Assembly: GCA_001791045.1 (NCBI GenBank)
Contig: MGDT01000004.1
Coordinates: forward strand, 136,767 to 200,766
Reading direction: 5' to 3'
DNA from: Candidatus Uhrbacteria bacterium RIFCSPHIGHO2_01_FULL_63_20
Lineage (GTDB): Bacteria; Patescibacteriota; Patescibacteriia; UBA9934; GWF2-40-263
Length of the DNA: 64,000 nt
The notes beneath the pieces were generated by a model. The model did not search any database. It was not told the origin of the DNA and was given only the letters and a program-made list of their open reading frames with translations. This document shows, piece after piece, positions 1 to 64,000 of this stretch; the first letter of the stretch is position 1, and every line of letters begins with the position of its first letter. Both the position numbers and the translations under genes were made by a program.

Positions 1-2400
<2,400 letters not shown>

Positions 2401-2839
2401 GCAAGTTCAGATCAAGGCCGGCTTACACGGCCATTCCCCACTCGGCTTTCCGCAAATCGTTGCAAGTCGATTTCGCGTCCGTCCGTTGGAGACGTCTTAC
2501 AGTGATCGTTTATTCTCTGACCTATTCAATTGTGAAGGGTCGAGTCCCAGTCGCTTTGACCGTCGCCGCACGCGTCGCGTGTGACGTGGCTTCGGACCAG
2601 GCCCCGACGTTCCGATGGTCGGAAGTTCGGGGTCTGTGCCGGAGTCCTCTCGAAAGAAAAACCGCGCTTGGCAGCGCGGGGACACCTTAAAGAAGGTCAC
2701 TCCCCACGAGGCCGATGAAGATTGGTCGGTGAGATGCGCATGGCGGTCTCCAGATCTTCACTTGCTTCTCTCCATCCCTGCGAGATACAGCCGCAATGCC
2801 CGGGACAAAGAAGGAAGTGGATAACTTGTAAGTGTCGGC

Positions 2840-2868
2840 ATAGTAAATGAACGGAAAAACCCTGTCAA
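2840..2868 (-). promoter_or_regulatory. sigma70-type promoter upstream of the 23S rRNA
   Basis: Minus strand: TTGACA (2868-2863), 17-nt spacer, TACTAT (2845-2840). It lies ~440 nt upstream of the mature 23S 5' end. Confidence 0.6.
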
Positions 2869-2939
2869 GGAGGGCTGTCCCGAGGGTTTCCACAGTTGCC
2901 AAATGACAGGATGTTCGCTAAGAAGCAGGCGGAGGAACT

Positions 2940-3611
2940 ATGGCATACGATACGTTCTCTGCCCTCATCTGCGGGTACGGGATCCCGAAGTATATCTTCA
3001 AGGATCCCTCCTATCATGCGTACCTGGTCGCTTGCACTAATTGGTTGTTCGAGAACCTTCGCGACGCATCCGGATCCATCGTCCTGGTGGGCGGGGCAAC
3101 GGACATGCGCAGGCCGTACAAGCGGACCGAGGCAGACGAGATGGCCGGTTGGCTTAAGAAGCGGCGCGACGATGTCGAAGGCTGGACCGGAGAATCGCTC
3201 CCTTGGAAAATCGTCTCGCGTCCTGGAGCGCTGTCGACGGTGGAGAACCTGCTGAAGTTTCGTCGGATTACCGATCCTTCAACGGACCAGCTCGTGATCT
3301 TCTGCGAACGCACGCGGCTCAATCGCATCCGCGAACTTACGTTCGCCGTCTTCCCCAAGGCGCGCGAGGTCGTGATCGTGCCAGTGGACTTCGACGGCTC
3401 GCCGAGACGCTACCAGCCGATCAGGAACGCCGAGCAGGAGCAGCAATTCCTCGCGATGGAAAAACGAGCGGCCAGCGACGACAGGGCCATGCGCAAGCTC
3501 CGGGCGATGATGATGGAAAAGCTCGCCCGCATGCGCAAGCTCGGACCGAAGAAGGGCCACGAGCAGCTCCCCCGGATCCTCACCGAGCTTCTGGCGAAAT
3601 ACGGCGATTGA
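2940..3611 (+). CDS. DUF218/YdcF-like (SanA/ElyC-type) protein
   Basis: 223-aa ORF with an ATG start. The segments IVLVGGATD, RTEADEMAGWL, ALSTVENL and LVIFCERTRLNR resemble the DUF218 fold. Family assigned from memory. Confidence 0.6.
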   Translation: MAYDTFSALICGYGIPKYIFKDPSYHAYLVACTNWLFENLRDASGSIVLVGGATDMRRPYKRTEADEMAGWLKKRRDDVEGWTGESLPWKIVSRPGALSTVENLLKFRRITDPSTDQLVIFCERTRLNRIRELTFAVFPKAREVVIVPVDFDGSPRRYQPIRNAEQEQQFLAMEKRAASDDRAMRKLRAMMMEKLARMRKLGPKKGHEQLPRILTELLAKYGD

Positions 3612-3651
3612 ACGATACGAAAACCCTCGGGACGCGCCGAGGGTTTTCTCA

Positions 3652-4254
3652 TCACGGATTCGCCAGCTCGTCATGCAGCGACTGGCCCGGGGCGTATTCG
3701 AACGGGCGGGATTTGATGTCCTCGATCACCTCGACGAGCACCGGATACTGTTCGCCCATGAAGTGACCGTTCCCGTCCGTCTCCACGAATTTCGCCCGGA
3801 ACGCTTCGGCCAACTTGCGAGCGTGTTCGATGGGGACCATCGTGTCGTCCTTCGAGTGCACGACGACGTATTCGCGCGCCTTCCACATGAGCACGTCGGC
3901 ATCGAGGTCCACGATGAACAATCGCCGCAGTTCGGGCTTGGACACCTTCCACGGCGGAGCCACCATCACCACGGCACGCGGGGTCTCGGTCATCTCCACC
4001 CCTTCGAGATACTGAAGCACCATGAAGGCGCCCAGCGAGTGGCCAACGAGGACGTCTTCGCTCGTGATGAACCCTGCCTGGCCGCGCATCTGTTCCACCA
4101 GTTCCGGGATCTTGAGATCCCCTTCCTCGGACAGCTTCAGGTCCAACCTCGGAGTGACCACCTCGAACCCGCGATCCTTCAATGCAGGAGCGAGCCATGG
4201 GATGAACTGGCCTTCGGGAGAGGAATTGAACCCGTGCACAAGGATGACGCGCAT
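3652..4254 (-). CDS. alpha/beta-fold serine hydrolase (YdeN/RBBP9-like)
   Basis: N-terminus MRVILVHGFNSSP, nucleophile elbow GHSLG, and a late HSKDD...GNGHF. Start placed at the internal ATG, because the longer GTG start at 4305 abuts the tRNA. Confidence 0.75.
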   Translation of the reverse strand: MRVILVHGFNSSPEGQFIPWLAPALKDRGFEVVTPRLDLKLSEEGDLKIPELVEQMRGQAGFITSEDVLVGHSLGAFMVLQYLEGVEMTETPRAVVMVAPPWKVSKPELRRLFIVDLDADVLMWKAREYVVVHSKDDTMVPIEHARKLAEAFRAKFVETDGNGHFMGEQYPVLVEVIEDIKSRPFEYAPGQSLHDELANP

Positions 4255-4305
4255 ATCGGGGTCGAGCGTAGCAAAACGAGCGGATTTACGATAGAGTCGC
4301 GGCAC

Positions 4306-4392
4306 GCCGGGGTGGTGAAACTGGCAGACACGCCAGCCTTAGGAGCTGGTGAACGCAAGTTCATGTGGGTTCGAGTCCCACCCCCGGCACCA
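4306..4392 (+). tRNA. tRNA-Leu (anticodon TAG), CCA encoded
   Basis: Cloverleaf read by eye. Acceptor GCCGGGG/CCCCGGC, anticodon loop CTTAGGA, long variable arm, T-arm GTGGG-TTCGAGT-CCCAC, then A-CCA. Confidence 0.9.
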
Positions 4393-4490
4393 GCCTTCGT
4401 TCCCGCGGGAGCTTCGGCTGACAGTGCCGTCTATCCACACCACGTCCATTGACGAAACAAAAATTTCGTGGTTGAATGAAGCTACAAGAG

Positions 4491-4526
4491 GAAACGACCC
4501 GCCACTCGCGGGTCGTTTCTTTTTTG
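4491..4526 (+). terminator. intrinsic terminator (12-bp stem + T6)
   Basis: GAAACGACCCGC-cactc-GCGGGTCGTTTC followed by TTTTTT. It lies ~100 nt after tRNA-Leu and 37 nt before the next start codon. Confidence 0.7.
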
Positions 4527-4562
4527 CATGCATCGTCCCGGGACGTCCTTTAACAACATCCT

Positions 4563-6557
4563 ATGAAATACCTGATCCTTGTCGGGCTGCTTGCGGCCGC
4601 GCCGATCCACATGGCGTACGCGCAAGAGGCCCCGCGAGTCATCTTGAGTGAGATCGCCTGGGCAGGGTCGTCGCTTAACGCATCGGACGAATGGATCGAG
4701 CTCGCGAACACGGGCGATGAGCCGGTCGACCTGTCCGGATACGTCCTCGATGGGGCCGCGACCTCTGGCGGGACGCTCGCCTTGCCCGCCGGTGCCGTCA
4801 TCGCCGCCCGCGGGACGTACGTGATCGCGAATTTCGCGACAAGCGACGAACGGTCCGCGCTTCTGGCCGCCGACCATGTCACCTCCGCCGTCTCGCTCTC
4901 CAACACGGCGCTCAAGATCGTGTTGCGCGACGCCGCAGGCGCGGAACTGGATCGCGCGGGCGACGGCAAGGCGCCGAGTGCCGGATCCAGCGCCCCGTTC
5001 ACCAGCATGACGCGACTTGAAGACGGGACCTTCGCCTCTTCCGCCGAGTCCGTCGGGTTCAAAGAAGGGGTCACGGACCTCGGGACGCCTGGGAGCCATC
5101 CGTTCGCGGCCGAGACGGTCGAAGAAGCTCCCGCGACGGTGGAAGAGCCTGCGCCGATACCGGAACCCGTGACGGAGGAGCTTCCGACCGCAGAGCCAGA
5201 GGAAGTTGTCGTCCCAAACGATGGTGCAGGACCTTCTGACACGGATCCTCCGGTCGAAGATCCTTCGGCTGCCGCGCCTCAGGATGACACGAGTGAAGAG
5301 GCGCCGGTTATCGATGAGCAAGCCTCCGCGGCGCCTGATCCTGTCGAGGGCCAGGATGATGCCGTGGCGACCGACGATATCCCTTCGACAAGCTCAGGGA
5401 ATATCGCTTCAGACACCCTTCCCCCTTCCATCTCCTTCCCTCCAGGGACACTCCGTGTCAGCGAGCTGTATCCGGCGCCCGAGAGCGGCGAGGACGAGTG
5501 GGTGGAGATCGACAACCCGTTCAACAACGTCATCCCGCTCGACGGGTGGACGATCTCGGACGCCTCCGGGACGAAGACGGCCCTCCCAGACCAACTCCTT
5601 GGGTTCGGACGATCGGTCGTCATCCGGAATCCGAAAGGCAAACTCAACAATGATGGCGACACCCTCACGCTCCTCGCGCCGGACGGCTCCGCGATCGACG
5701 CCGTGGCGTACGGGAAGGACGGACAGAAGGCCGGACGGTCGTTCATCCGCGTGGAAGACCATCTGGAGCTGACGCTGCATCCGACCCCGGGTGAGACGAA
5801 CGTGCTTGAAACAGCCGTCGCAGCCATTTCGCCGGAACGTTCCGAACCGGTGGCGGCGATGACGGCAACGCCGGTCGCCACCACCACTCCCTCAACCTCC
5901 TCCGTGACCCTTCAACCCATCTCCTATGTCCCTCCCGCTGTCGTCGCTCCCGCGATCACTCAACCCAAGCCTGCCGTGGTCCAGGCGCGGCCTGTCGCCG
6001 TGGCAAAACCGGTCGCCACGAAACCCGCTCCCAAACCCGCTGCCAAGCCGAAGGTCGCTGCCGCCAAGCGGACCGCATCCGCTCGCCGCGTGAACGCCGA
6101 AGACCTCGCCGACCTCAAGCTCAAGACCAAGGTCGTGGCCGAAGGAACGGTCACGGTGCTCCCCGGGACCTCGATGGGCAAACAGCGCATGGCCATCAAG
6201 GATGAGACGGGGGAAATCCCGCTCTACAAAAACGACAGCGCGTTCGGAGAGCTGTCGCTGGGCGACCGCATCCGCGTCGCAGGCACGATCAGCTCCGCAC
6301 AAGGGGAAAAACGGATCAACGTGACGACGGTCACGGTCCTAAAACGCGCCCCCGAGATCGTCCCGATCCCGGCACGGACCGAGGAGGTGGTCCCTCCACC
6401 GACGAAAGACGCCTCGCGTCGCGGCGCAGGCGCCATGCTCGCCTCGTCCCTGGTCGCCGGCCTCGCTCTGTTCGCCCTGCGTCCTCATGCTCAACGCCTT
6501 ATCGCCAGATATGTCTCACGCCACGCTCTCCCTGTCGCTGCTCAAACGCCGGATTGA
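4563..6557 (+). CDS. surface protein: signal peptide + 2 lamin-tail (LTD) domains + OB-fold + C-terminal TM anchor
   Basis: Signal peptide MKYLILVGLLAAAPIHMAYA. The LTD signature occurs twice (ILSEIAWAGS..DEWIELANTG..VDLSGY and RVSELYPAPESGEDEWVEIDNP..IPLDGW). A P/A/K-rich linker follows, then an OB-like block (VVAEGTVTVLPG...RIRVAGTISSAQGEKRI) and a hydrophobic C-terminal helix. Confidence 0.75.
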   Translation: MKYLILVGLLAAAPIHMAYAQEAPRVILSEIAWAGSSLNASDEWIELANTGDEPVDLSGYVLDGAATSGGTLALPAGAVIAARGTYVIANFATSDERSALLAADHVTSAVSLSNTALKIVLRDAAGAELDRAGDGKAPSAGSSAPFTSMTRLEDGTFASSAESVGFKEGVTDLGTPGSHPFAAETVEEAPATVEEPAPIPEPVTEELPTAEPEEVVVPNDGAGPSDTDPPVEDPSAAAPQDDTSEEAPVIDEQASAAPDPVEGQDDAVATDDIPSTSSGNIASDTLPPSISFPPGTLRVSELYPAPESGEDEWVEIDNPFNNVIPLDGWTISDASGTKTALPDQLLGFGRSVVIRNPKGKLNNDGDTLTLLAPDGSAIDAVAYGKDGQKAGRSFIRVEDHLELTLHPTPGETNVLETAVAAISPERSEPVAAMTATPVATTTPSTSSVTLQPISYVPPAVVAPAITQPKPAVVQARPVAVAKPVATKPAPKPAAKPKVAAAKRTASARRVNAEDLADLKLKTKVVAEGTVTVLPGTSMGKQRMAIKDETGEIPLYKNDSAFGELSLGDRIRVAGTISSAQGEKRINVTTVTVLKRAPEIVPIPARTEEVVPPPTKDASRRGAGAMLASSLVAGLALFALRPHAQRLIARYVSRHALPVAAQTPD

Positions 6558-6675
6558 GAACAAGGCATTCGCCTATGGCATCTCCTCGACCGTCGGGGTC
6601 CTGCTGGCCGAGTACGTGATCGACCTGTTACGCGCCGCCTCCCATAACCAACCTGTCGATTCCCTATCCGTCTGA
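6511..6675 (+). CDS. small hypothetical protein (54 aa)
   Basis: ATG-initiated ORF that overlaps the end of the LTD gene in another frame and is predicted helical. Coding status uncertain. Confidence 0.3.
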   Translation: MSHATLSLSLLKRRIENKAFAYGISSTVGVLLAEYVIDLLRAASHNQPVDSLSV

Positions 6676-6676
6676 T

Positions 6677-6889
6677 ATGTCCGCCAACGAAAAAGCGACC
6701 TGGTTCATGAGCCTCATCGCGTCCGTCCAGACCCTTGCCGAAGAGCTCGGGCTCGACGACCTGTCCACGCAAAAACTTCGCGAGTTCGTCCTCACCACGG
6801 CCAAAAACGAGTACATGGCCGGCAACCGATCGGGCATCTCCTGGGCGCGCAAGAACCCGACGCGCGGTCCCGTTGCCGCCGCTTCCTGA
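6677..6889 (+). CDS. small hypothetical protein (70 aa)
   Basis: ATG ORF starting 2 nt after the previous ORF. Composition is protein-like (MSANEKATWFMSLIASVQTLAEELGLDD...). No family recognised. Confidence 0.4.
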   Translation: MSANEKATWFMSLIASVQTLAEELGLDDLSTQKLREFVLTTAKNEYMAGNRSGISWARKNPTRGPVAAAS

Positions 6890-6908
6890 CCTGCTATAGT
6901 AACCAAGT

Positions 6909-7268
6909 ATGGAGGCGAAGCTTGAAGCACAAATCAACTTCTTGTCCGGCCAGATCAGCGACCTCACGAGCGCCGTGAAAATCGGCTTCGATGGGGTGGA
7001 CCAACGGTTTGACGCCATGGACAAGCGGTTCGAAGCCATGGACCAACGGTTTGACGCCATGGACAAGCGGTTCGAAGCCATGGACCAACGGTTTGACGCC
7101 ATGGACAAGCGGTTCGATCGAATCGAGGGGAGATTGGATCGTGTCGAACTTCGTCTGGACGGGGTGGAGACCCACCTGGACCTGCTTACAGGGGAATTCC
7201 AGGATTTGCGCATGGTGGTGACAACGGATGCCGCCAAACGTAACAAACACCCTCGGCTTAGAAGGTGA
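6909..7268 (+). CDS. coiled-coil mini-protein with MD(Q/K)RF(D/E)A heptad repeats
   Basis: 119-aa ORF containing 5.5 consecutive heptads DQRFDAM/DKRFEAM. It is followed by a strong terminator. Paralogous to the ORFs at 50982-51305 and 56147-56458. Confidence 0.6.
   Translation: MEAKLEAQINFLSGQISDLTSAVKIGFDGVDQRFDAMDKRFEAMDQRFDAMDKRFEAMDQRFDAMDKRFDRIEGRLDRVELRLDGVETHLDLLTGEFQDLRMVVTTDAAKRNKHPRLRR
6999..7118 (+). repeat. 42-bp tandem repeat (~2.8 copies) inside the coiled-coil gene
   Basis: The unit GACCAACGGTTTGACGCCATGGACAAGCGGTTCGAAGCCATG repeats almost perfectly. Confidence 0.85.
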
Positions 7269-7274
7269 TAAAAA

Positions 7275-7303
7275 CCGCCCCGGCGCCGGGGCGGTCTTTG
7301 TTT
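7275..7303 (+). terminator. intrinsic terminator
   Basis: CCGCCCCGG-cg-CCGGGGCGG followed by TCTTTGTTT. Confidence 0.75.
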
Positions 7304-7310
7304 CGTCGGA

Positions 7311-7340
7311 CAACAAAATCCCCTCTCTTGCGAGAGGGGA
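7311..7340 (-). terminator. intrinsic terminator after tRNA-Gly
   Basis: Minus strand: TCCCCTCTC-gcaa-GAGAGGGGA followed by TTTTGTTG. Confidence 0.7.
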
Positions 7341-7343
7341 TTT

Positions 7344-7418
7344 TGGAGCGGGAAACGGGGATCGAACCCGCGGCCTTCTCGTTGGCAACGAGACGCTCTA
7401 CCACTGAGCTATTCCCGC
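7344..7418 (-). tRNA. tRNA-Gly (anticodon GCC), CCA encoded
   Basis: The reverse complement reads GCGGGAATAGCTCAGTGGTAGAGCGTCTCGTTGCCAACGAGAAGGCCGCGGGTTCGATCCCCGTTTCCCGCTCCA. The anticodon loop is TTGCCAA. Confidence 0.9.
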
Positions 7419-7497
7419 GAACATTTCTCCTTCTTCTTTTGTGGTCGGGACTGTACACCCATGCGCGCCGCCTGACAAGAGGTATACTGTGCCTGTT

Positions 7498-9243
7498 ATG
7501 GTCAAGCGCGCCGCCACCAACCAGAAAATCGCCGCCATCCTGCGCGAGATCGGGCTGTTCGACGAGGCGTTCGACGTCCCGTACAAGCCGCAGGCGTACG
7601 AAAGCGCGGCCGAGGTGGTCGAAGGGTTGGGCGAGCAGCTCTCTGACCTCTATCAGAAGTGCGGCACCGCATGCATCGACGACCTGCCAGGCATCGGCGA
7701 GAGCATCGCGAAGAAGATCGAGGAGCTGGTGACCACCGGGCGCCTCAAGGCCTACGACCAGCTGAAAAAGAAATACCCGTTCGACCTCGCGGGCATGACC
7801 GCGATCCATGGCCTGGGCCCCAAGAAGGCGATGGCGCTCTACCAGGCGCTCAAGGTGAAGGACCTGAAGGCGCTCGAGAACGCGGCCAAGGCCGGCAAGG
7901 TGCGCCGCGTCCCTGGATTCGGACGAAAGACCGAGGACGCGATCCTCTCCGGGCTCGGATTCCTTCGCGAACACGAAGGCCGCTTCCGCCTCCACGACAT
8001 CCTCCCGGTCGCCGACCGCCTGGTCGGGCAGCTGAAACGCGTCCCGGGGGCGCACGAGGTCGAAGTCACGGGATCCATCCGCCGCATGAAGGAGACGATC
8101 GGCGACATCGACCTCATCATGACCGCGGATGACCCGAAACGGGCGCTCGACGCGTTCACCGCCTACCCCGAAGTGACGCAGGTGCTCATGCGCAGCGACG
8201 ATCGCGCGTCGGTGCGATGCCGCGGCGGCATCCAAGCGGACCTCATCGTGCTCGAGCCCGATCATTTCGCGCTCGTGCTCCATCATTTCACGGGCAACCG
8301 CGAGCACAACATCGAACTGCGCACGCTCGCGCTCAAGCACGACATGACGCTGTCCGAATACGGGCTCCTGAAGGAAGGAAAACCGCTGCCGATCAAGAAG
8401 GAAGAGAATATCTACCAGGCGCTTGGCCTGCCGTGGATCCCGCCGGAAATCCGCGAGGGCCAAGGCGAGATCAACGCCGCGCGCGAAGGACGTCTCCCCG
8501 ACCTCGTGGGCTACGACGACGTGAAGGGAGACCTGCAGGTGCAGACCGATTGGACCGACGGGGCTGCCTCGATCGAGGAAATGGCGAAGGAGGCGAGGAA
8601 GCGCGGGCTCTCCTATATCGCCGTGACCGATCACACCAAGGCGCTCGCGATGACCGGAGGGCTTGATGAGAAGAGGCTCGCGGAACAAGGCAAGGAAATC
8701 GACGCGCTGAACGCCAAGACGAAGGGGTTCCGCATCCTGAAATCGACCGAGTGCGACATCCTGAAGGACGGTCGCTTGGACGTGGACGACGCGGCGCTCA
8801 AGGCGCTCGATCTCGTGTGCGTTTCGGTGCATTCGTTCTTCGCCCTTTCCGAATCCGTTCAGACCGAGCGCATCATCCGCGCGTTCAAGCACCCGCTCGT
8901 AAACGTGTTCTTACACCCGACCGGCCGCATCGTGAACGCGCGCGAGCCGTACGCGCTGGATTTCCCCAGGGTCTTGCGCGCGGCGAAAGAATACGGGGTG
9001 GCGCTCGAGGTGAACGGGTCGCACCGGCTCGACTTGCGTGACGCGCACGTCCGGGAAGCGGTGGGGACGGGCGTGAAGCTGGTCATCGACTCCGATTCCC
9101 ATTCGCCGGCCGAATACGATTTCCTGAAATTCGGGATCGCCCAAGCCCGTCGCGGCTGGGCCACCAAGGCCGACGTGCTGAACACCAAACCGGTCGAGGC
9201 GTTCTTGAAGGCGCTCCATGGGTTGAAAAAGAACAAAAAATGA
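7498..9243 (+). CDS. polX: family X DNA polymerase with C-terminal PHP domain
   Basis: Helix-hairpin-helix blocks (LPGIGESIAKKI, IHGLGPKKA, VPGFGRKTE). Pol-beta palm motif GSIRRMKETIGDIDLI. PHP motifs (LQVQTDWTDG, AVTDHT, SVHS, IDSDSH). Start placed at the MVKRAATNQ ATG. Confidence 0.9.
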   Translation: MVKRAATNQKIAAILREIGLFDEAFDVPYKPQAYESAAEVVEGLGEQLSDLYQKCGTACIDDLPGIGESIAKKIEELVTTGRLKAYDQLKKKYPFDLAGMTAIHGLGPKKAMALYQALKVKDLKALENAAKAGKVRRVPGFGRKTEDAILSGLGFLREHEGRFRLHDILPVADRLVGQLKRVPGAHEVEVTGSIRRMKETIGDIDLIMTADDPKRALDAFTAYPEVTQVLMRSDDRASVRCRGGIQADLIVLEPDHFALVLHHFTGNREHNIELRTLALKHDMTLSEYGLLKEGKPLPIKKEENIYQALGLPWIPPEIREGQGEINAAREGRLPDLVGYDDVKGDLQVQTDWTDGAASIEEMAKEARKRGLSYIAVTDHTKALAMTGGLDEKRLAEQGKEIDALNAKTKGFRILKSTECDILKDGRLDVDDAALKALDLVCVSVHSFFALSESVQTERIIRAFKHPLVNVFLHPTGRIVNAREPYALDFPRVLRAAKEYGVALEVNGSHRLDLRDAHVREAVGTGVKLVIDSDSHSPAEYDFLKFGIAQARRGWATKADVLNTKPVEAFLKALHGLKKNKK

Positions 9244-9259
9244 GTTAGTGTCGCCGCCT

Positions 9260-9346
9260 GGGCAGGTGGCGAAACTGGCAGACGCAGAGGTCTTAAACAC
9301 CTTTGAGGGAAACCTCGTGTGGGTTCGACTCCCACCCTGCCCACCA
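9260..9346 (+). tRNA. tRNA-Leu (anticodon TAA), CCA encoded
   Basis: Acceptor GGGCAGG/CCTGCCC, anticodon loop CTTAAAC, long variable arm, T-arm GTGGG-TTCGACT-CCCAC. Confidence 0.9.
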
Positions 9347-9350
9347 AAAA

Positions 9351-9379
9351 CCCGTCTCTTGCCAAAGAGACGGGTTTTT
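9351..9379 (+). terminator. intrinsic terminator after tRNA-Leu(TAA)
   Basis: CCCGTCTCT-tgccaa-AGAGACGGG followed by TTTTT. Confidence 0.75.
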
Positions 9380-9546
9380 GCTATGGTCAACTTGATCCGG
9401 GCAACGAAGCATGCCTGGTGCCGCTGGACCCAACCCCCGACGCGATCCCCCCCCGACGGTCCCCCCACCGTCTCTCGTGTCAGGACCCCTGGGTCCTCTT
9501 TTTATTGCTTGCCCCAGGAAGCCCCTCCATCCATAATGAGGGCGAT

Positions 9547-10581
9547 ATGATCGAACGGGATGTCCAGGACGAAGATGACCGGCTCGTTTCGAGCGCCGAA
9601 CAGGCGCCGGAGCGGGAATTCGAAGTGGGACTCAGGCCGGGGACGCTCGATGATTTCGTGGGCCAGCAAGGGGTGAAGGAAAACCTGCGCGTGCTGCTCG
9701 AAGCCGCCAAAGGACGGAACGAGCCGGTGGAGCACGTGCTCTTGTACGGCAATCCCGGGCTCGGGAAGACCACGCTCGCGCACGTGATCGCGCGCGAGAT
9801 GGGCGGGCAGATCCGCGTGACCAGCGGCCCGGCGCTCGAGCGCGTGGGCGACCTCGCGGCCATCCTCTCGAACCTCGGGCGCGGCGACATCCTGTTCGTG
9901 GACGAGATCCATCGCATGAACAAGACGATCGAGGAGGTGCTCTACCCGGCCATGGAGGACTACGCCCTCGACCTTGTGGTCGGCAAAGGGCCGACCGCTC
10001 GCACGCTGCGCTTGGCGCTCGAAAAATTCACGCTCATCGGCGCCACCACGCGGCTTTCCCTGCTCTCTTCGCCGCTGCGCGACCGCTTCGGCGCCACGTT
10101 CCATCTCAACTTCTACGAACAATCCGACATCGCCACGATCATCGCCCGCAGCGCCAAGCTCCTCGACGTCCCGACGGACGAACCCGCCGTCCGGCTCCTA
10201 AGCGAACGCTCCCGTCGGACACCCCGCGTCGCGAACCGCCTCCTCCGCCGCGTCCGCGACTTCGCCCAAGTTCGCGCGCAAGGCGACATCACGGAGCCGG
10301 TCGCGAAAGATGCGCTCATCATGCTCGACGTCGACGAATTCGGCCTCGACCGCGTGGACCGGTTCATCCTCCAGACCATCGTCGACAAGTTCCAGGGCGG
10401 TCCGGTGGGCCTCTCCACCCTCGCGGCCGCGACCCAGGAGGAAAGCGACACGCTCGAGGAGGTGCACGAGCCGTATCTCATCCAGCTGGGCCTGCTTGAG
10501 CGCACCGCGCGCGGGCGCATGGCCACGGGCGAGGCCTACCGCCACCTGGGCCGGCCCGTGCCGGAGCAACGGGCTTTGTGA
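9547..10581 (+). CDS. ruvB: Holliday junction branch-migration helicase RuvB
   Basis: Walker A GNPGLGKTT, Walker B ILFVDEIH, sensor GATTR, and the typical C-terminal winged helix. Start at the ATG at 9547 (MIERD). Confidence 0.95.
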   Translation: MIERDVQDEDDRLVSSAEQAPEREFEVGLRPGTLDDFVGQQGVKENLRVLLEAAKGRNEPVEHVLLYGNPGLGKTTLAHVIAREMGGQIRVTSGPALERVGDLAAILSNLGRGDILFVDEIHRMNKTIEEVLYPAMEDYALDLVVGKGPTARTLRLALEKFTLIGATTRLSLLSSPLRDRFGATFHLNFYEQSDIATIIARSAKLLDVPTDEPAVRLLSERSRRTPRVANRLLRRVRDFAQVRAQGDITEPVAKDALIMLDVDEFGLDRVDRFILQTIVDKFQGGPVGLSTLAAATQEESDTLEEVHEPYLIQLGLLERTARGRMATGEAYRHLGRPVPEQRAL

Positions 10582-10587
10582 AACAAG

Positions 10588-10881
10588 TCAGGACGAACGC
10601 CGGTCAGCCGTCCTATACGCGTCGCTACGGTGACAAATGATGAAAATAAAGACCTGATGGCCCTCGATCCGATAGACGACGCGATAGTCGCCCACGCGAA
10701 GCTTCCAATACCCTTTCAATGACCGGCGCAGCGGGACCCCGAACAGGTCAGGCTGCGTCATGAGTTTCTGCTCGATAGCCCGTCTGATCCGTTCCTTGTC
10801 GCGGCTTCCGAGCGATGGGATGTCCTCTTTCACCACCGCAGGGTGGTAGGAAACGGCGTACGCCAAACTGATCAGGCCCAC
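10588..10881 (-). CDS. RelE/ParE-family type II toxin
   Basis: The ~95-aa sequence ...LKGYWKLRVGDYRVVYRIEGHQVFIFIICHRSDAY matches the RelE/StbE signature. It overlaps the upstream antitoxin by 10 nt. Confidence 0.75.
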   Translation of the reverse strand: MGLISLAYAVSYHPAVVKEDIPSLGSRDKERIRRAIEQKLMTQPDLFGVPLRRSLKGYWKLRVGDYRVVYRIEGHQVFIFIICHRSDAYRTADRRSS

Positions 10882-11093
10882 GCCGCGTCGTGGGCGACGA
10901 ACTTGGCCTTTTTGCCGTCACGTGCCTGCGCCAAAGCGCCGAGCGCCATGTCCTCCTCTATTTCCAATGCGAACCGCACCAAATCGAGCGCTTTGGTGGA
11001 CACGGTCGTCTGATCCCGCTTCGCAAGCCGAGTGAGGACGTTCCCGACGTCGTCAGGCACGGAAAGGCTGATGCGCTGTTTGAGGGTTGGCAT
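10872..11093 (-). CDS. ribbon-helix-helix antitoxin
   Basis: MPTLKQRISLSVPDDVGNVLTRLAK... fits an RHH beta-strand plus two helices. It sits immediately upstream of, and overlaps, the RelE-like gene. Confidence 0.65.
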   Translation of the reverse strand: MPTLKQRISLSVPDDVGNVLTRLAKRDQTTVSTKALDLVRFALEIEEDMALGALAQARDGKKAKFVAHDAAWA

Positions 11094-11129
11094 AGATACA
11101 AGGAGTGTAACACTGGTGCGGCACACTGG

Positions 11130-12053
11130 TCAACTCGCCGACATCAAAATGGCACGAGTCAACTCAAACGCATCCGCATGCGCGCACGCTCCCAAGTACG
11201 AGGTGAGATTTTCCTGCTTTCCCAGTCTCAACATCCGTTTTTTCGTCTTCGTCCGCAGAATCGTCGCCTGCGGCAGGAGGACATATCCAAGAAAGTCGAT
11301 TCCTTGCTTCCATGTCCGAACGATGATCTTATTCGGATGAAGTCGGAGTTTCAAATGCTCGCCGAGAAACGCGTCAGCTTGTTCCGCCAATTGGAATGCC
11401 CGTTCTTTCGAGGAAGCAAGCATCACGAAATCATCGCAATAACGGAGGCAGTGGTGAACGCGCAGGCCGTGCTTCACGAACCAATCCAGCTCGTGCAGGT
11501 ATACGTTCGCGAATAGCTGGCTGGTGAGATTACCAAGAGGGATGCCCTTGCCTGGCCGTGTCGAGAAACTACCAATGATTTCCCGAAGCAGGTCCATGAG
11601 GCGCCTGTCATGGATCCGACGCCGGAGCAGGCCGATGAGGATCCCATGTTCCACCGAATCAAAGAACTTCCTCACGTCGCATTTCACGGCATAGACGGTC
11701 TTCCTACCGTTCCGGCTCGCTTGCCGGAGGAACAGGCGCAACCGTCGGACGGCCGCATGCGTCCCCTTCCCGATGCGGCAGGAATAGCTGTCATGGATGA
11801 ACTGCCGCTCGAATGACGGTTCGATGACGTTCACGAGCGCCTGGTGGACGACGCGGTCACGGACGTTTGCCTTGTGAATCGTGCGCTGTTTCGGGTCGAA
11901 AACGACAAAGCGGTGATACGCGCCGTGCCGATAGCGGCCCGCGAGCAGGTCATCGCGCAATGCGAACAGGTTGTCCTCCAGATTCCGCTCGAATACCATG
12001 ACGTCAGGCCGCGACCGCTTCCCTTTCCGGAATTTTTCCCACGCGACGACCAA
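11130..12053 (-). CDS. DGR-type reverse transcriptase (5' end unresolved)
   Basis: RT motifs including IPLGNLTSQLFANVYL (DGR-typical (I/L)GxxxSQ) and the catalytic box YCDDFV. The listed start is a TTG inside the conserved N-terminal block (SFEN-L-VVAWEKFRKGKRS). The frame stays open upstream without a start codon. Confidence 0.9.
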   Translation of the reverse strand: MVVAWEKFRKGKRSRPDVMVFERNLEDNLFALRDDLLAGRYRHGAYHRFVVFDPKQRTIHKANVRDRVVHQALVNVIEPSFERQFIHDSYSCRIGKGTHAAVRRLRLFLRQASRNGRKTVYAVKCDVRKFFDSVEHGILIGLLRRRIHDRRLMDLLREIIGSFSTRPGKGIPLGNLTSQLFANVYLHELDWFVKHGLRVHHCLRYCDDFVMLASSKERAFQLAEQADAFLGEHLKLRLHPNKIIVRTWKQGIDFLGYVLLPQATILRTKTKKRMLRLGKQENLTSYLGACAHADAFELTRAILMSAS

Positions 12054-12133
12054 ATTCTCGAACGAACATAACCGATCGAAACTATGCGCCCCATAAGCCC
12101 CCCCCCCGACGGAATCCCGAACTCCATCGCGAG

Positions 12134-12487
12134 TTGGCGCGGACTCCTGCTGACATCCCTCTCGTCCATACGCTTTACGCCGCCTACGCGGCGTGGCATG
12201 ACATCTTGTTGAAATTTCCGAAGGCGGAACGGTACTCGCTGGGGGAAACGATTTCGAGACGCTTGCTCGAAACGATAGAACTCATCCTCGGAGCCGCTTC
12301 AACCGCCGATGCTGCGGAAAAGCTGAAACACCTGCGTGAAGCGAGCGCGAAGCTCGATACGCTCAAGCTCCTAGTCCGCCTCGCGAAAGATTGCCGCTGC
12401 CTTCCGAATCAGCACTATCTCGACATGGAATCCCGCTTGCATGAAGCGGGCAAGATGATCGGTGGATGGCTTAAATCCATCGGATAA
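12134..12487 (+). CDS. avd: Avd-like four-helix-bundle protein (23S-IVS protein family)
   Basis: 117-aa helical ORF. The blocks FPKAERYSLGETISRRLLETIELI, LREASAKLDTLKLLVRLAKD and LHEAGKMIGGWLKSI match the four-helix-bundle family to which DGR Avd belongs. TTG start. It lies on the strand opposite to RT, TR and VR. Confidence 0.7.
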   Translation: MARTPADIPLVHTLYAAYAAWHDILLKFPKAERYSLGETISRRLLETIELILGAASTADAAEKLKHLREASAKLDTLKLLVRLAKDCRCLPNQHYLDMESRLHEAGKMIGGWLKSIG

Positions 12488-12513
12488 GAAAGAGCGCCGA
12501 TTGGCGCTCTTTC
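12488..12513. other. 11-bp perfect hairpin between avd and TR
   Basis: GAAAGAGCGCC-gatt-GGCGCTCTTTC. It could terminate avd (+) and/or form part of the TR-RNA 3' spacer structure (-). Confidence 0.6.
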
Positions 12514-12525
12514 TCGTTGGGTACT

Positions 12526-12655
12526 CCCGAGGAACACCGGCACCGCCCAGTTGTCGTTCTCGTTGTCTGCGTGATTCGCATTCAGCTTCACCTGGCGATC
12601 GTCGAGGTTGAAGTTGACGTTCGGCGCGTTCGACCAGGGGTCGTTGTCGGGAACC
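12526..12655 (-). repeat. DGR template repeat (TR), 130 bp
   Basis: Aligns without gaps to 12977-13106. In the coding sense it is rich in AAC codons (VPDNDPWSNAPNVNFNLDDRQVKLNANHADNENDNWAVPVFLG). Confidence 0.9.
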
Positions 12656-12970
12656 AATGTTGCGCTGTCGCCTTCTGTTTCACCGGACCCAGACGCATCC
12701 GGATCCTGTATTTTATGCGGGACACAATGGGTACAACCCCCTTGTCCCAAGCAACAGCACGGAGTGCCCTTCATTCGCATCGTGCGCTCCACAACACCTT
12801 GATGTTTGGATTCTGACGATCTGTGCGAAGTCGGACGATCCGGGGACGCACATCCGTAAACGTGCGTTCACGACCCGAATCTATAGATCAATATAACAAA
12901 AAGAGCCCGGCGGACCAAGGACTAAGAGTCCAAGATCCACCGAGCTCCAAGGGGCCAAGCGCCCAGTTCC

Positions 12971-13927
12971 TCACTCCCCGAGGAACACCGGCACCGCCCA
13001 GCGGTCGTGCTCGCCGTCCGCGAGAGCCGCAGACAGCCACACCCGGCGATCGCCGAGGCTGAAGCCGACGTCCGGCGCGCGCGACCAGGGGTCGCTGTCG
13101 GGAACCGTACACTGCAGGCCCGGAATCCAGAAGCCAAAGCGCTTCTTGTAGTCCGTGGCCTTGATGCGCTCCGGGTGCTGCGCGGCTACGAACAGCAACG
13201 CGACGCCTGGGGAACGCTTGGGGTCGCGGACGTTCACGGGCTTCTTGCCCACGTTGGCGTCAAGCTTCACGCGGCGCCAGCGTAGGGTGAAGGGTTCGAA
13301 CGCTTCGGCTCCTTCCAGCAAGCGCAGTTTCGCGGGGTCGGTGTTGAGGCCGTCCCAGCGGTAGCTGTCGTGCTGGCCGTCCTTGGTCCATTCCCAGGCG
13401 AACTCGAAGGTTTCCTGGAGGGTGGCGAGGGTCGCGTCGAGCACCACCACGACCTCGGGGTCGTCGGTGAACTCGGGCGGCGTCTCGCTTCCGACGAAGT
13501 GGAACCGGTCGAAGTCGATGCCTTTGTCCTTGCAGCGGGCCTTGAAGGCCTCGAGCTGGACGAGGGCGGCGTTGAACACGCCGTGGACGAGGTCGGTGCG
13601 GAAGGCGGCGTGCTTGCGCATGGCCTTCAGCATGTCATCGAACACCGAGCGGTGCTCGGGTTTGAGACAGAGCTCCGCCTCTTCCGGCGTCATGCCGGAA
13701 CGGCCGAAGCAATCCGCGAACTCCTGCACCTGCGTGAAGCGCATCTGGCTGGTGAGACTGGCCATGAGCCGATCCCCTTTCGTTGCCGCGCGGACCAATC
13801 CTTCCCGCCACCATGGCAGGTCAGACCAATCCTTTGTTGAGAGCGGCCATTCGGGCCCTTCGATAAACTCAGGGCGCAAAATACCGTTCTCAACGGTGGC
13901 GATTAAATGTTCGACGCGGAAAATCAT
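12971..13927 (-). CDS. DGR variable (target) protein, C-terminal CLec-type variable region
   Basis: VR occupies residues up to 1 codon before the stop. The invariant W/AVPVF scaffold is typical of DGR CLec-fold ends. The start is uncertain; see findings. Confidence 0.8.
   Translation of the reverse strand: MIFRVEHLIATVENGILRPEFIEGPEWPLSTKDWSDLPWWREGLVRAATKGDRLMASLTSQMRFTQVQEFADCFGRSGMTPEEAELCLKPEHRSVFDDMLKAMRKHAAFRTDLVHGVFNAALVQLEAFKARCKDKGIDFDRFHFVGSETPPEFTDDPEVVVVLDATLATLQETFEFAWEWTKDGQHDSYRWDGLNTDPAKLRLLEGAEAFEPFTLRWRRVKLDANVGKKPVNVRDPKRSPGVALLFVAAQHPERIKATDYKKRFGFWIPGLQCTVPDSDPWSRAPDVGFSLGDRRVWLSAALADGEHDRWAVPVFLGE
12977..13106 (-). repeat. DGR variable repeat (VR), 130 bp, last 43 codons of the target gene
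   Basis: It differs from TR at 22 positions, and every one is a T on the + strand, meaning an A in the coding-sense TR. VR encodes VPDSDPWSRAPDVGFSLGDRRVWLSAALADGEHDRWAVPVFLG. Confidence 0.9.
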
Positions 13928-13951
13928 ACCACTTTTTTGCGGTTTTGTCAA
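13923..13951 (-). promoter_or_regulatory. consensus promoter (TTGACA-17-TATGAT with TGG extension)
   Basis: Minus strand: TTGACA (13951-13946), AAACCGCAAAAAAGTGG spacer, TATGAT (13928-13923). The -10 element overlaps the ATG at 13927. Confidence 0.5.
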
Positions 13952-14026
13952 GAGGATATACGTCATTATTCCGCTATAATCAGCCATTTTTGAATAATCG
14001 ACATGTAATGCTACAATGCGTCCGTT

Positions 14027-14287
14027 ATGCCCGTCGCGGTCCTCTTACTCCCCTATCTCCTATTCCTCCTCCTGTACGCGGTGTATGGGGGATTCGTGCT
14101 CTACCACCTCACCCGCTTCGGGATCGCCGGAAAGGGGTTGTACCTGACCGCTGGCGGGTTCGTCATCGGCACCACGATCCTCCTGCTCGTCTCGGCCGTG
14201 GGACTCGGTTCCTTCGATTGGTCCGTCCCGATGTCTGTGGACTTCCTGAACCTGCCGTCGACCAGCGCGTTCCCCTCCGCCCTATGA
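14027..14287 (+). CDS. small membrane protein (86 aa, 2-3 TM)
   Basis: Hydrophobic ORF MPVAVLLLPYLLFLLLYAVYGGFVLY.... Its stop overlaps the next start (ATGA). A TTGAAT-N-TACAAT promoter lies upstream (~13990-14017). Confidence 0.5.
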   Translation: MPVAVLLLPYLLFLLLYAVYGGFVLYHLTRFGIAGKGLYLTAGGFVIGTTILLLVSAVGLGSFDWSVPMSVDFLNLPSTSAFPSAL

Positions 14288-14862
14288 TGCGCCTCGACCA
14301 ACTCCCCAACCAGGCGCGCGACGAGAAGATCGTCCTCCTGCTGCGCCGCCACTGGTTCACGGTACTCCCCATCCTGTTCATGTTCCTGGGGCTCTCGGCG
14401 GCCCCGCTCGTGGCCGTGATCCTGTTCCCCGAACGCCTCACGGACCTGCTCGCGCATCCGACCGCGGGCCCCCTCATCGCGCTGTGCGCCTCGGCGTATT
14501 ATCTTGGCGTGTGGCTGTTCACCTGCTTCGAATTCGTGGACTACTACCTCGACGTGTGGATCATCACCAACGAACGGGTGATCAACATCGAGCAGGTCGG
14601 GCTGTTCAACCGCACCGTGAGCGAGCTGCATCTGGCCAACATCCAGGACGTGACGAGCGAGGTGAAAGGGATCGTGAAGACGCTGCTCGACTACGGCGAC
14701 ATGCACGTGCAATCCTCGGCCGAGAAGGTGCGGTTCCACTTCAAGGACATCCCGCGTCCCGACCAGGTGAAGCAACAGGTGCTCGACCTCGTGCATGACG
14801 ACCAGGGCCGCCACGGGACCGGAACCCCTGCTCCGACCCCGATGCAAAAACCGACGGTCTAG
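14284..14862 (+). CDS. membrane protein with bacterial PH (bPH_2/YdbT-like) domain
   Basis: RRHWFTVL, then two TM helices, then DVWIITNERVINIEQVGLFNRTVSELHLANIQDV...DYGDMHVQS. This is the typical bPH_2 topology. The 305-aa track ORF is an artefactual upstream extension. Confidence 0.6.
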   Translation: MMRLDQLPNQARDEKIVLLLRRHWFTVLPILFMFLGLSAAPLVAVILFPERLTDLLAHPTAGPLIALCASAYYLGVWLFTCFEFVDYYLDVWIITNERVINIEQVGLFNRTVSELHLANIQDVTSEVKGIVKTLLDYGDMHVQSSAEKVRFHFKDIPRPDQVKQQVLDLVHDDQGRHGTGTPAPTPMQKPTV

Positions 14863-14877
14863 CCGTCGGTTTTCGAT

Positions 14878-16698
14878 TTACTTCCACCGCTTCAGGATGG
14901 CGATGTTCGTGTAGAAGTAGTGGAGGATCTGCTCCCAGCCCTGCCCGCGGTTGGCCATGCACAGCGCCTCGGTGGCGCTCATGCCGATGCCGTGGCCCCA
15001 CAGATTGTACCCCTTTTCCTTGTCGCACGGGCAGGCCACGCCTTTCACCCACGGGACGTCGCCGCCCCACACCTCGCCCCAGTCATACGTGCGTCCGGCG
15101 GAACGGGAGAAGTACGGGGTGATGGCCGTGCGCCCTTCGTAGGTGACCACCTGCCCGCGCGTTTCCTCGACGCTTCTCACGATACGCGGCGAGTTCGCCT
15201 CCTGGTCGTACCCGCGATACACCTGGTCGTCGGCGTACCCGGTGATGTGGAAGAACTCGGGCCCGCGTTTGGTGCCGCGCTCGAAGTGGTAGGTGGCGTA
15301 CGTGCGCGCCGCGGTCACGAGCGCCTTCTGGTACTCCATGTGGCTCACGTTGCTCGTCTCGCCCAGGCCCTTCAGGTACCACTCCATGGGCAGCTCGTTG
15401 ATGAGCCAGGTGCGGGTCTTCGCGTCATTGTAGCGCAGCTCAAGCACGTTGCGGTACCGGTTGTACGGCCGGTCGGCGCCTCGGTTGCGGCGGTCCCAGT
15501 TCTCCACGGTGCAAACGGCGTTGGGCTCGTTGGGAACGAAGCGCAGGAAGTGCGGCGTTTTCTCGAACCCATTGCCCCGGTCGAACCAGTAGCGGCTCTG
15601 CTTATAGAGCGCGGTCACCGGCTTCCCGGCTGGCAGTTCCGCGAGCAGCGCGCCGTCCCCGCCCATGAGCTTCCACGCGGTCTCGCAGCTCACCTTCACC
15701 TCGTTGTTGGTCTCCCCGTCCACGATCAGGATCCCGACGCGCAGCATGGGCTCCTGCATGGGGAACGTTTCCGGAATTTCCTGCACGATCGGCACATTGA
15801 ACGCCTCGGGAGAGCCGCTCGTGACCTCGACCGGGATGTCCACCCAATAATCCGGCACCGCTTGGTCGTCCACCACGAGCGCGTATTTCACCACGTGCGT
15901 CCCGGCGGCCCGGGGGGCATTGAACGTGAAGGTGAAGTACTCGAGCGCGCCCGGGGCCACGTCCGCGCCCGCGTTGGCCACCAGCACCGAGGTGGAGAGC
16001 CACGAGCCGTTCATGGTCTCGTTGCGCACGCTCGCGGCCGACACCGACGGCACGCGCAATTCGCGGCGCTTCCAGGCAAGCGTCCCCGTGTTCTTGATCC
16101 CGACCGTGTAGGTGACGGCATCCCCGCCCTTGCTCACCAGCACTTTCTTCTGCGACCGGATGAGGGTGAGGGCGGAAAGGCCGGTGGGGCTTGAAGGGCT
16201 TTGGGTCGGGGGAACGACCAGTAGTTCGGCTTTGGGCGTTTGCGCGACCACGATCTTCACGGTAAAGAGCCCGCCCGGGATCCACGCCACGTCCTCGGCC
16301 GCGAGGTTGAACGTTTCCTGATACTCGCCAGTGACCTTGGGCGCCTTCAGCTTGAAGCTGATCGTGCCGGTCTCTCCCGCGCGCGCGGTCTGTTCCCTCA
16401 TGACGGAAGGCTGCGTCGACGATTTCCACGATAGGTCCTGGAACAGGCTCGCGCGGTATTTGGGACCGTAGGTGTACACCGAAACGTACCCAGGACCCAT
16501 GTTCGCCCACGAGGCGGTGCCGATGTTCTTGAAGGTGATGGTGAAGTCCTTGGTCTCCCCGGGCGCGAGCGTGAGCTTGCCCGAGCCGGAGCTCGACACC
16601 TGGAGCGCTTCATACCCCTTGAGCGGGGCCGCCAAGGCCGTGGTCGGAGCCGACACGGCGACGAACGCCCCCAAGAGGACGGCGACGACGATCCGCAT
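14878..16698 (-). CDS. secreted SpoIID/LytB-domain protein with N-terminal Ig-like repeats
   Basis: Signal peptide MRIVVAVLLGAFVAVSAPTTALA. Repeated beta-rich modules follow. The C-terminal SpoIID block reads YLKGLGE..EYQKALVTAARTYA...DDQVYRGY...ITPYFSRSAGRT...HGIGMS. Confidence 0.85.
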   Translation of the reverse strand: MRIVVAVLLGAFVAVSAPTTALAAPLKGYEALQVSSSGSGKLTLAPGETKDFTITFKNIGTASWANMGPGYVSVYTYGPKYRASLFQDLSWKSSTQPSVMREQTARAGETGTISFKLKAPKVTGEYQETFNLAAEDVAWIPGGLFTVKIVVAQTPKAELLVVPPTQSPSSPTGLSALTLIRSQKKVLVSKGGDAVTYTVGIKNTGTLAWKRRELRVPSVSAASVRNETMNGSWLSTSVLVANAGADVAPGALEYFTFTFNAPRAAGTHVVKYALVVDDQAVPDYWVDIPVEVTSGSPEAFNVPIVQEIPETFPMQEPMLRVGILIVDGETNNEVKVSCETAWKLMGGDGALLAELPAGKPVTALYKQSRYWFDRGNGFEKTPHFLRFVPNEPNAVCTVENWDRRNRGADRPYNRYRNVLELRYNDAKTRTWLINELPMEWYLKGLGETSNVSHMEYQKALVTAARTYATYHFERGTKRGPEFFHITGYADDQVYRGYDQEANSPRIVRSVEETRGQVVTYEGRTAITPYFSRSAGRTYDWGEVWGGDVPWVKGVACPCDKEKGYNLWGHGIGMSATEALCMANRGQGWEQILHYFYTNIAILKRWK

Positions 16699-16794
16699 GG
16701 CATTGCGCGACAAAGCTCCCTCCATAATTCGCCAATATCTTAGCCAAGATTCCTCCTTCCGTCAAAGACGGTTCATGCTACTATACACGGCGCT

Positions 16795-18234
16795 ATGGCA
16801 TTAGGTCGCACGTTGAGCACGAATTTCGCCCTCCAGCTCCTTGGGAAGGGCGCCTCGGCGTTGCTCGGCCTCGTGTTGGTCGCGCTCCTCACCCGCGCGC
16901 TCGGCCCCCTCGGGTACGGCGAATACACCACGGCAATCACCTATCTCCAGTTCTTCGGGGTGATCGTGGATTTCGGGCTCACCCTCACGCTCATGGTGAT
17001 GATCTCCGAGTCAGGCGCCGACGAGGAGAAAGTCGCGGGCAACATCCTCGGGCTCCGCCTCGTCTCCGCCGCGATCCTGTTCGCGCTCGCGCCGGTGATC
17101 GCCATGCCCATTCCCTGGTCGCCCGCCGTGAAGGCCGCGATCGCGGTGGGCGCCGTCGCGTACTTCCTCATGTCCGGCGCGACCGTGCTCGTGGGCGTAT
17201 TCCAGCGTCATGCAGCCATCTGGCGCGCGTCGGTCGCCGAACTCGCGAGCCGCGTGTTGCTCGTCGCCGCCACCGCCGCGCTCGCCTACGCGCACGCGGG
17301 GCTCGTGGCCATGTTCGTGGCGCTGGTCGTCGCGAACGTCATCTGGCTCGCGCTCACGGTGCTCCTTGCGCGGCCGCTCGTGCGACTGCGTCCGCTGTTT
17401 GATTTCGCGGCTTGGAAAACGGTGATCTCCCGCAGCTGGCCCATCGCCATTTCCATCGCGTTCAACCTCATCTACTTGAAGGGGGACGTCATCATCATCT
17501 CCCTGATCCGGACGCAGCAGGAAGTGGGGTTTTACGGGGTCGCGTACCGCTTCTTGGACGTGCTCACCGCGCTCCCCACCATGTTCATGGGACTCATGCT
17601 CCCCTCGCTCGTCGCTGACTGGACCGCCGCGCGGCGCGAGGAGTTTTCGCGCCACATGGCGCGCGCCTTCGACGTGTTCGCGCTCGCCTGCGCCCCGATC
17701 GTGTTCGGCGGGATTGCCATCGCGCCGCAGCTCATCGGCCTCATCGCCGGTCCTGGGTTCGAGGACGCGGTGCCGGCCATGCGGATCCTCATGCTCGCCG
17801 TGCCGGGAATCTTCTTGGGCGCGCTCTATGGCCACGCGGTGGTGGGAGTGGGAAGGCAGCGCCAGATGATATCGGGCTACGCGGTCACGGCGATCCTCAC
17901 GATCGCGGCGTACCTCGCGGTGATCCCGCGCTGGGGGATCGAGGGGGCCGCGTGGGCCACGGTCGCGTCGGAGCTGCTCATCGCCTTCCTCACCTACCGC
18001 ATGGTGCGGCACGCCGGCTCCGCGGCCCCGTCGCTTTCGATCGCGCTACGCTCGCTCCTCGCCGCTGGCGGGATGTACGTCCTGCTCCAACTCATCCCGG
18101 GCATGAGCGCCGTCGCGTCGCTCGTCGTGGGAGCATGCTCGTATATGGCGTTCGCCTATGCGCTGGGAGCGATCCGGAAGGAGGACCTGCGCATGCTCAT
18201 CCCGCACCGTTCGCCGGATTTCACCCGTGAGTAA
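16795..18234 (+). CDS. MOP-superfamily polysaccharide/lipid-linked oligosaccharide flippase (Wzx/MurJ-like)
   Basis: 479 aa with ~12-14 TM helices. The N-terminal ...LLGKGASALLGLVLVALLTRALGPLGYGEY is typical of polysaccharide biosynthesis flippases. Confidence 0.8.
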   Translation: MALGRTLSTNFALQLLGKGASALLGLVLVALLTRALGPLGYGEYTTAITYLQFFGVIVDFGLTLTLMVMISESGADEEKVAGNILGLRLVSAAILFALAPVIAMPIPWSPAVKAAIAVGAVAYFLMSGATVLVGVFQRHAAIWRASVAELASRVLLVAATAALAYAHAGLVAMFVALVVANVIWLALTVLLARPLVRLRPLFDFAAWKTVISRSWPIAISIAFNLIYLKGDVIIISLIRTQQEVGFYGVAYRFLDVLTALPTMFMGLMLPSLVADWTAARREEFSRHMARAFDVFALACAPIVFGGIAIAPQLIGLIAGPGFEDAVPAMRILMLAVPGIFLGALYGHAVVGVGRQRQMISGYAVTAILTIAAYLAVIPRWGIEGAAWATVASELLIAFLTYRMVRHAGSAAPSLSIALRSLLAAGGMYVLLQLIPGMSAVASLVVGACSYMAFAYALGAIRKEDLRMLIPHRSPDFTRE

Positions 18235-18266
18235 AATGCTCCGACCGGAGCAAAACGTTCACGCCT

Positions 18267-19487
18267 GTGTACGCCACCCTTCTCATCGTCGTCTGCGGCC
18301 TGTTCGCCTTCATCGCCTGGCGCGACTTGAAGACCGCCGTCCTCTTGTTTTGCGCCGCGCTGCCCGTCTACCTCATCCGCTTCCACATCGGGCCGATCCC
18401 ATCGACGTTGCTTGAAGCGTTTTTTGGCATCCTGTTCATCATCTGGGTCATACGGACCCACCCATGGCATAAGGAAATCCTCCCGCGCGGGTGGGCGCTG
18501 CCATTCGGCCTGCTCGTCCTCGCCGGGATCGTCAGCTTCTTCGTCTCCCCCGACAGGCTGGCCGCGCTGGGTTTGTTCAAGGCCTACCTCGTCGAGCCCG
18601 TCTTTTTCTTCCTGATCGTCCGCGACCTGTTCCATGCGTCCGAAGATCGGACGAACCTGCTGCGATCCCTCGCGGCCGGAGGTCTTTTCGTCGCGGCGTT
18701 CGGCATCTGGCAATTCGTCACGGGGAGCGGCATTCCTGTCCCGTGGGATCTCGAGCGCCGCGTGACCGGCCCGTTCCCGTATCCGAACGCTCTCGGCCTG
18801 TATCTGGCCCCCTTGGTGGTCATCGCAGCACTCGGTGCTTGGCACGACGTGAAATTCCGCGCGTGGTGGATCGCATTCCTCCTTCTCTCGGGCGTCGCGC
18901 TCATCTTTTCGAAGACCGAAGCGGCCTGGGCATCCGTCCCGGCCGTCGTGTTCCTCCTGTTCGTCCGCGAAAAACGCTTCCGCAAGCAGGCGATCGCCGT
19001 CGCCGCCTGTCTCATCCTCCTCGTCGCGCTCATCCCTGCCGTACGTGGTCCCGTGACAGAAAAACTGCTCCTGCGCGACCTGTCCGGACAGGTGCGCATC
19101 GCCCAGTGGAAGGACACCGCGGCGTTCCTGAAGGACCATCCCATCTTCGGCGCGGGGCTCTCGGGCTATCCGATCGCGATCGAGCCGTATCACACGCATC
19201 CCGAGTTCGAGATCTTCCAGGATCCGCACGACATCGTGCTCAACATCTGGGTGGAGCTTGGTCTCATCGGCCTTCTCGCCGCGTGCCTCATCGGCAGAAA
19301 CGTCTGGCGTTCGGAAAAACCGGATTGGCCCGCGCTCGCCGCCTCGTTCGCCCTGCTCCAGATGGTCATCCACGGCCTGGTGGACGTGCCGTTCCTCAAG
19401 AACGACCTCGCGATGATGGCCTTCGCGCTGCTCGCACTCGTCGCGTCGACAAAAAAGAACACGCGCCCGGGGGATCCGAGCGCGTGA
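18267..19487 (+). CDS. O-antigen ligase/polymerase-family (Wzy_C) membrane protein
   Basis: Polytopic. The central loop ...IFSKTEAAWASVPAV... and the periplasmic HPIFGAGLSGY...PHDIVLNIWVELGLIG match the O-antigen ligase family. Confidence 0.8.
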   Translation: MYATLLIVVCGLFAFIAWRDLKTAVLLFCAALPVYLIRFHIGPIPSTLLEAFFGILFIIWVIRTHPWHKEILPRGWALPFGLLVLAGIVSFFVSPDRLAALGLFKAYLVEPVFFFLIVRDLFHASEDRTNLLRSLAAGGLFVAAFGIWQFVTGSGIPVPWDLERRVTGPFPYPNALGLYLAPLVVIAALGAWHDVKFRAWWIAFLLLSGVALIFSKTEAAWASVPAVVFLLFVREKRFRKQAIAVAACLILLVALIPAVRGPVTEKLLLRDLSGQVRIAQWKDTAAFLKDHPIFGAGLSGYPIAIEPYHTHPEFEIFQDPHDIVLNIWVELGLIGLLAACLIGRNVWRSEKPDWPALAASFALLQMVIHGLVDVPFLKNDLAMMAFALLALVASTKKNTRPGDPSA

Positions 19488-19491
19488 GAGG

Positions 19492-20328
19492 TCACGGAAG
19501 GCGCTTGATGACGTTCTCGAGCAAGAGGCGCAGCTTGTCCGCGTCTTCCTTCGCCCGCTCGACGTTCGTCTCATGCTTGTGCTCTTCCACGTCGTTGTTG
19601 GTGATGTAGGAAAGGGCGATGGCACGCACGCCCTTGTCCACATGCTGGGCGAGCACCGAGGCCTCCGGGAACGTGCTCATGCCCACGCACACGGCGTGCT
19701 GTGCCAACACGGCCTTGTCGTAGGGCCCTTCGAAATTCGGACCGCGCACCATGGCGAATCCTCCTTCAACCAACGTCAGGCCCTTCACCTCGCCGCGGCT
19801 CATGCGCACGATTCCCCGCAGATCCTCGTGGTTGACGGCCGTGTCCGCGCTGTTCCATTCCTGCGGGAACAGAGGAGGCGGGGGCGCGTACAGCCGCAGG
19901 AACCCGTTCGCCATCACGACGTCGCCGCAGCAGGCCTTGCGCGCGAGGCCGCCGGCCGCGTTCGTGAGGATGAACGTCTTCACGCCGAGCTCGACGAACA
20001 TTTCCACCTGGATGCGGACCATCTCCTCCACCCGCAAGTCATAGAGCCCTTCGTACTGGTGCACGCGCCCGCGCAGGGCGATGACCTTCTTGCCAGCGAC
20101 GTCGCCGTAGCAGACGAGCCGCTTGTGGCCGTGCAACTCGCCGAGCGATTCGAATCCCGGCAGGTCGCCCATGGGCATGGAGCGTTCTTCGTCGATCTTG
20201 AGCAGGTCGCCCCACCCTGTCCCGAGCACGATCGCGACTTTGGGCAAACGTGATTGCCCGATGCCGAACTGCTTCTCGAGCGCCTTCGTGGCCGGTTCCA
20301 GATACGCCTTCGGATTGAACGAACTCAT
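19492..20328 (-). CDS. purine nucleoside phosphorylase (PNP/MTAP family)
   Basis: Motifs VAIVLGTGWG, GHKRLVCYG, ALRGRVHQYEG, TNAAGG, GPNFEGP, VGMSTFPE. The ATG at 20328 follows an AGGAGG site. Confidence 0.85.
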   Translation of the reverse strand: MSSFNPKAYLEPATKALEKQFGIGQSRLPKVAIVLGTGWGDLLKIDEERSMPMGDLPGFESLGELHGHKRLVCYGDVAGKKVIALRGRVHQYEGLYDLRVEEMVRIQVEMFVELGVKTFILTNAAGGLARKACCGDVVMANGFLRLYAPPPPLFPQEWNSADTAVNHEDLRGIVRMSRGEVKGLTLVEGGFAMVRGPNFEGPYDKAVLAQHAVCVGMSTFPEASVLAQHVDKGVRAIALSYITNNDVEEHKHETNVERAKEDADKLRLLLENVIKRLP

Positions 20329-20459
20329 CGCTTCCTCCTGGGTCAAAAGGACCGACCGCATCCTACGTCTCGGAGCCCGGAAGTCAACATGCCATGACCG
20401 GATCATGGCGAATTCCCCCGCCGGACGACAAAATACCCCGACGATGTCGGGGTATTTCG

Positions 20460-20549
<90 letters not shown>

Positions 20550-20618
20550 GTGGCCGTTTTGCGCGCGAAACGTATCACGGTGGAACCTCATCGTCAATCC
20601 GTTTATACTCCCTCCGTT

Positions 20619-21515
20619 ATGTCCCCTCGCGACTGGTGGAACTTGATCCGCGGCGTGCCCAGCGAGGCCGGGCGGCCGCTCCCCAACGGACGCCTCCCCC
20701 CGCAGATGGATGCCGAGTACGCGATGGGAGGGTTCTCGCCCTCTCACAAGGCGCAGCCGCTCCTCGAGAACGGCCTGGTCGGCGCGCGCTGGGACCTCGC
20801 GCCGTTTAGCGTGGAGACCTACGTGGGGGATGGCGAGCCGCGCATCGAGCCGTATCATCGCCGCCGCTTCATCACCTGGCAGCCCGTCTGCCGCACCGAC
20901 GTCCCGCGCGGATGGTGGCGGTTCCCCCTTCCGCTCAACGCCCGCCAGCATGGCGTCACCATCCTCCCCTCAAGTTCTTCAAGCTCCCCAAGCTCTTCCG
21001 AGTACTGGAAGCGATGGTCGAGCCACGCCCAGCGGCACCGAAGGAGGTTCCTGAAGAACGAGACGCTCGAGATCGTCGAACCGACCATGGAGGAATACGC
21101 CGCCGCCTATCACGCGACCGGCAAGCTTCCGTTCATGCGCAACGACTTCGTGCGCATCCTCAAGCGACGGCGCGCGAACCACGGGGAACGCCTGCGACTC
21201 ATCGGCGCGCGGGAAAAGGCGACCGGACGGCTGCTCGCCGGACTCGCGGTCCTCGACCTGCCAAACAGCAAGCAATCCGTGCACGTGGCCGCGTTCTTCC
21301 ATCGCGACGCCTCGCGCACGGGAGCGAGTTACGGGCTCATCGACGAATGGTTCCGACGCAGCATCGCTCAAAACCTCCACGCGCTCCACTTCGGGCTCGT
21401 GTGGTACCCAGGCGACCCGGGATCCTGGAAGGGCTATTCCGCGTTCAAACGCCAGTTCGATCTCACTTGCGTCGTGTACCCGAACGCGTTGGTAAAAATA
21501 GTGCGCAGGGGGTAG
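20619..21515 (+). CDS. FemAB/GNAT-like acyltransferase (weak call)
   Basis: The C-terminal half (RLIGAREKATGRLLAGLAVLD...VHVAAFFHRDASRTGASYGLIDEWFRRS...GYSAFKRQF) resembles FemAB-like GNAT folds. The N-terminal half was not recognised. Confidence 0.45.
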   Translation: MSPRDWWNLIRGVPSEAGRPLPNGRLPPQMDAEYAMGGFSPSHKAQPLLENGLVGARWDLAPFSVETYVGDGEPRIEPYHRRRFITWQPVCRTDVPRGWWRFPLPLNARQHGVTILPSSSSSSPSSSEYWKRWSSHAQRHRRRFLKNETLEIVEPTMEEYAAAYHATGKLPFMRNDFVRILKRRRANHGERLRLIGAREKATGRLLAGLAVLDLPNSKQSVHVAAFFHRDASRTGASYGLIDEWFRRSIAQNLHALHFGLVWYPGDPGSWKGYSAFKRQFDLTCVVYPNALVKIVRRG

Positions 21516-21529
21516 GAAGTAGGGAAGAT

Positions 21530-22399
21530 ATGCCCATCCGCAAAGCCGTCATTCCCGTGGGAGGCCTCGGAACCCGCTTCCTCCCGGCCTCCAAGGCCCA
21601 GCCCAAGGAGATGCTCGCCGTCGTGGACAAGCCGGTGATCCAGTACATCGTGGAAGAGGCGGCCGCCTCGGGAATCGAGGAGATCGTGTTCGTGACCGCG
21701 ATCGGCAAACGCGCCATCGAGGACCACTTCGACCGCAGCTTCGAATTAGAGTACCGGCTAGAGCAAAAGAGCAAGACGAGGGAACTGGAGACGATCGGGG
21801 CGATCGGGAAGCTCGCCCGGTTCGCGTTCGTGCGGCAGAACAAGCCTGCGGGGGACGGCCACGCGATCCTCGCCGCGATCCCGTTCCTTGATCGCCACGA
21901 ACCGTTTGCCGTCTTGTTCGGCGACGACATCATCGACGGGCCCGAGCCGGCGCTACGCCAACTGTTCGACGTGTACGAAACGTACCAACAGCCGGTGGTG
22001 GCCCTGCAGCAGGTCCCGAAGAACGAGGTGTCGAGCTATGGCGTGATCGCCGGGACCGACGTGGGCGGCGGGACCTGGGAGGTTTCGCGGTTCGTGGAGA
22101 AGCCGAAGGCGGAGGATGCGCCGTCGGATCTGATCGCGATCGGCCGCTACGTGCTCACGCCCGGACTGGTCGCCGTGCTCGCCACCCAAACGGCCGGGAA
22201 AGACGGCGAGATGCGGCTCGCCGACGCGTTCGCGGGCTACCTCGCGCAGGGGGGTCGCCTGTACGGCCATCAGTTCGAAGGGACGCGTTACGACTGCGGC
22301 AACAAGCTTGGATTCCTGAAGGCGCAGGTGGAACTCGGGCTCAAACACCCGGAAGTCGGCGCGGGATTGGCCGACTATCTGCGCACGCGGGGCAAATGA
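21530..22399 (+). CDS. galU: UTP-glucose-1-phosphate uridylyltransferase
   Basis: KAVIPVGGLGTRFLPASKAQPKEMLAVVDKPVIQYIVEEA, plus GDGHA, VEKP and IGRYVL. 289 aa. Confidence 0.9.
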   Translation: MPIRKAVIPVGGLGTRFLPASKAQPKEMLAVVDKPVIQYIVEEAAASGIEEIVFVTAIGKRAIEDHFDRSFELEYRLEQKSKTRELETIGAIGKLARFAFVRQNKPAGDGHAILAAIPFLDRHEPFAVLFGDDIIDGPEPALRQLFDVYETYQQPVVALQQVPKNEVSSYGVIAGTDVGGGTWEVSRFVEKPKAEDAPSDLIAIGRYVLTPGLVAVLATQTAGKDGEMRLADAFAGYLAQGGRLYGHQFEGTRYDCGNKLGFLKAQVELGLKHPEVGAGLADYLRTRGK

Positions 22400-22431
22400 G
22401 GTACAATGGTGGCCATCAATCGGAGGATCCT

Positions 22432-23802
22432 ATGACCACCAAACGCCCACTCATCGCGCTGCTCCTCGCCGTACTCGTGTTCACGGGCCAAGGGTGCGGA
22501 GGCGGGAGCGCCGTCACCGAAAAACCGCTCACCCTCACTATCTGGAACGTGTTCGACCAGGACGACGCGTTCAAGGACATCATGCTCGCGTACCAGAAGG
22601 TTCACCCGAACGTGTCCTTTGACTACCGCCAGCTGCGCGTCGAGGAGTATCGCGACGAGCTGTTGCGCGCCTTCGCCGAAGGGACGGGCCCGGACATCTT
22701 CGCCGTGCACAACGACGGCGTGGGCGAGTACAAGTCCCTCATCGCGCCGCTGCCCGCGACGCTCGCGATCCCCTACACCGAGATCAAGGGGACGATCAAG
22801 AAAGAAAAGGTGACCACGGTGCGCACCGAAGCCACCATCTCGCCGGCCAACGTGCGCCGCGACTTCGTGGACGTGGTCGCGCTGGACGCCGTGCTCCCCT
22901 ACCAGGCGACCCCCAACGCGCAGACCGAGGAACGCGTGTGGGGCCTGCCCATGGCGCTCGACACCATGGTCATGTACGTGAACAAGGACCTGCTGAACGC
23001 CGCCGGCATCGCCCAGCCGCCCCAGGACTGGACGACCTTCCAGGACGCGGTCGCGAAGCTCACCCGCGTGGGGCCCGAAAACGCCGTCGTGCAGTCCGGC
23101 GCCGCGATCGGGACGAGCCGGAACGTGGAGCGGGCCTTCGACATCCTCACGCTCCTCATGATGCAAAACGGCACCCAGATGACCGATGACCGCGGGCGCC
23201 CCACCTTCGCCTCCTACGAAGCGCCGGACCGCACGAGCCCGGGCCAGGATGCGGTGCGGTTCTACACGGATTTCGCAAACCCGCTCAAGAAGGTCTACGC
23301 CTGGAACGCCGACCTGCCGCCCTCCTTCGACGCGTTCGTGACCGGTCGCACCGCCTTCTTCTTCGGCTACGCCTATCACCTGCCGCAGATCCGCGCCCGT
23401 GCGCCGCGTCTCAACTTCGCCATCGCCCCGATGCTGCAGATCCAGGGCGGACGGGTGGTAAACACAGCAAACTATTGGCTGCAGACCGTGTCGAAGTCGA
23501 GCAAGAACCAAAACTATGCCTGGGACTTCGTGCAGTTCGCCACCCGCGCGGACAATGTGACCAGCTATCTCGAATACGCCAAGAAGCCGACCGCGCGCCG
23601 CGCGCTCATCCAAAGCCAGATCGCGAACGAGGACCTCTCCGTGTTCGTTTCCCAGGTGCTCACGGCCAAGAGCTGGTACCGCGGGAGCAACGCGACCAGC
23701 GCCGAGCAGGCGTTCCTCGACCTCATCGACGACGCGCTCGCCGGGGTCGAGATCGAAGACGCCATCCGCGAGGCGCAAAACAAGGTGAGCCAATCGCTAT
23801 GA
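22432..23802 (+). CDS. ABC-transporter extracellular solute-binding lipoprotein (family 1, sugar-type), orphan
   Basis: Lipobox LVFTGQGC, then LTIWNVFDQ...AFAEGTGPDIFAVHNDGV. No permease or ATPase genes are adjacent. Its stop overlaps the next start (ATGA). Confidence 0.8.
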   Translation: MTTKRPLIALLLAVLVFTGQGCGGGSAVTEKPLTLTIWNVFDQDDAFKDIMLAYQKVHPNVSFDYRQLRVEEYRDELLRAFAEGTGPDIFAVHNDGVGEYKSLIAPLPATLAIPYTEIKGTIKKEKVTTVRTEATISPANVRRDFVDVVALDAVLPYQATPNAQTEERVWGLPMALDTMVMYVNKDLLNAAGIAQPPQDWTTFQDAVAKLTRVGPENAVVQSGAAIGTSRNVERAFDILTLLMMQNGTQMTDDRGRPTFASYEAPDRTSPGQDAVRFYTDFANPLKKVYAWNADLPPSFDAFVTGRTAFFFGYAYHLPQIRARAPRLNFAIAPMLQIQGGRVVNTANYWLQTVSKSSKNQNYAWDFVQFATRADNVTSYLEYAKKPTARRALIQSQIANEDLSVFVSQVLTAKSWYRGSNATSAEQAFLDLIDDALAGVEIEDAIREAQNKVSQSL

Positions 23803-24461
23803 AGCGGTTCCTGACCCTCATCATCGCCGGCGCGTTCCTCCTGTCCGCGTCCGCGGCCTTCGCCCAAAGCACCATCTGCAAGAGCAAGACGGGCAACACC
23901 TGCACCATCCAGGAAGTCGGTCCGTTCATGGAAGGGATTTCCAAAGCCTGCGGTAATGCCGGCGACTGCGAGCTCGATGACATCATGCAGGTGGTGGTGA
24001 ACGTGGGGAACTACGCCGTCGGCCTGGTGGGCAGCCTCGTGTTCCTCATGTGGGTCATCTCGGGCGTGCGCTACCTGGGCGCGAACTTCATGCCAGGAGG
24101 TTTCGAGGAGAACATCAAGAAGGGCAAGCAAGGGATGGTAATCTCGACCGTGGGACTGCTGATCGTGTTCGGCGCGTTCGCCGGGATCCAAACGCTCAAC
24201 GCGGTGCTGCGCGGAAGCACGGTGGGCGAAAAGCCGGGACAACCATTCGTCGATTGCACGGGCCAGGAGGACGGGGCCGTGTGCGGACTCAACATGGAGT
24301 GTTCGGGAGGGATCTGCATGACCGGCTGCGAAATCACGAGCGGGGATGAGGGATTCGCCTGCTATGACACCACCGACCCGCTCTACAAAGGCCGCTTGAG
24401 CGGATGCGCGACCGGCCTGTGCCCTGGCGGCGACAGCACGCGATGTTGTAAATTCAAGTAA
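23799..24461 (+). CDS. VirB2/TrbC-like 'T4SS pilin' family protein 1, with Cys-rich C-terminal module
   Basis: Signal peptide, then two TM helices flanking FEENIKKGKQGMVISTVGLLI. The last ~70 aa contain 10 Cys (CTGQEDGAVCGLNMECSGGICMTGCE...CATGLCPGGDSTRCC). Confidence 0.65.
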   Translation: MKRFLTLIIAGAFLLSASAAFAQSTICKSKTGNTCTIQEVGPFMEGISKACGNAGDCELDDIMQVVVNVGNYAVGLVGSLVFLMWVISGVRYLGANFMPGGFEENIKKGKQGMVISTVGLLIVFGAFAGIQTLNAVLRGSTVGEKPGQPFVDCTGQEDGAVCGLNMECSGGICMTGCEITSGDEGFACYDTTDPLYKGRLSGCATGLCPGGDSTRCCKFK

Positions 24462-24463
24462 GT

Positions 24464-24793
24464 ATGCGCCGATTCCTCCCATTCCTCGTCCTGTTCCTGA
24501 TCCCGCTCGCGGCATCCGCCCAGCGCACGCTGCAGAACCCGCTCGGCTCGGCCGACCTTCGCATCGTGATCGGCAACGTGATTCGCGTGGTCATCGGGTT
24601 TTCGGGGGTGCTCGCCCTCGCCTCGTTCATTTGGGGCGGCATCCTGTTCTTGACCGCCGCCGGCAACGAGGAGCGCGTGAAGAAAGGCAAGAACACGTTG
24701 ATTTGGGCCAGTATCGGGCTTGTGGTATTATTCACCTCGTACACGCTGGTCAACACGATCGTGTCGTCGCTGGCCACGTCGGCAAACCCATAA
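24464..24793 (+). CDS. VirB2/TrbC-like 'T4SS pilin' family protein 2
   Basis: Signal peptide MRRFLPFLVLFLIPLAASA and an NPLG motif. TM1, then WGGILFLTAAGNEERVKKGKNTLIWASIGLVV, then TM2. This is the canonical small-pilin layout seen in CPR genomes. Confidence 0.75.
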   Translation: MRRFLPFLVLFLIPLAASAQRTLQNPLGSADLRIVIGNVIRVVIGFSGVLALASFIWGGILFLTAAGNEERVKKGKNTLIWASIGLVVLFTSYTLVNTIVSSLATSANP

Positions 24794-24821
24794 TTATTCA
24801 CTCCCCCATAGGAGACCCACT

Positions 24822-25223
24822 ATGACGGACCTTAAGAAACTCGCCGGCCGCGCGGTCGGCCTGGCCGCGGCGGCCCAGACGTTCGCCTTGGCCAAGTTCG
24901 TCCACGCCCAGGCGCTCACGGGCGAGGACCTGTTCGGCGGCCAGGGCCAAGAATTCGGCTCCGCGGCCGGACTCGGCACGGGCGACCTCACCACCACGAT
25001 CGCCGCGATCATCCGCACGGCGCTCGGGTTCCTCGGCGTCATCGCCGTGGTCATCACGCTGTACGGCGGCTTCCTCTGGATGACCTCCGCGGGCAACGAC
25101 GACAAGGTGAAGCAGGCCAAGAAGATCATGATCTCGGGCGTCATCGGCTTGGTGATCATCCTCTCCGCCTTCGCCCTCGCGTCCTTCGTCATCACCCAGA
25201 TCTCGACGGCCACCGCCGGCTAG
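24822..25223 (+). CDS. VirB2/TrbC-like 'T4SS pilin' family protein 3
   Basis: YGGFLWMTSAGNDDKVKQAKKIMISGVIGLVI core between two TM helices, with an N-terminal signal-like segment. Confidence 0.7.
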   Translation: MTDLKKLAGRAVGLAAAAQTFALAKFVHAQALTGEDLFGGQGQEFGSAAGLGTGDLTTTIAAIIRTALGFLGVIAVVITLYGGFLWMTSAGNDDKVKQAKKIMISGVIGLVIILSAFALASFVITQISTATAG

Positions 25224-25288
25224 TCCTGGACCCATGCCCGTCGCCTGACGGGGCATGGCGTGAGCTCCGAACCCTCGAGGCTCACGCT

Positions 25289-25693
25289 ATGGCACTTCTC
25301 GCCCAGTCCGCTGGCGACCTCGCGACCGGCGGGCTTTCACAAACCGGCAAGGCCGCCGGGTTCGGCGCCACGGCCCTTCCCATCGCGACGCTCATCGGCA
25401 ACCTGATCAACGTGCTCCTTGGCTTCCTGGGGCTCATCCTGGTCGGCTTGCTCATCTACGCCGGCATCCTGTATCTTACGGCTGGTGGCGCCGAGGAACG
25501 GGTGAAAACGGCCAAGCGCATCATGGTGAACGCGGTCATCGGCCTCGTGATCGTGGTAAGCGCCTACGCCATCTCGGTGTTCGTCATCGATCAGCTGTCC
25601 AAGACGGTTTCCACGACCGCTCCGACGGGTACGGCCCCGCTGGATGACTGCCCGCCCGGACAGATCCCAGCCCAAGGCGGAGGGTGCTTCTAA
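25289..25693 (+). CDS. VirB2/TrbC-like 'T4SS pilin' family protein 4 (no obvious signal peptide; C-terminal Cys pair)
   Basis: YAGILYLTAGGAEERVKTAKRIMVNAVIGLVI core. The protein ends ...DDCPPGQIPAQGGGCF. Confidence 0.65.
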   Translation: MALLAQSAGDLATGGLSQTGKAAGFGATALPIATLIGNLINVLLGFLGLILVGLLIYAGILYLTAGGAEERVKTAKRIMVNAVIGLVIVVSAYAISVFVIDQLSKTVSTTAPTGTAPLDDCPPGQIPAQGGGCF

Positions 25694-25724
25694 GATCAAC
25701 GCATTGTCTAACAATTCTCAGGAT

Positions 25725-26126
25725 ATGAAAAACATCTACCACAAGATCACGGCCGGTGCCTCGGTGCTCCCGCTCCTTCTCCCCTTCGCGACCAACGCGC
25801 AGCAGCAGGGCGGCGGTCTCTCGGGCGCCCAGGGTCAGCTCACGGGCATCGGCACGGCGCTCGGCGGCATCAACACCCAGGGCGCTGGAGCGCTCCCGGC
25901 GCTCATCGGACGCCTCATCAACGCCTTCCTGGGCGTGCTGGGCATCATCCTGGTGGTGTACCTCGTGTGGGCAGGGTTCCTGTGGATGACCGCCTCGGGC
26001 GAGGAGGAAAAGGTGAAGAAGGCCAAGGCGATGATCCAGCAATCCGTGATCGGCATGGTGATCGTGATTGCCGCCTACGCCATCGCGAGCTTCGTTATCA
26101 ACGTGCTCGTCGGGGCCACGGGCTAA
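25725..26126 (+). CDS. VirB2/TrbC-like 'T4SS pilin' family protein 5
   Basis: Signal peptide MKNIYHKITAGASVLPLLLPFATNA, then a WAGFLWMTASGEEEKVKKAKAMIQQSVIGMVI core. Confidence 0.7.
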   Translation: MKNIYHKITAGASVLPLLLPFATNAQQQGGGLSGAQGQLTGIGTALGGINTQGAGALPALIGRLINAFLGVLGIILVVYLVWAGFLWMTASGEEEKVKKAKAMIQQSVIGMVIVIAAYAIASFVINVLVGATG

Positions 26127-26200
26127 CGTCCAGAAACAAAAAAACGTGCCTTCCGGTGAACCCGGTCGGCGCGTTTTTCGTTCGTAGTGTCCCCTCCCGG

Positions 26201-26698
26201 TCAGAGGAATTTGGTCTGGACCGGGTTGCCGGCGTACACCCAGTGGACGCTGCCGCCGGCGTACGTGTCGATTCGCCTCGCCGCGTAGAAGCCGTCGACC
26301 TCCGAGGCCGAGACGACCATGAGCTGCACCGTCTGTCCGCGCTTGAGGGCACGGTGGTAGGCGCTGCTCGCGGTCATAGCATCCACGCAGGGGTAGGTGC
26401 CGTCGCTCTTGCCGTCGTTGTTCACGTCCACCTCGGTCGGGATGATCCCGTACCCGGCGGTCGTGAGCGACCCCCCGCCCCGGAAGGAGCAGATACGGTC
26501 GCCCGGATCGCCGAGATCCGCGATGCCGCCGATACACAGGCCGACCTGGTTGTCGGTGCCGCATTCGGTGGTGGCGATGCGCTCGAGCTGCGGGATCCGC
26601 GGGACCGGCGCGAACGCCGGTTGCGGGCCGTAGACGCCGGGAGCAACGCACCCGACGTTCACGATGACGAGGGACAGGACGAGAATGATCTTGTTCAC
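26201..26698 (-). CDS. lipoprotein, unknown function
   Basis: Lipobox MNKIILVLSLVIVNVGC. The mature part is Cys-containing and Gly-rich. No family recognised. Confidence 0.55.
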   Translation of the reverse strand: MNKIILVLSLVIVNVGCVAPGVYGPQPAFAPVPRIPQLERIATTECGTDNQVGLCIGGIADLGDPGDRICSFRGGGSLTTAGYGIIPTEVDVNNDGKSDGTYPCVDAMTASSAYHRALKRGQTVQLMVVSASEVDGFYAARRIDTYAGGSVHWVYAGNPVQTKFL

Positions 26699-26731
26699 GG
26701 GAGATTCCTTGGTGAGGGTGGGTGGTGGTGA

Positions 26732-27181
26732 CTACTCTTCGGGCAGGACGGTTTGGACATCTTCGGCGATGACGCCGATGGCGCCGTCCTGGACCTTGTC
26801 GTTCTCTTCGATCGCGCCGATCTTCTGGTCCTGCTCCTTGTCCTTGGCCGTGGTTGCCGGGACCGTGCCGCTGGGAGCGGGAGAGACGACCTGCGGACCG
26901 ACGGTTCCGCCGAGCGCCAGGTCCACGAGCGGGTCACCGGTGGGACCATTGAGTCCGTAGCCGTAGCCCATGCCGACCGTCTCCCCGTAGGGCGACGAGG
27001 CGTACGGCGTCTTGGTCTCGATCGCCATCTCGGCGTTCTTGACCTTGCGGTACTGGAGGGCGTCGTAGCCCACCAGCGTGCCGTTGGTCTTGAACGTGCT
27101 CCCGTCCTTCTCCTTGATCGTCTCTTCGACGTACACGCACGACAGGGACAGCGCGATTGCGATCATGATGAAAGCCTTCAT
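26732..27181 (-). CDS. lipoprotein, unknown function
   Basis: MKAFIMIAIALSLSC lipobox. The ATG follows an AGGAGG site, and a consensus promoter lies at 27270-27298. Confidence 0.55.
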   Translation of the reverse strand: MKAFIMIAIALSLSCVYVEETIKEKDGSTFKTNGTLVGYDALQYRKVKNAEMAIETKTPYASSPYGETVGMGYGYGLNGPTGDPLVDLALGGTVGPQVVSPAPSGTVPATTAKDKEQDQKIGAIEENDKVQDGAIGVIAEDVQTVLPEE

Positions 27182-27269
27182 GGCTTCCTCCTGTTGGTGC
27201 CCAGTTGTGACAGGGCGGGTTTGGGGAAATGGTTTTTGGCGTTCGGAACCCCCAATTCCTGAACGTGTA

Positions 27270-27298
27270 AATATACCAGAAAAATGGCCTTTTGTCAA
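27270..27298 (-). promoter_or_regulatory. consensus promoter with conserved spacer (TTGACAAAAGGCCATTTTTCTGGTATATT)
   Basis: TTGACA (27298-27293), 17-nt spacer, TATATT (27275-27270), with a TGG extension. Confidence 0.6.
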
Positions 27299-27392
27299 GA
27301 GGGGGAAGGCGATATTTTGGCTAAGACAAAAGAAAAAAGGCCGTCGTGTCTGGGGAGTACCCAGGCGTACGGCCTTCGTTGACCTTGTTCCT

Positions 27393-29882
27393 TCAGGTCT
27401 TGAACTTTTCGCACTTGCCGACGCGGAACTTGTTCGGCATTTTCTTGCAGTGCTCCTCGAGCGTGACCCGACCCGGAGAACCGTCGACGACCTTGGTGGT
27501 CACTTTGGGCTTCGGCGCCTCCTCCTGGGCCCTGGGTTCCTCGGGATCGGACTTGTTCAGGTCCGCGGTCTTCTTCGCCTCCTCCTCGGCCAGCTTCCGC
27601 TTCTCTTCTTCGAGTTGCTTCTGCTTGTCCGCTTCGGAGGTGACCGAGTCCGGCGTCGTCGCGATTTGCGGCGGATCCGTCTTCGGCGATTCCTGGACCA
27701 CGGTGAACGCCGTGAAGTCCGGGTACGGGGCGAACTTCATCCCGACCACGAACAGCCCGGCGGCGAGCAGTACCCAGCTTGCCGCCACCGCCACCTTGTT
27801 CTCGTCCGCGAACTTCTTCGTCGCCCACGCGCACAGCGCGAGGATGGCGAGACAGATCGCGACGAACGCGAGGAACGGCGCGTTCGTTGACAACCCGACC
27901 CACAAGGCCGTAATGACCGCGTCCACCTGCTCCTTAAAGGCCAGCCGGACGAGCACGAGCGACATCAGGACGTAAATCGTGATGGAGCTCGAGATCTCGA
28001 ACCGCCGCAGCCATTCCACGGCATACGCGCGCCGCAGACCGTAGTACACCACCAGGTAGCCGGCCGAGAACCCCAGCGGGATTCCCAGACGCGCCCAGAA
28101 GGTGATGTCCTCTCGCCAGTAGTGGAGCGATGCAAGAAGACCAGCCAGTCCGAACACCCGAGCGAGCAGAAGCCCCGTCCGAAGCGTCCGATCCGGCGTC
28201 TTATCCGTGCGCCCGATCGCTTGATCGAACGCATTGGCGATCTCCTGGACCAGCTCGCTCGGAAGCCAGATGGCCAGGGACAGGATCGTTCCGCACAGCA
28301 GGGCGAGCGCGACGCCGGCACCGTTGCCGATGCCGTGTCCGATCAGGATGAACGCCGGAAGCGAGAGATAGATCAGGAGGCCGACGAACGCCGGACCGCT
28401 GACCGTATCCCACGCCCGACGCCATCGTCCTTTCTTCTTTGGGGGAATGGCCGGCGGCTTCGGGGCCGGCCGGCTCTTCCACGCGTCTTCCCGGGCCTTC
28501 ACCAGCTCATCTGCGAGCTGGTCGAGGTCGGGATTCGGAAGCAGCGCGTTGAGCTCGGCCTCGGCCTTTCGGAACTCCGCGATGGGGTCCCGTCCGGCCT
28601 CGGCCAAGCCCCGCGCGAGCTTCACGTGACCCATCACCTTGAGGATCGGGTCGGTCATGTCGGCGACCGTCTTCTTCGCTTTCGCGAAGGTGACGGCCGG
28701 GTCCTTGTCGGCCTTGTGCAGCTCGTGAGCCGCCTCGAGGAGCGCCAGAAGGCGGTCCCAGGGGTCGGTGATCGTGTCGGCCGTCTGCACCTTGTCGAGC
28801 GCATCCGAGAGGTCTGCCGGCGCCGGAGCGGGAGTTTCCTCCTTCTCCGTGCCGAGCAGCCCCTTCAGGAGCCCCGTCCCGCCCACGAGTCCGAGCCCCG
28901 CCTTGTTGGCAAGCTCCTGCTTGCCGCCGGCGAAGGCGCGGATGGCGGCGGTGACCTTGTCGAAACCCGCGTCGGTGAGGGTGCCGTCACGTTGGACGAC
29001 CCCTTCCTCGACGAGCGTCCTCGCCACCTCCGCGGGGAGGTTCCTGGCTTCGTCCACGTAGCCATGGCCCTCGATCTTTTTGAACAGATCGGAGCTTTGG
29101 CGGGCGGTGGCTCCGTACGCGATGGCGATTGCCACCACGTTGGGGTCCACCTCCTTGTGTTCCACGGCCTTCGCCTCGCCGGCCTTCACGCCCTTCGCCT
29201 CTTCCATGCGACGCTTGACCGCTTCTTCTTGGCAGAACGGGCACACGTGCCCTCCCGCCATTCCGACGCCGGTCAGGTAGTCCACGAGGACGAGGTTCGA
29301 GCGGTCGACCGACGGGCACGGCACGGCCGGTCCGCCGCGCGGATCCGTCCTCACCTTGCCTTCGGCGTCGACCGCCACCACGTGTAGGCTGCGTCCGTCG
29401 AAGGCGTAGACCCGGTCGTCGACCGAAGCCGAACCGACCTTCGCCGTCGCGTCGAGGCGCATGAGCTTCTTGCGAAGCACCCCTTCCACATCCGCGTCCG
29501 CGATGCCGTCGAGTGAGTCGAACAGCACCTCGAACGAGCTCAAACCGAGCAGGAGCGCCGCCTTGGTCTTGTCGTCGAACGGGAGCATCGGCACCTCGGC
29601 CTGGAGGCCGTGGGCGACGCTTCCGATGAAGTTCCCGGCGGCGTTGATGCCGGGGATCCCTCGCGCGAACAGGATCGCCTTGAGCACGAGCTCGTTTCCT
29701 CGCTCGCCCTGGGCGTACTCCTCTTCGACGTACTTCTTGAGCGTCTTGCTCAAGAAGTCGCGACCGGTCTCCTTGCCGAACTCGAGCGCCGCGCCGGCCG
29801 AGACCCGCTTCCAGAAATCTCCCTGGAACGAGCTCCACAAGCCACGGACGCCGCCTTTCTGACCCTTGTTCTTGTTGGCCAT
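27393..29882 (-). CDS. 829-aa orphan membrane protein (soluble N-domain, ~8 TM, charged C-tail)
   Basis: Single long ORF with an ATG start. A Cys pair and triplet lie in the N-domain (VPCP...HVCPFCQ). A hydrophobic block spans ~aa 470-720. The tail is E/K-rich and ends HCKKMPNKFRVGKCEKFKT. Confidence 0.6.
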   Translation of the reverse strand: MANKNKGQKGGVRGLWSSFQGDFWKRVSAGAALEFGKETGRDFLSKTLKKYVEEEYAQGERGNELVLKAILFARGIPGINAAGNFIGSVAHGLQAEVPMLPFDDKTKAALLLGLSSFEVLFDSLDGIADADVEGVLRKKLMRLDATAKVGSASVDDRVYAFDGRSLHVVAVDAEGKVRTDPRGGPAVPCPSVDRSNLVLVDYLTGVGMAGGHVCPFCQEEAVKRRMEEAKGVKAGEAKAVEHKEVDPNVVAIAIAYGATARQSSDLFKKIEGHGYVDEARNLPAEVARTLVEEGVVQRDGTLTDAGFDKVTAAIRAFAGGKQELANKAGLGLVGGTGLLKGLLGTEKEETPAPAPADLSDALDKVQTADTITDPWDRLLALLEAAHELHKADKDPAVTFAKAKKTVADMTDPILKVMGHVKLARGLAEAGRDPIAEFRKAEAELNALLPNPDLDQLADELVKAREDAWKSRPAPKPPAIPPKKKGRWRRAWDTVSGPAFVGLLIYLSLPAFILIGHGIGNGAGVALALLCGTILSLAIWLPSELVQEIANAFDQAIGRTDKTPDRTLRTGLLLARVFGLAGLLASLHYWREDITFWARLGIPLGFSAGYLVVYYGLRRAYAVEWLRRFEISSSITIYVLMSLVLVRLAFKEQVDAVITALWVGLSTNAPFLAFVAICLAILALCAWATKKFADENKVAVAASWVLLAAGLFVVGMKFAPYPDFTAFTVVQESPKTDPPQIATTPDSVTSEADKQKQLEEEKRKLAEEEAKKTADLNKSDPEEPRAQEEAPKPKVTTKVVDGSPGRVTLEEHCKKMPNKFRVGKCEKFKT

Positions 29883-29987
29883 GGGATGGCCCTCCTTGTT
29901 TTCGCGCGGATCATGACTCCGCGAGGTTTGGAAACACCTGCGCCATCTCGGGCGGGTTCATGAGATCCGCACGAAAAATGACCTCCT

Positions 29988-30016
29988 TATATACCAAAAA
30001 AACGGGGCTTTGTCAA
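29988..30016 (-). promoter_or_regulatory. consensus promoter (TTGACAAAGCCCCGTTTTTTTGGTATATA)
   Basis: TTGACA (30016-30011), 17-nt spacer, TATATA (29993-29988). It lies ~100 nt upstream of the 829-aa gene. Confidence 0.55.
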
Positions 30017-30039
30017 CCCCGCCTGGCAGCGTGTTTCGC

Positions 30040-31167
30040 TTAGGTTCGCAAAAAATCGGAAATCCTGCCGCCGGCCTTCAGGAGGTCCGTGACAGCCTGG
30101 CGCTCCTTCACGCGTCCGACCAAGGTCGCCCCGACCAATTTCCCGCCACGGCCGAACAGCTGGATCACCCCCTCGCGCGCGTCCCCGATCACGCGCACCT
30201 CATCAGACTTTTCACGGCTCGCGTCGCCCACGAAGGTGACCTGGATCCCGAGCGCGTTCGTCGAGTATGAGGAGACGAGACGGAGCGGCTTATTCTCCCC
30301 GGCCATGTTCGCGGCCACGGCGCGACCTTGCATCTGCGCGTTCATCCAGTTCCCCACCAACCGCTGCCGACCGACGGCGAGATCCATGAACTCGGCGACG
30401 TCCCCGGCCGCGAACACGCCCGGAACGTTCGTTTGAAGAAACTCGTCGGTCTTCACCCCCTGGTTCACGTCCACTCCAGCCTCGCGCGCCCATCCAAAAT
30501 TCCCTTCAAGTCCGATACCCACTCCGACGAGGTTTTCTCCACCGAGCGGAAATTCCTCAACCCCTGTCCGTACCTCAACCCCCTCGACTTCCAATTTCGT
30601 CCGTATGATCTCCCATGACCCCTCATCAAGCGCCTTGGGCCAAAACCGGTCCCCGCGGCAGGCGACGTCGAACAGGATGCCGTAATGGGAAAACAGCTCC
30701 GCGAACTCGCACGCGATGAACCCGCTGCCGTAGACGACGGCACGTCCGGAAACGCCTTCATGGATCAGCTGCAAGATGTGGTCCGCGTCATCCAGGGTCT
30801 GGAGGTAGCACACCCCGCGCCGGTCCTCGGGCAGCACGCGCGGTTCCCCGCCGCTTGCGATGAGCAGGCGGTCGTATTCTCTCTCCCGGCCGTCGGAAAG
30901 CGACACGAATCTGTTCGTGACGTCGAGGTTCCGCACCGAAATCCCTGGCAGCCATTCGATCCGTTGCTCGGCGTACCACTCGGGCTTCTTGAGGAACACC
31001 CGTTCGCGCGGCACCTTGCCCTTAAGGTAGTGCGGCAACAGCACCCGGCTGTACAGCGGATGGATCTCCTCGCTCACGAGCGTGATGGAGGCGTCGGGGT
31101 CGCGTCGGCGCAGCTCCTCGGCCGCGGTGGTGCCGGCGATCCCCCCGCCGACGATGACGAAACGCAT
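30040..31167 (-). CDS. FAD-dependent pyridine nucleotide-disulfide oxidoreductase (ferredoxin-reductase-like)
   Basis: MRFVIVGGGIAGTTAAEEL (FAD GxGxxG), VVYGSGFIACEFAE (NAD GxGxxA), and VFAAGDVAEF. Confidence 0.85.
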   Translation of the reverse strand: MRFVIVGGGIAGTTAAEELRRRDPDASITLVSEEIHPLYSRVLLPHYLKGKVPRERVFLKKPEWYAEQRIEWLPGISVRNLDVTNRFVSLSDGREREYDRLLIASGGEPRVLPEDRRGVCYLQTLDDADHILQLIHEGVSGRAVVYGSGFIACEFAELFSHYGILFDVACRGDRFWPKALDEGSWEIIRTKLEVEGVEVRTGVEEFPLGGENLVGVGIGLEGNFGWAREAGVDVNQGVKTDEFLQTNVPGVFAAGDVAEFMDLAVGRQRLVGNWMNAQMQGRAVAANMAGENKPLRLVSSYSTNALGIQVTFVGDASREKSDEVRVIGDAREGVIQLFGRGGKLVGATLVGRVKERQAVTDLLKAGGRISDFLRT

Positions 31168-31171
31168 GCGG

Positions 31172-31441
31172 TCACGGTTCGGGAAACAACTGTTTTCCCG
31201 CCTCATCGAAAATGAAGATGGCGAGCGTCGGGCAGGACTGGGCCGCGAGCAGGATGTTCTCCTTCTCGGCCTCGGTCACCTCGATCTCGCGCTCATAGGC
31301 GGGACCGCCCGGCGCGTTCCCGTGGTCGTACACCTCGGCCTTGTTCTCGGCGTTCAGCTGGAACGTGGCCGCGTCGATGGTGACGCAGGAGGCCGCCCCG
31401 ATGCACAGGTCCGGGTCCACTTTGATCTTGAGCTTTGGCAT
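31172..31441 (-). CDS. small ferredoxin (single Fe-S cluster type)
   Basis: MPKLKIKVDPDLCIGAASCV...AAQSCPTLAIFI. This is a CxxxxC...CP ferredoxin pattern. It is 89 aa and sits 4 nt from the reductase gene. Confidence 0.75.
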   Translation of the reverse strand: MPKLKIKVDPDLCIGAASCVTIDAATFQLNAENKAEVYDHGNAPGGPAYEREIEVTEAEKENILLAAQSCPTLAIFIFDEAGKQLFPEP

Positions 31442-31442
31442 A

Positions 31443-32093
31443 TCAACCGAAATACTTTTCGCGATAGAACCGGATGAGATCCTCGACCGCCGGCAACACG
31501 CCCGGGTTCCCGATCCCCACCTTGGTCTTTTGCTGCACCGCTTCGAGCGTGTGCGCCCCTTCGAGCACCGCCTCCTCGATGTCATGGTCGGTGACCTTGG
31601 CCACCAGGTCCACGACGCGCGAGGCTTCGACCACGATGCGGTCGAATCGGCCCGCGCGGCGGTAGAAATCGTTGATCGCGTCGCGCAGCGCCTTGTCGCA
31701 CAGGACCGAGCAGTGGAACTTGCGCGCCGGCAGCCCGCCCAGCCGGTTCATGATGTCCATGGGTTTCAAGGCGCGCGCTTCCTCAAGCGTCATCCCGCCG
31801 TTCTCGGTCACCATCACCGATGCCACCGAGGTCGAGGCGATCGCGCTCCCGCACCCGAACGTCTTCCAGCGGAACTCCCGGATGCGTTCGCTCCCCGGAT
31901 CCACCTTCAGCCACACGCGCAGCTCGTCGCCGCACGCCGGAGAGCCCACCTTTCCGGTCGCGTCGTACTCGTCCGTGGCCACGTCGCGGTCCATGAAGTT
32001 CTTCGGATGGAAAAAATGCTCCTTCACGATGTCCGTGTAGAACCAGGACTGCTTGCGGTCGCGACTGCTCACGTCAGACATAATACTTTTCAT
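31443..32093 (-). CDS. nifU: NifU/IscU-type Fe-S scaffold with BFD-like [2Fe-2S] domain
   Basis: Motifs GSPACGDELRVWL, FGCGSAIASTS, HCSVL, plus a C-terminal BFD-like segment. Its start overlaps the end of nifS. Confidence 0.85.
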   Translation of the reverse strand: MKSIMSDVSSRDRKQSWFYTDIVKEHFFHPKNFMDRDVATDEYDATGKVGSPACGDELRVWLKVDPGSERIREFRWKTFGCGSAIASTSVASVMVTENGGMTLEEARALKPMDIMNRLGGLPARKFHCSVLCDKALRDAINDFYRRAGRFDRIVVEASRVVDLVAKVTDHDIEEAVLEGAHTLEAVQQKTKVGIGNPGVLPAVEDLIRFYREKYFG

Positions 32094-33276
32094 CGACCCT
32101 GACCGGGGAGATGGCGCGCAGCTTCTGCACGAGCGGCGGGAGCGTGTCGAGCACGTAATCCACGTCCGCCTCGGTGGTGGCGCGGCCCAGGCTGAATCGC
32201 AGCGACCCGTGGGCGACCTCGTAGGGAAGCCCCAGGGAGAGAATCACGTGGCTGGGCTCGAGCGCGGCGCTGGTACAAGCCGAGCCGGTGGAGGCCTCGA
32301 TCCCCGCCGCATCAAGGTACAGCAACAGCGCTTCCCCTTCCATGTCGAGGAACGACAGGTTGGCGTTGTTGGGGAGCCGAAGCGTGGCATGGCCGTTGAG
32401 CCGCGACTTCGGGACGCGTGCGAGCAGGCCGCCGATGAGCGTGTCGCGCAGCGCGATGAGCCGCGCGTTCTCGGCTTCCCGTATCTCGGAGGAGATCTCG
32501 AGCGCCGTGGCGAGACCGACCGCGCCTGCCACGTTCTCGGTGCCCGGACGGATGCCGCGCTCCTGCGTCCCGCCGAACTGGAGCGGCTGGAGCTTCACCC
32601 CGCGCTTCGCGTACAAGGCGCCGATCCCTTTCGGCCCATAAATCTTCCCGCCGTTGATCGTGAGCAGCTCCACGCGCAGCTTCTCCACGTCGAGTTCCAT
32701 GGCCCCGGCCCCCTGGCAGGCGTCGGTGTGCAGCACGGCCTTGGTATGCCCCGCCTCGCGGAGCTTCTTGAGCCGCTTGCCGATGTCCGCGACCGGTTGG
32801 ATGGTGCCGATCTCGTTGTTCGCGAGCATCACCGACACGAGCACGGTGTCCGGACGCACCGCGGCGATCGCGTCATCCGCGCTCACGATCCCGTCACGGC
32901 CAGGCGAGACGTACGTCGCGGTGAATCCTTCTTTCTTTTCCAGGTGACCGACGGACTCCAGGACGGCCGGATGCTCGAACGCCGATGTCACCAAGTGACA
33001 TCCGTTCGCTTTATTCGCCCGCGCATAGCCCAATACGGCCAGATTGTCCGATTCGGTCCCGCCCGAGGTGAACAGGATCTCGTCGGGTCGCGCATGGATG
33101 AGCGACGCGATGCGGGTTCGCGCGTCGTCGAGCGCGTCCTTCGCCTCCTTGCCGTCGCCGTGGAAGCTCGACGGGTTGCCCCCGGCCCCCTCGAGGAACG
33201 GCCGCATGGAACGAAGCACGCGGCTGTCGAGCGGCGCGGCGGCGGCGTGGTCCAGGTAGACGTGGCGGGTGGCCAT
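32074..33276 (-). CDS. nifS: cysteine desulfurase (NifS/IscS class)
   Basis: Motifs YLDHAAAAP, FTSGGTESDN, HTDACQGAG, the PLP-lysine region GGKIYGPKGIGALY, and the active-site loop STGSACTS. Confidence 0.9.
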   Translation of the reverse strand: MATRHVYLDHAAAAPLDSRVLRSMRPFLEGAGGNPSSFHGDGKEAKDALDDARTRIASLIHARPDEILFTSGGTESDNLAVLGYARANKANGCHLVTSAFEHPAVLESVGHLEKKEGFTATYVSPGRDGIVSADDAIAAVRPDTVLVSVMLANNEIGTIQPVADIGKRLKKLREAGHTKAVLHTDACQGAGAMELDVEKLRVELLTINGGKIYGPKGIGALYAKRGVKLQPLQFGGTQERGIRPGTENVAGAVGLATALEISSEIREAENARLIALRDTLIGGLLARVPKSRLNGHATLRLPNNANLSFLDMEGEALLLYLDAAGIEASTGSACTSAALEPSHVILSLGLPYEVAHGSLRFSLGRATTEADVDYVLDTLPPLVQKLRAISPVRVDEKYYV

Positions 33277-33327
33277 AATGATTGGTCACCTTAGCAGCGA
33301 AAACGGCCCCGTTCAAGGGGCCGTGAC

Positions 33328-33876
33328 CTAGAGAGAAACGCTGAACGTGTCCCGCACGAATGTCCCGATGAAATACCCGATGGACGCGGCGGCCATGGAG
33401 ATAAACAGCATCTCGAGCCCCGAGCGCAGACGGTCGCGCTTGGTGAACTTCGCGCTCCACACGCCGAGAGCAAACAGGGCGATCACGGTCATCACGATGG
33501 ATGGGAGAAAGGCGGAATGGATCGGGAGGAACAGGTAGGGGATGAGCGGGACGAACCCGCCGACCAGGTAGAACACCCCCATCACCGACGCGGCTCGGCG
33601 CGGGGAGATTTCTCCTTGACGGCGTGGGCGGTGACCGTCCTTGTCGCTCGCGCGTTCGGCCGCTTCGTAGGATTTGGTGGAAAGATAGCTCCCGGCCGTC
33701 ATGGACGTGGCCTCCACCGCGATGAGCACGAGGCCCGAGAGGATCACCACGAACCGGCTGTCGGTCCCCACCGCGATGCCGGTGATGGTGCCGAGCGTGG
33801 ACACCAGGCTGTCTTCCAGCCCGAAGATGATCTCGCGCATCGAGGACACGATCTGGGTGCGAAGCGTCTTGAGCAT
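33328..33876 (-). CDS. VIT1/CCC1-family iron/manganese transporter
   Basis: REIIFGLEDSLVSTLGTITGIAVG, followed by TM helices and a G-rich C-terminal half. Start placed at MLKTLRT. Confidence 0.8.
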   Translation of the reverse strand: MLKTLRTQIVSSMREIIFGLEDSLVSTLGTITGIAVGTDSRFVVILSGLVLIAVEATSMTAGSYLSTKSYEAAERASDKDGHRPRRQGEISPRRAASVMGVFYLVGGFVPLIPYLFLPIHSAFLPSIVMTVIALFALGVWSAKFTKRDRLRSGLEMLFISMAAASIGYFIGTFVRDTFSVSL

Positions 33877-33922
33877 AGCGTCATCATTATACCCCCTGCT
33901 ATACTCCCAGAGAATCGTCCAT

Positions 33923-34456
33923 ATGAAACTTCCTGACCCCATCCGACCATTCGACCAGGCCACCCTCATCGTGGTCACCGACAACGTTCAGGCCAAGCTG
34001 TTCCGAGCCGATGGCCGGAACGTGGAGCTTGTAAGCGTCATGAGCCAAAAGCTGGAGCCCATGGAGCAAGAACGCATGGCGATCGCGACCGGCGCCGGCA
34101 TGCGAAGCGGCGACGAGCATAACCCGGGCGACCTCAAGGCCTGGACGCGCGAGCATCTCTACTCGGAGCTGTCGAAGGAGCTCATGCGCCGCCTGCAAAA
34201 CGGGGAGTTCGAACGACTCGCCTTCTGCGCCCCCGAGGAGCATGTGGAGGAGTTGAAGGAGTGCCTGCACGTGGAACTGCTGAAACGCGCCGATGCGTTC
34301 GTGCCCAAACTGCTCACGAACGACGACCTCCAGGATATCGTGGCGCACGTGCAGGAAGAGATGCCAAGCGTGCCGGCGGCGGCGATCGACCCGCATCACC
34401 CGCCGGTGCAACGCGGGAAGAACAAGAACAAAGGACGTACGCCCAAGATGGGTTGA
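33923..34456 (+). CDS. host-attachment/baeRF-like protein (weak call)
   Basis: The pattern ATLIVVTDNVQAKLFRADG...HLYSELSKELMRRLQNGEFERLAFCAPEEHVEELKECL resembles the 'host attachment protein' family layout. Assigned from memory only. Confidence 0.45.
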   Translation: MKLPDPIRPFDQATLIVVTDNVQAKLFRADGRNVELVSVMSQKLEPMEQERMAIATGAGMRSGDEHNPGDLKAWTREHLYSELSKELMRRLQNGEFERLAFCAPEEHVEELKECLHVELLKRADAFVPKLLTNDDLQDIVAHVQEEMPSVPAAAIDPHHPPVQRGKNKNKGRTPKMG

Positions 34457-34490
34457 TTCGCCGCGGGAATTCTGCTACATTCCCGCACGC

Positions 34491-34566
34491 GGCCACGTGG
34501 CGAAGTGGTTAACGCGGCGGTCTGCAAAACCGCTATCCATCGGTTCAAATCCGATCGTGGCCTCCA
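34491..34566 (+). tRNA. tRNA-Cys (anticodon GCA), CCA encoded
   Basis: GGCCACGTGGCGAAGTGGTTAACGCGGCGGTCTGCAAAACCGCTATCCATCGGTTCAAATCCGATCGTGGCCTCCA. Confidence 0.9.
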
Positions 34567-34567
34567 A

Positions 34568-34594
34568 AAACGCACCCTCACGGGCGCGTTTTTG
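34568..34594 (+). terminator. intrinsic terminator after tRNA-Cys
   Basis: AACGCACC-ctcac-GGGCGCGTT followed by TTTTGTTT. Confidence 0.7.
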
Positions 34595-34728
34595 TTTCGA
34601 TACAACTATCGAAATGTACGTCGAGGTAATGGTCCAAGAACGGCCGGACGAGATCGTTAAGTAAGGTATGGGGGATTAATCGGAAGCCGTCGATCATAGT
34701 AGTACCTTCAGTGTTACTGAATGGGTTC

Positions 34729-34765
34729 CAAACAAAATAGGAGTCGACCGTCAGTCGACTCCTAT
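34729..34765 (-). terminator. intrinsic terminator of the Cys4 mini-protein operon
   Basis: 12-bp stem ATAGGAGTCGAC/GTCGACTCCTAT, followed on the minus strand by TTTTGTTTGG. Confidence 0.75.
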
Positions 34766-34795
34766 TGCGCTAGCGGTCTCGCTGATGCAAGGATT

Positions 34796-35095
34796 TTATT
34801 CGTCGTTAGAGACTTCTACATCCTCCGGAATTGATGCCCAAATTGCATTGTACCAACGGAACGCGTTATCTACCCGTTCTGAGTGTAGTTTTTCTGAATC
34901 AAATGGTTCACGTAATGGCATTGGAGCCTTTGCACCACAGACAGGGCAATAATTTACCGGTTGGAAATTAACTCCATCTGTTACCCAATACATGATGCCA
35001 GACCGTTCTTGGACCTCAAAACAGAAATACATGACAAGATGGCGTAGTGATCTTTGTTTGTATGGCATCAGGCATCGATGCCTATTGCTGGTCAT
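34796..35095 (-). CDS. Cys4 (HxC...FC...CPxCGAKAP) mini-protein, paralog A
   Basis: 99 aa from the ATG at 35095, which follows GGAGAAGGAGG. Low-GC gene, paralogous to 35268-35723. Confidence 0.55.
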   Translation of the reverse strand: MTSNRHRCLMPYKQRSLRHLVMYFCFEVQERSGIMYWVTDGVNFQPVNYCPVCGAKAPMPLREPFDSEKLHSERVDNAFRWYNAIWASIPEDVEVSNDE

Positions 35096-35267
35096 TCTTT
35101 CCTCCTTCTCCAATTGCGACAAGAGCTGCGTTGTGAACGAACTGCGGGCGGAATTGCCCGTTCGAACCGATCGAATGCGTCGATCCGTTTGAACGAGGCC
35201 CAGTACCACAACAAAGTAGTGATACTGGGCAAGCACGAGTGAAAACCACTCGTGCCGATGTATATCG

Positions 35268-35723
35268 TTAGAGGCCGTCGAATAGTTTGTTTATCCGCTC
35301 TTTATTTTCAGAATCCTCAGGAAAAAACAACACATTAGCTACCCGCCAGTACAATTCACCCACTTGATTCTCCTTCAAGCCTTGAGCTGCCGTCGCAAGT
35401 AGACGTCTTGGGATTTTCTTTTTCTCGCGAAGACGAAGTCTCATCCTGCGTCTGGCCGCACGCATGTCGAGTTCTGGGAGCGGGATTGCTCTCGCTTCGA
35501 TATCCTTATTGAAATCCAGTCGGGATGTAGGCGCCTTTGCTCCGCACATCGGGCAATAGCTCACCCACAAAACGACCCAAGAATCCAATGCTTTCCATGC
35601 AACAAATTTTCCATCCTGTTCCTCATAACAGAATGTTTCCTCAAGGTAATCGATGGATTTGAAGCGACACGCGTGGAAGTGTGCATCAGGCACGTATAAC
35701 TCCTTGTTGCGGCGCGAAGCCAT
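35268..35723 (-). CDS. Cys4 (HxC...FC...CPxCGAKAP) mini-protein, paralog B, with Arg-rich insert
   Basis: 151 aa. It shares HACRF..FCYEE..YCPMCGAKAP and the tail ..FFPEDSE.. with paralog A. Confidence 0.6.
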   Translation of the reverse strand: MASRRNKELYVPDAHFHACRFKSIDYLEETFCYEEQDGKFVAWKALDSWVVLWVSYCPMCGAKAPTSRLDFNKDIEARAIPLPELDMRAARRRMRLRLREKKKIPRRLLATAAQGLKENQVGELYWRVANVLFFPEDSENKERINKLFDGL

Positions 35724-36281
35724 ATTGTGATGGAACGATCGCCTCCGGAGAGGCGCTGCTCGCCACGAGTTTCTCTCTCCTCATGGCTCCCGAAACTCGC
35801 GAACGTCGCGGGCTTTGGGAGCCGCGCAAGACGAGAACCGTCTTACGCAGATTTACGGGCGCTAGTCATGTTCGGCATTCGTCTCGTGCGTGGCGCTCTC
35901 GCTTAGACGCGCCGTCTCGGCTTGGGCGATCGTGCGGTCATCCTCATCGTCTGTCGGAGTCCGAACCTCCTGCGGAGCCGCATCCGTGCACTGCGGGGCA
36001 TAGGAGAATCGTGGCCCCAAAACCACCACGGCTTCCAAAACTCGGCATATCGCCTCCTGGTGCGCCGTAGCACGTGGCCTGGATGTCTCCAGACACCGGC
36101 GAATGCCGATGATTCAGAAAAGAGTTTCATTCCTCAATTCTTATGTACACCCTACCACTCAAAAGTGTCTTAGTCAATGGTTTGACTGGCTATCTTAGCC
36201 AAATTGCCTAATGCACTAGTCAGAATAGAAAATTTGTGCTAGTCTAGAATCCAGAGTCGGAAATGGCTCCGCTAATCCAAT

Positions 36282-37571
36282 ATGGTGGAAATTCGCCTAA
36301 AATCCATTGCAAATCGGCTTGGGAAAAGCGTTTCGGATATTGCCCGGGAAACCGGGCTCAATCGGAATACGGTCACGGGCCTGTTCCATGACAAGGTCGA
36401 TGGAATCAAGTTCGCGACCATCGACCTCCTGTGCGACACCTATGGGATCCGCCTTGAAGACTTAATCGTCCGCAAGGAGACGCGGGTGGGCGCGGCTCCT
36501 GGGTCGAGGATCATCCGCGAGTTGCGAATGGAACCGCCGTTTTTCTCATGGGCTCCGCTCAATGCTCTGCACAAGCCCCCGGCACATTTTTTCCAGGACG
36601 GGGTCGGCAAATCGTACACATTTTTCGCCCGTGGGCAGACTGAACGGTTTTTCGACCGCGCGGAACTGAATCGCTTCGCCTCGCGCACGCTCGAGCGGTA
36701 CGAGGGTGATGGGGCCATGGAGGTCCATGCGGCGTTCCTCCGAGCCCGCGACCAGCTCGCGGCCGCGGTCGCCGGCCTCGCGGCACAGCCGGTCGGCCGA
36801 TTCCTGAACGCCGATCTTCCGAAGACGGCGCAGCGACTGTCAGATTTGCGTTCCGACATGCTTTCGACGAGCCAATGGATCGACGCGTTCGACTGCGGCA
36901 TGCGCGACGAGCGAGTCGGGCAGGTGGAAAGAGCGCACGGATTCACGCGCGCCGAGACCTCGCTGCTTCTCGCTTCCGGTGAACAGACCCCGTCGGTGCT
37001 GCGACGACTCGCGGTATTGAGACTCGCGCAGGCGAATACAGGGGTGGAGCACAGGGATGCCAAGAAGTTCCTGTCCGCGTACCCGTTCGTGAGCGCGGAA
37101 GAACTTGCGGCGGACATCGAGGCGTATGCGAAACGACCCGAAACGCTTGCCTTCGAGGTCGAGACGCTTTCGCGCCTGCCGAAGGCACACGCGGATGCTG
37201 TCCGAAACCTCCTTCGCGTGAAAAATCTGCGCATAAACCCGCTGGAATTCTTCGCCCGCCTCGATGCTTGGCGCGACGAACGGGAGGAAGCTGACCGCGG
37301 GGCGCGCTTCCAACTCGATCGCCTGCTGCGCGTCATCGCCGAACGCTCCCACCTCGCCTACCCGCTTGCGCTTTATCTGCTCCCGCAGGAATCTGAGGGC
37401 GCGCTGAACGGCCTCGTGGGCGAACAGGCGCTTCAAACGCGACGCGACGAGGGGTTCCTTGTCGCGTTGGAGCACGGCGGATACAAGGCATATGAAGGCG
37501 CTTGGGCCGTTTCTGTGCAGGACGACCTCGTGAGCCGCAACATGAGCCAACTCGCCTATGCGAACCTTTAG
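36282..37571 (+). CDS. XRE-type HTH domain fused to a ~350-aa helical domain of unknown function
   Basis: The N-terminus LKSIANRLGKSVSDIARETGLNRNTVTGLFHDKVDGIKFATIDLLCDTYGIRLEDLI is a Cro/C1-type HTH. The remainder is Ala/Arg/Leu-rich and helical. It overlaps the next gene by 14 nt. Confidence 0.7.
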   Translation: MVEIRLKSIANRLGKSVSDIARETGLNRNTVTGLFHDKVDGIKFATIDLLCDTYGIRLEDLIVRKETRVGAAPGSRIIRELRMEPPFFSWAPLNALHKPPAHFFQDGVGKSYTFFARGQTERFFDRAELNRFASRTLERYEGDGAMEVHAAFLRARDQLAAAVAGLAAQPVGRFLNADLPKTAQRLSDLRSDMLSTSQWIDAFDCGMRDERVGQVERAHGFTRAETSLLLASGEQTPSVLRRLAVLRLAQANTGVEHRDAKKFLSAYPFVSAEELAADIEAYAKRPETLAFEVETLSRLPKAHADAVRNLLRVKNLRINPLEFFARLDAWRDEREEADRGARFQLDRLLRVIAERSHLAYPLALYLLPQESEGALNGLVGEQALQTRRDEGFLVALEHGGYKAYEGAWAVSVQDDLVSRNMSQLAYANL

Positions 37572-38565
37572 GAAAATCTTCGCGGTCGACAATGCGCTCA
37601 TCACGCTCGAGGTGTGGGAGCGCCATCAGACGGAAGGATTGAAAACGAAGTTCGGCAGCGGCACGCCCGTGTCGGTGTTCGACGTGAATGCCGGCGTCAC
37701 GGACGCGTACTACCAGGACGCGACGCTCCAAACGATTCGGGACGTGCTGACGGAAGAACAGAAGAATAACCCGAAGTTTTTCTTCGAGGCGATGGATCGT
37801 TACGAAGCCGAACTCGACGCGATCCAGAAGGTCATCGCGGAAGGAAAACCGCTTCCGGACGTCCAGACGCTCATGGCCTTCGCGGCGCGGTTCGAGCAGG
37901 CATGGATCGGCCTCGATGAATCCTATATGCCGGATTACGTCGCCATGGATGCGTCAGCCGAGCGCCGTTCGACCGTGGCGCGCGAGAAGGCGTTCGGGTT
38001 TTATGTCGGCGCGGACAGGCTCATCCGGCGCACGCTCGAAGCGCTCTTCCCAAGCCTTGGCGTGCATTCGAAATACCTGACGCTTGAAGAGGTGATGAGC
38101 GGGAAGCTGCCGGATATCTCCAAACTCGACGCGCGAGCGTTACATTTCATCTATTACAAGGATCAGGTGCTCATCGGGATATCGTTCGAGGACTTCTGCA
38201 AGACCGAAGGGATCCGCATCGAATCCGTCTTCGCGCCTCTGCGCGATCATCTGCGCGGGCAGGTCGCTTCGCGTGGGAGCGCGCAAGGACCGGTCCGCAT
38301 CATCGAGACGGACACGAACCGCGACCGGGTGAAGGGTGGCGACGTCCTCGTGGCGCGGGAGGCGGGACCACGCGACCTCGCATTGATCGAGCGCGCCTCG
38401 GCCTTGGTCCTTGATGAGGGTTCGTACTACGGAGCGGCCGCCATCGCCGCCCGCGCAGCAGGCAAGCCGTGCGTATTCGCGACCAGGATCGCGACCATGG
38501 TGCTACAGGAGAGCGAGAACGTCATCGTAGATGGGGATTCGGGGATGATTCGAGAAGCACGGTGA
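37558..38565 (+). CDS. protein with C-terminal PEP-utilizing-enzyme mobile (swivel) domain lacking the phospho-His
   Basis: The C-terminal GQVASRGSAQGPVRII...GDVLVAREAGPRDLALIERASALVLDEGSYYGAAAIAARAAGKPCVFATR...VIVDGDSGMI aligns by eye to the PEP-utilizer swivel domain. The canonical GG(M/R)TSHAA motif is GSYYGAAA here. Confidence 0.75.
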   Translation: MRTFRKIFAVDNALITLEVWERHQTEGLKTKFGSGTPVSVFDVNAGVTDAYYQDATLQTIRDVLTEEQKNNPKFFFEAMDRYEAELDAIQKVIAEGKPLPDVQTLMAFAARFEQAWIGLDESYMPDYVAMDASAERRSTVAREKAFGFYVGADRLIRRTLEALFPSLGVHSKYLTLEEVMSGKLPDISKLDARALHFIYYKDQVLIGISFEDFCKTEGIRIESVFAPLRDHLRGQVASRGSAQGPVRIIETDTNRDRVKGGDVLVAREAGPRDLALIERASALVLDEGSYYGAAAIAARAAGKPCVFATRIATMVLQESENVIVDGDSGMIREAR

Positions 38566-38581
38566 CCGCGGAGGACGTTTC

Positions 38582-38610
38582 TTGACAGGGATGAAAAGGG
38601 TGTATATCAT
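38582..38610 (+). promoter_or_regulatory. consensus promoter of brnTA
   Basis: TTGACA (38582-38587), 17-nt spacer, TATCAT (38605-38610). It lies 15 nt upstream of the brnT ATG. Confidence 0.55.
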
Positions 38611-38624
38611 ATCCATATACACTT

Positions 38625-38921
38625 ATGCTTCCTGACCTGGGGAACCTCACCGGCTTCGAATGGGATGCGGGGAATGAACGGAAAAGCGCCTCCAAGCACG
38701 GAGTGGCTCCCAGGGAATGCGAGGAAGCCTTCTTCAATGATCCGGTCCTTCTCCTCGACGATCACGGACATTCCTTGAAAGAACCGCGTTTCCACCTGTT
38801 GGGAAGGACGGACGCTCATCGAAAACTCTTCATCACGTTCACCGTCAGGAAAACACGCATCCGAGTCATCTCTGCCCGACCGATGAACCGAAAAGAACGG
38901 ATCATTTATGAAAAAACTTAA
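38625..38921 (+). CDS. brnT: BrnT-family (DUF497) ribonuclease toxin
   Basis: FEWDAGNERKSASKHGVAPRECEEAFFNDP...RVISARPMNRKERIIYE is the DUF497/BrnT signature. Confidence 0.85.
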   Translation: MLPDLGNLTGFEWDAGNERKSASKHGVAPRECEEAFFNDPVLLLDDHGHSLKEPRFHLLGRTDAHRKLFITFTVRKTRIRVISARPMNRKERIIYEKT

Positions 38922-39177
38922 AAAAATTCCGAATTTCACCTCCGAATCCGCCGAACGGAAGTTTTGGGAAACGCATGATTCTACCGAGTACCTAAACTGG
39001 TCCAAGGCCAAACGGGGCTCGTTTCCCAACCTCCAGCCATCGACACAAACCATCTCGCTTCGCCTGCCCGAATCCCTTCTGAATCGCGTGAAGGTCGCGG
39101 CACGTAAGCGTGATGTCCCGTATCAAAGCCTGATCAAGATCCTGGTCGACCGGGGGTTGGAGACGGTGGCGAAGTAA
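38908..39177 (+). CDS. brnA: BrnA antitoxin (CopG/RHH-like C-terminus)
   Basis: KIPNFTSESAERKFWETHDSTEY...ISLRLPESLLNRVKVAARKRDVPYQSLIKILV. It overlaps brnT by 14 nt. Confidence 0.8.
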   Translation: MKKLKKIPNFTSESAERKFWETHDSTEYLNWSKAKRGSFPNLQPSTQTISLRLPESLLNRVKVAARKRDVPYQSLIKILVDRGLETVAK

Positions 39178-39178
39178 A

Positions 39179-39209
39179 ACAAAACACCCGCTGATGGCGG
39201 GTGTTTTGC
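39179..39209. terminator. bidirectional intrinsic terminator
   Basis: AACACCCGC-tgatg-GCGGGTGTT with A and T runs on both sides. It lies between the convergent brnA and 3D-domain genes. Confidence 0.75.
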
Positions 39210-39215
39210 ATTGGA

Positions 39216-39749
39216 TCAGTACACTTCCACGAGCGCGTGCTTGCGACCGAATTGCCGCGCCGCCTGTCGGTCCTCCATCCAAATGTCCATCGCCTGGGCG
39301 TACCGCGCGTTCATCCGGTCTTCGACCACGAACTCCTTGTCGCCGAACAGCGCGGGGATCCGCACCTTGGTGCCGATCGGGAGGAAGTTCGCGGCCACGA
39401 TGCCGTCGCGCACGTGGGTGCCCGACGCCGTGATGAACGGCGTGTCATCCGTCTGCCAGGGGTCGGAGTTGTACGCCGTGATCGGGACCCGCACTTGCCA
39501 CTTCCAGTCCGGCTTGGGCGTCGGAGGCAGCTTCCCGTACGGCATGAGCTCGTTGCGCATCGCGTTCACGCGAAGTTCGATCGCGCGCGCCTGTTCCGCG
39601 AGGTGCGGATCCACGTCCGCGAGCGCGACGCTCGGGAACAGCGCGGTGATGAGCAGGAGGCAGGAGGACGCGAGCGAGAGGTCCCAAGCATGCCGACGCA
39701 AAAACCGTCGCCATCCGGGACTCCCCACCATCGACGGGAAGGAGGCCAT
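39216..39749 (-). CDS. secreted 3D-domain (MltA/RlpA-like) protein
   Basis: N-terminal TM/signal segment. ITAYNSDPWQTDDTPFITASGTHVRDGIVAANFLPIGTKVRIP...VVEDRMNARY matches the 3D domain. Confidence 0.75.
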   Translation of the reverse strand: MASFPSMVGSPGWRRFLRRHAWDLSLASSCLLLITALFPSVALADVDPHLAEQARAIELRVNAMRNELMPYGKLPPTPKPDWKWQVRVPITAYNSDPWQTDDTPFITASGTHVRDGIVAANFLPIGTKVRIPALFGDKEFVVEDRMNARYAQAMDIWMEDRQAARQFGRKHALVEVY

Positions 39750-39838
39750 ATGTGGGCGGCATTGTACGTTCCTGTGGCGGGCGGGTCAACGGATAACTTG
39801 GAAAATACGCTCAAATCCGCTACGATTCCCCTCAATCT

Positions 39839-42796
39839 ATGACCTCCCACCGCTATCCGTCACATGAGTGGCAGCGCTCAACGCGCGCGCGCCGGAAGCT
39901 GCGCCTCCCCAAGATCCGCCTGTCCAAGGCCGCCTGGCAAAACATCCTGCTCGCCGGCTCCATCCTGTTCATGGGCGGGTCCCTGTTCGTGCTCGGGCTG
40001 TTCGCGTTCGTGAGCCACGACCTGCCGGATCCCCGACAGCTCACGGACCGCTCCATCCCCGAGACCACCAAGATCTACGACCGTACGGGCGAGCACCTGC
40101 TCTACGAGATCTTCGGTTCCGAGAACCGCACGCTCGTGAAGCTGCAGGAAGGGTTCTGCGACATGCAGACCGAGATGGAAACCGACGGGAACGGCATCCC
40201 GCGGTACGCCGTGCAAGCCACCATCACGGCCGAGGACCGCAAGTTCTGTTCGCACGGCGGGTTCTCGGTCACCGGGCTCATGCGCGCGGTCCTGTTCGCC
40301 GGCTCCCGCGGCGGAGGCTCGACCCTCACTCAGCAGCTCGTGAAGAACGCCATCTTGAGCAACGAACGTTCGCTCACCCGCAAGGCCAAGGAGCTCATCC
40401 TGTCGCTCGAGCTCGAACGCCGGTACTCGAAGGACGAGATTCTCCAGATCTACTTCAACGAGATCCCGTACGGTTCCACGTACTACGGCATCGAGGCGGC
40501 CAGCCAGAACTTTTTCGGCAAACACGTAAGCGAACTGTCGCTCGCGCAGGCCGCGACGCTCGCCGCGCTCCCGCAGGTCCCCACCTTCTACATCAACAAC
40601 CCCGACCGGCTGAAGGCGCGCCGCGATTGGATCCTCGACGGGATGGCCGACATGGGGTTCGTGACGCGCGAGGAAGCGGACGCGGCGAAAGGCGAGGACA
40701 CGACGCTCGAAGACACGGTCGCCAACATCCAGGCGCCGCACTTCGTGTTCTACGTGAAGCAGCAGCTGGAGGAAACATACGGCCAGCGCCTGGTCGAAGA
40801 GGGCGGCCTCAAGGTCATCACCTCGCTTGATTACGACAAGCAGTTGATTGCCGAAGAGGAGGTCGTGCGCGGGGTCGAGGAGCGCGGGGAGGCGTACAAC
40901 TTCAACGACGCGGCGCTGGTCGCGACGGACCCCAAGACCGGGCAGATCCTGGCCATGGTCGGATCCGCGGACTATTTCGACGAATCGATCGCGGGACAGG
41001 TGAACGTGGCCGACCGCCCGAGGCAGCCCGGGTCGAGCTTCAAGCCGATCGCGTACGCGAAAGGGTTCGACCTCGGCTACACGCCCAACACCGTGTTGTG
41101 GGACGTGAACACCACCTTCCCGACCGCGACCGGCGACTACGCCCCCAAGAACTACGACCTGGGCGAGCGCGGTCCCATCCGCGTGCGCGAGGCGCTGCAG
41201 GGCTCCCTCAACATCCCGGCCGTGGAGATGGTGTATCTGGTCGGGGTCGAGAACGCGCTCTCCTTCGCCGAGGCGCTGGGCTACGCCACGTTTGGCGACC
41301 GCTCGCGCTTCGGGCTCTCCATCGTGCTGGGCGGGGCCGAGGTGAAGCTCACCGAGCACGTAGGCGCCTACGGCACCTTCGCGAACGACGGCGTGCGCAT
41401 GAGCCAGGTGTCCATCCTGAAGGTGGAGGATCCAAAGGGGACCGTGCTTGAGGAATGGAAACCGGGCGAGGGAACCAAGGTGACGGAGCCCAACGTGGCG
41501 CGCCTGATCTCAAACGTGATGTCCGACAATGCCGCCCGCGCCTACGTGTTCGGGCTCAACAACGCGCTCGTGGTGGGCGGACGCCCGGTGGCGGCCAAGA
41601 CCGGGACCACGAACGACTACCACGACGGCTGGACCTTGGGGTACACCCCATCGCTCGCCGCCGGCGTGTGGACCGGCAACGCTGATAACGAGGCGATGAC
41701 GCGCGGCGCGGACGGGAGCAAGATCGCGGCCCCCATCTGGAACGCCTTCATGCGCCGCGCGCTCGACGGGACGCCGGTCGAGGCGTTCCCGGCCCCGGAG
41801 GTCGCGATCACGGGCAAGCGCATGCTCGACGGCGACCTCGCGGGCACCACCGTGACCGTGGACCGGGTGACGGGAAAGCTCGCGACCGAGTACACCCCAC
41901 CCTCCACGCGCGAGAGCCGCACCTACGCCGAATACCACTCCATCCTGCATTACGTGGACCGCGCCGACCCGCTGGGCCCCGCGCCGACGGACCCCGCCCG
42001 CGATCCCATGTACGCCCCTTGGGAAGCGGCGCTCGCCGATTGGCTTGCCCGCAAGGAGGCTGAGACCGGCATCAAGGTGACCAACGCCACGCCGCCCACC
42101 GAATACGACGACGTGCACGTGCCGGACAACTTCCCGTCGGTGACCATCGAATCGCCCAGCAGCGGGACGACGGTCACGAGCCGCGAGATCGACGTGTCCG
42201 TGAACGCGTTCGCGCGACGCGGCGTCTCACGGGTCGAGGTGTACTTGGACGGGTTCTTCCTGGGGTCCGACGCGTTCGCGCCCTACACCGTCCGTACCCG
42301 CATCCCGGACACGATCGGACGCGGGTTCCACACGCTCAAGGCCGTGGCCTACGACGACGTGGAAAACAGCGGCTCGGACACGGTGGGCATCCATGTGGAG
42401 AGCGACGCGCAGGCATCGGGCTTCGACATCCTGGACCCCAAGAACGGACAGACCATCGAGAAGAACAGCCAGACCTACTCGATCGCCGTGAACCTGAAGA
42501 ACCCCACCGACTACCACTCGGTCACGGTGTACGCACGACCCTCCGGAGCGGGCGATCCGCATGTGGTCGGGACCAAGACGGATCCCTCCTCGCCGTTCCT
42601 CACCTTCGAATGGACGCTGCCCAACGACGGCGACTGGGTGATCTCCGCCTCCGCCATCCGCGTGCGGGACGGCGAGCGCGTGGACACCGCCGGGATCGTG
42701 GTGCATGTGGTGACGCCTTCTGGCATTATCCCGCCCCCGTCCGGCGACGGCACCACCCCACCCCCACCGCTCCCCGACATCAACCCGTTCAACTAA
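39839..42796 (+). CDS. class A penicillin-binding protein (PBP1A-type) with C-terminal Ig-like repeats
   Basis: Glycosyltransferase motifs EDRKFCSHGG, GGSTLTQQ and RKAKE. Transpeptidase motifs SSFKP, SLN and KTGTT. A ~200-aa beta-rich C-terminal extension follows. Confidence 0.9.
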   Translation: MTSHRYPSHEWQRSTRARRKLRLPKIRLSKAAWQNILLAGSILFMGGSLFVLGLFAFVSHDLPDPRQLTDRSIPETTKIYDRTGEHLLYEIFGSENRTLVKLQEGFCDMQTEMETDGNGIPRYAVQATITAEDRKFCSHGGFSVTGLMRAVLFAGSRGGGSTLTQQLVKNAILSNERSLTRKAKELILSLELERRYSKDEILQIYFNEIPYGSTYYGIEAASQNFFGKHVSELSLAQAATLAALPQVPTFYINNPDRLKARRDWILDGMADMGFVTREEADAAKGEDTTLEDTVANIQAPHFVFYVKQQLEETYGQRLVEEGGLKVITSLDYDKQLIAEEEVVRGVEERGEAYNFNDAALVATDPKTGQILAMVGSADYFDESIAGQVNVADRPRQPGSSFKPIAYAKGFDLGYTPNTVLWDVNTTFPTATGDYAPKNYDLGERGPIRVREALQGSLNIPAVEMVYLVGVENALSFAEALGYATFGDRSRFGLSIVLGGAEVKLTEHVGAYGTFANDGVRMSQVSILKVEDPKGTVLEEWKPGEGTKVTEPNVARLISNVMSDNAARAYVFGLNNALVVGGRPVAAKTGTTNDYHDGWTLGYTPSLAAGVWTGNADNEAMTRGADGSKIAAPIWNAFMRRALDGTPVEAFPAPEVAITGKRMLDGDLAGTTVTVDRVTGKLATEYTPPSTRESRTYAEYHSILHYVDRADPLGPAPTDPARDPMYAPWEAALADWLARKEAETGIKVTNATPPTEYDDVHVPDNFPSVTIESPSSGTTVTSREIDVSVNAFARRGVSRVEVYLDGFFLGSDAFAPYTVRTRIPDTIGRGFHTLKAVAYDDVENSGSDTVGIHVESDAQASGFDILDPKNGQTIEKNSQTYSIAVNLKNPTDYHSVTVYARPSGAGDPHVVGTKTDPSSPFLTFEWTLPNDGDWVISASAIRVRDGERVDTAGIVVHVVTPSGIIPPPSGDGTTPPPPLPDINPFN

Positions 42797-42845
42797 ATAG
42801 AAAAACCGCACCTGGGAAGATGAGATTCTTCCTGGTGCGGTTGCG

Positions 42846-43238
42846 TCAGTCTGCGTCGGCTTCGGCGACGGCGGGCTCGCTCTCGAGCTCCTCGTCCTCG
42901 TCGTCCGGGTCGTAGAAGTCGCCGGGGAAGTCGCGCCGGTTCTCTTCGTCGATGGCTCGTTCGTAGGCCGTAAGGCTCTTGTCCTTGCGCGTGCGCGGAT
43001 CTGGAATCGTTTCCCAGGCTCCGTCCTCGGCCTTTCGCTCGAACTCATGGTCGAAGCGGATGCATCCGTCCTCGACCTCGTTGTGACCCAGAGGGTCGGC
43101 GCCGAAGACGCTGCTCGGCGGATACTTCCTCGAGAGATCGTCCAAATCAGCTCCCTCCCAAATCACCTTGGTGGTCACGTCCCTCTTTCCCTGAAGAAAA
43201 TCGACAGTCGTGACCTGATTCACCCGATAGGTGGTCAT
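42846..43238 (-). CDS. hypothetical acidic protein (130 aa)
   Basis: ATG preceded by AAGGAGGAG, with a consensus promoter at 43276-43304. C-terminal D/E-rich tail. No family recognised. Confidence 0.5.
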   Translation of the reverse strand: MTTYRVNQVTTVDFLQGKRDVTTKVIWEGADLDDLSRKYPPSSVFGADPLGHNEVEDGCIRFDHEFERKAEDGAWETIPDPRTRKDKSLTAYERAIDEENRRDFPGDFYDPDDEDEELESEPAVAEADAD

Positions 43239-43275
43239 GCTCTCCTCCTTCACTCTGGATTTGAAAGACGAGCTG

Positions 43276-43304
43276 AGACTACCAGAAAATCGGCCTTTTG
43301 TCAA
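43276..43304 (-). promoter_or_regulatory. consensus promoter with conserved spacer (TTGACAAAAGGCCGATTTTCTGGTAGTCT)
   Basis: TTGACA (43304-43299), 17-nt spacer, TAGTCT (43281-43276). Confidence 0.55.
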
Positions 43305-43455
43305 TGATTGCAGGCCAAGGCAAAAACGACCGGGAGACCGGTCGTTTTTGTTTGGGTATTGCTTCGGGCCTCGTCAAATTACTGCCCTAAACATGCCATC
43401 GCAGGTGTTGCCACACGGGAAAATCTTGGCTCAAAAACCTTCTTCCGTCAAACGC

Positions 43456-43542
43456 CGATGACCGTGGACCTGCAGGGAATCGAACCCTGACCCCGCGATG
43501 TGGCAACACCCGGAATGGACCAACCCAGGCCCACGGATATCG
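43456..43542 (-). other. tRNA-like element: perfect T-arm + 17-bp extended acceptor-like stem, no canonical anticodon arm
   Basis: Minus strand: CGATATCCGTGGGCCTG...CAGGG-TTCGATT-CCCTG-CAGGTCCACGGTCATCG. A 5-bp T-stem with a TTCGATT loop lies inside a long terminal stem that has a 2x2 internal mismatch. Confidence 0.3.
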
Positions 43543-43644
43543 ACGCTCGAACGAAAAACCCGCTCCCTTTCGGGGCGGGTCGTTCTTCGTTAGTGTCATT
43601 TAACCACAAGTCGGTCGGAAAGTCAATCGGTGGTTGTGGACAAC

Positions 43645-44778
43645 CTATTGTTTGATCGGCATCACGATGTACAGGTAGTTCGATCCTTCGGCTGGCTGGA
43701 TCACGCACGGGTTCCCCGCGTCGATCATCTTGAATAACACCTGGTCGCTGCCCATAGCGTTCAGGCCATCGAGCAAATAACGGTAGTTCACAGTCACCTT
43801 GTTTTCGTTGCCGGTCGCGTCCGCCTCGCACTCGGCGGTGTTTTCGCCGCGGGCCGCGTCGGTGGCCTTCACTCGGAGCTTCTTGGCGGCTGGATCGAAC
43901 TCAAGCGTGACGTCGAACAGCCCGGTGCGGGAGAACAAGCTCGCGGTCTTCACGGCCTTCGCGAAGTCGTCACGGTCGAGTACCGCCTGGGTTTGGAAGG
44001 ATTTCGGGATGATCTGGCGGTAATCCGGGTAGTTCCCGTCGATGAGGCGCGAGACGAGCTCGACGCTTCCGTAGCTGAAAACGGCCTGATTATCAGAGAG
44101 CTTGAGGATGATCTCGGTCGGGGCTTCGACTTCGTCCTTAAACACGGCCAGGATGCGGTTCACCTCCCCCAGGGTGCGGGATGGGATGATGAACGAGCTA
44201 TCGCCCTCCACGGAGCCTCCTGGGAGCTTGAGGGATGCTTCGGCGAGCCGATAGGAGTCGGTGGCGGCCAGCGTGAGGGACGGATTCGTCCCGGCCTCGA
44301 ACCGCACGGACACGCCGGCGAGCTCGGGGCGCGACTCGTTGGTCGCGACCGCGAACAACACTTGCGAGAGCGCTTGCCGGAACGACTCGACGGGGATGCG
44401 ATACGCTCGGGTGGCGGACACTTCGGGGACGAGCGGGAACTCGGAGGCCGGAAGTCCGTTCATGCGCGTCTTGTTGCCGCCGCAGCTCACGGCGAGCGCG
44501 GCGCCGGATCCTTCCACGGTCACCGTCTCATTGGGAAGCAGCGACACGTAGTCGAAGAAGAGTTTGGACGGGACCGTGAACTCGCCGCCGGATTCCACTT
44601 TTCCGCGCACGGTGCAGGAGACCGCGATTTCCAAGTTCGTCGTCGTGAACCTGATCGTCCCGCCGTCGGCTTTCACGAGCACGTTCTGCAACACCGGGAG
44701 GTTCACGTTCTTCGAGGTGAGGTGGCTCGTGATCGAAAGACCCTGGCGCAGGTTCTCCCTCGTACAGGACAGTTTCAT
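43645..44778 (-). CDS. dnaN: DNA polymerase III beta sliding clamp
   Basis: MKLSCTRENLRQGLSITSHLTSKNVNLPVLQNVLV..., 377 aa, immediately downstream of dnaA. Confidence 0.95.
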   Translation of the reverse strand: MKLSCTRENLRQGLSITSHLTSKNVNLPVLQNVLVKADGGTIRFTTTNLEIAVSCTVRGKVESGGEFTVPSKLFFDYVSLLPNETVTVEGSGAALAVSCGGNKTRMNGLPASEFPLVPEVSATRAYRIPVESFRQALSQVLFAVATNESRPELAGVSVRFEAGTNPSLTLAATDSYRLAEASLKLPGGSVEGDSSFIIPSRTLGEVNRILAVFKDEVEAPTEIILKLSDNQAVFSYGSVELVSRLIDGNYPDYRQIIPKSFQTQAVLDRDDFAKAVKTASLFSRTGLFDVTLEFDPAAKKLRVKATDAARGENTAECEADATGNENKVTVNYRYLLDGLNAMGSDQVLFKMIDAGNPCVIQPAEGSNYLYIVMPIKQ

Positions 44779-45085
44779 ATCAGGTCGGTGTCGGGTCGTT
44801 CACTCGTTAACCGTTGTTAAGAGTTTAGAGAAAGATATATATCCAGTGACAACGATAAGGGATGTGTACAAGGGGGATAGGTCTGGAACAGGCCTTCGTT
44901 GAGCGGAAATTCGCCTGTGAGAAACGGGGACGAACGGGTGTGGATCGCTCGGGAGGAATTGCGGATGGATCGGTGTGGGCCGTTGAGCACGAGAAGTGTC
45001 CACGTTCCGTTCCCTTATCTCCCCCCACCTTCACGGACGATATTTCCTCCGTCTGTCCACCATGGGAGAGATGTGGACAAGCCGT
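44779..45085. promoter_or_regulatory. dnaA-dnaN intergenic region with DnaA-box-like TGTCCAC/GTGGACA motifs and an AT-rich patch (oriC candidate)
   Basis: TGTGGATCG at 44939-44947, GTGTCCACG at 44996-45004, CTGTCCACC at 45053-45061, TGTGGACAA at 45072-45080. AT-rich stretch GAGTTTAGAGAAAGATATATATCC at ~44821-44844. Confidence 0.4.
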
Positions 45086-46477
45086 TCAAAGCGCGTACAG
45101 CTTTTGTTTGATGAGTTCGATGTCGTGCTGAAGCTTTTCGTCCTCGTTCAAACAGGTGCAGATCTTGTCGTACGCGTGCATGGCCGTGGTGTGATCGCGC
45201 CCACCAAGCTCCATGCCGATGGAGGGATAACTCGACTTCATTTCCTCGCGCAGGAGGTACATGACGATCTGGCGCGGGAAGGCGAGACGCTTCTCGCGGC
45301 TCTTCCCGAGCAGGTCGTCCACGTTCAGGTCGAAGTATCCGGCGACCGTCGCGATCACCTGTCGCGGGGTGAGCGTCTTCTTGTTCGTGTTCGGGCTGAA
45401 GCTCGTGAGAATCGGTTTCACGCTTTCGACCGTGGGCGGGATGTTCTTGAACTGGTGGAAGGCGATGAGCTTGTTGAGCGCCCCTTCGAGCTCGCGCACG
45501 TTCGTCTGCACGACGCTCGCCACATGGTGGAGGATCTCGCGGTCGAGCGCATAGTTCTTTTCCCGGCACTTGGCCTCTAAAATGGCCACGCGCGTCTCGA
45601 AATCCGGGCTCCCGACGTCGGCCATCATCCCGCATTCGAACCGCGAAATGAGCCGTTGTTCAAGCTCGGGGATGGCCTTTGGCGGGCGGTCCGAGGTGAT
45701 GACGATCTGCTTGTTGCTTTGGTAGAGCTGGTTGAACGTGTGGAAGAACTCCTCCTGCGTGCCATCCTTCCCCTTCAGGAATTGGATGTCGTCGATGAGC
45801 AGGAGGTCTACCTGGCGGTATCGGTCCTTGAACTGTTTCATCTGGCCGCTGCGCACCGAGGAGATGTAATCGTTCGTGAACCGCTCGCAGGTGACGTACA
45901 ACACGTTCAGATTGGGGTTTTTGCGCACCAATTCGTTGCCGACGGCCTGGATCAGGTGGGTTTTCCCAAGCCCCACCCCTCCGTAGATGAACAACGGGTT
46001 GTACACCCCGCCCGGTTGGGCGGCCACGGCCTGCGAGGCGGCGTGCGCGAGCTCGTTTTGCTTCCCCACGATGAACGTGCCGAACACGTATTTGCCGTTC
46101 AGCGTGAATTCCCCGCTTTGCGGCTGGTTCGCATGGATGACGGGCGCGGCCGCGTCTTGGGCGGGCGCGGCCACATAGGCCGGTTCTTGGGCCGCGGCGA
46201 CCGGGACGGCCATGCTCGGGGCCGGGACGCGGGCTTCCACCCGGTAGGAGATCACACGGACCGTGTGATTGGTGAGGTTTTGGAGGCAATTGAGGATGTC
46301 GCGATGGTATTTCTTCTCAAGCCACGCCTTGGTGAAGGCGTTTGGGACCCCGATGCACACTTCGGTGCCTGCCTGGGAGGCGATGAACGTGTTCCTGAAC
46401 CAGGTGGTGAAATTCGCTTTACTGAGCGACAATTCCAGCTCACCAAGCACCGCCTGCCACAGCTCGTGGGTGGTCAT
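45086..46477 (-). CDS. dnaA: chromosomal replication initiator DnaA
   Basis: YNPLFIYGGVGLGKTHL (Walker A), LLIDDIQFL (Walker B), and the C-terminal DNA-binding domain ...RQIVMYLLREEMKSSYPSIGMELGGRDHTTAMHA. Confidence 0.95.
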   Translation of the reverse strand: MTTHELWQAVLGELELSLSKANFTTWFRNTFIASQAGTEVCIGVPNAFTKAWLEKKYHRDILNCLQNLTNHTVRVISYRVEARVPAPSMAVPVAAAQEPAYVAAPAQDAAAPVIHANQPQSGEFTLNGKYVFGTFIVGKQNELAHAASQAVAAQPGGVYNPLFIYGGVGLGKTHLIQAVGNELVRKNPNLNVLYVTCERFTNDYISSVRSGQMKQFKDRYRQVDLLLIDDIQFLKGKDGTQEEFFHTFNQLYQSNKQIVITSDRPPKAIPELEQRLISRFECGMMADVGSPDFETRVAILEAKCREKNYALDREILHHVASVVQTNVRELEGALNKLIAFHQFKNIPPTVESVKPILTSFSPNTNKKTLTPRQVIATVAGYFDLNVDDLLGKSREKRLAFPRQIVMYLLREEMKSSYPSIGMELGGRDHTTAMHAYDKICTCLNEDEKLQHDIELIKQKLYAL

Positions 46478-46611
46478 AGCATCAAGAGAGGTTCCTCCTT
46501 AAGTCCGTCTAGCGCTCCGTAGTGTAGTGCAGCTATCCACATGGGGGCAAGTGTGCGGACAGAGGGGAAAACGGTTGATAAGTTGTGGACGGGGTGTTAG
46601 GCTGTCCGGGT

Positions 46612-46764
46612 ATGAAAAGGACCTACCAACCAAAAAAGGCCCGGCGCGCGAAAGTGCATGGGTTCCGCGTCCGATCCCGCTCCCGCAGCGGCCGCAAGGT
46701 TCTGGCCGGCCGCCGAGCCTCGGGACGCAAGCGCGTAAGCGTGCAGAAGAAAAAGCTTAAATAG
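46612..46764 (+). CDS. rpmH: 50S ribosomal protein L34
   Basis: [50 protein letters not shown]. It is 50 aa, below the ORF-track cutoff, and was found by reading the sequence. Confidence 0.9.
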
Positions 46765-46766
46765 AT

Positions 46767-47105
46767 ATGCTGTCGGCGAAGCATCGGCTCCGCCACGAGA
46801 AGGATATCAAAGCGCTCTTCGCCGAAGGCAAGGGCGTTTTTGATGCGGTGTGCGGGTTGAAGTATCGCAAGAACGGCCTGTCGGACTCGCGTTTCGCCGT
46901 CGTGGTCGGCACGAAGGTGTCGAAGTCGGCCGTGGATCGCAACAAGGTGCGTCGGCGCATCCGTTCGGTGCTCGAAGCGAGGATGGATGCCATCAAGCCC
47001 GGATACGACGTGGCGTTCCTGGTCCGCCCCGGAGCGATCAAGAAGGATTTCAAGGCGATCGAAACGGCCGTCGTGTCCTCGCTCACGCGCGCGAAGCTGT
47101 TGTGA
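46767..47105 (+). CDS. rnpA: ribonuclease P protein component
   Basis: RLRHEKDIKALF...RFAVVVGTKVSKSAVDRNKVRRRIRSVL (RNR motif), directly after rpmH. Confidence 0.85.
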   Translation: MLSAKHRLRHEKDIKALFAEGKGVFDAVCGLKYRKNGLSDSRFAVVVGTKVSKSAVDRNKVRRRIRSVLEARMDAIKPGYDVAFLVRPGAIKKDFKAIETAVVSSLTRAKLL

Positions 47106-47350
47106 AGACCTTGTTCGTCTGGATCATCAAGGGATATCAGGCGACCCTCTCCCCGGATCATGGACCCTTGCGGGCGTTCCATCCGTACGGATACTGCAAA
47201 TTCCATCCGACCTGTTCGAGCTACGCGATCGAAGCGATCGGACGGTTCGGAGCGGCAAAAGGAGGCTGGTTTGCCATGAAACGACTGATTCGATGCCATC
47301 CATGGTCCTCGGGTGGGATCGACGAGGTTCCCAAACAAAAAACGGCCTAA
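47102..47350 (+). CDS. yidD: membrane protein insertion efficiency factor YidD
   Basis: YQATLSP....CKFHPTCSSYAIEAIGRFGAAKGGWFAMKRLIRCHPW. The GTG start overlaps the rnpA stop. Confidence 0.8.
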   Translation: MKTLFVWIIKGYQATLSPDHGPLRAFHPYGYCKFHPTCSSYAIEAIGRFGAAKGGWFAMKRLIRCHPWSSGGIDEVPKQKTA

Positions 47351-47592
47351 TCCGGCCGTTTTTTCGTTCCTTCGGGGAGCCGTACCTGTTTCATCCTTGT
47401 CGAGGCGCCTCGGACGAGCTCGATGGAGGAGCGAGGGATGCCGAGTTCGTCTGAGAGCAGTCGTAGGACCGCCTCGTTGGCCTTTCCCTTCTCCGGCGGC
47501 GCGGTCACCTCCACCTTTACCGTCGTGTCGTCCAACCATGAGACGATCCGAGTCGCACGCGCGTTTGGTTTCACATGTATCGTGATGATCAC
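47347..47592 (-). CDS. DUF167 (YggU-like) protein
   Basis: IHVKPNARATRIV..VKVEVTAPPEKGKANEAVLRLLSDELGIPRSSIELVRGASTR. Confidence 0.75.
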   Translation of the reverse strand: MIITIHVKPNARATRIVSWLDDTTVKVEVTAPPEKGKANEAVLRLLSDELGIPRSSIELVRGASTRMKQVRLPEGTKKRPD

Positions 47593-48386
47593 ATCTTCCG
47601 TTTGCGGCGCTCGGCACGGATGGTGCTCACGATCTTTTCGTGGATCACCCGGTTGCTCGCTACCAGGTCATCGCTCGTGATGAGCCACGGGTTCCCATCA
47701 TACGTGGTCACCTTTCCGCCCGCCTCGCGCACGAGCAGCACGCCCGCAGCGGTGTCCCATGGCTTGTCGCCGGTCAGGATTACGCCGTCGGCGCGCCCGG
47801 CAGCGACCATGGCGAGCATGATGGCGGCGGTGCCGAGCCGGCGGAAGTAGGGCATGGAGAGCTCAAGCGCGGTCACGATGTTGCGATGCGTCTCGCGGTC
47901 GCGATTGCGGTACCCGCGTCCGGCCAAGAACAGCGCGCCATGCGCCACGGAGCGCTTCGACACGCGAATGCGTTTCCCGTTGAGATACGCCCCCTTTCCC
48001 TTTTCGGCCGTGAACAGCTCGTCGTGGGTGGGATCATAGATGACGGCGAGCTCGGGAATCCCCTTGCGGATCCGGGCGATCGCCACCGCGAACAGCGGGA
48101 TCCCGTTGATGTAGTTCGTGGTCCCGTCGAGCGGGTCGATGATCCAGGTGGCCCCGTCGCCGATCTCAAGCGGCGCCCGGTCGGATTCCTCGCTCAAGAG
48201 GTGATCGTCGGGGAACGCGTCCGAAAGCCGACGCAAAATGAGCCTGTTGCTGGCCAAATCCACCTCCGACACCGGACCGCCCTGCGCCTTGTATCGCACG
48301 CGGTTCCCGTTCTTGTGGAAGTGCTTCTTGAGGATGGCGCCAGCGTCTTTGGCGGCTTTTACGGCGACGCGGAGTTCAGGAGACAT
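47589..48386 (-). CDS. inositol monophosphatase-family phosphatase
   Basis: LSEESD and WIIDPLDGTTNY motifs, plus the late WDTAAG motif. Confidence 0.85.
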   Translation of the reverse strand: MSPELRVAVKAAKDAGAILKKHFHKNGNRVRYKAQGGPVSEVDLASNRLILRRLSDAFPDDHLLSEESDRAPLEIGDGATWIIDPLDGTTNYINGIPLFAVAIARIRKGIPELAVIYDPTHDELFTAEKGKGAYLNGKRIRVSKRSVAHGALFLAGRGYRNRDRETHRNIVTALELSMPYFRRLGTAAIMLAMVAAGRADGVILTGDKPWDTAAGVLLVREAGGKVTTYDGNPWLITSDDLVASNRVIHEKIVSTIRAERRKRKM

Positions 48387-48398
48387 AGCTAAACCAGC

Positions 48399-49235
48399 TT
48401 ACGCCGAGCGGAATTCCTTGAGAAGACGCAGGTCTTCGCTCACCCCGTCGTCCCAAGGGGTCTCGAGGATGAGGTTGATATGCTGCAGTTCCTCCAATCC
48501 GACGATGGATTTGAACCCTTCCAGCCCGATTTTGCCCTTTCCCAGGTGTTCGTGGCGGTCTTTATGGGCCTCGAAGTCCACAAGCGAGTCATTGCAATGG
48601 CTCATCACGAGCTTTTCGAGTCCGACGACGCTGTCGAACTCGGCGAAGGTCGCGACCACCGCCTCCGGCGTCCGAAGATCGTATCCCGAGGCGAAGGCGT
48701 GCTGCGTGTCAAAGCACACGCCGATCTCCTTCCCGCGCTTAGCCCCGTCCAAAAACGCCGCGATCTCCTCGAACGAGTCGCCCATCACCGCTCCGGCGCC
48801 AGCGGAAATTTCCGCGAGCAGCTGACACTTCCCCGTGTAGCCGTCGAGGATCTTGTCGAGACCTTCGATGACCATCTCGATCCCCTTCTCTTGCCCCACG
48901 TCTTTCGCGGATCCCGGATGGAACATGACCGCGTCGCACCCGAGCGCGCTCCCGCGCTCAAGCTCGTCGCGGATGATGGATACCGACGAGTGGCGGATGC
49001 GCGGCTCGGCCGAGGCGAGGTTCACGAAATACGGCGCATGGATGTAGGCCGCCTTCTGCCCATGCTCCTTCATGGCGTCCGTGAACCGCTTGGCGACGTC
49101 GGCCGTGATCGGAGAGGGCTTCCCGCCCTGCGGTGGCCGGGAAAACATCTGGAAGCATTCGCATCCCAATTCCGCCGCATTCTTGGGTGCGTTCCACAAT
49201 CCCCCCGCCGCCGAGACATGAGCGCCGAACAACAT
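48399..49235 (-). CDS. nfo: endonuclease IV (deoxyribonuclease IV)
   Basis: FGAHVSAAGG, FQMFSRPPQG, YIHAPYFVNL, MFHPGS, CFDTQHAFASGYD, HCNDS. Confidence 0.9.
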   Translation of the reverse strand: MLFGAHVSAAGGLWNAPKNAAELGCECFQMFSRPPQGGKPSPITADVAKRFTDAMKEHGQKAAYIHAPYFVNLASAEPRIRHSSVSIIRDELERGSALGCDAVMFHPGSAKDVGQEKGIEMVIEGLDKILDGYTGKCQLLAEISAGAGAVMGDSFEEIAAFLDGAKRGKEIGVCFDTQHAFASGYDLRTPEAVVATFAEFDSVVGLEKLVMSHCNDSLVDFEAHKDRHEHLGKGKIGLEGFKSIVGLEELQHINLILETPWDDGVSEDLRLLKEFRSA

Positions 49236-49254
49236 AGGTGTTCGCGTTTCGCCC

Positions 49255-50544
49255 TTATTTTACCATCGTTTTGCGCAACTCTTGCACGACCTTCCGATTC
49301 TTCAAAACGGTGGTCACGTACTCGCGGTACGCCGGCGAGTACAGGCGCTTCTTCGCCTCCGCGTCCTCGTAGTTTTCGGCGAGGCGATCGAGTTCGTCGT
49401 CCACGTCCTTCTCGTCGACCGTGACCGTGAGCTGCTTCGCGAGCTCCTTCACGATGAGCGCGACCTTGATGCGGACGAGCGCCTGCGGAGCGAACTCGAG
49501 TTTCAGCTGCGCGATACCCTTCTTGATCCCCTCCAGGTACTTGTCGAAATCGAGTCCTTGGCCGGTCACGTTGTGCTCGAGCTCGTGCAACATCTTGTTC
49601 ACCTCCTCGTTCACGAGCAGGTCGGGGATGTCGTCGAAGCGCGATTCCTTCGCGATGAGCTCCAGCACCTCGCGCTCTTCGCGGCGACCCTCTTCCTCGG
49701 CGCGTTCGGCCGCGAGGTTCTCCTTGATGCGGCCGCGTAGCGTGGCGAGATCGGTCTGTCCAAGCGACTTCGCGAACGCGTCGTCGGGCGTGGGAGATTC
49801 CAGGTGATACAGCTCGTTCAACGTCACGTCGAATTCCACGTCGGATCCAGCGAGCAGTTTGGACGCGTGTTCGGCCGGGAACTTGAGCGTGAAGGTCTTC
49901 TGTTCCCCTTCCTTCATGCCAGAAACCTGTTCCTTGAACCCGGGGACGTAATAATCCTCACCGAACAGCACGATATGGTTTGGCGACTGACCGCCCTCAA
50001 CCGGCACACCGTCCTTTTTCATGTTCATGGCAACCACGGCCTTATCGGTACCGCCAGCGGCCGTCACCCCGACCGCGCGGACCTCCTTGGTTTGCATGCG
50101 GGAGAGATCCTTCAGCACCACGTCCACGTCTTTCTCCTCGACCGGCTTGCGAACGGATTTCACCGAAAGCTTCTTGTGGTCCGCGAGCTTGGTGACCGCG
50201 GGCATGCGCGCCACCTCCGCGGTGTACACGAGGTCGTTGCCAGGGGCGAGCTTCACCACGTCGATCTTGGGCGAGCCTACCGTTTCCAGATCGTTTTTGG
50301 CGAACGCCTCGAACAGCGTCGCGCGCACGACCGGTTCGAGCGCGGCTTCGTAGATCTTCATCTCACCGACGCGGTTCTTTACGATATCGAACCCGGCTTT
50401 GCCCGGACGGAACCCCGGGATGGACGTTTCCTCGGACAGCGCCGTGGCCGCCGCCCCAAGATGGGGCTGGAGCTCTTCCTGGGAAACGGTCACGGTGATC
50501 TTTACCGTGTTTTTGGGGAGGTTTTCGACCTGGATGGAAGGCAT
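49255..50544 (-). CDS. tig: trigger factor
   Basis: 429 aa. N-terminal ribosome-binding domain with IPGFRPGKAGFDIV, a central PPIase-like region, and a C-terminal helical arm. Confidence 0.9.
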   Translation of the reverse strand: MPSIQVENLPKNTVKITVTVSQEELQPHLGAAATALSEETSIPGFRPGKAGFDIVKNRVGEMKIYEAALEPVVRATLFEAFAKNDLETVGSPKIDVVKLAPGNDLVYTAEVARMPAVTKLADHKKLSVKSVRKPVEEKDVDVVLKDLSRMQTKEVRAVGVTAAGGTDKAVVAMNMKKDGVPVEGGQSPNHIVLFGEDYYVPGFKEQVSGMKEGEQKTFTLKFPAEHASKLLAGSDVEFDVTLNELYHLESPTPDDAFAKSLGQTDLATLRGRIKENLAAERAEEEGRREEREVLELIAKESRFDDIPDLLVNEEVNKMLHELEHNVTGQGLDFDKYLEGIKKGIAQLKLEFAPQALVRIKVALIVKELAKQLTVTVDEKDVDDELDRLAENYEDAEAKKRLYSPAYREYVTTVLKNRKVVQELRKTMVK

Positions 50545-50585
50545 ATTGGGGCGAGAGTACGCGAAGAATCGCCAGAAGTCAACGG

Positions 50586-50614
50586 TTGACGGAAGGCCGG
50601 TTTTCCGCTAGATT
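50586..50614 (+). promoter_or_regulatory. consensus promoter with conserved spacer (TTGACGGAAGGCCGGTTTTCCGCTAGATT)
   Basis: TTGACG (50586-50591), 17-nt spacer, TAGATT (50609-50614). Confidence 0.5.
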
Positions 50615-50651
50615 GTGGTCGCGCCAGTTGAATACACGACACGGAGGAACG

Positions 50652-50884
50652 ATGGGAATACATGTGAACGGTCCGGTTTGGGTCATCCTTACCCCAGCCG
50701 GAGAAAGAATCTTCGATAACTATTGCGAAAAAAACGGGTCGTCCGTGCTGAGTTCGACGCGAAGGCGGATCCCTGGAGACAATTTCCGCTCTGGGAGCTC
50801 ATGAGCATCTTCGGTTCATACATGCACCAAGGAACGGAGCCACTATTCGAGGAGAACATGCTGTCTCTCGATGATCCCCACTGA
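50652..50884 (+). CDS. small hypothetical gene split at an A_AAA_AAC heptamer (0-frame 50 aa; -1 trans-frame 77 aa)
   Basis: GGAGGA then ATG at 50652. The 0 frame stops at 50804. The -1 frame stays open from the A7 run (50728-50734) to the TGA at 50882-50884 and reads protein-like (..RVVRAEFDAKADPWRQFPLWELMSIFGSYMHQGTEPLFEENMLSLDDPH). Confidence 0.45.
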
Positions 50885-50943
50885 CCTCGCGCACCCACAG
50901 ACGCAAGAGCGCACGGCTCTCGTCCCGGGTGCGCTTTTGTTTT

Positions 50944-50975
50944 CCCAAAACCAAACCCCGCCCTTTCGGGCGGGG
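50944..50975 (-). terminator. intrinsic terminator
   Basis: CCCCGCCC-gaaa-GGGCGGGG followed by TTTGGTTTTGGG on the minus strand. Confidence 0.7.
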
Positions 50976-50981
50976 CTGTCG

Positions 50982-51305
50982 CTAGGCGGAGAGGACGACG
51001 TGGCGTTCGATGCGGTCGAAGCGGGGGTAGGTCATGAGAAATTCCTGCTCCGCCCGCTCCAGGCGTTTTCCAAAATCCACGACCGTGCCGACGACCTCGT
51101 CCTTAAATGATCGGAGGTCGTCCTTGGTGGCGAACGTGTCCATCCGTTCCTTCACGCCGATGACTTCTACGGCAAGCATATCCACCCGTGTGTCCAGCGA
51201 ATCCAGCCGGACATTCGTGACATCCGTCTTTCGGTCGATTTCCTTGACCTTTCGATCGATGGATTCGACTTTGCTAAGAATCTGGTTAAGGACGGAATCC
51301 TCCAT
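50982..51305 (-). CDS. coiled-coil mini-protein (paralog of 56147-56458)
   Basis: MEDSVLNQILSKVESIDRKVKEIDRK..RLDSLDTRVDMLAVEVIGVKERMDTFATKDDL...DFGKRLE. Confidence 0.55.
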   Translation of the reverse strand: MEDSVLNQILSKVESIDRKVKEIDRKTDVTNVRLDSLDTRVDMLAVEVIGVKERMDTFATKDDLRSFKDEVVGTVVDFGKRLERAEQEFLMTYPRFDRIERHVVLSA

Positions 51306-51437
51306 ACATTTTTATCTTACGAGTATTTGAAGCGGTTGCCAATGTGGAAACAAAACGACCTCCGCGGGGCGGGGGTCGTTATTCGATACCCGTACTCTAT
51401 CCGATTTCAGGCCGATTGTCAACCTGGTTCCTGTGGA

Positions 51438-53435
51438 TTACGCGATGAAGGCGACGATGAGGAGGGCCACGATGTTCAGGATCTTGATCATCGGGTTGAT
51501 GGCGGGCCCGGCCGTGTCCTTGTACGGGTCGCCCACGGTGTCGCCGGTCACGGCCGCCTTGTGGGCGTCGCTCCCTTTGCCGCCGTAGTTGCCCGACTCG
51601 ATGAACTTCTTGGCGTTATCCCACGCGCCGCCGCCGGTCGTCATCGAGATGGCGACGAAAAGTCCCGTCACGATGGAACCGATGAGGAGCCCCCCGAGCG
51701 CTTCCTTGCCAAGACCGAAGCCCACCACGATCGGGGCGAGCACGGCCATGAGCGACGGGAGAACCATCTTGCGGATCGCCTCCTGCGTCACGATGTCCAC
51801 GGCACGGGCATAATCCGGCTTGCCGGTGCCGTCCATGATGCCCGGGATCTCCTTGAACTGGCGACGCACTTCGGTCACCACGCTCCCCGCGGCCTGACCC
51901 ACGGCCTCCATGGCCATGGCGCCGAACAAGTAGGTGATGATGCCGCCCAAGAACAATCCGGCGATGACGCGAGGTTCCGAGAGGTCGAACGCGGAGGAGA
52001 GTCCGCGCGCTTCGATCGCGTGCACGTAGTCGCCGAACAAGACGAGGGTCGCGAGCCCGGCCGAACCGATGGCGTACGCCTTGGTCACCGCCTTGGTGGT
52101 GTTGCCCACCGCGTCGAGCGGGTCGGTCACGTCACGGACTTCTTTCGGGAGTTCGGACATCTCGGCGATGCCGCCCGCGTTGTCCGTGATCGGACCGTAC
52201 GCGTCGATCGCCACGATGATGCCCGTGAGCGAAAGCATCGCCATGGCCGCGATCGCGACGCCGTAGAGGCCGGCCTGCTGATACGCGATGAGGATGCCCA
52301 GCACGATGGTGAGCACCGGAAGCGCGGTCGACTTCATCGAGAGCGCGAGGCCCGCGATGATGTTGGTGCCGTGTCCCGACCGTGACGCCTCCGCGAGCTT
52401 CTTCACCGGAGCGTACTGGGTGCCGGTGTAGTACTCGGTGATCATGATCATGAGACCGGTGATCACGAGCCCGAGCACGGCGCACAGGAACACCGCCATC
52501 GGGTCGAGCCCGTCGATGCCGGAAAGCAGGTTCTTGGTGAGCGGATAGAATCCGACGGCAGCGAGCACGCCCGCGACCGCGAGCCCTTTGTACAGGGCGC
52601 CCATGATGTTCTTCTTGTCCGCGCCAAGCTTCACGAAGAAGGTGCCGGCCACCGAGGCGACGATCGCGACGGCGCCCAGCGCGAGCGGATAGAGCGTGGC
52701 GTTCGACGAATCCGGGAACAACAGGTGGCCAAGCACCATGGTGGCCACGGTGGTCACGGCGTAGGTCTCGAACAGGTCCGCGGCCATGCCGGCGCAGTCG
52801 CCCACGTTGTCGCCCACGTTGTCGGCGATCACGGCCGGGTTGCGCGGGTCATCTTCCGGGATGCCCGCTTCCGTTTTTCCGACGAGGTCGGCGCCCACGT
52901 CCGCGGCTTTCGTGAAGATGCCTCCGCCAAGCCTCGCGAACACGCTGATGAGCGAACCGCCGAAGCCAAGGCCGATGAGCGCATCCACGTCTCCGGTCGC
53001 GGCATAGAATCCGGCGACGCCGAGCAGCGCCAGGCCGACCACGAACAGGCCGGTCACCGATCCGCCCTTGAACGCCATGTCGAGCGCGTTCTCAAGCCCG
53101 CGCTTCGCCGCCTCGGTCGTGCGCACGTTCGCGCGCACGGACACCGACATGCCGATGTAGCCGGCCACGCCCGACAGGACGGCGCCCACCGCGAACCCGG
53201 CGGCCATGGTCCAGCCAAGCGCGAAGCCGACCACCAAGAAGATCGCGAGGCCGATCTGGGCGATCGTCTTATACTGGCGCGCCATGTAGGCGTTCGCCCC
53301 TTCCTGGATCGCGAGCGCGATCCCTTTCATCTTGCCGTCCCCGGCGGGTTGTTTGAGGATCCACTGGATCAGGAACCCTCCGTAGGCGAGCGCGATAACG
53401 GCGGAGCCCAAGGCGTACGTCACGATGCTGTTCAT
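51438..53435 (-). CDS. hppA: membrane-bound H+/Na+-translocating pyrophosphatase
   Basis: 665 aa with ~16 TM helices. Motifs [36 protein letters not shown] and [14 protein letters not shown]. Confidence 0.95.
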
Positions 53436-53511
53436 AAGCCGGAATTGGCCAAAAATCCCTTAAGACGCTGTAATACTAAGCGTACGTCTTCTCCGGTGTC
53501 AAAGGCCGCCT

Positions 53512-54123
53512 ATGGTCCGCAACCCCACCTTTCTGGCGGAGCGTGAGCTCATGGAGCGGGGATTTCGCGCCATCGCCGGGGTGGATGAGGCGGGGACCGG
53601 GGCGCTCGCGGGCCCCGTGGTGGCCGCCGCGGTCATCTTCCCGCTCGACTCGAGGATCGGGAAGGTGCGCGACAGCAAGCTGCTCGCCGAAGGAGCGCGC
53701 GAGGACCTGTACGACATGGTGATCGAACGCGCCGCCGCGCACGCGGTCGGAATCGTCTCGGTGGTGGAGATCGAAGGGATGGGACTTCGCCGCGCCACGC
53801 TCCTTGCCATGCGCCGCGCGGTCGAGTCCATCGCGTCGGTGGATTACGTGCTCGTGGACGCTTGGACCATCCCAGGCCTCGCGACGCCGCAGCACGGCAT
53901 CATCCACGGCGACCGGTTGGTCAAGTCCATCGCCGCGGCATCCATCGTGGCCAAGGTGACTCGCGACCGGCTCATGCGCGAGCTGTCGCAAGCGTACCCG
54001 GCGTATGGGTTCGACATCCATAAAGGATACGCAACGGCCGAACACCGTTGTGCGATACAAAGACATGGCCCCTGTCCGGCCCACCGGCTCTCGTACAAGA
54101 CCTTTCATCCTCCCATCACCTAA
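53512..54123 (+). CDS. rnhB: ribonuclease HII
   Basis: AGVDEAGTGALAGPVVAAAV, DSKLL, SIAAASIVAKVTRD, GYATAEH. Confidence 0.9.
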   Translation: MVRNPTFLAERELMERGFRAIAGVDEAGTGALAGPVVAAAVIFPLDSRIGKVRDSKLLAEGAREDLYDMVIERAAAHAVGIVSVVEIEGMGLRRATLLAMRRAVESIASVDYVLVDAWTIPGLATPQHGIIHGDRLVKSIAAASIVAKVTRDRLMRELSQAYPAYGFDIHKGYATAEHRCAIQRHGPCPAHRLSYKTFHPPIT

Positions 54124-54249
54124 AAATGGCTTGACTCAGCCGAATATCGACCCAAAACCATTGACCGATTCCCCCCGTTTTGCTACCATCCTGCCACCTG
54201 ATAAGCGGGTAACCCCTCCTTTATCAAGCTCGCGATCAAGCAATGGTTC

Positions 54250-55566
54250 GTGCGTGCGGCCCTCGGGATCCTGTACGGGCTCATCCGAGCGAAGCGCATC
54301 CTCGCCCCAGTGGGGCGAGTCCTCATCACGCCCCTGCGCTCCGCAGGGCGTTTTGCGTTGAAGGTGATCGGCGTGCCCGCGTACCGCGCGGTGTTCTTCG
54401 TGAAGCGGCAGATCGGGCGCGTGCTCCTCCCGGCGAAGAACCGCGCCACGTATCTGGTGTCGAACCGCTATGCCATCCACGTGGCGGTGGCGGCCGTCGC
54501 GGCCGTGGCCGGCACGGCGAACGTGAGCGGCGGCGAAGTGCGTGCCGAGACGTTCGGCACCGAAAGCATGCTCTACGCGCTCGTCGTTCAGGACGACTCG
54601 GCGTCCGTCGAGGTGGTCTCCGCGGCCGCGAATCCCTCCTTGAACAACATTTCCTATTTCGAGGAGGACGGGACCATCGATCCGCGCGCTCACCTCGACT
54701 TCCACTCCCTCGACCAGGATTACGTGACCACCACCGTGGGCGGGAGCGCGGTTTCCTCCCCCACCATCCACGAGGGGGGCGATTCCGTGGCTCCGCGCAC
54801 GAACGTCGAGTCCTACCAGGTGGCCGACGGGGACACCTTGTACGGCATCTCCGACCGGTTCGGGCTGTCGCTTTCCTCCATGTTGTGGGCCAACAACATG
54901 ACGGTGCGAAGCGTCATCCGTCCGGGACAGACGCTCAAGATCCCGCCGGTGGACGGGGTGCTCTACGTGATCAAGAAAGGGGACACCCTGTCGAAGATCG
55001 CCAAGACCTACGGCGCCGATCAGGAACGCATCATCTCGTTCAACCGCCTCTCGGATAGCGACGATCTCACGGTGGGAGAACAGATCGTCCTTCCGGACGG
55101 CGAACCGCCCACGCCGGTCGCGGTCAGCCGCCCGGCGCCCGTGAGCCAGCTGTTCAGCGACAAACCCGGGAGCACGACCTCCTCTTCGCGCGGGTCGGCG
55201 ACCGGCAAGGGGAATTGGAAATGGCCCACCGACTGGCGCGTGATCACCCAGTACTTCGGCTGGAAGCACACGGGCATCGACGTCGACGGCGACTACACCA
55301 CGCACAGCTATGCCGCATCCGACGGCGTGGTCATCTACTCGGGTTGGCGCAACGGGTACGGCTACACGGTGGAAGTGGAACACGGCAACGGCCTGGTCAC
55401 CCGCTACGGGCATCACTCGAAGCTGTACGTGAAGGCCGGGGACGCGGTGAAGATGGGCGACCTGCTCGCCCAGACCGGCACCACCGGCCGTTCGACCGGC
55501 ACGCACTTGCACTTCGAGGTGATCAAGAACGGCAAGTTCCAAAACCCGCTCGACTACGTGCGATAA
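54250..55566 (+). CDS. LysM-LysM-M23 peptidoglycan endopeptidase
   Basis: N-terminal TM segment. Two LysM repeats (YQVADGDTLYGISDRFG.., YVIKKGDTLSKIAKTYG..). M23 motifs HTGIDV and GRSTGTHLHFEV. Confidence 0.85.
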   Translation: MRAALGILYGLIRAKRILAPVGRVLITPLRSAGRFALKVIGVPAYRAVFFVKRQIGRVLLPAKNRATYLVSNRYAIHVAVAAVAAVAGTANVSGGEVRAETFGTESMLYALVVQDDSASVEVVSAAANPSLNNISYFEEDGTIDPRAHLDFHSLDQDYVTTTVGGSAVSSPTIHEGGDSVAPRTNVESYQVADGDTLYGISDRFGLSLSSMLWANNMTVRSVIRPGQTLKIPPVDGVLYVIKKGDTLSKIAKTYGADQERIISFNRLSDSDDLTVGEQIVLPDGEPPTPVAVSRPAPVSQLFSDKPGSTTSSSRGSATGKGNWKWPTDWRVITQYFGWKHTGIDVDGDYTTHSYAASDGVVIYSGWRNGYGYTVEVEHGNGLVTRYGHHSKLYVKAGDAVKMGDLLAQTGTTGRSTGTHLHFEVIKNGKFQNPLDYVR

Positions 55567-55605
55567 AAAGACGTGGGGCAAGAAACCCACGTCTTTCGCG
55601 TTTTT
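55567..55605 (+). terminator. intrinsic terminator
   Basis: AGACGTGGG-gcaagaa-ACCCACGTCT followed by TTCGCGTTTTTT. Confidence 0.7.
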
Positions 55606-55633
55606 TCTCTTAGAGGTAGGGTCGATATGGTAT

Positions 55634-56136
55634 GAGATCGGAAACAAAGAGGCAGAGGAGCTGCTCCGGTCCCGTATTTCCATGCACGGAGAGGTTCGGA
55701 CGCTCCGGCATACGCGCATTCATTCCATGTCCGCGATCGTTTGAGGCAGCTGGGATTTTCCGAGGAGACGTGTCTTGCCGGGTTGCTGTACGATATCATC
55801 GAGGACGGGAACACGACGTTCGACGAGCTGCGCGATTCGGGGTTTTCCCCACGAGTCATCGAGCTCGTGGGTTTGTGCACGGAGGACGAGACCGTCGACG
55901 AGAAGGAGGCGCGCTGGCTAAGGATGGTCGCGCGTCTTTCGGACGCAAATGATCCCGATGCGTGGGTAATCAAACTGGTCGACATCACGGATAACCTAAA
56001 AGACGCGGCGACCATGACTCCTGAACGCGCAAAATACAATTTCGAAACCAAACGCCCGCTCCTGCTTGCCCTTACGCGTCCTCTCCTGGGTGATTCTGAA
56101 ATTTGGAAAGAACTCGAATCGATGCGTCTTCAGTAA
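55634..56136 (+). pseudogene. degenerate HD-domain ((p)ppGpp-hydrolase-like) gene, frame-disrupted
   Basis: The 131-aa ORF (TTG at 55741) carries LAGLLYDIIEDG, where LLHD..ED is expected. The upstream continuation (..MHGEVRTLRHTRIHSMSAIV*) is in the +1 frame, and no start codon opens the full-length frame. Confidence 0.4.
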
Positions 56137-56146
56137 ACCCGGCCAG

Positions 56147-56458
56147 TCAGGCCAGTTTTTCTAATCGATTGAGTCGTTCCTCGTGCCTCTGTTGGCCGCC
56201 ACGCAACGCGTCGAGCTCGATGTCGAATGCGTCGACGCGCTTTCCGAATCCGTCGATCGAGATGAGGATTCGGTCTTCCATCTCGCGGAGATCCTTCTTG
56301 GTCGCGGATGTCTCAAGGCGTTCGTTCATGCCCGCGACCGTGATTGCCAGCAAATCAAACCGCCCATCGAGCGAGTCGAGTCGCCCGTCCATCGAGTCGA
56401 ACCGACGGTCCATGTCGGTGATTTTCCGGAGAATGAGGTCAAGGGTGGCTTGAGACAT
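56147..56458 (-). CDS. coiled-coil mini-protein (paralog of 50982-51305 and 6909-7268)
   Basis: MSQATLDLILRKITDMDRRFDSMDGRLDSLDGRFDLLAITVAGMNERLETSATKKDL...GFGKRVD. Confidence 0.55.
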   Translation of the reverse strand: MSQATLDLILRKITDMDRRFDSMDGRLDSLDGRFDLLAITVAGMNERLETSATKKDLREMEDRILISIDGFGKRVDAFDIELDALRGGQQRHEERLNRLEKLA

Positions 56459-56578
56459 ATCCTTTCGGTTAATTATATACCAGGGCGCGTATGGCGGAAA
56501 CGTATTCGAACTGTAAGACCAAGGTCGACGAGTGGAACGAGCCGCGCAACGGCTGCTGGTTCACGCCGGTCCACCACG

Positions 56579-56607
56579 GAAGGCGTCGCCTTCGAAGGCC
56601 TCGCCTT
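56579..56607. repeat. REP-like tandem hairpins (GAAGGC-gtc-GCCTTC, GAAGGC-ctc-GCCTT)
   Basis: Located at the 3' end of the RAYT gene. It shares the motif GAAGGCCTCGCC with 57229-57252. Confidence 0.55.
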
Positions 56608-57208
56608 AGTCCTGAAACGGGAATGATGCGATTCTATTTGATTTCATTACCTTGATTTGACGCTGAGCGAATACGTCATAATCCATCCCTCCTTCAAACT
56701 GACGAAGAACGAGGTCGTCATTGAAGATCGAGGCTCTTGACGGCGATAGGTATTCCGGATAACTGCTCCATGGATAGAGCCGCGCATCCTTTGTTATCCC
56801 GTGAAGCTCGGCGTTCCCATTTACATAGTTCGTCACCCAAGTGAGATACGGATCTGAATCAACGTGAGACGATCGGAACGGACCTTGAAATAAGGTTCCA
56901 GAACGACGATGTCTTTTGTTGAAGTACATGGTGTACGAGGTGCAGAGCTGTTGAAAAAAACGAGAGATATCTACCTTTGCCGTCTGTTGGACGACGAAGT
57001 GGAAATGGTTTGGATTCAGGCAGAACGCAACGATGCGCAGGTTCCGAGACGACCCAGTCATGCGCCATGTCGATCCGTATTTTCGGATTCGGCGTAATGC
57101 ACCAAGAAATTTTTGATAATCCGTTTCGTCTAGGAAGACATTTCTACGATCGTTTCCGCGATTGTAGACGTGATAGTATTCACCGATAGAAAACGGCTGG
57201 CGTTCCAT
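56606..57208 (-). CDS. REP-associated tyrosine transposase (RAYT, IS200/Y1-like)
   Basis: YHVYNRGNDRRNVF, the HUH motif NPNHFHFVV, and YTMYFNKRHRRSGTLFQGPFRS (catalytic Tyr region). The gene has lower GC than its surroundings. Confidence 0.8.
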   Translation of the reverse strand: MERQPFSIGEYYHVYNRGNDRRNVFLDETDYQKFLGALRRIRKYGSTWRMTGSSRNLRIVAFCLNPNHFHFVVQQTAKVDISRFFQQLCTSYTMYFNKRHRRSGTLFQGPFRSSHVDSDPYLTWVTNYVNGNAELHGITKDARLYPWSSYPEYLSPSRASIFNDDLVLRQFEGGMDYDVFAQRQIKVMKSNRIASFPFQD

Positions 57209-57228
57209 AGCATTGTTGTAGGCGCGTG

Positions 57229-57252
57229 GGCGAGGCCTTCAAAGGCCTCGCC
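57229..57252. repeat. REP-like palindrome GGCGAGGCC-ttcaaa-GGCCTCGCC
   Basis: Perfect 9-bp stem located 21 nt upstream of the RAYT start. Confidence 0.6.
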
Positions 57253-57277
57253 TTCTTGTGTACATAACGCATTGTGA

Positions 57278-58798
57278 CTACGTCGGGAGTCGGTATTGCA
57301 GCGCTTCGGCCACGTGGGCCGTGAGGATCTGGTCGGTTCCGGCCAAATCCGCGATGGTTCGGGCCACTTTTCGCACCCGGGCGAGGCCACGGGCGGATAA
57401 ACGGCCTGCGGAAACGGCCGTTTCAAGGATGTTTCGGCCTTTTTCATCCACGTTGCACCAGGAATCCACGCGCGAAGGGGGGATTTCGGCGTTCGTGAGC
57501 ACGCGAGTGCCCTCGAAGCGGATACGCTGCCGCGCCCGCGCCTGGGCGACACGATCCCGCACCACGTCGGAGCGTTCCGGTTTCGCTTCCTCGAACAGTT
57601 TGGACGGTTCCAGGTTCGGCACGTCAATCACCAGGTCGATCCGGTCCATGAGGGGCCCCGACATTTTCTTTTGATAGCCGTCACGCAGTCGCGCGCTGCA
57701 GGTGCACCCGCGTTTGGGATCGTCGGCGTATCCGCATGGGCACGGGTTCATCGCGGCCGCGAGCATGAAGCGCGACGGGAAACGGATGGCGCCGCTCGCG
57801 CGGGCGACCGTCACATGCCCATCCTCGAGCGGCTGGCGCAAATGCTCGAGCGCGTGGCGCGGGAATTCGGGGAGCTCGTCCAAGAACAACACGCCGCGAT
57901 GCGCGAGGGTGACTTCCCCCGGTCGAGGGCTCGTGCCTCCGCCCACGAGCGCCACGGCGGAGGCGCTGTGATGCGGGGAACGGAACGGCCGTTGCCGGAG
58001 GAGCGATCGCGACGCGAGCGTGCCTGCCACCGACGCGATCGTGGACACTTCGATCGACTCCTCGCGCGAGAGCGGAGGAAGGATGGTGGGAAGCGATCTC
58101 GCGAGCATCGTTTTCCCGGTGCCAGGCGGTCCCTTGAGCAAAACATTGTGCCAGCCCGCAGCCGCGATTTCCATGCCTCTTTTCGCGTATTCTTGTCCAT
58201 GGATGTCGCACAAATCGATCTCGCTCGCGAACGATGGTTGTGCAGGCTCGGCGGGGACCGCGCGCTCGAGAGGGCGCGTGCCGCGCAGATGTTCGACGAG
58301 GTCCGTGAGCGAGCGGACGCCGAAAGCCTCGATGCCGTCCACGAGCGCCGCCTCGGGCGCATTGGGTTCCGGCACGAACACGCGAGCGAAACTTTTTTCC
58401 GCGGCCATCCGCGCGGCGGCGAGCACGCCGTTCACCGCCCGCACCGATCCGTCGAGCGCCAACTCTCCCACGATGACCGCGCCGTCGATCGCCGCGGCCG
58501 GGATGTCCCCGCTCGCGACCAGGATCGCGCAGGCGACCGGCAGATCGAACACCGGCCCCTGTTTCTTCACGTCCGCCGGCGCGAGGTTCACGGTGATGCG
58601 CGTGCGCGGGAACGGAAGCCCCGCGTGTTTCATCGCCGCGCGGATGCGTTCGCGCGATTCCTTCACGGTCGCGTCGGGGAGCCCGACGATGTTGAACGCC
58701 CCGAGGCCGAAGGAGATGTCCGTCTCGACCGTGACGGGGAGCGCGTCGATGCCGACGATGGTGGCTGACGTGACATGGAACATATATGACTTCGTCAT
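57278..58798 (-). CDS. comM: YifB/ComM-family Mg-chelatase-like AAA+ ATPase
   Basis: Lon-like N-domain (VETDISFGLGAFNIVGLPDATVKESRERI), Walker A GPPGTGKTM, Walker B VLFLDELPEF, and a Cys cluster NPCPCGY...CTC. Confidence 0.9.
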   Translation of the reverse strand: MTKSYMFHVTSATIVGIDALPVTVETDISFGLGAFNIVGLPDATVKESRERIRAAMKHAGLPFPRTRITVNLAPADVKKQGPVFDLPVACAILVASGDIPAAAIDGAVIVGELALDGSVRAVNGVLAAARMAAEKSFARVFVPEPNAPEAALVDGIEAFGVRSLTDLVEHLRGTRPLERAVPAEPAQPSFASEIDLCDIHGQEYAKRGMEIAAAGWHNVLLKGPPGTGKTMLARSLPTILPPLSREESIEVSTIASVAGTLASRSLLRQRPFRSPHHSASAVALVGGGTSPRPGEVTLAHRGVLFLDELPEFPRHALEHLRQPLEDGHVTVARASGAIRFPSRFMLAAAMNPCPCGYADDPKRGCTCSARLRDGYQKKMSGPLMDRIDLVIDVPNLEPSKLFEEAKPERSDVVRDRVAQARARQRIRFEGTRVLTNAEIPPSRVDSWCNVDEKGRNILETAVSAGRLSARGLARVRKVARTIADLAGTDQILTAHVAEALQYRLPT

Positions 58799-58905
58799 AT
58801 TGCGTTCGTTCGCTCGGGAATGTTCAGAACTGAACATTCCGTTCGCTCACTCACGCATGGAAAAAGAAAAGACCCCGCATTGGGCGGGGTCGTTCATCTC
58901 GTTGG

Positions 58906-59418
58906 TTATAGAATACCCGACTCTGGACGCTTTGTCAACGGGGGTGTGGATAGTTTTTCGAGCTTCCCGGAGAACAATAGGCCGACGACCCCGGCGATGA
59001 TGATGCCGTCGCACAGATTGACCGCGAGACGTCCCGAAATCATCAGGTAATCCACCGTAAACCCGTACGCTACGCGGTCATAGAGGTTTCCAAGCGCTCC
59101 GAGCACTACCATGAGCGCGAACACCGACGCATTCGGACGGCTGTAGCGTGAGGTCCAGGCCAAACGGATCAAAAAGGCTCCGATGAACAAAGAAATCGCG
59201 ATGATGAGGGGCATCTTGAACGGGAGATCGAAGGCAATCCCCGGGTTTTTATGGATGATAAGCGCCAAAAGGCCGGCAGGGACGGTCCCCTCGGCCGGGA
59301 GATGGACGAGCGCCCATGATTTGAACCACTCATCCGCGAGGACAACAGCGCTGACCCCCAGCAAAATAAGCGTTCGGTACGTGTTTATCACACCTCCTGC
59401 GTGAGGGTTTTCTTGCAC
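58906..59418 (-). CDS. lspA: lipoprotein signal peptidase II
   Basis: HKNPGIAFDLPF and GALGNLYDRVAYGFTVDYL motifs, with 4 TM helices. The start is uncertain because the listed one overlaps the dksA-like gene by 31 nt. Confidence 0.8.
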   Translation of the reverse strand: MQENPHAGGVINTYRTLILLGVSAVVLADEWFKSWALVHLPAEGTVPAGLLALIIHKNPGIAFDLPFKMPLIIAISLFIGAFLIRLAWTSRYSRPNASVFALMVVLGALGNLYDRVAYGFTVDYLMISGRLAVNLCDGIIIAGVVGLLFSGKLEKLSTPPLTKRPESGIL

Positions 59419-59762
59419 TGGATACAGCTCGTGGAGGTCGGACGGGCGATCAGCCGGCGTTCATCGATAGGCTGCCTGCAGTACTTGCAGATCCCATACG
59501 CCCCTTTTTCTATCAATTTCAGCGCCCCTTCGACATCACGCAGCGCCTTCACAAGCTCATCCTCCAGGGACAAATTGTCGCTGAATTGAGCCACTTCCGA
59601 GGCATTTTCATCTTCCTTATCCCCACTGTTCGGGAAATCGGCCTGGTATTCCGCCTGTGTCGCCTTCGGGTTTCGATGTGAAAAATGATTCAGTTCCCGC
59701 TCCAAGCGAGCCTTTTCCTCCACCAGCAGCGCCTTCATTTTGTCGATCAGTGCGGAGTCCAT
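59388..59762 (-). CDS. DksA/TraR-family C4 zinc-finger protein
   Basis: Coiled-coil N-terminal part, then GICKYCRQPIDERRLIARPTSTSCIQC (CxxC-N17-CxxC). Confidence 0.8.
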   Translation of the reverse strand: MDSALIDKMKALLVEEKARLERELNHFSHRNPKATQAEYQADFPNSGDKEDENASEVAQFSDNLSLEDELVKALRDVEGALKLIEKGAYGICKYCRQPIDERRLIARPTSTSCIQCKKTLTQEV

Positions 59763-59829
59763 AGGCGTTTTTAGCGATTTTCAGTAAAATAACACCCTTT
59801 TTGGGTGTTGTAAACCGGTTTTTGGAAAA

Positions 59830-60328
59830 AGAAAGAGGGCGTAAGCCCTATGATAAATATATGGCCCGCCCTCAAGAGTGGACGTGTATGGGTGGGGTGA
59901 GCCCGTTTGGGCTCCGGGTTCCGGTCGCGAAGGATCGCGGTCGGGACTCGAAGCCCAGGCGGACATCTACAGGCCACGCCATAAGATGGTCCAACGCACT
60001 CCTCTACCATTCAATGGTTTTGCTCGCATGATGAGTTCCGAGAAGGAATTCATCTGTGGGGGCGCGAGCGAACCGAGACGTTTGCCTCTTCTGCTTGATT
60101 GCTCAAGTCAGAACAGTAGAGAAGCGGGATGGCCTGCGAAAGTTCGCGGTTCCCGTGGGGCAGGAATCGCGTGTTGGACCTTCGCAGGGTCTCCCAATGG
60201 TTGGGAGGTTGAAAAGAACATCGTGGGTACTGAGATATATTAGCATGAACAAAAGATGTTGTCAAAGGATAAAGATAGCGCTCAATATAGCAATGAAATG
60301 AAAAAATGGCCTTGAAGACCATTTTTTC
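59830..60328 (+). other. ORF-poor, hairpin-rich segment (candidate structured RNA, unidentified)
   Basis: Helices with G-U pairs that are valid only on the + strand: 59921-59944, and 60145-60153 with 60163-60171. A nested long-range pair joins 60133-60140 with 60181-60188. GTAA-capped hairpin at 59836-59849. Terminator-like hairpin plus T6 at 60301-60327. Confidence 0.25.
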
Positions 60329-60368
60329 TTATCCACAATTTCAGGTGGATAACAACAAGTTATCCACA
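60329..60368. promoter_or_regulatory. cluster of three DnaA boxes
   Basis: TTATCCACA at 60329-60337, GGTGGATAA (rc TTATCCACC) at 60344-60352, TTATCCACA at 60360-60368. An AT-rich stretch flanks it at 60230-60300. Confidence 0.5.
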
Positions 60369-60369
60369 T

Positions 60370-61644
60370 TTAGTAACACAGGGTCACGCTCGTATGCATC
60401 CAACCGTTGTTCATGCCTACGGACCGGAACTGCCGGGATACATCCGTAAGGAGCGTGGGTCGGTATCCGTCCTGCACGGCATCCGCGGCGGCGAGGAGTT
60501 CGGGGAGTCGGGCAAAAAGGAAATTCCCGAGGCATGGATCCTTCCGGTTCCGTCCCGCCTTATCGATCCAGGATTGGATGAGCGACCGGTCGTTTCCAAT
60601 CAACAGGGTGTCCACAGAGGTTAGGGCATGCATGGATCGCCCATCGTCCATCGGCACGGTCAGAAGCTCGTGACCCGAAAGTACCGAGGATTGGACAGTC
60701 ATCCGACTCGGGTCGGCGACAATCTCCATGGCACGGCTCTTATCTGGCAGTTCCCAAGTCTGCGCCTTAGGGCTTTGAAGCGCCGCAGCCAGGCGAATGA
60801 CGTCTTTTGGCTCATCTTCGCCAAAATTTTCCTTGTTGATGGCAAAAAGGAACGCTCCGTCATGGCCAAGAATCACCGATCCGATGCCGGAAACCCAGTT
60901 CGTGATGGTTTGGGCGTCCGGGCCGTCGAACGGCACGGCAATGGCATTAAAAGGGATGGAAATCCACGAAATATCAGTGTTTGGCAATAGTGGCGTAGCC
61001 AAAGCGGCCAAAATCGCTTCGCCCCCCGTGGGATCCATGGTTGGGAGATTGGTATCAGGAAGGCGAAGTTCCAGGAAACGATCATTTCCGTAGATCGTGG
61101 CACGGGTTCCGTCGTTAAAAACCGCTACACCAAGCTTCTTTTTTCCACTCCATACGGCCGCAGGCATGCTCCATCCGCGCCCGCGTCCCATTCCATGGAC
61201 GGATTCAAGACGATCTGAAAGGTGAAACACCCCAGGTTTGACCCGTTGCATGGTCATCCCGAAGGAGTCCAGCAGTCCAGGCGGGATGAGGCGCTCTTGC
61301 GTACGGATGGCAACCGACCGATGGCTGTCAGGGCCGATGAATACGGCGAATTCACCTTGAATGAACGGTTCGATGTCTCGGATGGTCATGGGGCGGTTGG
61401 AAACGAGAGGGATGTCGCCAAGCGCACGTTCGATAAGCGGCCAGGATCTGCGACGCGGCTCGAACCGAAGCATGGCCGTGGTGCCGTCCGGTGCGGCCGC
61501 TGACACGCTGTCTCGAGCGAACCAGGCACCGGAAACGGCCCAAGCGAGCGCCAAAAGCGCCATGGACATGAGCAAACGCCACGAAACAACCCGCCGCTGG
61601 CGGGTTGTTTGTGATCTCCCGAGTGGGATCCCAAGGTTTTTCAC
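60370..61644 (-). CDS. membrane-anchored hypothetical protein (424 aa)
   Basis: N-terminal TM (WRLLMSMALLALAWAVSGAWF), then a large extracytoplasmic domain. No family recognised. Confidence 0.5.
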   Translation of the reverse strand: MKNLGIPLGRSQTTRQRRVVSWRLLMSMALLALAWAVSGAWFARDSVSAAAPDGTTAMLRFEPRRRSWPLIERALGDIPLVSNRPMTIRDIEPFIQGEFAVFIGPDSHRSVAIRTQERLIPPGLLDSFGMTMQRVKPGVFHLSDRLESVHGMGRGRGWSMPAAVWSGKKKLGVAVFNDGTRATIYGNDRFLELRLPDTNLPTMDPTGGEAILAALATPLLPNTDISWISIPFNAIAVPFDGPDAQTITNWVSGIGSVILGHDGAFLFAINKENFGEDEPKDVIRLAAALQSPKAQTWELPDKSRAMEIVADPSRMTVQSSVLSGHELLTVPMDDGRSMHALTSVDTLLIGNDRSLIQSWIDKAGRNRKDPCLGNFLFARLPELLAAADAVQDGYRPTLLTDVSRQFRSVGMNNGWMHTSVTLCY

Positions 61645-61647
61645 ATC

Positions 61648-63876
61648 TTATGGGCGGCGCGGGCCGCGGGAAGGACCTCCGAACCCCGGACGAGCCGGCG
61701 GACGGGAACCCATGGCCGCCTCCGGAGGTTTCTCCGGATACATGTTGCCTGGCGCCTGCTTCATGGAAAGGTTGATGCGGCCGAGGTTGTCGATCTCCGT
61801 GACCTTCACATGCACCTCGTCGCCCGATTTCACGATATCACCGGGCTCATTCACGCGCCATGGGGCCATTTCGCTCACGTGCACCAGGCCCTCCTGCTTT
61901 GGGAGGAACTCCACGAACGCGCCGAAGTTCATGAGGCGGGTGACCTTGCCCTTGAAGATCTCGCCCACCTTGGCTTCGCGGGTGATGTTCTGCACCCATT
62001 CGTACGCCTTTTGCGCCGCTTCGGCGTTCGTCGAGGTGATCATCACCAAGCCGTCGTCCTCGATGTCGATGGAACCGACTCCCGTGGTGTCGATGATCTC
62101 GTTGATCACCTTGCCGCCCGGGCCGATCACGTCGCCGATCTTCTCGGGGTTGATGCGCAGGCTGATGATGCGCGGCGCGTACTTCGACAGGTCCGCGCGC
62201 GGTGCGGCGATCGCCTTAAGCATCGCGGTCAAGATGTGCTGGCGACCTTCTTTGGCCTGCGCGAACGTGGTCTCGATGATCTCGCGCGTGAGCCCGTCGG
62301 TCTTCGTGTCCATTTGCACGGCCGTGATCCCCATCGCGGACCCGGCGATCTTGAAGTCCATCCCGCCCGCGCCGTCTTCCAGGTCCTGCAGGTCGGTGAT
62401 CACCTTCCACTTTCCCTTCCCGTCGGTCGCAAGCCCCATGGCGAGCCCGGCCACCGGCGACTTGAGTGGCACGCCCGCGGCCATGAGCGCGAGCGTGGAG
62501 CCGCAGGTGGAAGCCATGGAACTTGATCCGTTAGAGCCGAACACCTCGGACACCGCGCGGATGGTGTACGGGAACGATTCCTTCTCCGGCATCATGCCGA
62601 CGAGCGCCTTTTCGGCGAGCGCGCCGTGGCCGACCTCGCGACGTCCCGGGCCGCGCATGGGTTTCACTTCGCCCACGGAATACGGGGGGAAGTTGTAATG
62701 GTGGAAGTAGCGTTTTTTCTCCACATGCTCCATGCCGTCGAGCTCCTGGGCGTCGCCCGGGCCGCCGAGCGTGATCGTGGAAAGCACCTGCGTGTCGCCG
62801 CGCTTGAAGTGCGCGCTTCCGTGCACGCGCGGGAGCACGTCCACCTCGCACACGAGCGTGCGCACGTCCTTGATGCCGCGACCATCCACGCGTTTGTCAT
62901 CATGCAGGATCGCGAGCGACACCGCTTCCTCCACCACCTCGCCGATGATGCCAGTCCCCATCTTCACCTCCTCGGGGAGGACGCCCTGCTCGAGCAGGAA
63001 CGCTTCGGTGCGCTTCTTCACCTCTTTCTTTTGCGCGGCGCGTTCCGCCTTGCTCGCGCGCGGCGCGCCAAAGAACAGGTCGCGTACCTGTCCGTAGATG
63101 AACGGGCGCGCGATCGTCTCGATCTCCTCGCGACGCTTTACCTTCGCCTTCTCCTCGTCGGATTTCGGCGCGAGCACGTCGCGCTTGTCCTTGCCGATCG
63201 CGGCGCGTACCTCCTCGATGAGCTTCACGGGCACGCCCAAGTGCTTCATCCCGAACCAGAACCCGCCTAGCACCACGTCCTCGGGCGCTTCGGTCGCGCT
63301 CGCCTCCACCATCAGCACCTTCTCGGCAGTCCCGGCGAACTGCAGGTCGAGCACGGACTTCTTGCGCGCCTCGTAGCTCGGGTTCAGCACCCACTCGCCG
63401 CCGATCGAGCCGACGCGCACGCAGGCGATCGGACCTTTCCATGGGATGTCGCTCATGGTGAGCGCGCAGGAGGCGCCGATGAGGCCCAGCACGTCGGGGT
63501 CGTTCTCGCCGTCGAAGGAGAGACAGGTGATCACCACCTGGATGTCGTTCCGGATCTTGCCGTTGAACAGCGGGCGGATGGCGCGGTCGATGGCGCGACC
63601 GACCAAGACGGCCTCATCCGTGGGGCGGCCTTCCTTCTTGATGAAGCGGCTCCCCTTGATGCGGCCGGCCGCGTACAACCGCTCCTCGTATTCCACCGAA
63701 AGCGGGAGGAAGTCGATCCCCTCGCGGATGCCGTCGCTCATGGTCGCGGTCGCGAGCACGATGGTGTCGCCCATGCGCACGGTGCACGAGCCGCCGGCTT
63801 GCGTGGCGTATTTTCCGGTCTCGATGGTCAGCTCTTTCCCTCCCCACTGCGTCGAAAAACTCTTGAGTCCTGCCAT
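61648..63876 (-). CDS. pnp: polyribonucleotide nucleotidyltransferase (PNPase)
   Basis: Two RNase PH domains, a KH domain (GPGGKVINEI) and an S1 domain (GEIFKGKVTRLMNFGAFVEF), plus a Gly/Pro/Arg-rich tail. Confidence 0.95.
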   Translation of the reverse strand: MAGLKSFSTQWGGKELTIETGKYATQAGGSCTVRMGDTIVLATATMSDGIREGIDFLPLSVEYEERLYAAGRIKGSRFIKKEGRPTDEAVLVGRAIDRAIRPLFNGKIRNDIQVVITCLSFDGENDPDVLGLIGASCALTMSDIPWKGPIACVRVGSIGGEWVLNPSYEARKKSVLDLQFAGTAEKVLMVEASATEAPEDVVLGGFWFGMKHLGVPVKLIEEVRAAIGKDKRDVLAPKSDEEKAKVKRREEIETIARPFIYGQVRDLFFGAPRASKAERAAQKKEVKKRTEAFLLEQGVLPEEVKMGTGIIGEVVEEAVSLAILHDDKRVDGRGIKDVRTLVCEVDVLPRVHGSAHFKRGDTQVLSTITLGGPGDAQELDGMEHVEKKRYFHHYNFPPYSVGEVKPMRGPGRREVGHGALAEKALVGMMPEKESFPYTIRAVSEVFGSNGSSSMASTCGSTLALMAAGVPLKSPVAGLAMGLATDGKGKWKVITDLQDLEDGAGGMDFKIAGSAMGITAVQMDTKTDGLTREIIETTFAQAKEGRQHILTAMLKAIAAPRADLSKYAPRIISLRINPEKIGDVIGPGGKVINEIIDTTGVGSIDIEDDGLVMITSTNAEAAQKAYEWVQNITREAKVGEIFKGKVTRLMNFGAFVEFLPKQEGLVHVSEMAPWRVNEPGDIVKSGDEVHVKVTEIDNLGRINLSMKQAPGNMYPEKPPEAAMGSRPPARPGFGGPSRGPRRP

Positions 63877-64000
63877 ATGTGGGTCATTCCCGCCGGAGCG
63901 GAAGATATCGAGGCCTCCCTCGATGTCTCTGCGTCCCGACGGGATTATTTAGTGATGTTAGAACGACAACCGGCGACGCCGACGCTCCTCTGGCGGCTCC

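Follow-up and report, generated by a model that had tools for sequence, protein, structure and literature searches.

A diversity-generating retroelement of Candidatus Uhrbacteria with a homopolymeric G run ahead of its reverse transcriptase and a structured leader ahead of its template repeat

Is the pair of near-identical repeats beside a reverse transcriptase (RT) gene in Candidatus Uhrbacteria bacterium RIFCSPHIGHO2_01_FULL_63_20 a diversity-generating retroelement (DGR), and is this copy in working order? The locus lies in a 64,000-nt stretch of contig MGDT01000004.1 (GCA_001791045.1), all of which is called the window here. A preliminary description had interpreted it as a DGR. This interpretation is supported by the adenine-only pattern of mismatches between the repeats, by the RT, by an accessory variability determinant (Avd), and by a variable repeat (VR) at the 3′ end of a target gene. 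The features are collected in Table 1.

Table 1. Features of the retroelement and its surroundings, in window coordinates.
Feature	Coordinates	Strand	Remarks and evidence
DGR reverse transcriptase	11130..12097	-	RVT_1, 8ub7 match, motifs, homolog coverage
G10 homopolymer (C10 on the + strand)	12098..12107	-	longest homopolymer of the window
avd (accessory variability determinant), 117 aa, TTG start	12134..12487	+	Pfam bAvd, NCBIfam DivGenRetAVD
G+C hairpin, 13 bp	12488..12513		12 nt past TR, abuts avd stop codon 12485-12487; T runs on both strands
TR, template repeat	12526..12655	-	32 coding-sense adenines; repeat finder, base comparison, codon table
Structured non-coding leader	12662..12781	-	directly 5′ of TR; covariation and fold z
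Long G+C-rich hairpin (12903-12947) followed by U run	12896..12947	-	29 nt past VR
CTYGG pentamer array, 5 copies	12908..12970	-	target 3′ UTR; contributes part of the hairpin past VR
VR, variable repeat	12977..13106	-	last 43 target codons; one codon (GAG) before TGA stop 12971-12973
IMH-like 3′ end of VR, invariant, G+C-rich, 25 nt	12977..13001	-	identical to TR 12526-12550
Target (variable protein) gene, 264 aa	12971..13765	-	database protein and homolog starts
Promoter-like site TTGACA, 17 nt, TGn-TATGAT	13923..13951	-	11/12 consensus matches; upstream of target

The repeat finder recovered a single 130-nt direct repeat, ungapped and 83% identical, whose two copies are TR and VR. Compared base by base, the copies differ at 22 positions, each of which is T on the + strand of TR, that is, A in the coding sense. 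The earlier claim of 22 gapless substitutions confined to TR adenines was thus borne out at 22 of 22 sites. From TR to VR, the + strand spectrum comprises 14 T>C, 5 T>G and 3 T>A. Altered in VR are 22 of the 32 TR adenines and none of the other bases; the probability that 22 random mismatches would all fall on the 32 T positions among 130 is 1.5e-17. The changes occupy 15 codons, 14 amino-acid-changing and one silent (GCA>GCG). The count of 14 given before holds for the amino-acid-changing codons, and the total is one higher. Asn is encoded in TR at 10 varied codons (8 AAC, 2 AAT), and the VR residues at the 14 changed codons read S/R/D/G/S/G/R/W/S/A/L/G/H/R. The codon table agrees with the preliminary description on both points and on the place of VR at the end of the target gene. 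When A>N is permitted, TR is the sole other match to the VR pattern in the window.

The final adenine substitution lies at 12551/12552, and from there to the repeat end TR and VR are identical. The 25 identical nucleotides (beginning GGGCGGTGCCGGTGTTCCTCGGG...) are, by their sequence, IMH-like, with the TR side (IMH*) diverging past them. Beyond the repeat end, the copies diverge at the stop codon (GAGTGA in VR, AGTACC in TR). A weak additional match, ACTCCC, past the 3′ end needs one 1-nt indel. Relatives of the element have the same arrangement of an identical TR/VR 3′ end followed by divergence.

As listed, the RT ORF spans 11130-12053 and encodes 307 aa from a TTG start. It matches Pfam RVT_1 (6.3e-20). 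Its best PDB match is 8ub7 (1e-42, 149.7 bits), which we take to be the Bordetella phage DGR RT; the match to a group II intron RT has 2.8e-24 and 89.2 bits, and every other match reaches at most 64.5 bits. The ORF contains IPLGNLTSQ and YCDDFV, as had been claimed. The first (within it LGNLTSQ) carries the DGR RT motif, defined as [LIV]GxxxSQ (PMC3575424), and the second (as YCDD) the YxDD catalytic box. Judged by the PDB match scores and the motifs, the RT belongs to the DGR type. An Avd-like gene between the RT and the target had also been noted, and its identity is upheld by Pfam bAvd (6.4e-19, 68.9 bits, above the cut-off of 40); the NCBIfam DivGenRetAVD match (1.7e-21, 76.5 bits) lies slightly below its cut-off of 80. 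What had been missed is its orientation: avd lies between RT and TR on the strand opposite to target, TR and RT. An inverted avd was found in every related locus that has an RT.

Along the - strand the order is target with VR, TR, avd (on the + strand) and RT, the last from about 12097. The layout is identical in every RT-bearing related locus, seven from a genome scan and nine more from a metagenome scan. The locus is very probably a chromosomal DGR of a lineage restricted to CPR/Patescibacteria, here in Candidatus Uhrbacteria, with architecture B3. According to Wu et al. (2018; PMC5758913), 90% of CPR DGRs have this architecture (TR, reverse-strand avd, RT). A cellular, Patescibacteria-restricted clade of DGRs (clade 2) was placed by Roux et al. 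(2021; PMC8144416). No class-defining difference was found in comparison with the CPR B3 DGRs of these studies (Wu et al., 2018; Roux et al., 2021). Gene order, inverted avd, an RT of about 300 aa and a chromosomal, non-phage context are shared, as are the host phylum, the groundwater origin and a VR at the C-terminal end of a target without a recognisable domain (compare the unclassified UVR1-6).

The prototype of DGRs, that of Bordetella phage BPP-1 (mtd-avd-TR-brt), has in common with the window element the adenine-specific transfer from TR to VR, the RT family, the Avd partner, a VR at the target 3′ end with an invariant G+C-rich end, and a hairpin downstream of VR. The BPP-1 element resides in a phage, and what it diversifies is a receptor-binding protein of the tail fibre that has a C-type lectin (CLec) fold. 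Its avd is on the same strand and upstream of TR, and avd sequence and a 140-nt spacer flank TR in the functional RNA. In the window, by contrast, avd is inverted and downstream of TR, TR has a dedicated structured leader and is followed by only about 40 nt and one hairpin, and the target has neither an export signal nor a demonstrable lectin fold.

How would such an element rewrite its target? On the model of the Bordetella DGR, a - strand RNA would begin with the structured leader (about 120 nt), continue through TR (130 nt) and end in a hairpin. The RT-Avd complex would copy the TR RNA into cDNA, misincorporating opposite template adenines. The cDNA would then replace VR, guided by the invariant G+C-rich 3′ end common to TR and VR. 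Up to 32 adenine-templated positions could be rewritten in this way; 22 are changed here, giving 14 amino-acid changes. In the AlphaFold model, the rewritten residues would alternate on a beta-hairpin at the C-terminal end, and on the loop next to it, in a target of 264 aa without an export signal. We infer the transcript boundaries, promoters and priming step.

The leader is built around an 11-bp long-range helix (12750-12760 paired with 12662-12672). Inside it are a helix (12743-12750/12718-12724), a variable hairpin (12729-12741), a single-stranded stretch, CATAAAATACAGGA, at 12704-12717, and a further hairpin (12688-12703). Twelve distinct elements were aligned, and 94% of the alignment cells are paired. 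Compensatory changes were found at 16 pairs, compared with 5.4 ± 1.6 in shuffled alignments (0 of 500 reach 16) and 2-6 with slid partners. Pairing is 100% in the long-range helix, seven pairs of which covary, and the window leader alone folds with z = -4.7. No Rfam family matches the leader. Downstream of TR, the hairpin at 12488-12513 (-28.2 kcal/mol, z = -4.9) has a counterpart at the matching place in 8 of 8 aligned elements, where the stem sequences differ by compensatory changes. Its likely role is that of a bidirectional terminator, at which the TR RNA and the avd mRNA would both end. The hairpin past VR (-44.6 kcal/mol, z = -4.6, equalled by 0 of 200 shuffles) is also flagged by the terminator scan, and relatives have equivalent hairpins after the target stop codon. 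It is probably the target terminator and/or the inverted repeat that some DGRs have downstream of the IMH. Of 22 target-homolog loci, 18 have CTYGG pentamers directly after the stop codon, at a density of 5-10 copies per 100 nt against a background of 0.45 per 100 nt, and the array is present whether or not a DGR adjoins the homolog. Equally dense CTYGG clusters elsewhere in the window fall within coding sequence. No prior description of the CTYGG array, the TR leader RNA or the G run discussed below was found in the literature searched.

The target gene had been described as an ORF starting at 13927 or 13987 (318 or 338 aa). Neither start has homolog support. The 84 homologs, 202-292 aa long (most 255-275), align from Met75 of the long ORF, which places the start at 13765, and the database protein A2856_00725 (264 aa) is 100% identical to the window target protein. 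The site at 13923-13951 is a candidate promoter by its match to the consensus. If real, it would put ATG 13927 inside the -10 element and ATG 13987 upstream of the promoter, which fits the 13765 start. A profile search gave 406 homolog clusters (50% identity) with E <= 0.001, and the family consists of proteins of about 260 aa from Uhrbacteria and other Patescibacteria. The target has no Pfam, NCBIfam or PADLOC match, and neither a signal peptide nor a transmembrane segment was found (maximum Kyte-Doolittle hydropathy 1.22 in a 19-residue window).

The AlphaFold model of the target is confident (pLDDT 93, pTM 0.81). In it, the variable residues (224, 229, 232, 234, 236, 238, 241, 243, 245, 247, 248, 251, 253 and 255 of the 264-aa protein) alternate along a beta-hairpin (229-236/241-248) and continue into the loop after it. 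A CLec/FGE-like fold had been proposed for this region, and it was confirmed neither by structure nor by sequence searches. Foldseek against PDB detected no neighbour (best E 2.5), with human C-type lectins at E of about 5-7 over some 40 columns, and against BFVD the best E was 0.49. The family profile had 0 matches to PDB sequences at E <= 10, and Pfam, run on 74 family members at E <= 1, gave no lectin-type family. A minimal CLec could have this order of secondary structures (strand, two helices, five strands); the C-terminal part modelled alone has a pLDDT of 49.6. Because the AlphaFold model has no Foldseek neighbour, a CLec fold is not demonstrated.

Are such elements active? Eight related elements with their own TR/VR pair show 10-21 adenine differences and 0-1 others. 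Two related contigs of 10.8 kb, L003 and L023, are told apart by 18 substitutions, every one at a TR-adenine position of VR, and by one G in the run. In a second pair, L034 and L038, 12 of 13 substitutions are at TR-adenine positions of VR and one is outside VR. A further pair of contigs, identical over 6.2 kb, differs only in the length of the G run. The sister elements are active, since near-identical contigs differ at TR-adenine positions of VR. The VR and the G run of the window are identical in six assemblies of the locus (the window counted), which are consensus sequences that hide minority variants and may come from related samples; no diversification of the window copy was seen there. 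Present-day activity of this copy is at most presumed.

The preliminary description had called the element complete and the clearest functional system of the window. All defining parts of a DGR are present, and the claim is nonetheless overstated, as the G10 run leaves the RT N-terminus out of frame. On one side of the run is the start of avd, on the other the conserved N-terminus of the RT. Residues encoded upstream of TTG 12053 have counterparts in homologs, and the open RT frame extends upstream by more than 50 codons; conserved RT coding sequence continues to the run with no canonical start. Upstream ATGs would be in the RT frame only with 8, 9, 11 or 12 G residues. At the observed 10 they are shifted out of frame, so no canonical start is in frame with the N-terminus (SFDRLCSFENL). 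Initiation at the nearest usable codons, TTG 12053 and ATG 11999, would cost 13 to 31 conserved residues, and the database call (289 aa, from ATG 11999) is N-terminally truncated. Expression of the window copy may be off or weak, and a single G separates it from an intact RT frame. A run of G7-G10 is found at the equivalent site in 13 of 13 distinct related elements examined, where it stays a pure homopolymer despite diverged flanks, and its length is 8 in one and 9 in the other member of two pairs of otherwise identical contigs.

Homopolymers are known to mediate phase variation, as poly-G in ORFs of Neisseria and Campylobacter and as poly-C in the fim promoters of Bordetella (PMC1891110, PMC8355987). 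The present run resembles such contingency loci in being a 7-10-nt G/C run that stands at a gene's 5′ end or within a divergent promoter region, in showing one-unit length differences between otherwise identical sequences and, in the window, in making the frame depend on run length. It differs from them in lying outside the RT ORF in many relatives, and what is known here from sequence is resemblance rather than membership. A tentative reading, possible but on balance doubtful as a whole, is that the G7-G10 run is a stochastic on/off or dimmer switch of the mutagenic RT. Some elements would be switched through their reading frame, others through the spacing of the promoter. Targeted hypermutation would then itself be phase-variable in the cell, and the copy assembled in the window would represent the off phase. 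The same joint reading holds that the template RNA has a dedicated structured leader absent from Rfam and that the scaffold may be other than CLec.

Three rival explanations of the locus have to be weighed. That the repeats are ordinary paralogs or a gene-conversion tract, and the RT that of a group II intron, retron or defence system, is exceedingly improbable. The best NCBIfam match by name is TIGR04416 (group II intron RT/maturase), and PADLOC gives many defence RT models, but the former, at 149.8 bits, reaches half of its cut-off (300), the score of the retron St85 model is 39.1 (cut-off 235), and Rfam has no match at E <= 1 over 10500-14500, hence no group II intron or retron RNA. Two observations named beforehand as adverse to a DGR were not made: by match scores and motifs the RT is of neither the group II intron nor the retron type, and TR and VR do not change together, since related TRs are constant and VR alone changes, at TR adenines. 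The adenine pattern (P of about 1e-17), the adjacent Avd gene, the sub-cut-off scores and the sister loci refute this reading. A frozen relic, in which VR was diversified in the past and the copy is now inactive through an RT frameshift at the G run, is unlikely, though it draws on several observations: G10 is the one length class without an in-frame upstream ATG, gene callers yield only the truncated RT, and VR is the same in all six assemblies. Furthermore, within 6 kb of the target homologs elsewhere, RT, avd and TR are all missing in about half of the cases, so loss or separation of the machinery is common. Against decay, however, the catalytic motifs are all intact, the upstream RT frame is open, the N-terminal residues are still conserved at the amino-acid level, TR is still AAC-rich, and avd, leader RNA and hairpins are intact. 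A slip of one G would restore the frame, and because run length varies between otherwise identical contigs, the off state need not be permanent.

The third explanation, whose chances fall just short of even, is that the run is no switch. It may be a fixed promoter or UTR element, or its length differences may be homopolymer sequencing or assembly errors, and translation of the RT may begin at either TTG 12053 or a non-canonical codon. Long G runs are miscalled in Illumina data. Among the 69 closest RT homologs, 29 start at an ATG downstream of the run, which is thus outside their ORF, and the run sits between -35-like and -10-like hexamers spaced 15-19 nt apart. About two thirds of the run-dependent homologs are in frame, the chance level if two of three phases have a start. 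These points are countered by two independent contig pairs that differ only in run length (one identical over 6.2 kb, the other over 10.8 kb outside VR), by the purity of the run in the 13 elements, and by 26 called RT ORFs that read through it as Gly-Gly-Gly.

The element is an ordinary DGR of a layout already known as typical for ultra-small CPR bacteria. As such it adds little: CPR are already known to be rich in B3-layout DGRs, and the genome belongs to the groundwater data set in which CPR DGRs were first surveyed. Its covariation-supported leader defines the likely functional template RNA of B3 elements, whose RNA needs are not known to have been studied. The target, a compact family with no export signal and a confident predicted structure without a detectable neighbour, could serve structural studies of the way in which variation is tolerated by DGR scaffolds. 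Finally, the conserved and polymorphic G run at the head of the RT suggests that hypermutation may itself be switched on and off, and it offers a testable handle on the regulation of DGRs, a poorly understood matter.

The element in the window is a genuine diversity-generating retroelement (DGR) of a known type specific to the CPR (Patescibacteria), and was correctly recognised as such in the preliminary description. The template repeat (TR) and the variable repeat (VR) were the sole long direct repeat returned by the repeat finder in 10000-16000. A base-by-base comparison placed all of their 22 mismatches at a + strand T of the TR, which is an A in the coding sense, and the VR has C, G or A there. 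The adenine-only pattern claimed from the sequence was thus borne out: 22 of 32 adenines and none of the other bases are altered (P = 1.5e-17 for all 22 mismatches landing on those 32 TR positions). In the frame of the overlapping ORF, the varied codons number 15 and the amino acid is altered in 14. The TR encodes Asn at 10 varied codons (8 AAC, 2 AAT). The VR ends one codon ahead of the target TGA, and the codon comparison agreed with the earlier account of both this end and the VR residues at the varied positions. No third TR/VR copy was found in the window by an A>N-tolerant scan, and the same scan combined with tblastn found no further VR or target of the TR beyond the two repeats.

The identity of the reverse transcriptase (RT) gene has been examined through structures, motifs and family models. 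The top solved relative of the RT is 8ub7 (1e-42, 149.7 bits); the PDB search names the chain just 'Reverse transcriptase', and we read 8ub7-8ube as RT-Avd structures from the Bordetella phage DGR. The best score of a group II intron RT against the window RT was 2.8e-24, and all remaining PDB matches, among them LtrA and two chains deposited as 'retron-type' RTs, reached at most 64.5 bits. The NCBIfam models of group II and retron RTs fell far under their cut-offs. A search of 10500-14500 gave no Rfam match to an intron, a retron or any other known RNA family. The claimed DGR motif and catalytic box were both found, as YCDD and as LGNLTSQ, which fits the motif [LIV]GxxxSQ used by Schillinger and Zingler as characteristic of DGR RTs (PMC3575424). 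The Avd-like gene (avd, accessory variability determinant) described between RT and TR was upheld by the Pfam bAvd match; the strand description needed correction, in that avd lies opposite to target, TR and RT. Directly downstream of the RT, within 10588-11126 (- strand), are a ParE-family toxin of 97 aa (Pfam ParE_toxin, 2.6e-09) and, paired with it, a ribbon-helix-helix-like antitoxin candidate of 84 aa with a weak RHH_5 match. This toxin-antitoxin pair was not counted as part of the DGR because it is not conserved beside related DGRs.

On the - strand, the target with its VR is followed by a 321-nt spacer, the TR, avd (on the opposite strand) and the RT. The identical order with inverted avd was seen in every RT-holding related locus, seven from the genome scan and nine from the metagenome scan. 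This layout corresponds to architecture B3, TR-(avd)-RT, as defined by Wu et al. (PMC5758913), and a cellular DGR clade confined to Patescibacteria has been described (Roux et al. 2021; PMC8144416). From the layout and the restricted clade, the window DGR belongs to a known lineage and is typical of it. Three further loci of the metagenome scan (L035, L037, L041), picked up by a 20-mer leader motif, were chance matches with no DGR features. One Patescibacteria contig was seen to hold two avd-RT pairs of DGRs, separated by about 7 kb (143-1036 and 7755-8750 in locus L023; 1029-2293 and 8641-10007 in L031). Its second RT shares 51% identity with the window RT, and the G runs of the two pairs measure 10 and 9. 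Another locus, L026, has two target-like genes (3-257, 1018-1401) upstream of a single TR, which matches the second, more divergent one (29% identical to the window target) and not the first.

Direct evidence that related DGRs are active comes from contigs that were assembled from different samples and are nearly identical. Contig L003 is identical to L023/L031 across 10.8 kb bar 18 substitutions and one homopolymer G, and 18/18 substitutions lie in the VR at TR-adenine positions. Between L034 and L038 there are 13 substitutions, 12 of them in the VR at TR-adenine positions. The TR/VR pairs of eight related elements differ at 10-21 adenines and 0-1 other bases. Joint change of TR and VR in relatives had been named beforehand as the refuting condition; what the L003/L023 pair showed was change in the VR only, at TR-adenine positions. 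In the window's own locus, VR, TR and homopolymer were identical in five more assemblies (L039, L045-L048), so diversification was seen in relatives and not in this copy; this is a weak test given consensus assemblies and possibly related samples.

Features of the window DGR and sets of related loci (L numbers, from genome and metagenome scans)
Feature	Coordinates	Strand	Details
TR and VR direct repeat	12526-12655 and 12977-13106		130 nt without gaps, 83% identity
RT	11130-12053 (ORF)	-	Pfam RVT_1, 6.3e-20
G run	12098-12107	-	G10, directly upstream of RT N-terminus; longest homopolymer in window
avd	12134-12487	+	Pfam bAvd 68.9 bits (cut-off 40); NCBIfam DivGenRetAVD 76.5 bits (cut-off 80)
13-bp hairpin	12488-12513		12 nt after TR; z = -4.9
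Structured RNA leader	12662-12781	-	directly 5' of TR; alignment of 12 distinct elements
Long hairpin and U run	12903-12947	-	29 nt after VR; z = -4.6
CTYGG array	12908-12970	-	5-10 pentamers after target-family stop codon
Target gene	12971-13765	-	264 aa; 100% identical to A2856_00725 of Candidatus Uhrbacteria bacterium RIFCSPHIGHO2_01_FULL_63_20
Promoter-like site	13951-13923	-	11/12 consensus matches
Loci with G run at same place			L003, L012, L013, L015, L023, L026, L027, L029, L031 (two elements), L034, L043, L044
Loci with CTYGG array			L001, L003, L005, L007-L009, L012-L018, L021, L023, L026, L027
DGR-less target-homolog loci			L001/L010, L005/L022, L006, L007/L011, L008, L014, L016, L017, L018, L021, L024, L025

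The target gene had been described as 12971-13927/13987. Homologs support a shorter gene, 12971-13765, because the alignment of all 84 of them (mostly 255-275 aa; almost exclusively from Patescibacteria, Uhrbacteria included) begins at Met75 of the 338-aa raw ORF. The extra 67-74 N-terminal residues (13766-13987, - strand) have a counterpart in no homolog, and their region overlaps the promoter-like site. That site agrees with the 13765 start, as ATG 13927 would fall inside its -10 hexamer. A 331-aa target is called by some gene callers (L045-L048).

The target family comprises 406 clusters at 50% identity and has no Pfam, NCBIfam or PADLOC match. Pfam searches found nothing significant in 74 family members and nothing in 10 distant or longer ones, and the target has no hydrophobic segment or signal-like N-terminus. 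Its AlphaFold model (74 sequences; pLDDT 93, pTM 0.81) has a helical N-terminal part and an alpha/beta C-terminal part. The 14 variable residues occupy alternating positions of hairpin 229-236/241-248 and of the loop after it in this model, and would lie on one face of the protein. A second model, of the C-terminal 181 residues (22-sequence alignment), was discarded at pLDDT 49.6. DGR targets are expected to have a C-type lectin (CLec) fold. Foldseek returned no significant neighbour of the target model in PDB, where the best E was 2.5 and human C-type lectins came up only at E about 5-7 (alignments of about 40 columns), or in BFVD (best E 0.49), and a profile search against PDB sequences found nothing. 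The fold of most CPR VRs was left unclassified by Wu et al. (PMC5758913).

About half of the target-homolog loci are without TR, avd or RT within 5-6 kb. These homologs may be relics, or may be diversified remotely by a DGR at another place in the genome. Many of them have diversified-looking C-termini, and several target copies occur in some MAGs (JAUPWK01 with L017 and L018; JAHJRN01 with L019, L026 and L027). The position of the CTYGG array is conserved in 18/22 target-homolog loci, with or without a nearby DGR, and the array is missing from the four most divergent. Its density is not unique, as other window clusters reach 4-6 per 100 nt, and one that was inspected is coding sequence. The hairpin after the VR is embedded in this array.

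Directly upstream of the TR, a conserved structured RNA leader is supported by the alignment of 12 distinct elements. In this alignment, 94% of cells are paired. Compensatory change is seen in 16 pairs; shuffles give 5.4 +/- 1.6 (0/500 reach 16) and slid partners 2-6. A long-range helix of 11 bp is paired throughout (100%) and has seven covarying pairs, and compensated versions of it are carried by the window and L012. Long-range pairing between the leader and the TR 3' end (GUCCC/GGGAC, GGAAGGA/UCCUUCC), an idea from the first 8-sequence alignment, was rejected as unsupported: compensatory changes were absent, and the pairing is disrupted in both the window and L012. In the larger alignment, GGAGAAAACAC has GUGUUUUCUUU as its partner, within the leader. 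The hairpin after the TR has a stem that differs in each element. The avd stop codon is immediately adjacent to it, and both of its strands carry T runs; by this position and these runs it looks like a bidirectional terminator. Neither the leader nor the two hairpins had an Rfam match.

The preliminary description called the DGR complete. This held for its components; the unqualified word did not, as the RT start is out of frame at the observed G-run length (n = 10). The conserved RT N-terminus (SFDRLCSFENL; LFEQICSxENL in relatives) lies upstream of TTG 12053 and has no in-frame ATG, GTG or TTG. A run of G7-G10 was found at the same place, between divergent avd and RT, in 13/13 distinct related elements examined, and almost all G/C runs of at least 8 in 448 kb of fetched loci are this run. 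The window's only other one, a C8 at 9447-9454, lies between a PolX-like gene and the conserved part of a RuvB-like gene; the 5' part of the 9319-10581 ORF, where it falls, lacks homolog support. When run lengths were simulated in the window, n = 9 or 12 brought the ATG homologous to the relatives' 'MG[TI]SPG...' starts into the RT frame, and n = 8 or 11 did the same for a second upstream ATG. Only the class of the observed n = 10 leaves the RT N-terminus with no upstream ATG in frame. The RT is likewise out of frame in L012 and in the second DGR on L031. Of the 69 closest RT homologs, 29 have an ATG start downstream of the run, the called ORFs of 26 translate the run as Gly-Gly-Gly, and the remaining 14 are truncated calls comparable to the 289-aa RT entry of the window.

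What is the role of this G run? Its length (8 vs 9) is the sole difference between L027 and L044 over 6.2 kb, and the sole difference outside the VR between L003 and L023; such differences may in part be a sequencing artefact. Taken together, the distribution, the contig pairs and the simulated frames indicate that the run is conserved, length-unstable and, in a subset of elements, frame-deciding. It may act as a biological switch. It may also be a promoter-spacing element: by our own reading, -35-like and -10-like hexamers flank it at 15-19 nt. No papers linking DGRs with homopolymer runs were found in the literature searched.

The steps of the Bordetella DGR cycle suggest how the window element would work. 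In the proposed cycle, which is the standard one adapted to the window layout, RT-Avd would bind a - strand transcript that comprises the leader, the TR and the hairpin. The complex would copy this RNA into cDNA, misincorporating opposite adenines, and the cDNA would take the place of the VR by way of the invariant 25-nt G+C-rich end that both repeats have. The biochemistry of this cycle is that of the Bordetella system (summarised in PMC6602519). For specialists, the interest of this DGR lies in its unplaced target fold, its TR leader RNA and the lineage-wide G run.

What the first reader, a model, noticed from the sequence alone, without database searches (positions are those of the whole stretch)
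36282..38565. Overlapping gene pair: XRE-HTH/helical-domain protein plus a PEP-utilizer swivel-domain protein with the phospho-histidine replaced
The two genes overlap by 14 nt (ATG at 37558, TAG at 37569-37571), so they are probably translationally coupled. Gene 2 ends in an unmistakable PEP-utilizing-enzyme mobile domain (G.VASRGSAQGPVRII....GDVLVA....P.........ALVLDEG.....AAIAARAAGKPCV......VDGDSG). At the position of the catalytic His in the canonical GG(M/R)TSHAAI motif it reads GSYYGAAAI, so the His position is Ala. I recognise no ATP-grasp or PEP/pyruvate-binding domain in either protein. The ~240-aa N-terminal part of gene 2 and the ~350-aa part of gene 1 are helical and unassigned. 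A transcription-factor-like HTH is fused to gene 1. A non-phosphorylatable swivel domain paired with a DNA-binding partner, in an island next to a TA module, is not an arrangement I can place in any described system. It might be a sensor or regulator, or a defence-type module. That functional idea is purely hypothetical.
Basis: partly seen in the sequence, partly recalled or inferred. Interest (0 to 1): 0.65.

Follow-up and report, generated by a model that had tools for sequence, protein, structure and literature searches.

The report
Dead kinase pair turned self-regulating switch
Two overlapping genes in an ultra-small (Patescibacteria) bacterium are a catalytically dead, split descendant of a DNA-binding phosphate-transfer enzyme family; they keep the DNA-binding head and its operator, so they most likely act as a self-regulating sensor rather than an enzyme.

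Summary
Gene 1 (36282-37571) is an XRE HTH plus a ~360-aa helical domain. Gene 2 (37558-38565) overlaps it by 14 nt and ends in a PEP-utilizer swivel domain with Ala in place of the catalytic His.

All 21 orthologs of gene 2 lack the His and carry an invariant Tyr-Tyr instead. The two genes are always adjacent and overlapping.

The "unassigned" domains can now be placed. Both proteins derive from rifampin-phosphotransferase-like split dikinase modules (substrate domain plus swivel-His). These modules are hugely expanded in CPR/DPANN genomes, with up to 26 per genome served by a stand-alone ATP-grasp protein. Gene 1 is a swivel-less version of a conserved HTH-helical-swivel(His) protein. Gene 2 is a module that has lost 12 canonical conserved residues.

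This 98%-complete genome has no ATP-grasp domain and no other swivel domain.

An 18-bp palindrome (TGCCTA-N6-TAGTCA, 36205-36222) overlaps the gene 1 promoter. It is unique in the genome and conserved upstream of both orthologs and canonical relatives.

Best reading: an autoregulated pseudo-dikinase sensor/regulator pair on a variable islet beside tRNA-Cys. Its output is unknown. It is a new variant of a known kind, of moderate to high interest.

The parts
34491..34566 (+). tRNA-Cys (GCA). It marks the left edge of the variable islet that carries the pair. This is context, not part of the module.
   Evidence: ARAGORN. Synteny with the same-genus genome G001 breaks just after it.
34590..39210 (.). 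4.6-kb variable islet of lower GC (0.53-0.57 against about 0.63). It holds two Cys4 mini-protein genes, the gene 1/gene 2 pair and BrnT/BrnA. In G001 the same site holds about 0.8 kb with one 220-aa exported protein.
   Evidence: Composition profile. tblastx synteny: window 28.9-34.59 kb matches L106 5154-10955, and window 39.21-44.0 kb matches L106 11775-15737. ORFs and tRNA of G001.
36172..36187 (.). Secondary inverted repeat AGTCAA-tggt-TTGACT. It contains another TAGTCA half-site and lies inside the conserved upstream block ...CAAAAG...TCAATGGT... It may be a second binding site.
   Evidence: Read from the sequence. The block is conserved in the 8-locus alignment A3.
36205..36222 (.). Operator: 18-bp palindrome TGCCTA-ATGCAC-TAGTCA (6-N6-6), 60 bp upstream of the gene 1 ATG, overlapping the -35 element.
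   Evidence: It is the only match to TGMCTA-N6-TAGKCA (up to 1 mismatch) in the window (expected 0.02) and in the whole 863-kb genome. The same architecture is found 40-90 bp upstream of all 8 orthologous gene 1 loci and of canonical HTH-helical-swivel genes (exact in L021, L024, L028, L029, L031 and G047).
36217..36245 (+). Promoter-like elements: -35 TAGTCA (36217-36222), 17-nt spacer, TGc-extended -10 TAGTCT (36240-36245).
   Evidence: The columns ACTA (36215-36218) and GCTA (36238-36241) are invariant across 8 orthologous upstream regions. The strict sigma-70 scan did not call this promoter.
36282..37571 (+). Gene 1 (429 aa). It has an XRE/Cro-type HTH (aa 5-64; nt 36294-36473) and a helical domain (aa ~67-429) homologous to the pre-swivel part of canonical HTH-helical-swivel(His) proteins. 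It ends exactly at the linker where the relatives continue into the swivel domain.
   Evidence: Pfam. BLASTP of gene 1 aa 1-429 against G47_559 aa 1-455, E 6e-35. 29 shared invariant positions, and the junction alignment. 16 orthologs at 48-60% identity. AF2 pLDDT 72.
37558..38565 (+). Gene 2 (335 aa). It has an N-domain (aa 1-230; nt 37558-38247) homologous to the substrate-binding domain of short RPH-like modules, and a degenerate swivel domain (aa 231-335; nt 38248-38562).
   Evidence: Pfam and NCBIfam. AF2 pLDDT 90.7. The top Foldseek hits are rifampin phosphotransferase 5fbu/5hv2/5fbt, E about 1e-9, over about 270 columns. An exhaustive profile search finds hundreds of end-to-end homologous modules that keep the His.
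38410..38436 (+). Dead phospho-carrier loop L285-D-E-G-S-Y-Y-G-A293, which replaces the canonical T-D-E-G-G-I-T-C-H.
   Evidence: Column-by-column comparison of 21 clade members with 24 canonical modules. T becomes L (100%), IT becomes YY (100%), H becomes P/S/F/A and is never H, and the second G is lost. The motif T/SxxGGxxxH is defined in PMC12167813.
38625..39177 (+). BrnT toxin (38625-38921) and CopG/BrnA antitoxin (38908-39177), with their own strong promoter (TTGACA-17-TATCAT, 38582-38610). This is a neighbour only and is not conserved next to orthologous pairs.
   Evidence: Pfam. Promoter scan. Neighbourhoods of orthologs.

Best explanation
The pair is a catalytically dead, two-polypeptide descendant of the HTH-fused split dikinases of ultra-small prokaryotes.

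Shown:
- In the canonical system, a stand-alone ATP-grasp protein serves many 'substrate-binding domain + swivel-His' modules of the rifampin-phosphotransferase (RPH)/HpeH type.
- One module type carries an N-terminal XRE HTH and has a palindromic operator in its own promoter.
- Here, the HTH protein (gene 1) has lost its swivel domain.
- The downstream module (gene 2) has lost the phospho-carrier His, the rest of the T/SxxGGxxxH loop and an invariant N-domain Arg.
- The genome has no ATP-grasp domain at all.
- Both proteins remain strongly conserved and have acquired new invariant motifs.
- The operator is retained and is unique in the genome.

Inferred:
- Gene 1 binds the palindrome that overlaps its -35 element and represses the gene 1-gene 2 operon.
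- Translational coupling gives 1:1 amounts of the two proteins, which form a complex. In that complex, gene 2's dead swivel (YY loop) and/or N-domain occupies the place of gene 1's missing swivel.
- Binding of a small molecule in the retained RPH-like pockets changes HTH occupancy, with no phosphotransfer involved.

What the module controls beyond itself is not known.
For: 1. Homology and architecture. Gene 1 aligns end to end with HTH-helical-swivel(His) proteins, minus their swivel. Gene 2 aligns end to end with ~340-aa canonical modules and with modules fused behind ATP-grasp domains. Its closest solved fold is RPH.
2. Catalytic death. 12 residues that are 92-100% conserved in 24 canonical modules are replaced in 21 of 21 clade members, including H293, T285, G289 and R10. 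In HpeH, mutating this His abolishes kinase activity (PMC12167813).
3. No partner. PF01326 gives 0 hits and PF00391 gives 1 hit (gene 2 itself) in a 98.4%-complete genome. G459 likewise has only the pair. In 61 relatives the two domains otherwise co-occur (24 genomes each, essentially the same ones).
4. Selection, not decay. There are 21 and 16 intact orthologs at 41-62% identity, with clade-specific invariant motifs (YY, REKAFGFYxGxDR, H23-Q24, C214).
5. Obligate pairing. The genes are adjacent with a 14-17 nt overlap in every locus examined. No third gene is conserved.
6. Autoregulation. The HTH recognition helix is conserved with canonical relatives. The same 6-N6-6 palindrome lies upstream of both groups. 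It is unique in the window and in the genome.
Against: - No direct evidence shows that the two proteins interact.
- No ligand is known.
- The profile-profile comparison of the two families found nothing.
- A module whose only detectable DNA target is its own promoter has no obvious output, which equally fits a selfish or TA-like element.
- The promoter elements did not pass the strict sigma-70 scan.
- The gene 1 model has a low-confidence segment at aa 64-124.
Confidence: 0.55

Rival explanations
1. A self-contained selfish or defence-type module, like a toxin-antitoxin or abortive-infection system. The XRE-HTH protein would be an autorepressing antitoxin or sensor, and gene 2 an effector released on some trigger.
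For: - It is an autoregulated two-gene operon with overlapping genes whose only operator in the genome is its own.
- Its distribution is extremely patchy: 1 of 401 sampled genomes in the phylum, 4 species representatives overall, and absent from the same-genus genome.
- It sits on a low-GC variable islet next to a tRNA and BrnTA.
- Integrases or a zeta toxin lie within a few kb in two other loci.
Against: - PADLOC gave no hit, and PHROGs gave only a generic HTH and a kinase swivel match.
- Gene 2 has no recognisable toxic domain, and its relatives are kinase modules.
- Both proteins are large (429 and 335 aa) for a TA pair.
- The neighbourhoods hold no recurrent defence genes.
- The closest ortholog (60% identity) sits beside the same housekeeping genes, baeRF12-VIT1-NifS-NifU. 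This suggests vertical persistence in that lineage.
- Canonical relatives have the same autoregulatory operator without being TA systems.
Confidence: 0.15
2. The pair is still an enzyme that uses altered chemistry. For example, the invariant Tyr-Tyr loop could act as an alternative phospho-acceptor or catalytic element, charged by an unrecognised kinase or by a host-supplied donor.
For: - Y290-Y291 is invariant and sits exactly on the carrier loop.
- R142 of gene 2 and the NPLxFFxxLxxWRxER motif of gene 1 (R331, R334) are retained from the canonical modules.
- Two of the four genomes with the pair (G460, G461) do encode ATP-grasp subunits. In G460 the pair lies about 13-16 kb from an ATP-grasp + 7-module array on the same contig.
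Against: - Two genomes, including this one, have no ATP-grasp at all.
- The glycine-rich loop that positions the carrier residue is destroyed (GG becomes Gx, T becomes L), and the invariant N-domain Arg10 is lost.
- The swivel scores only about half of canonical against swivel profiles.
- I know of no precedent for phosphotyrosine carriers in this fold.
Confidence: 0.1
3. An ordinary split PEP synthase or PPDK, or decaying remnants of one (pseudogenes).
For: - NCBIfam PEP-synthase models match the swivel region.
- Split dikinases are common in close relatives.
Against: - No ATP-grasp and no PEP/pyruvate domain is present in either protein or anywhere in the genome.
- The His is absent in 21 of 21 orthologs.
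- Both reading frames are intact and conserved across more than 16 divergent genomes, with clade-specific invariant motifs. This is incompatible with decay.
Confidence: 0.03

Closest known systems
Two-component small-molecule dikinases HpeHI, CreHI and PpsAB (phenylphosphate synthase). HpeH/CreH/PpsA is the substrate-binding + swivel subunit, and HpeI/CreI/PpsB is the ATP-grasp subunit (PMC12167813).
   Same: Gene 2, and gene 1 without its HTH, have the HpeH-type layout: a helical RPH-like substrate domain followed by a PEP-utilizer swivel (or, in gene 1, the place where the swivel should be). Their His-bearing paralogs in related genomes sit next to stand-alone ~315-aa ATP-grasp genes.
   Different: The carrier His and the whole T/SxxGGxxxH loop are lost. 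The genome has no ATP-grasp partner. One subunit carries an XRE HTH and lacks a swivel altogether. The modules are much shorter (about 230 and 360 aa of substrate domain, against about 470 aa in HpeH).
Rifampin phosphotransferase RPH-Lm (PDB 5FBS/5FBT/5FBU, 5HV1; PMC4844700).
   Same: It is the best structural match to gene 2 (Foldseek E about 1e-9, about 270 aligned columns). The match covers part of the RIF-binding domain as well as the swivel.
   Different: RPH is one 867-aa chain with an ATP-grasp domain and a catalytic His. Sequence identity is 17-19%. Nothing suggests that rifampin is a ligand here.
Canonical HTH_26-helical-swivel(His) proteins of CPR bacteria and DPANN archaea (555-585 aa). 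I found them in no paper. Earlier notes of this scan describe them, and I re-examined them here.
   Same: The HTH is the same (40-74% identical), with the same recognition helix GLNRNT. The helical domain is homologous (22-28% identity, 29 shared invariant positions). The same 6-N6-6 palindromic operator lies 40-90 bp upstream.
   Different: Canonical members carry their own highly conserved swivel (NEGGITCHAAIVSR) and occur in genomes with ATP-grasp subunits and module arrays. Gene 1 stops at the linker and is instead coupled to a separate dead module.
The extra C-terminal domain of Bacillus/Staphylococcus pyruvate kinase (PDB 2E28, 3T05), a PEP-utilizer-fold domain attached to an enzyme that does not use it for the dikinase reaction.
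   Same: It shows that the swivel fold can occur outside the dikinase reaction cycle. It appears among the sequence and Foldseek hits to gene 2.
   Different: It is part of an active metabolic enzyme. It has no HTH partner and is unrelated in its N-terminal part. The statement about its role rests on my own knowledge and was not tested here.

Membership tests
PEP synthase / PPDK (PpsA, PpdK) | N-terminal PPDK_N ATP-grasp domain (PF01326) | tested here: not met
   Absent from both proteins and from the whole 98.4%-complete genome. The same search found the domain in 13 of 14 control genomes.
PEP synthase / PPDK (PpsA, PpdK) | Swivel domain with a catalytic phospho-His (GGxTSH) | tested here: not met
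   The fold is present (PF00391, E 1.5e-16), but the His is Ala293. The His is absent in 21 of 21 orthologs.
PEP synthase / PPDK (PpsA, PpdK) | C-terminal PEP/pyruvate-binding TIM-barrel domain | tested here: not met
   No Pfam or NCBIfam match outside the swivel and the HTH. The NCBIfam PpsA matches cover only model positions ~354-462.
Two-component RPH-like small-molecule dikinase, substrate + swivel subunit (HpeH/CreH/PpsA type) | Substrate-binding domain homologous to the RIF-binding domain of RPH, followed by a swivel domain | tested here: met
   For gene 2: Foldseek top hits are RPH over about 270 columns, and it has end-to-end sequence homology to His-bearing modules, some fused behind ATP-grasp domains. 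For gene 1: homologous to the pre-swivel part of canonical modules, but Foldseek on its model returned only HTH hits.
Two-component RPH-like small-molecule dikinase, substrate + swivel subunit (HpeH/CreH/PpsA type) | Conserved T/SxxGGxxxH carrier motif (His essential for activity; PMC12167813) | tested here: not met
   The canonical T-D-E-G-G-I-T-C-H reads L-D-E-G-S-Y-Y-G-A. This change is conserved across the clade. Gene 1 has no swivel at all.
Two-component RPH-like small-molecule dikinase, substrate + swivel subunit (HpeH/CreH/PpsA type) | A cognate ATP-grasp subunit encoded in the genome | tested here: not met
   0 PF01326 matches in G000 and in G459. One or more are present in G460 and G461, which also carry the pair.
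CPR/DPANN HTH-helical-swivel(His) autoregulator family | N-terminal HTH_26 plus a homologous helical domain | tested here: met
   BLASTP against G47_559 gives E 6e-35 over aa 1-429. There are 11 further relatives at 22-28% identity and 29 shared invariant positions.
CPR/DPANN HTH-helical-swivel(His) autoregulator family | C-terminal swivel domain with His on the same polypeptide | tested here: not met
   Gene 1 and all 16 of its orthologs end at the linker before the swivel.
CPR/DPANN HTH-helical-swivel(His) autoregulator family | Palindromic operator TGmCTA-N6-TAGkCA in its own promoter region | tested here: met
   An exact match lies at 36205-36222 and is unique in the genome. It is present upstream of all 8 orthologous loci and of canonical genes. 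Actual binding was not tested.
Type II toxin-antitoxin or known anti-phage defence system | A match to a known toxin, antitoxin or defence-protein family, or a recurrent defence-island context | tested here: not met
   PADLOC gave no significant hit. PHROGs gave only generic regulator and kinase hits. The neighbourhoods vary and are mostly housekeeping. A toxicity phenotype cannot be tested with these tools.

The most novel reading that the evidence does not exclude
The pair is a phosphorylation-independent 'pseudo-dikinase' transcription switch. Gene 2's dead swivel domain presents an invariant Tyr-Tyr loop where the phospho-His used to be. In this reading it docks permanently or ligand-dependently into gene 1's vacant swivel site, and so gates an HTH that once read out a swivelling phospho-His. 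This would be a signalling device built from two retired enzyme subunits. It would have become autonomous enough to survive, and to move, in genomes that have lost the whole ATP-grasp/swivel network. It would also offer a natural 'locked-state' mutant for working out how the canonical HTH-dikinase fusions couple swivel position to DNA binding.
Probability: 0.3. Interest if true: 0.72.

Novelty: new variant of a known kind. Interest (0 to 1): 0.58.

Why it matters
Split RPH-like dikinases are known as catabolic and antibiotic-modifying enzymes. This locus suggests that in ultra-small symbiotic bacteria the same parts have been turned into a DNA-binding regulator and then stripped of catalysis altogether, while staying under strong selection.

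- It is a clean natural example of pseudoenzyme evolution in the swivel-domain superfamily, with a defined operator. It can be tested directly by gel shift, reporter assay, pull-down and ligand screen in E. coli.
- It warns against annotating such genes as "PEP synthase / PEP-utilizing enzyme" in metabolic reconstructions of CPR/DPANN genomes.
- It points to a much larger system that I could not find described in the papers searched: one ATP-grasp plus up to 26 modules per <1.5-Mb genome.

Tried and rejected
- Profile-profile comparison of the gene 1 and gene 2 families (hhalign) found no relationship. The idea that the two helical domains are paralogous copies of each other has no support.
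- Foldseek on the gene 1 model returned only the HTH. The RPH-like nature of its helical domain therefore rests on sequence homology to canonical modules.
- PADLOC and PHROGs gave nothing specific.
- I searched for a conserved third gene next to the pair and found none. A REC-like orphan protein recurs in only 2 of 8 loci.
- I tested whether gene 2 captured gene 1's lost swivel, prompted by the shared GQVASRG start. This was rejected: all 21 dead swivels score higher against the gene-2-type module swivel profile than against the HTH-family swivel profile (72 against 58 bits on average).
- I looked for operators at other promoters in canonical arrays (ATP-grasp and other modules) and found none. 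Operators lie only in front of the HTH genes.
- Literature searches found no description of the HTH fusions, the arrays or the His-less pair.
Full report
**Observation.** The two ORFs are exactly as described: gene 1 at 36282-37571 (429 aa) and gene 2 at 37558-38565 (335 aa), with a 14-nt overlap. Pfam finds only an XRE-type HTH_26 in gene 1 (aa 5-64, E 3e-11) and only the PEP-utilizer mobile domain in gene 2 (aa 259-329, E 1.5e-16, 60 bits against a cut-off of 23). NCBIfam models of PEP synthase, PPDK, RPH, PigC and the like match gene 2 only over their swivel segments. An ungapped alignment to solved PEP synthases puts Ala293 at the catalytic His: DEGGRTSHAAI against DEGSYYGAAAI.

**Orthologs.** A word-indexed search of 5.8 billion proteins returned 21 full-length orthologs of gene 2 (41-62% identity) and 16 of gene 1 (48-60%). 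Those that carry names come from Patescibacteria/Parcubacteria MAGs. None of the 21 has a His at the carrier position (P/S/F/A/T/G/I instead), and Tyr290-Tyr291 just before it is invariant. In every contig examined the two genes are adjacent, co-oriented and overlap by 14-17 nt. The flanking genes differ from contig to contig, and no third gene is conserved.

**What the 'unassigned' domains are.**
- The AF2 model of gene 2 is confident (pLDDT 90.7). Its best PDB matches are the rifampin phosphotransferase structures (E about 1e-9) over about 270 columns, well beyond the ~100-aa swivel, followed by PPDK, pyruvate kinase and enzyme I.
- A relative in the same order (G047) carries six tandem genes (341-622 aa). 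Each is a helical domain plus a swivel with an intact GG(I/V)T(C/S)H.
- Gene 2 aligns with the 341-aa member (E 1e-31). Gene 1 aligns over its whole length with residues 1-455 of the 559-aa member, which is HTH_26 + helical domain + swivel(His) (E 6e-35).
- A scan of all species-representative genomes found eleven more such HTH-helical-swivel proteins (555-585 aa, swivel NEGGITCHAAIVSR) in Patescibacteria and one DPANN archaeon.
- Gene 1 and its orthologs stop precisely at the linker where these relatives continue into the swivel.
- An exhaustive profile search with the gene 2 family found 427 proteins at E<1e-30. All 24 end-to-end homologous modules I inspected outside the small clade carry TDEGGITCHAAI, and some sit directly behind an ATP-grasp domain in one chain.
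- So both genes belong to the RPH/HpeH-type 'substrate domain + swivel' module family. The characterised members of that family (HpeHI, CreHI, PpsAB) are two-component dikinases in which a separate ATP-grasp subunit charges the swivel His. Mutating that His abolishes kinase activity (PMC12167813; RPH domains in PMC4844700).

**Genomic system around the family.**
- Among 61 relatives, PPDK_N and PEP-utilizer domains occur in 24 genomes each, and these are essentially the same genomes. A typical layout is a ~315-aa stand-alone ATP-grasp gene flanked by several modules.
- Some genomes of 0.7-1.5 Mb hold 10-26 swivel domains.
- The window's genome (863 kb, 98.4% complete) is the exception. It has no PPDK_N anywhere, and gene 2 is its only swivel domain.
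- Of the three other species representatives with the true pair, G459 is the same (pair only). G460 and G461 also have ATP-grasp genes and arrays.
- The pair is rare: 1 of 401 sampled genomes of the phylum, and absent from the same-genus genome.

**Dead, but selected.**
- I compared 21 clade members with 24 canonical modules column by column. Twelve residues that are 92-100% conserved in canonical modules are replaced throughout the clade. They are the N-domain Arg (YTRE becomes YTVH), the MT pair, the whole carrier loop (T285L, E287, G289, I290Y, T291Y, C292, H293), E300, G308 and E323.
- The clade has also acquired its own invariant motifs: YY, REKAFGFYxGxDR, H23-Q24, F112, D120 and C214.
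- The dead swivels score about half as well as canonical ones against swivel profiles. All 21 are closer to gene-2-type module swivels than to HTH-family swivels. Gene 2 therefore descends as a whole from a canonical module and did not capture gene 1's lost swivel.
- Gene 1 keeps 29 positions that are invariant in the canonical HTH proteins. These include the recognition helix (R28-N29-T30) and an NPLxFFxxLxxWRxER motif in the helical domain.
- Taken together, this is neofunctionalisation rather than decay.

**Regulation.**
- An alignment of eight orthologous upstream regions shows conserved non-coding blocks.
- Upstream of canonical HTH genes there is a clear palindrome, for example TTGCCTAGTAAACTAGGCAA and TTGACTAGTTTACTAGTCAA.
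- The same 6-N6-6 architecture, TGCCTA-ATGCAC-TAGTCA, lies at 36205-36222. That is 60 bp upstream of the gene 1 ATG and overlaps a conserved -35/-10 pair (TAGTCA-17-TGcTAGTCT).
- The pattern TGMCTA-N6-TAGKCA occurs once in the window (expected 0.02) and once in the whole genome.
- In 16 related loci it lies 40-90 bp upstream of the HTH gene, often as two sites about 60-70 bp apart. It is not found at the ATP-grasp or other module promoters examined.
- Gene 1 is therefore very probably an autorepressor, and the pair's only evident DNA target is its own operon. DNA binding itself is inferred, not shown.

**Context.** The pair lies on a 4.6-kb lower-GC islet (34.59-39.21 kb) just after tRNA-Cys, together with two Cys4 mini-protein genes and BrnT/BrnA. 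Both flanks are syntenic with the same-genus genome, where the site holds about 0.8 kb with one exported protein and an inverted tRNA-Cys. The closest ortholog (60% identity) nevertheless sits beside the same baeRF12-VIT1-NifS-NifU genes. So the site is variable, but the pair has some lineage persistence.

**Interpretation.**
- Most likely (about 0.55): an autoregulated pseudo-dikinase sensor/regulator. Gene 1 binds the operator. Translationally coupled gene 2 acts as its partner and substitutes for the lost cis swivel. Ligand binding, not phosphotransfer, modulates repression.
- Rivals: a TA-like or defence-type selfish module (0.15), residual non-His chemistry through the YY loop (0.1), and an ordinary or decaying split PEP synthase (0.03, effectively refuted).
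- The module's output beyond itself is unknown.

**Novelty.** The papers I could search describe RPH and the two-component phenolic dikinases, and they mention rph-like or 'PEP synthase' hits in CPR/DPANN genomes. None describes the HTH fusions, the module arrays or this His-less pair. Earlier notes of this scan independently describe the canonical HTH-swivel(His) family, its operator and the arrays. I re-derived those points here. None of those notes covers the His-less split pair. I file it as a new variant of a known kind.

Noticed in passing
G460, G461, G462, G464, G467, G472; L099:4105-15956; L011:485-9331: There is a massive paralog expansion of 'helical substrate domain + swivel-His' modules in ultra-small genomes, with up to 26 swivel domains in a 0.7-Mb genome. 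Usually one or a few stand-alone ~315-aa ATP-grasp genes accompany them. The arrays run to 6-10 consecutive genes. I found this in no paper searched.
   Followed up: partly
P0047 (1832 aa), P0049 (2648 aa), P0050, P0048; G461:C38 open frame of 3376 aa: Some organisms encode giant multi-module chains (ATP-grasp followed by 3-8 module+swivel units) in one open frame.
   Followed up: no
P0049: This protein reads W where canonical modules have invariant G (DEGWITCHAAI, GWLLSHAAI, and many other W residues). This looks like a UGA=Gly (code 25) organism whose genes were translated with UGA=Trp.
   Followed up: no
window 33701-34456, 33328-33984, 31443-33276; L101:4194-7520: The closest ortholog of the pair sits next to the same baeRF_family12, VIT1, NifS, NifU and ferredoxin genes as in the window, but in the opposite relative orientation. 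Other orthologous loci have metal-related neighbours: Nramp in L102, HMA/P-type ATPase in L103, and ArsR/ArsP/CsoR-like plus thioredoxins in L005. This may be coincidence in small genomes.
   Followed up: partly
window 34491-34566 vs L106:10858-10933: tRNA-Cys(GCA) is in opposite orientation in the two same-genus genomes, at the border of the variable islet. This suggests a local inversion or recombination hot spot.
   Followed up: partly
window 34796-35236 and 35268-35723 (minus strand): These are two paralogous Cys4 mini-proteins sharing the motif YCPxCGAKAP (39% identity over 44 aa). They have no Pfam or PHROG match and are not conserved next to orthologous pairs.
   Followed up: partly
L011:485-2353 (G47_622, N-terminus): A second paralog in the G047 array starts with a winged-helix-like segment (LTEIAKILNKDAGNITRELTNLVNENLV...). 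So more than one type of DNA-binding head is fused to these modules. Pfam did not call it.
   Followed up: no
L005:5767-6510 and L101:159-749: A REC-like orphan protein (weak Response_reg match, 33% identical between the two) is encoded upstream of the pair in 2 of 8 orthologous loci.
   Followed up: no
bioRxiv 10.64898/2026.05.13.725050: Near-universal KEGG 'PEP synthase' (K01007) hits are reported in DPANN genomes that lack glycolysis. Some of these may really be RPH-like modules or ATP-grasp subunits of the system seen here, since a DPANN archaeon (L023) carries HTH-helical-swivel, a module and an ATP-grasp gene together.
   Followed up: no
window 38582-38610: A strong sigma-70-like promoter (TTGACA-17-TATCAT, 11 of 12 matches) lies just upstream of brnT. 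The TA module is therefore probably transcribed independently of the pair.
   Followed up: no
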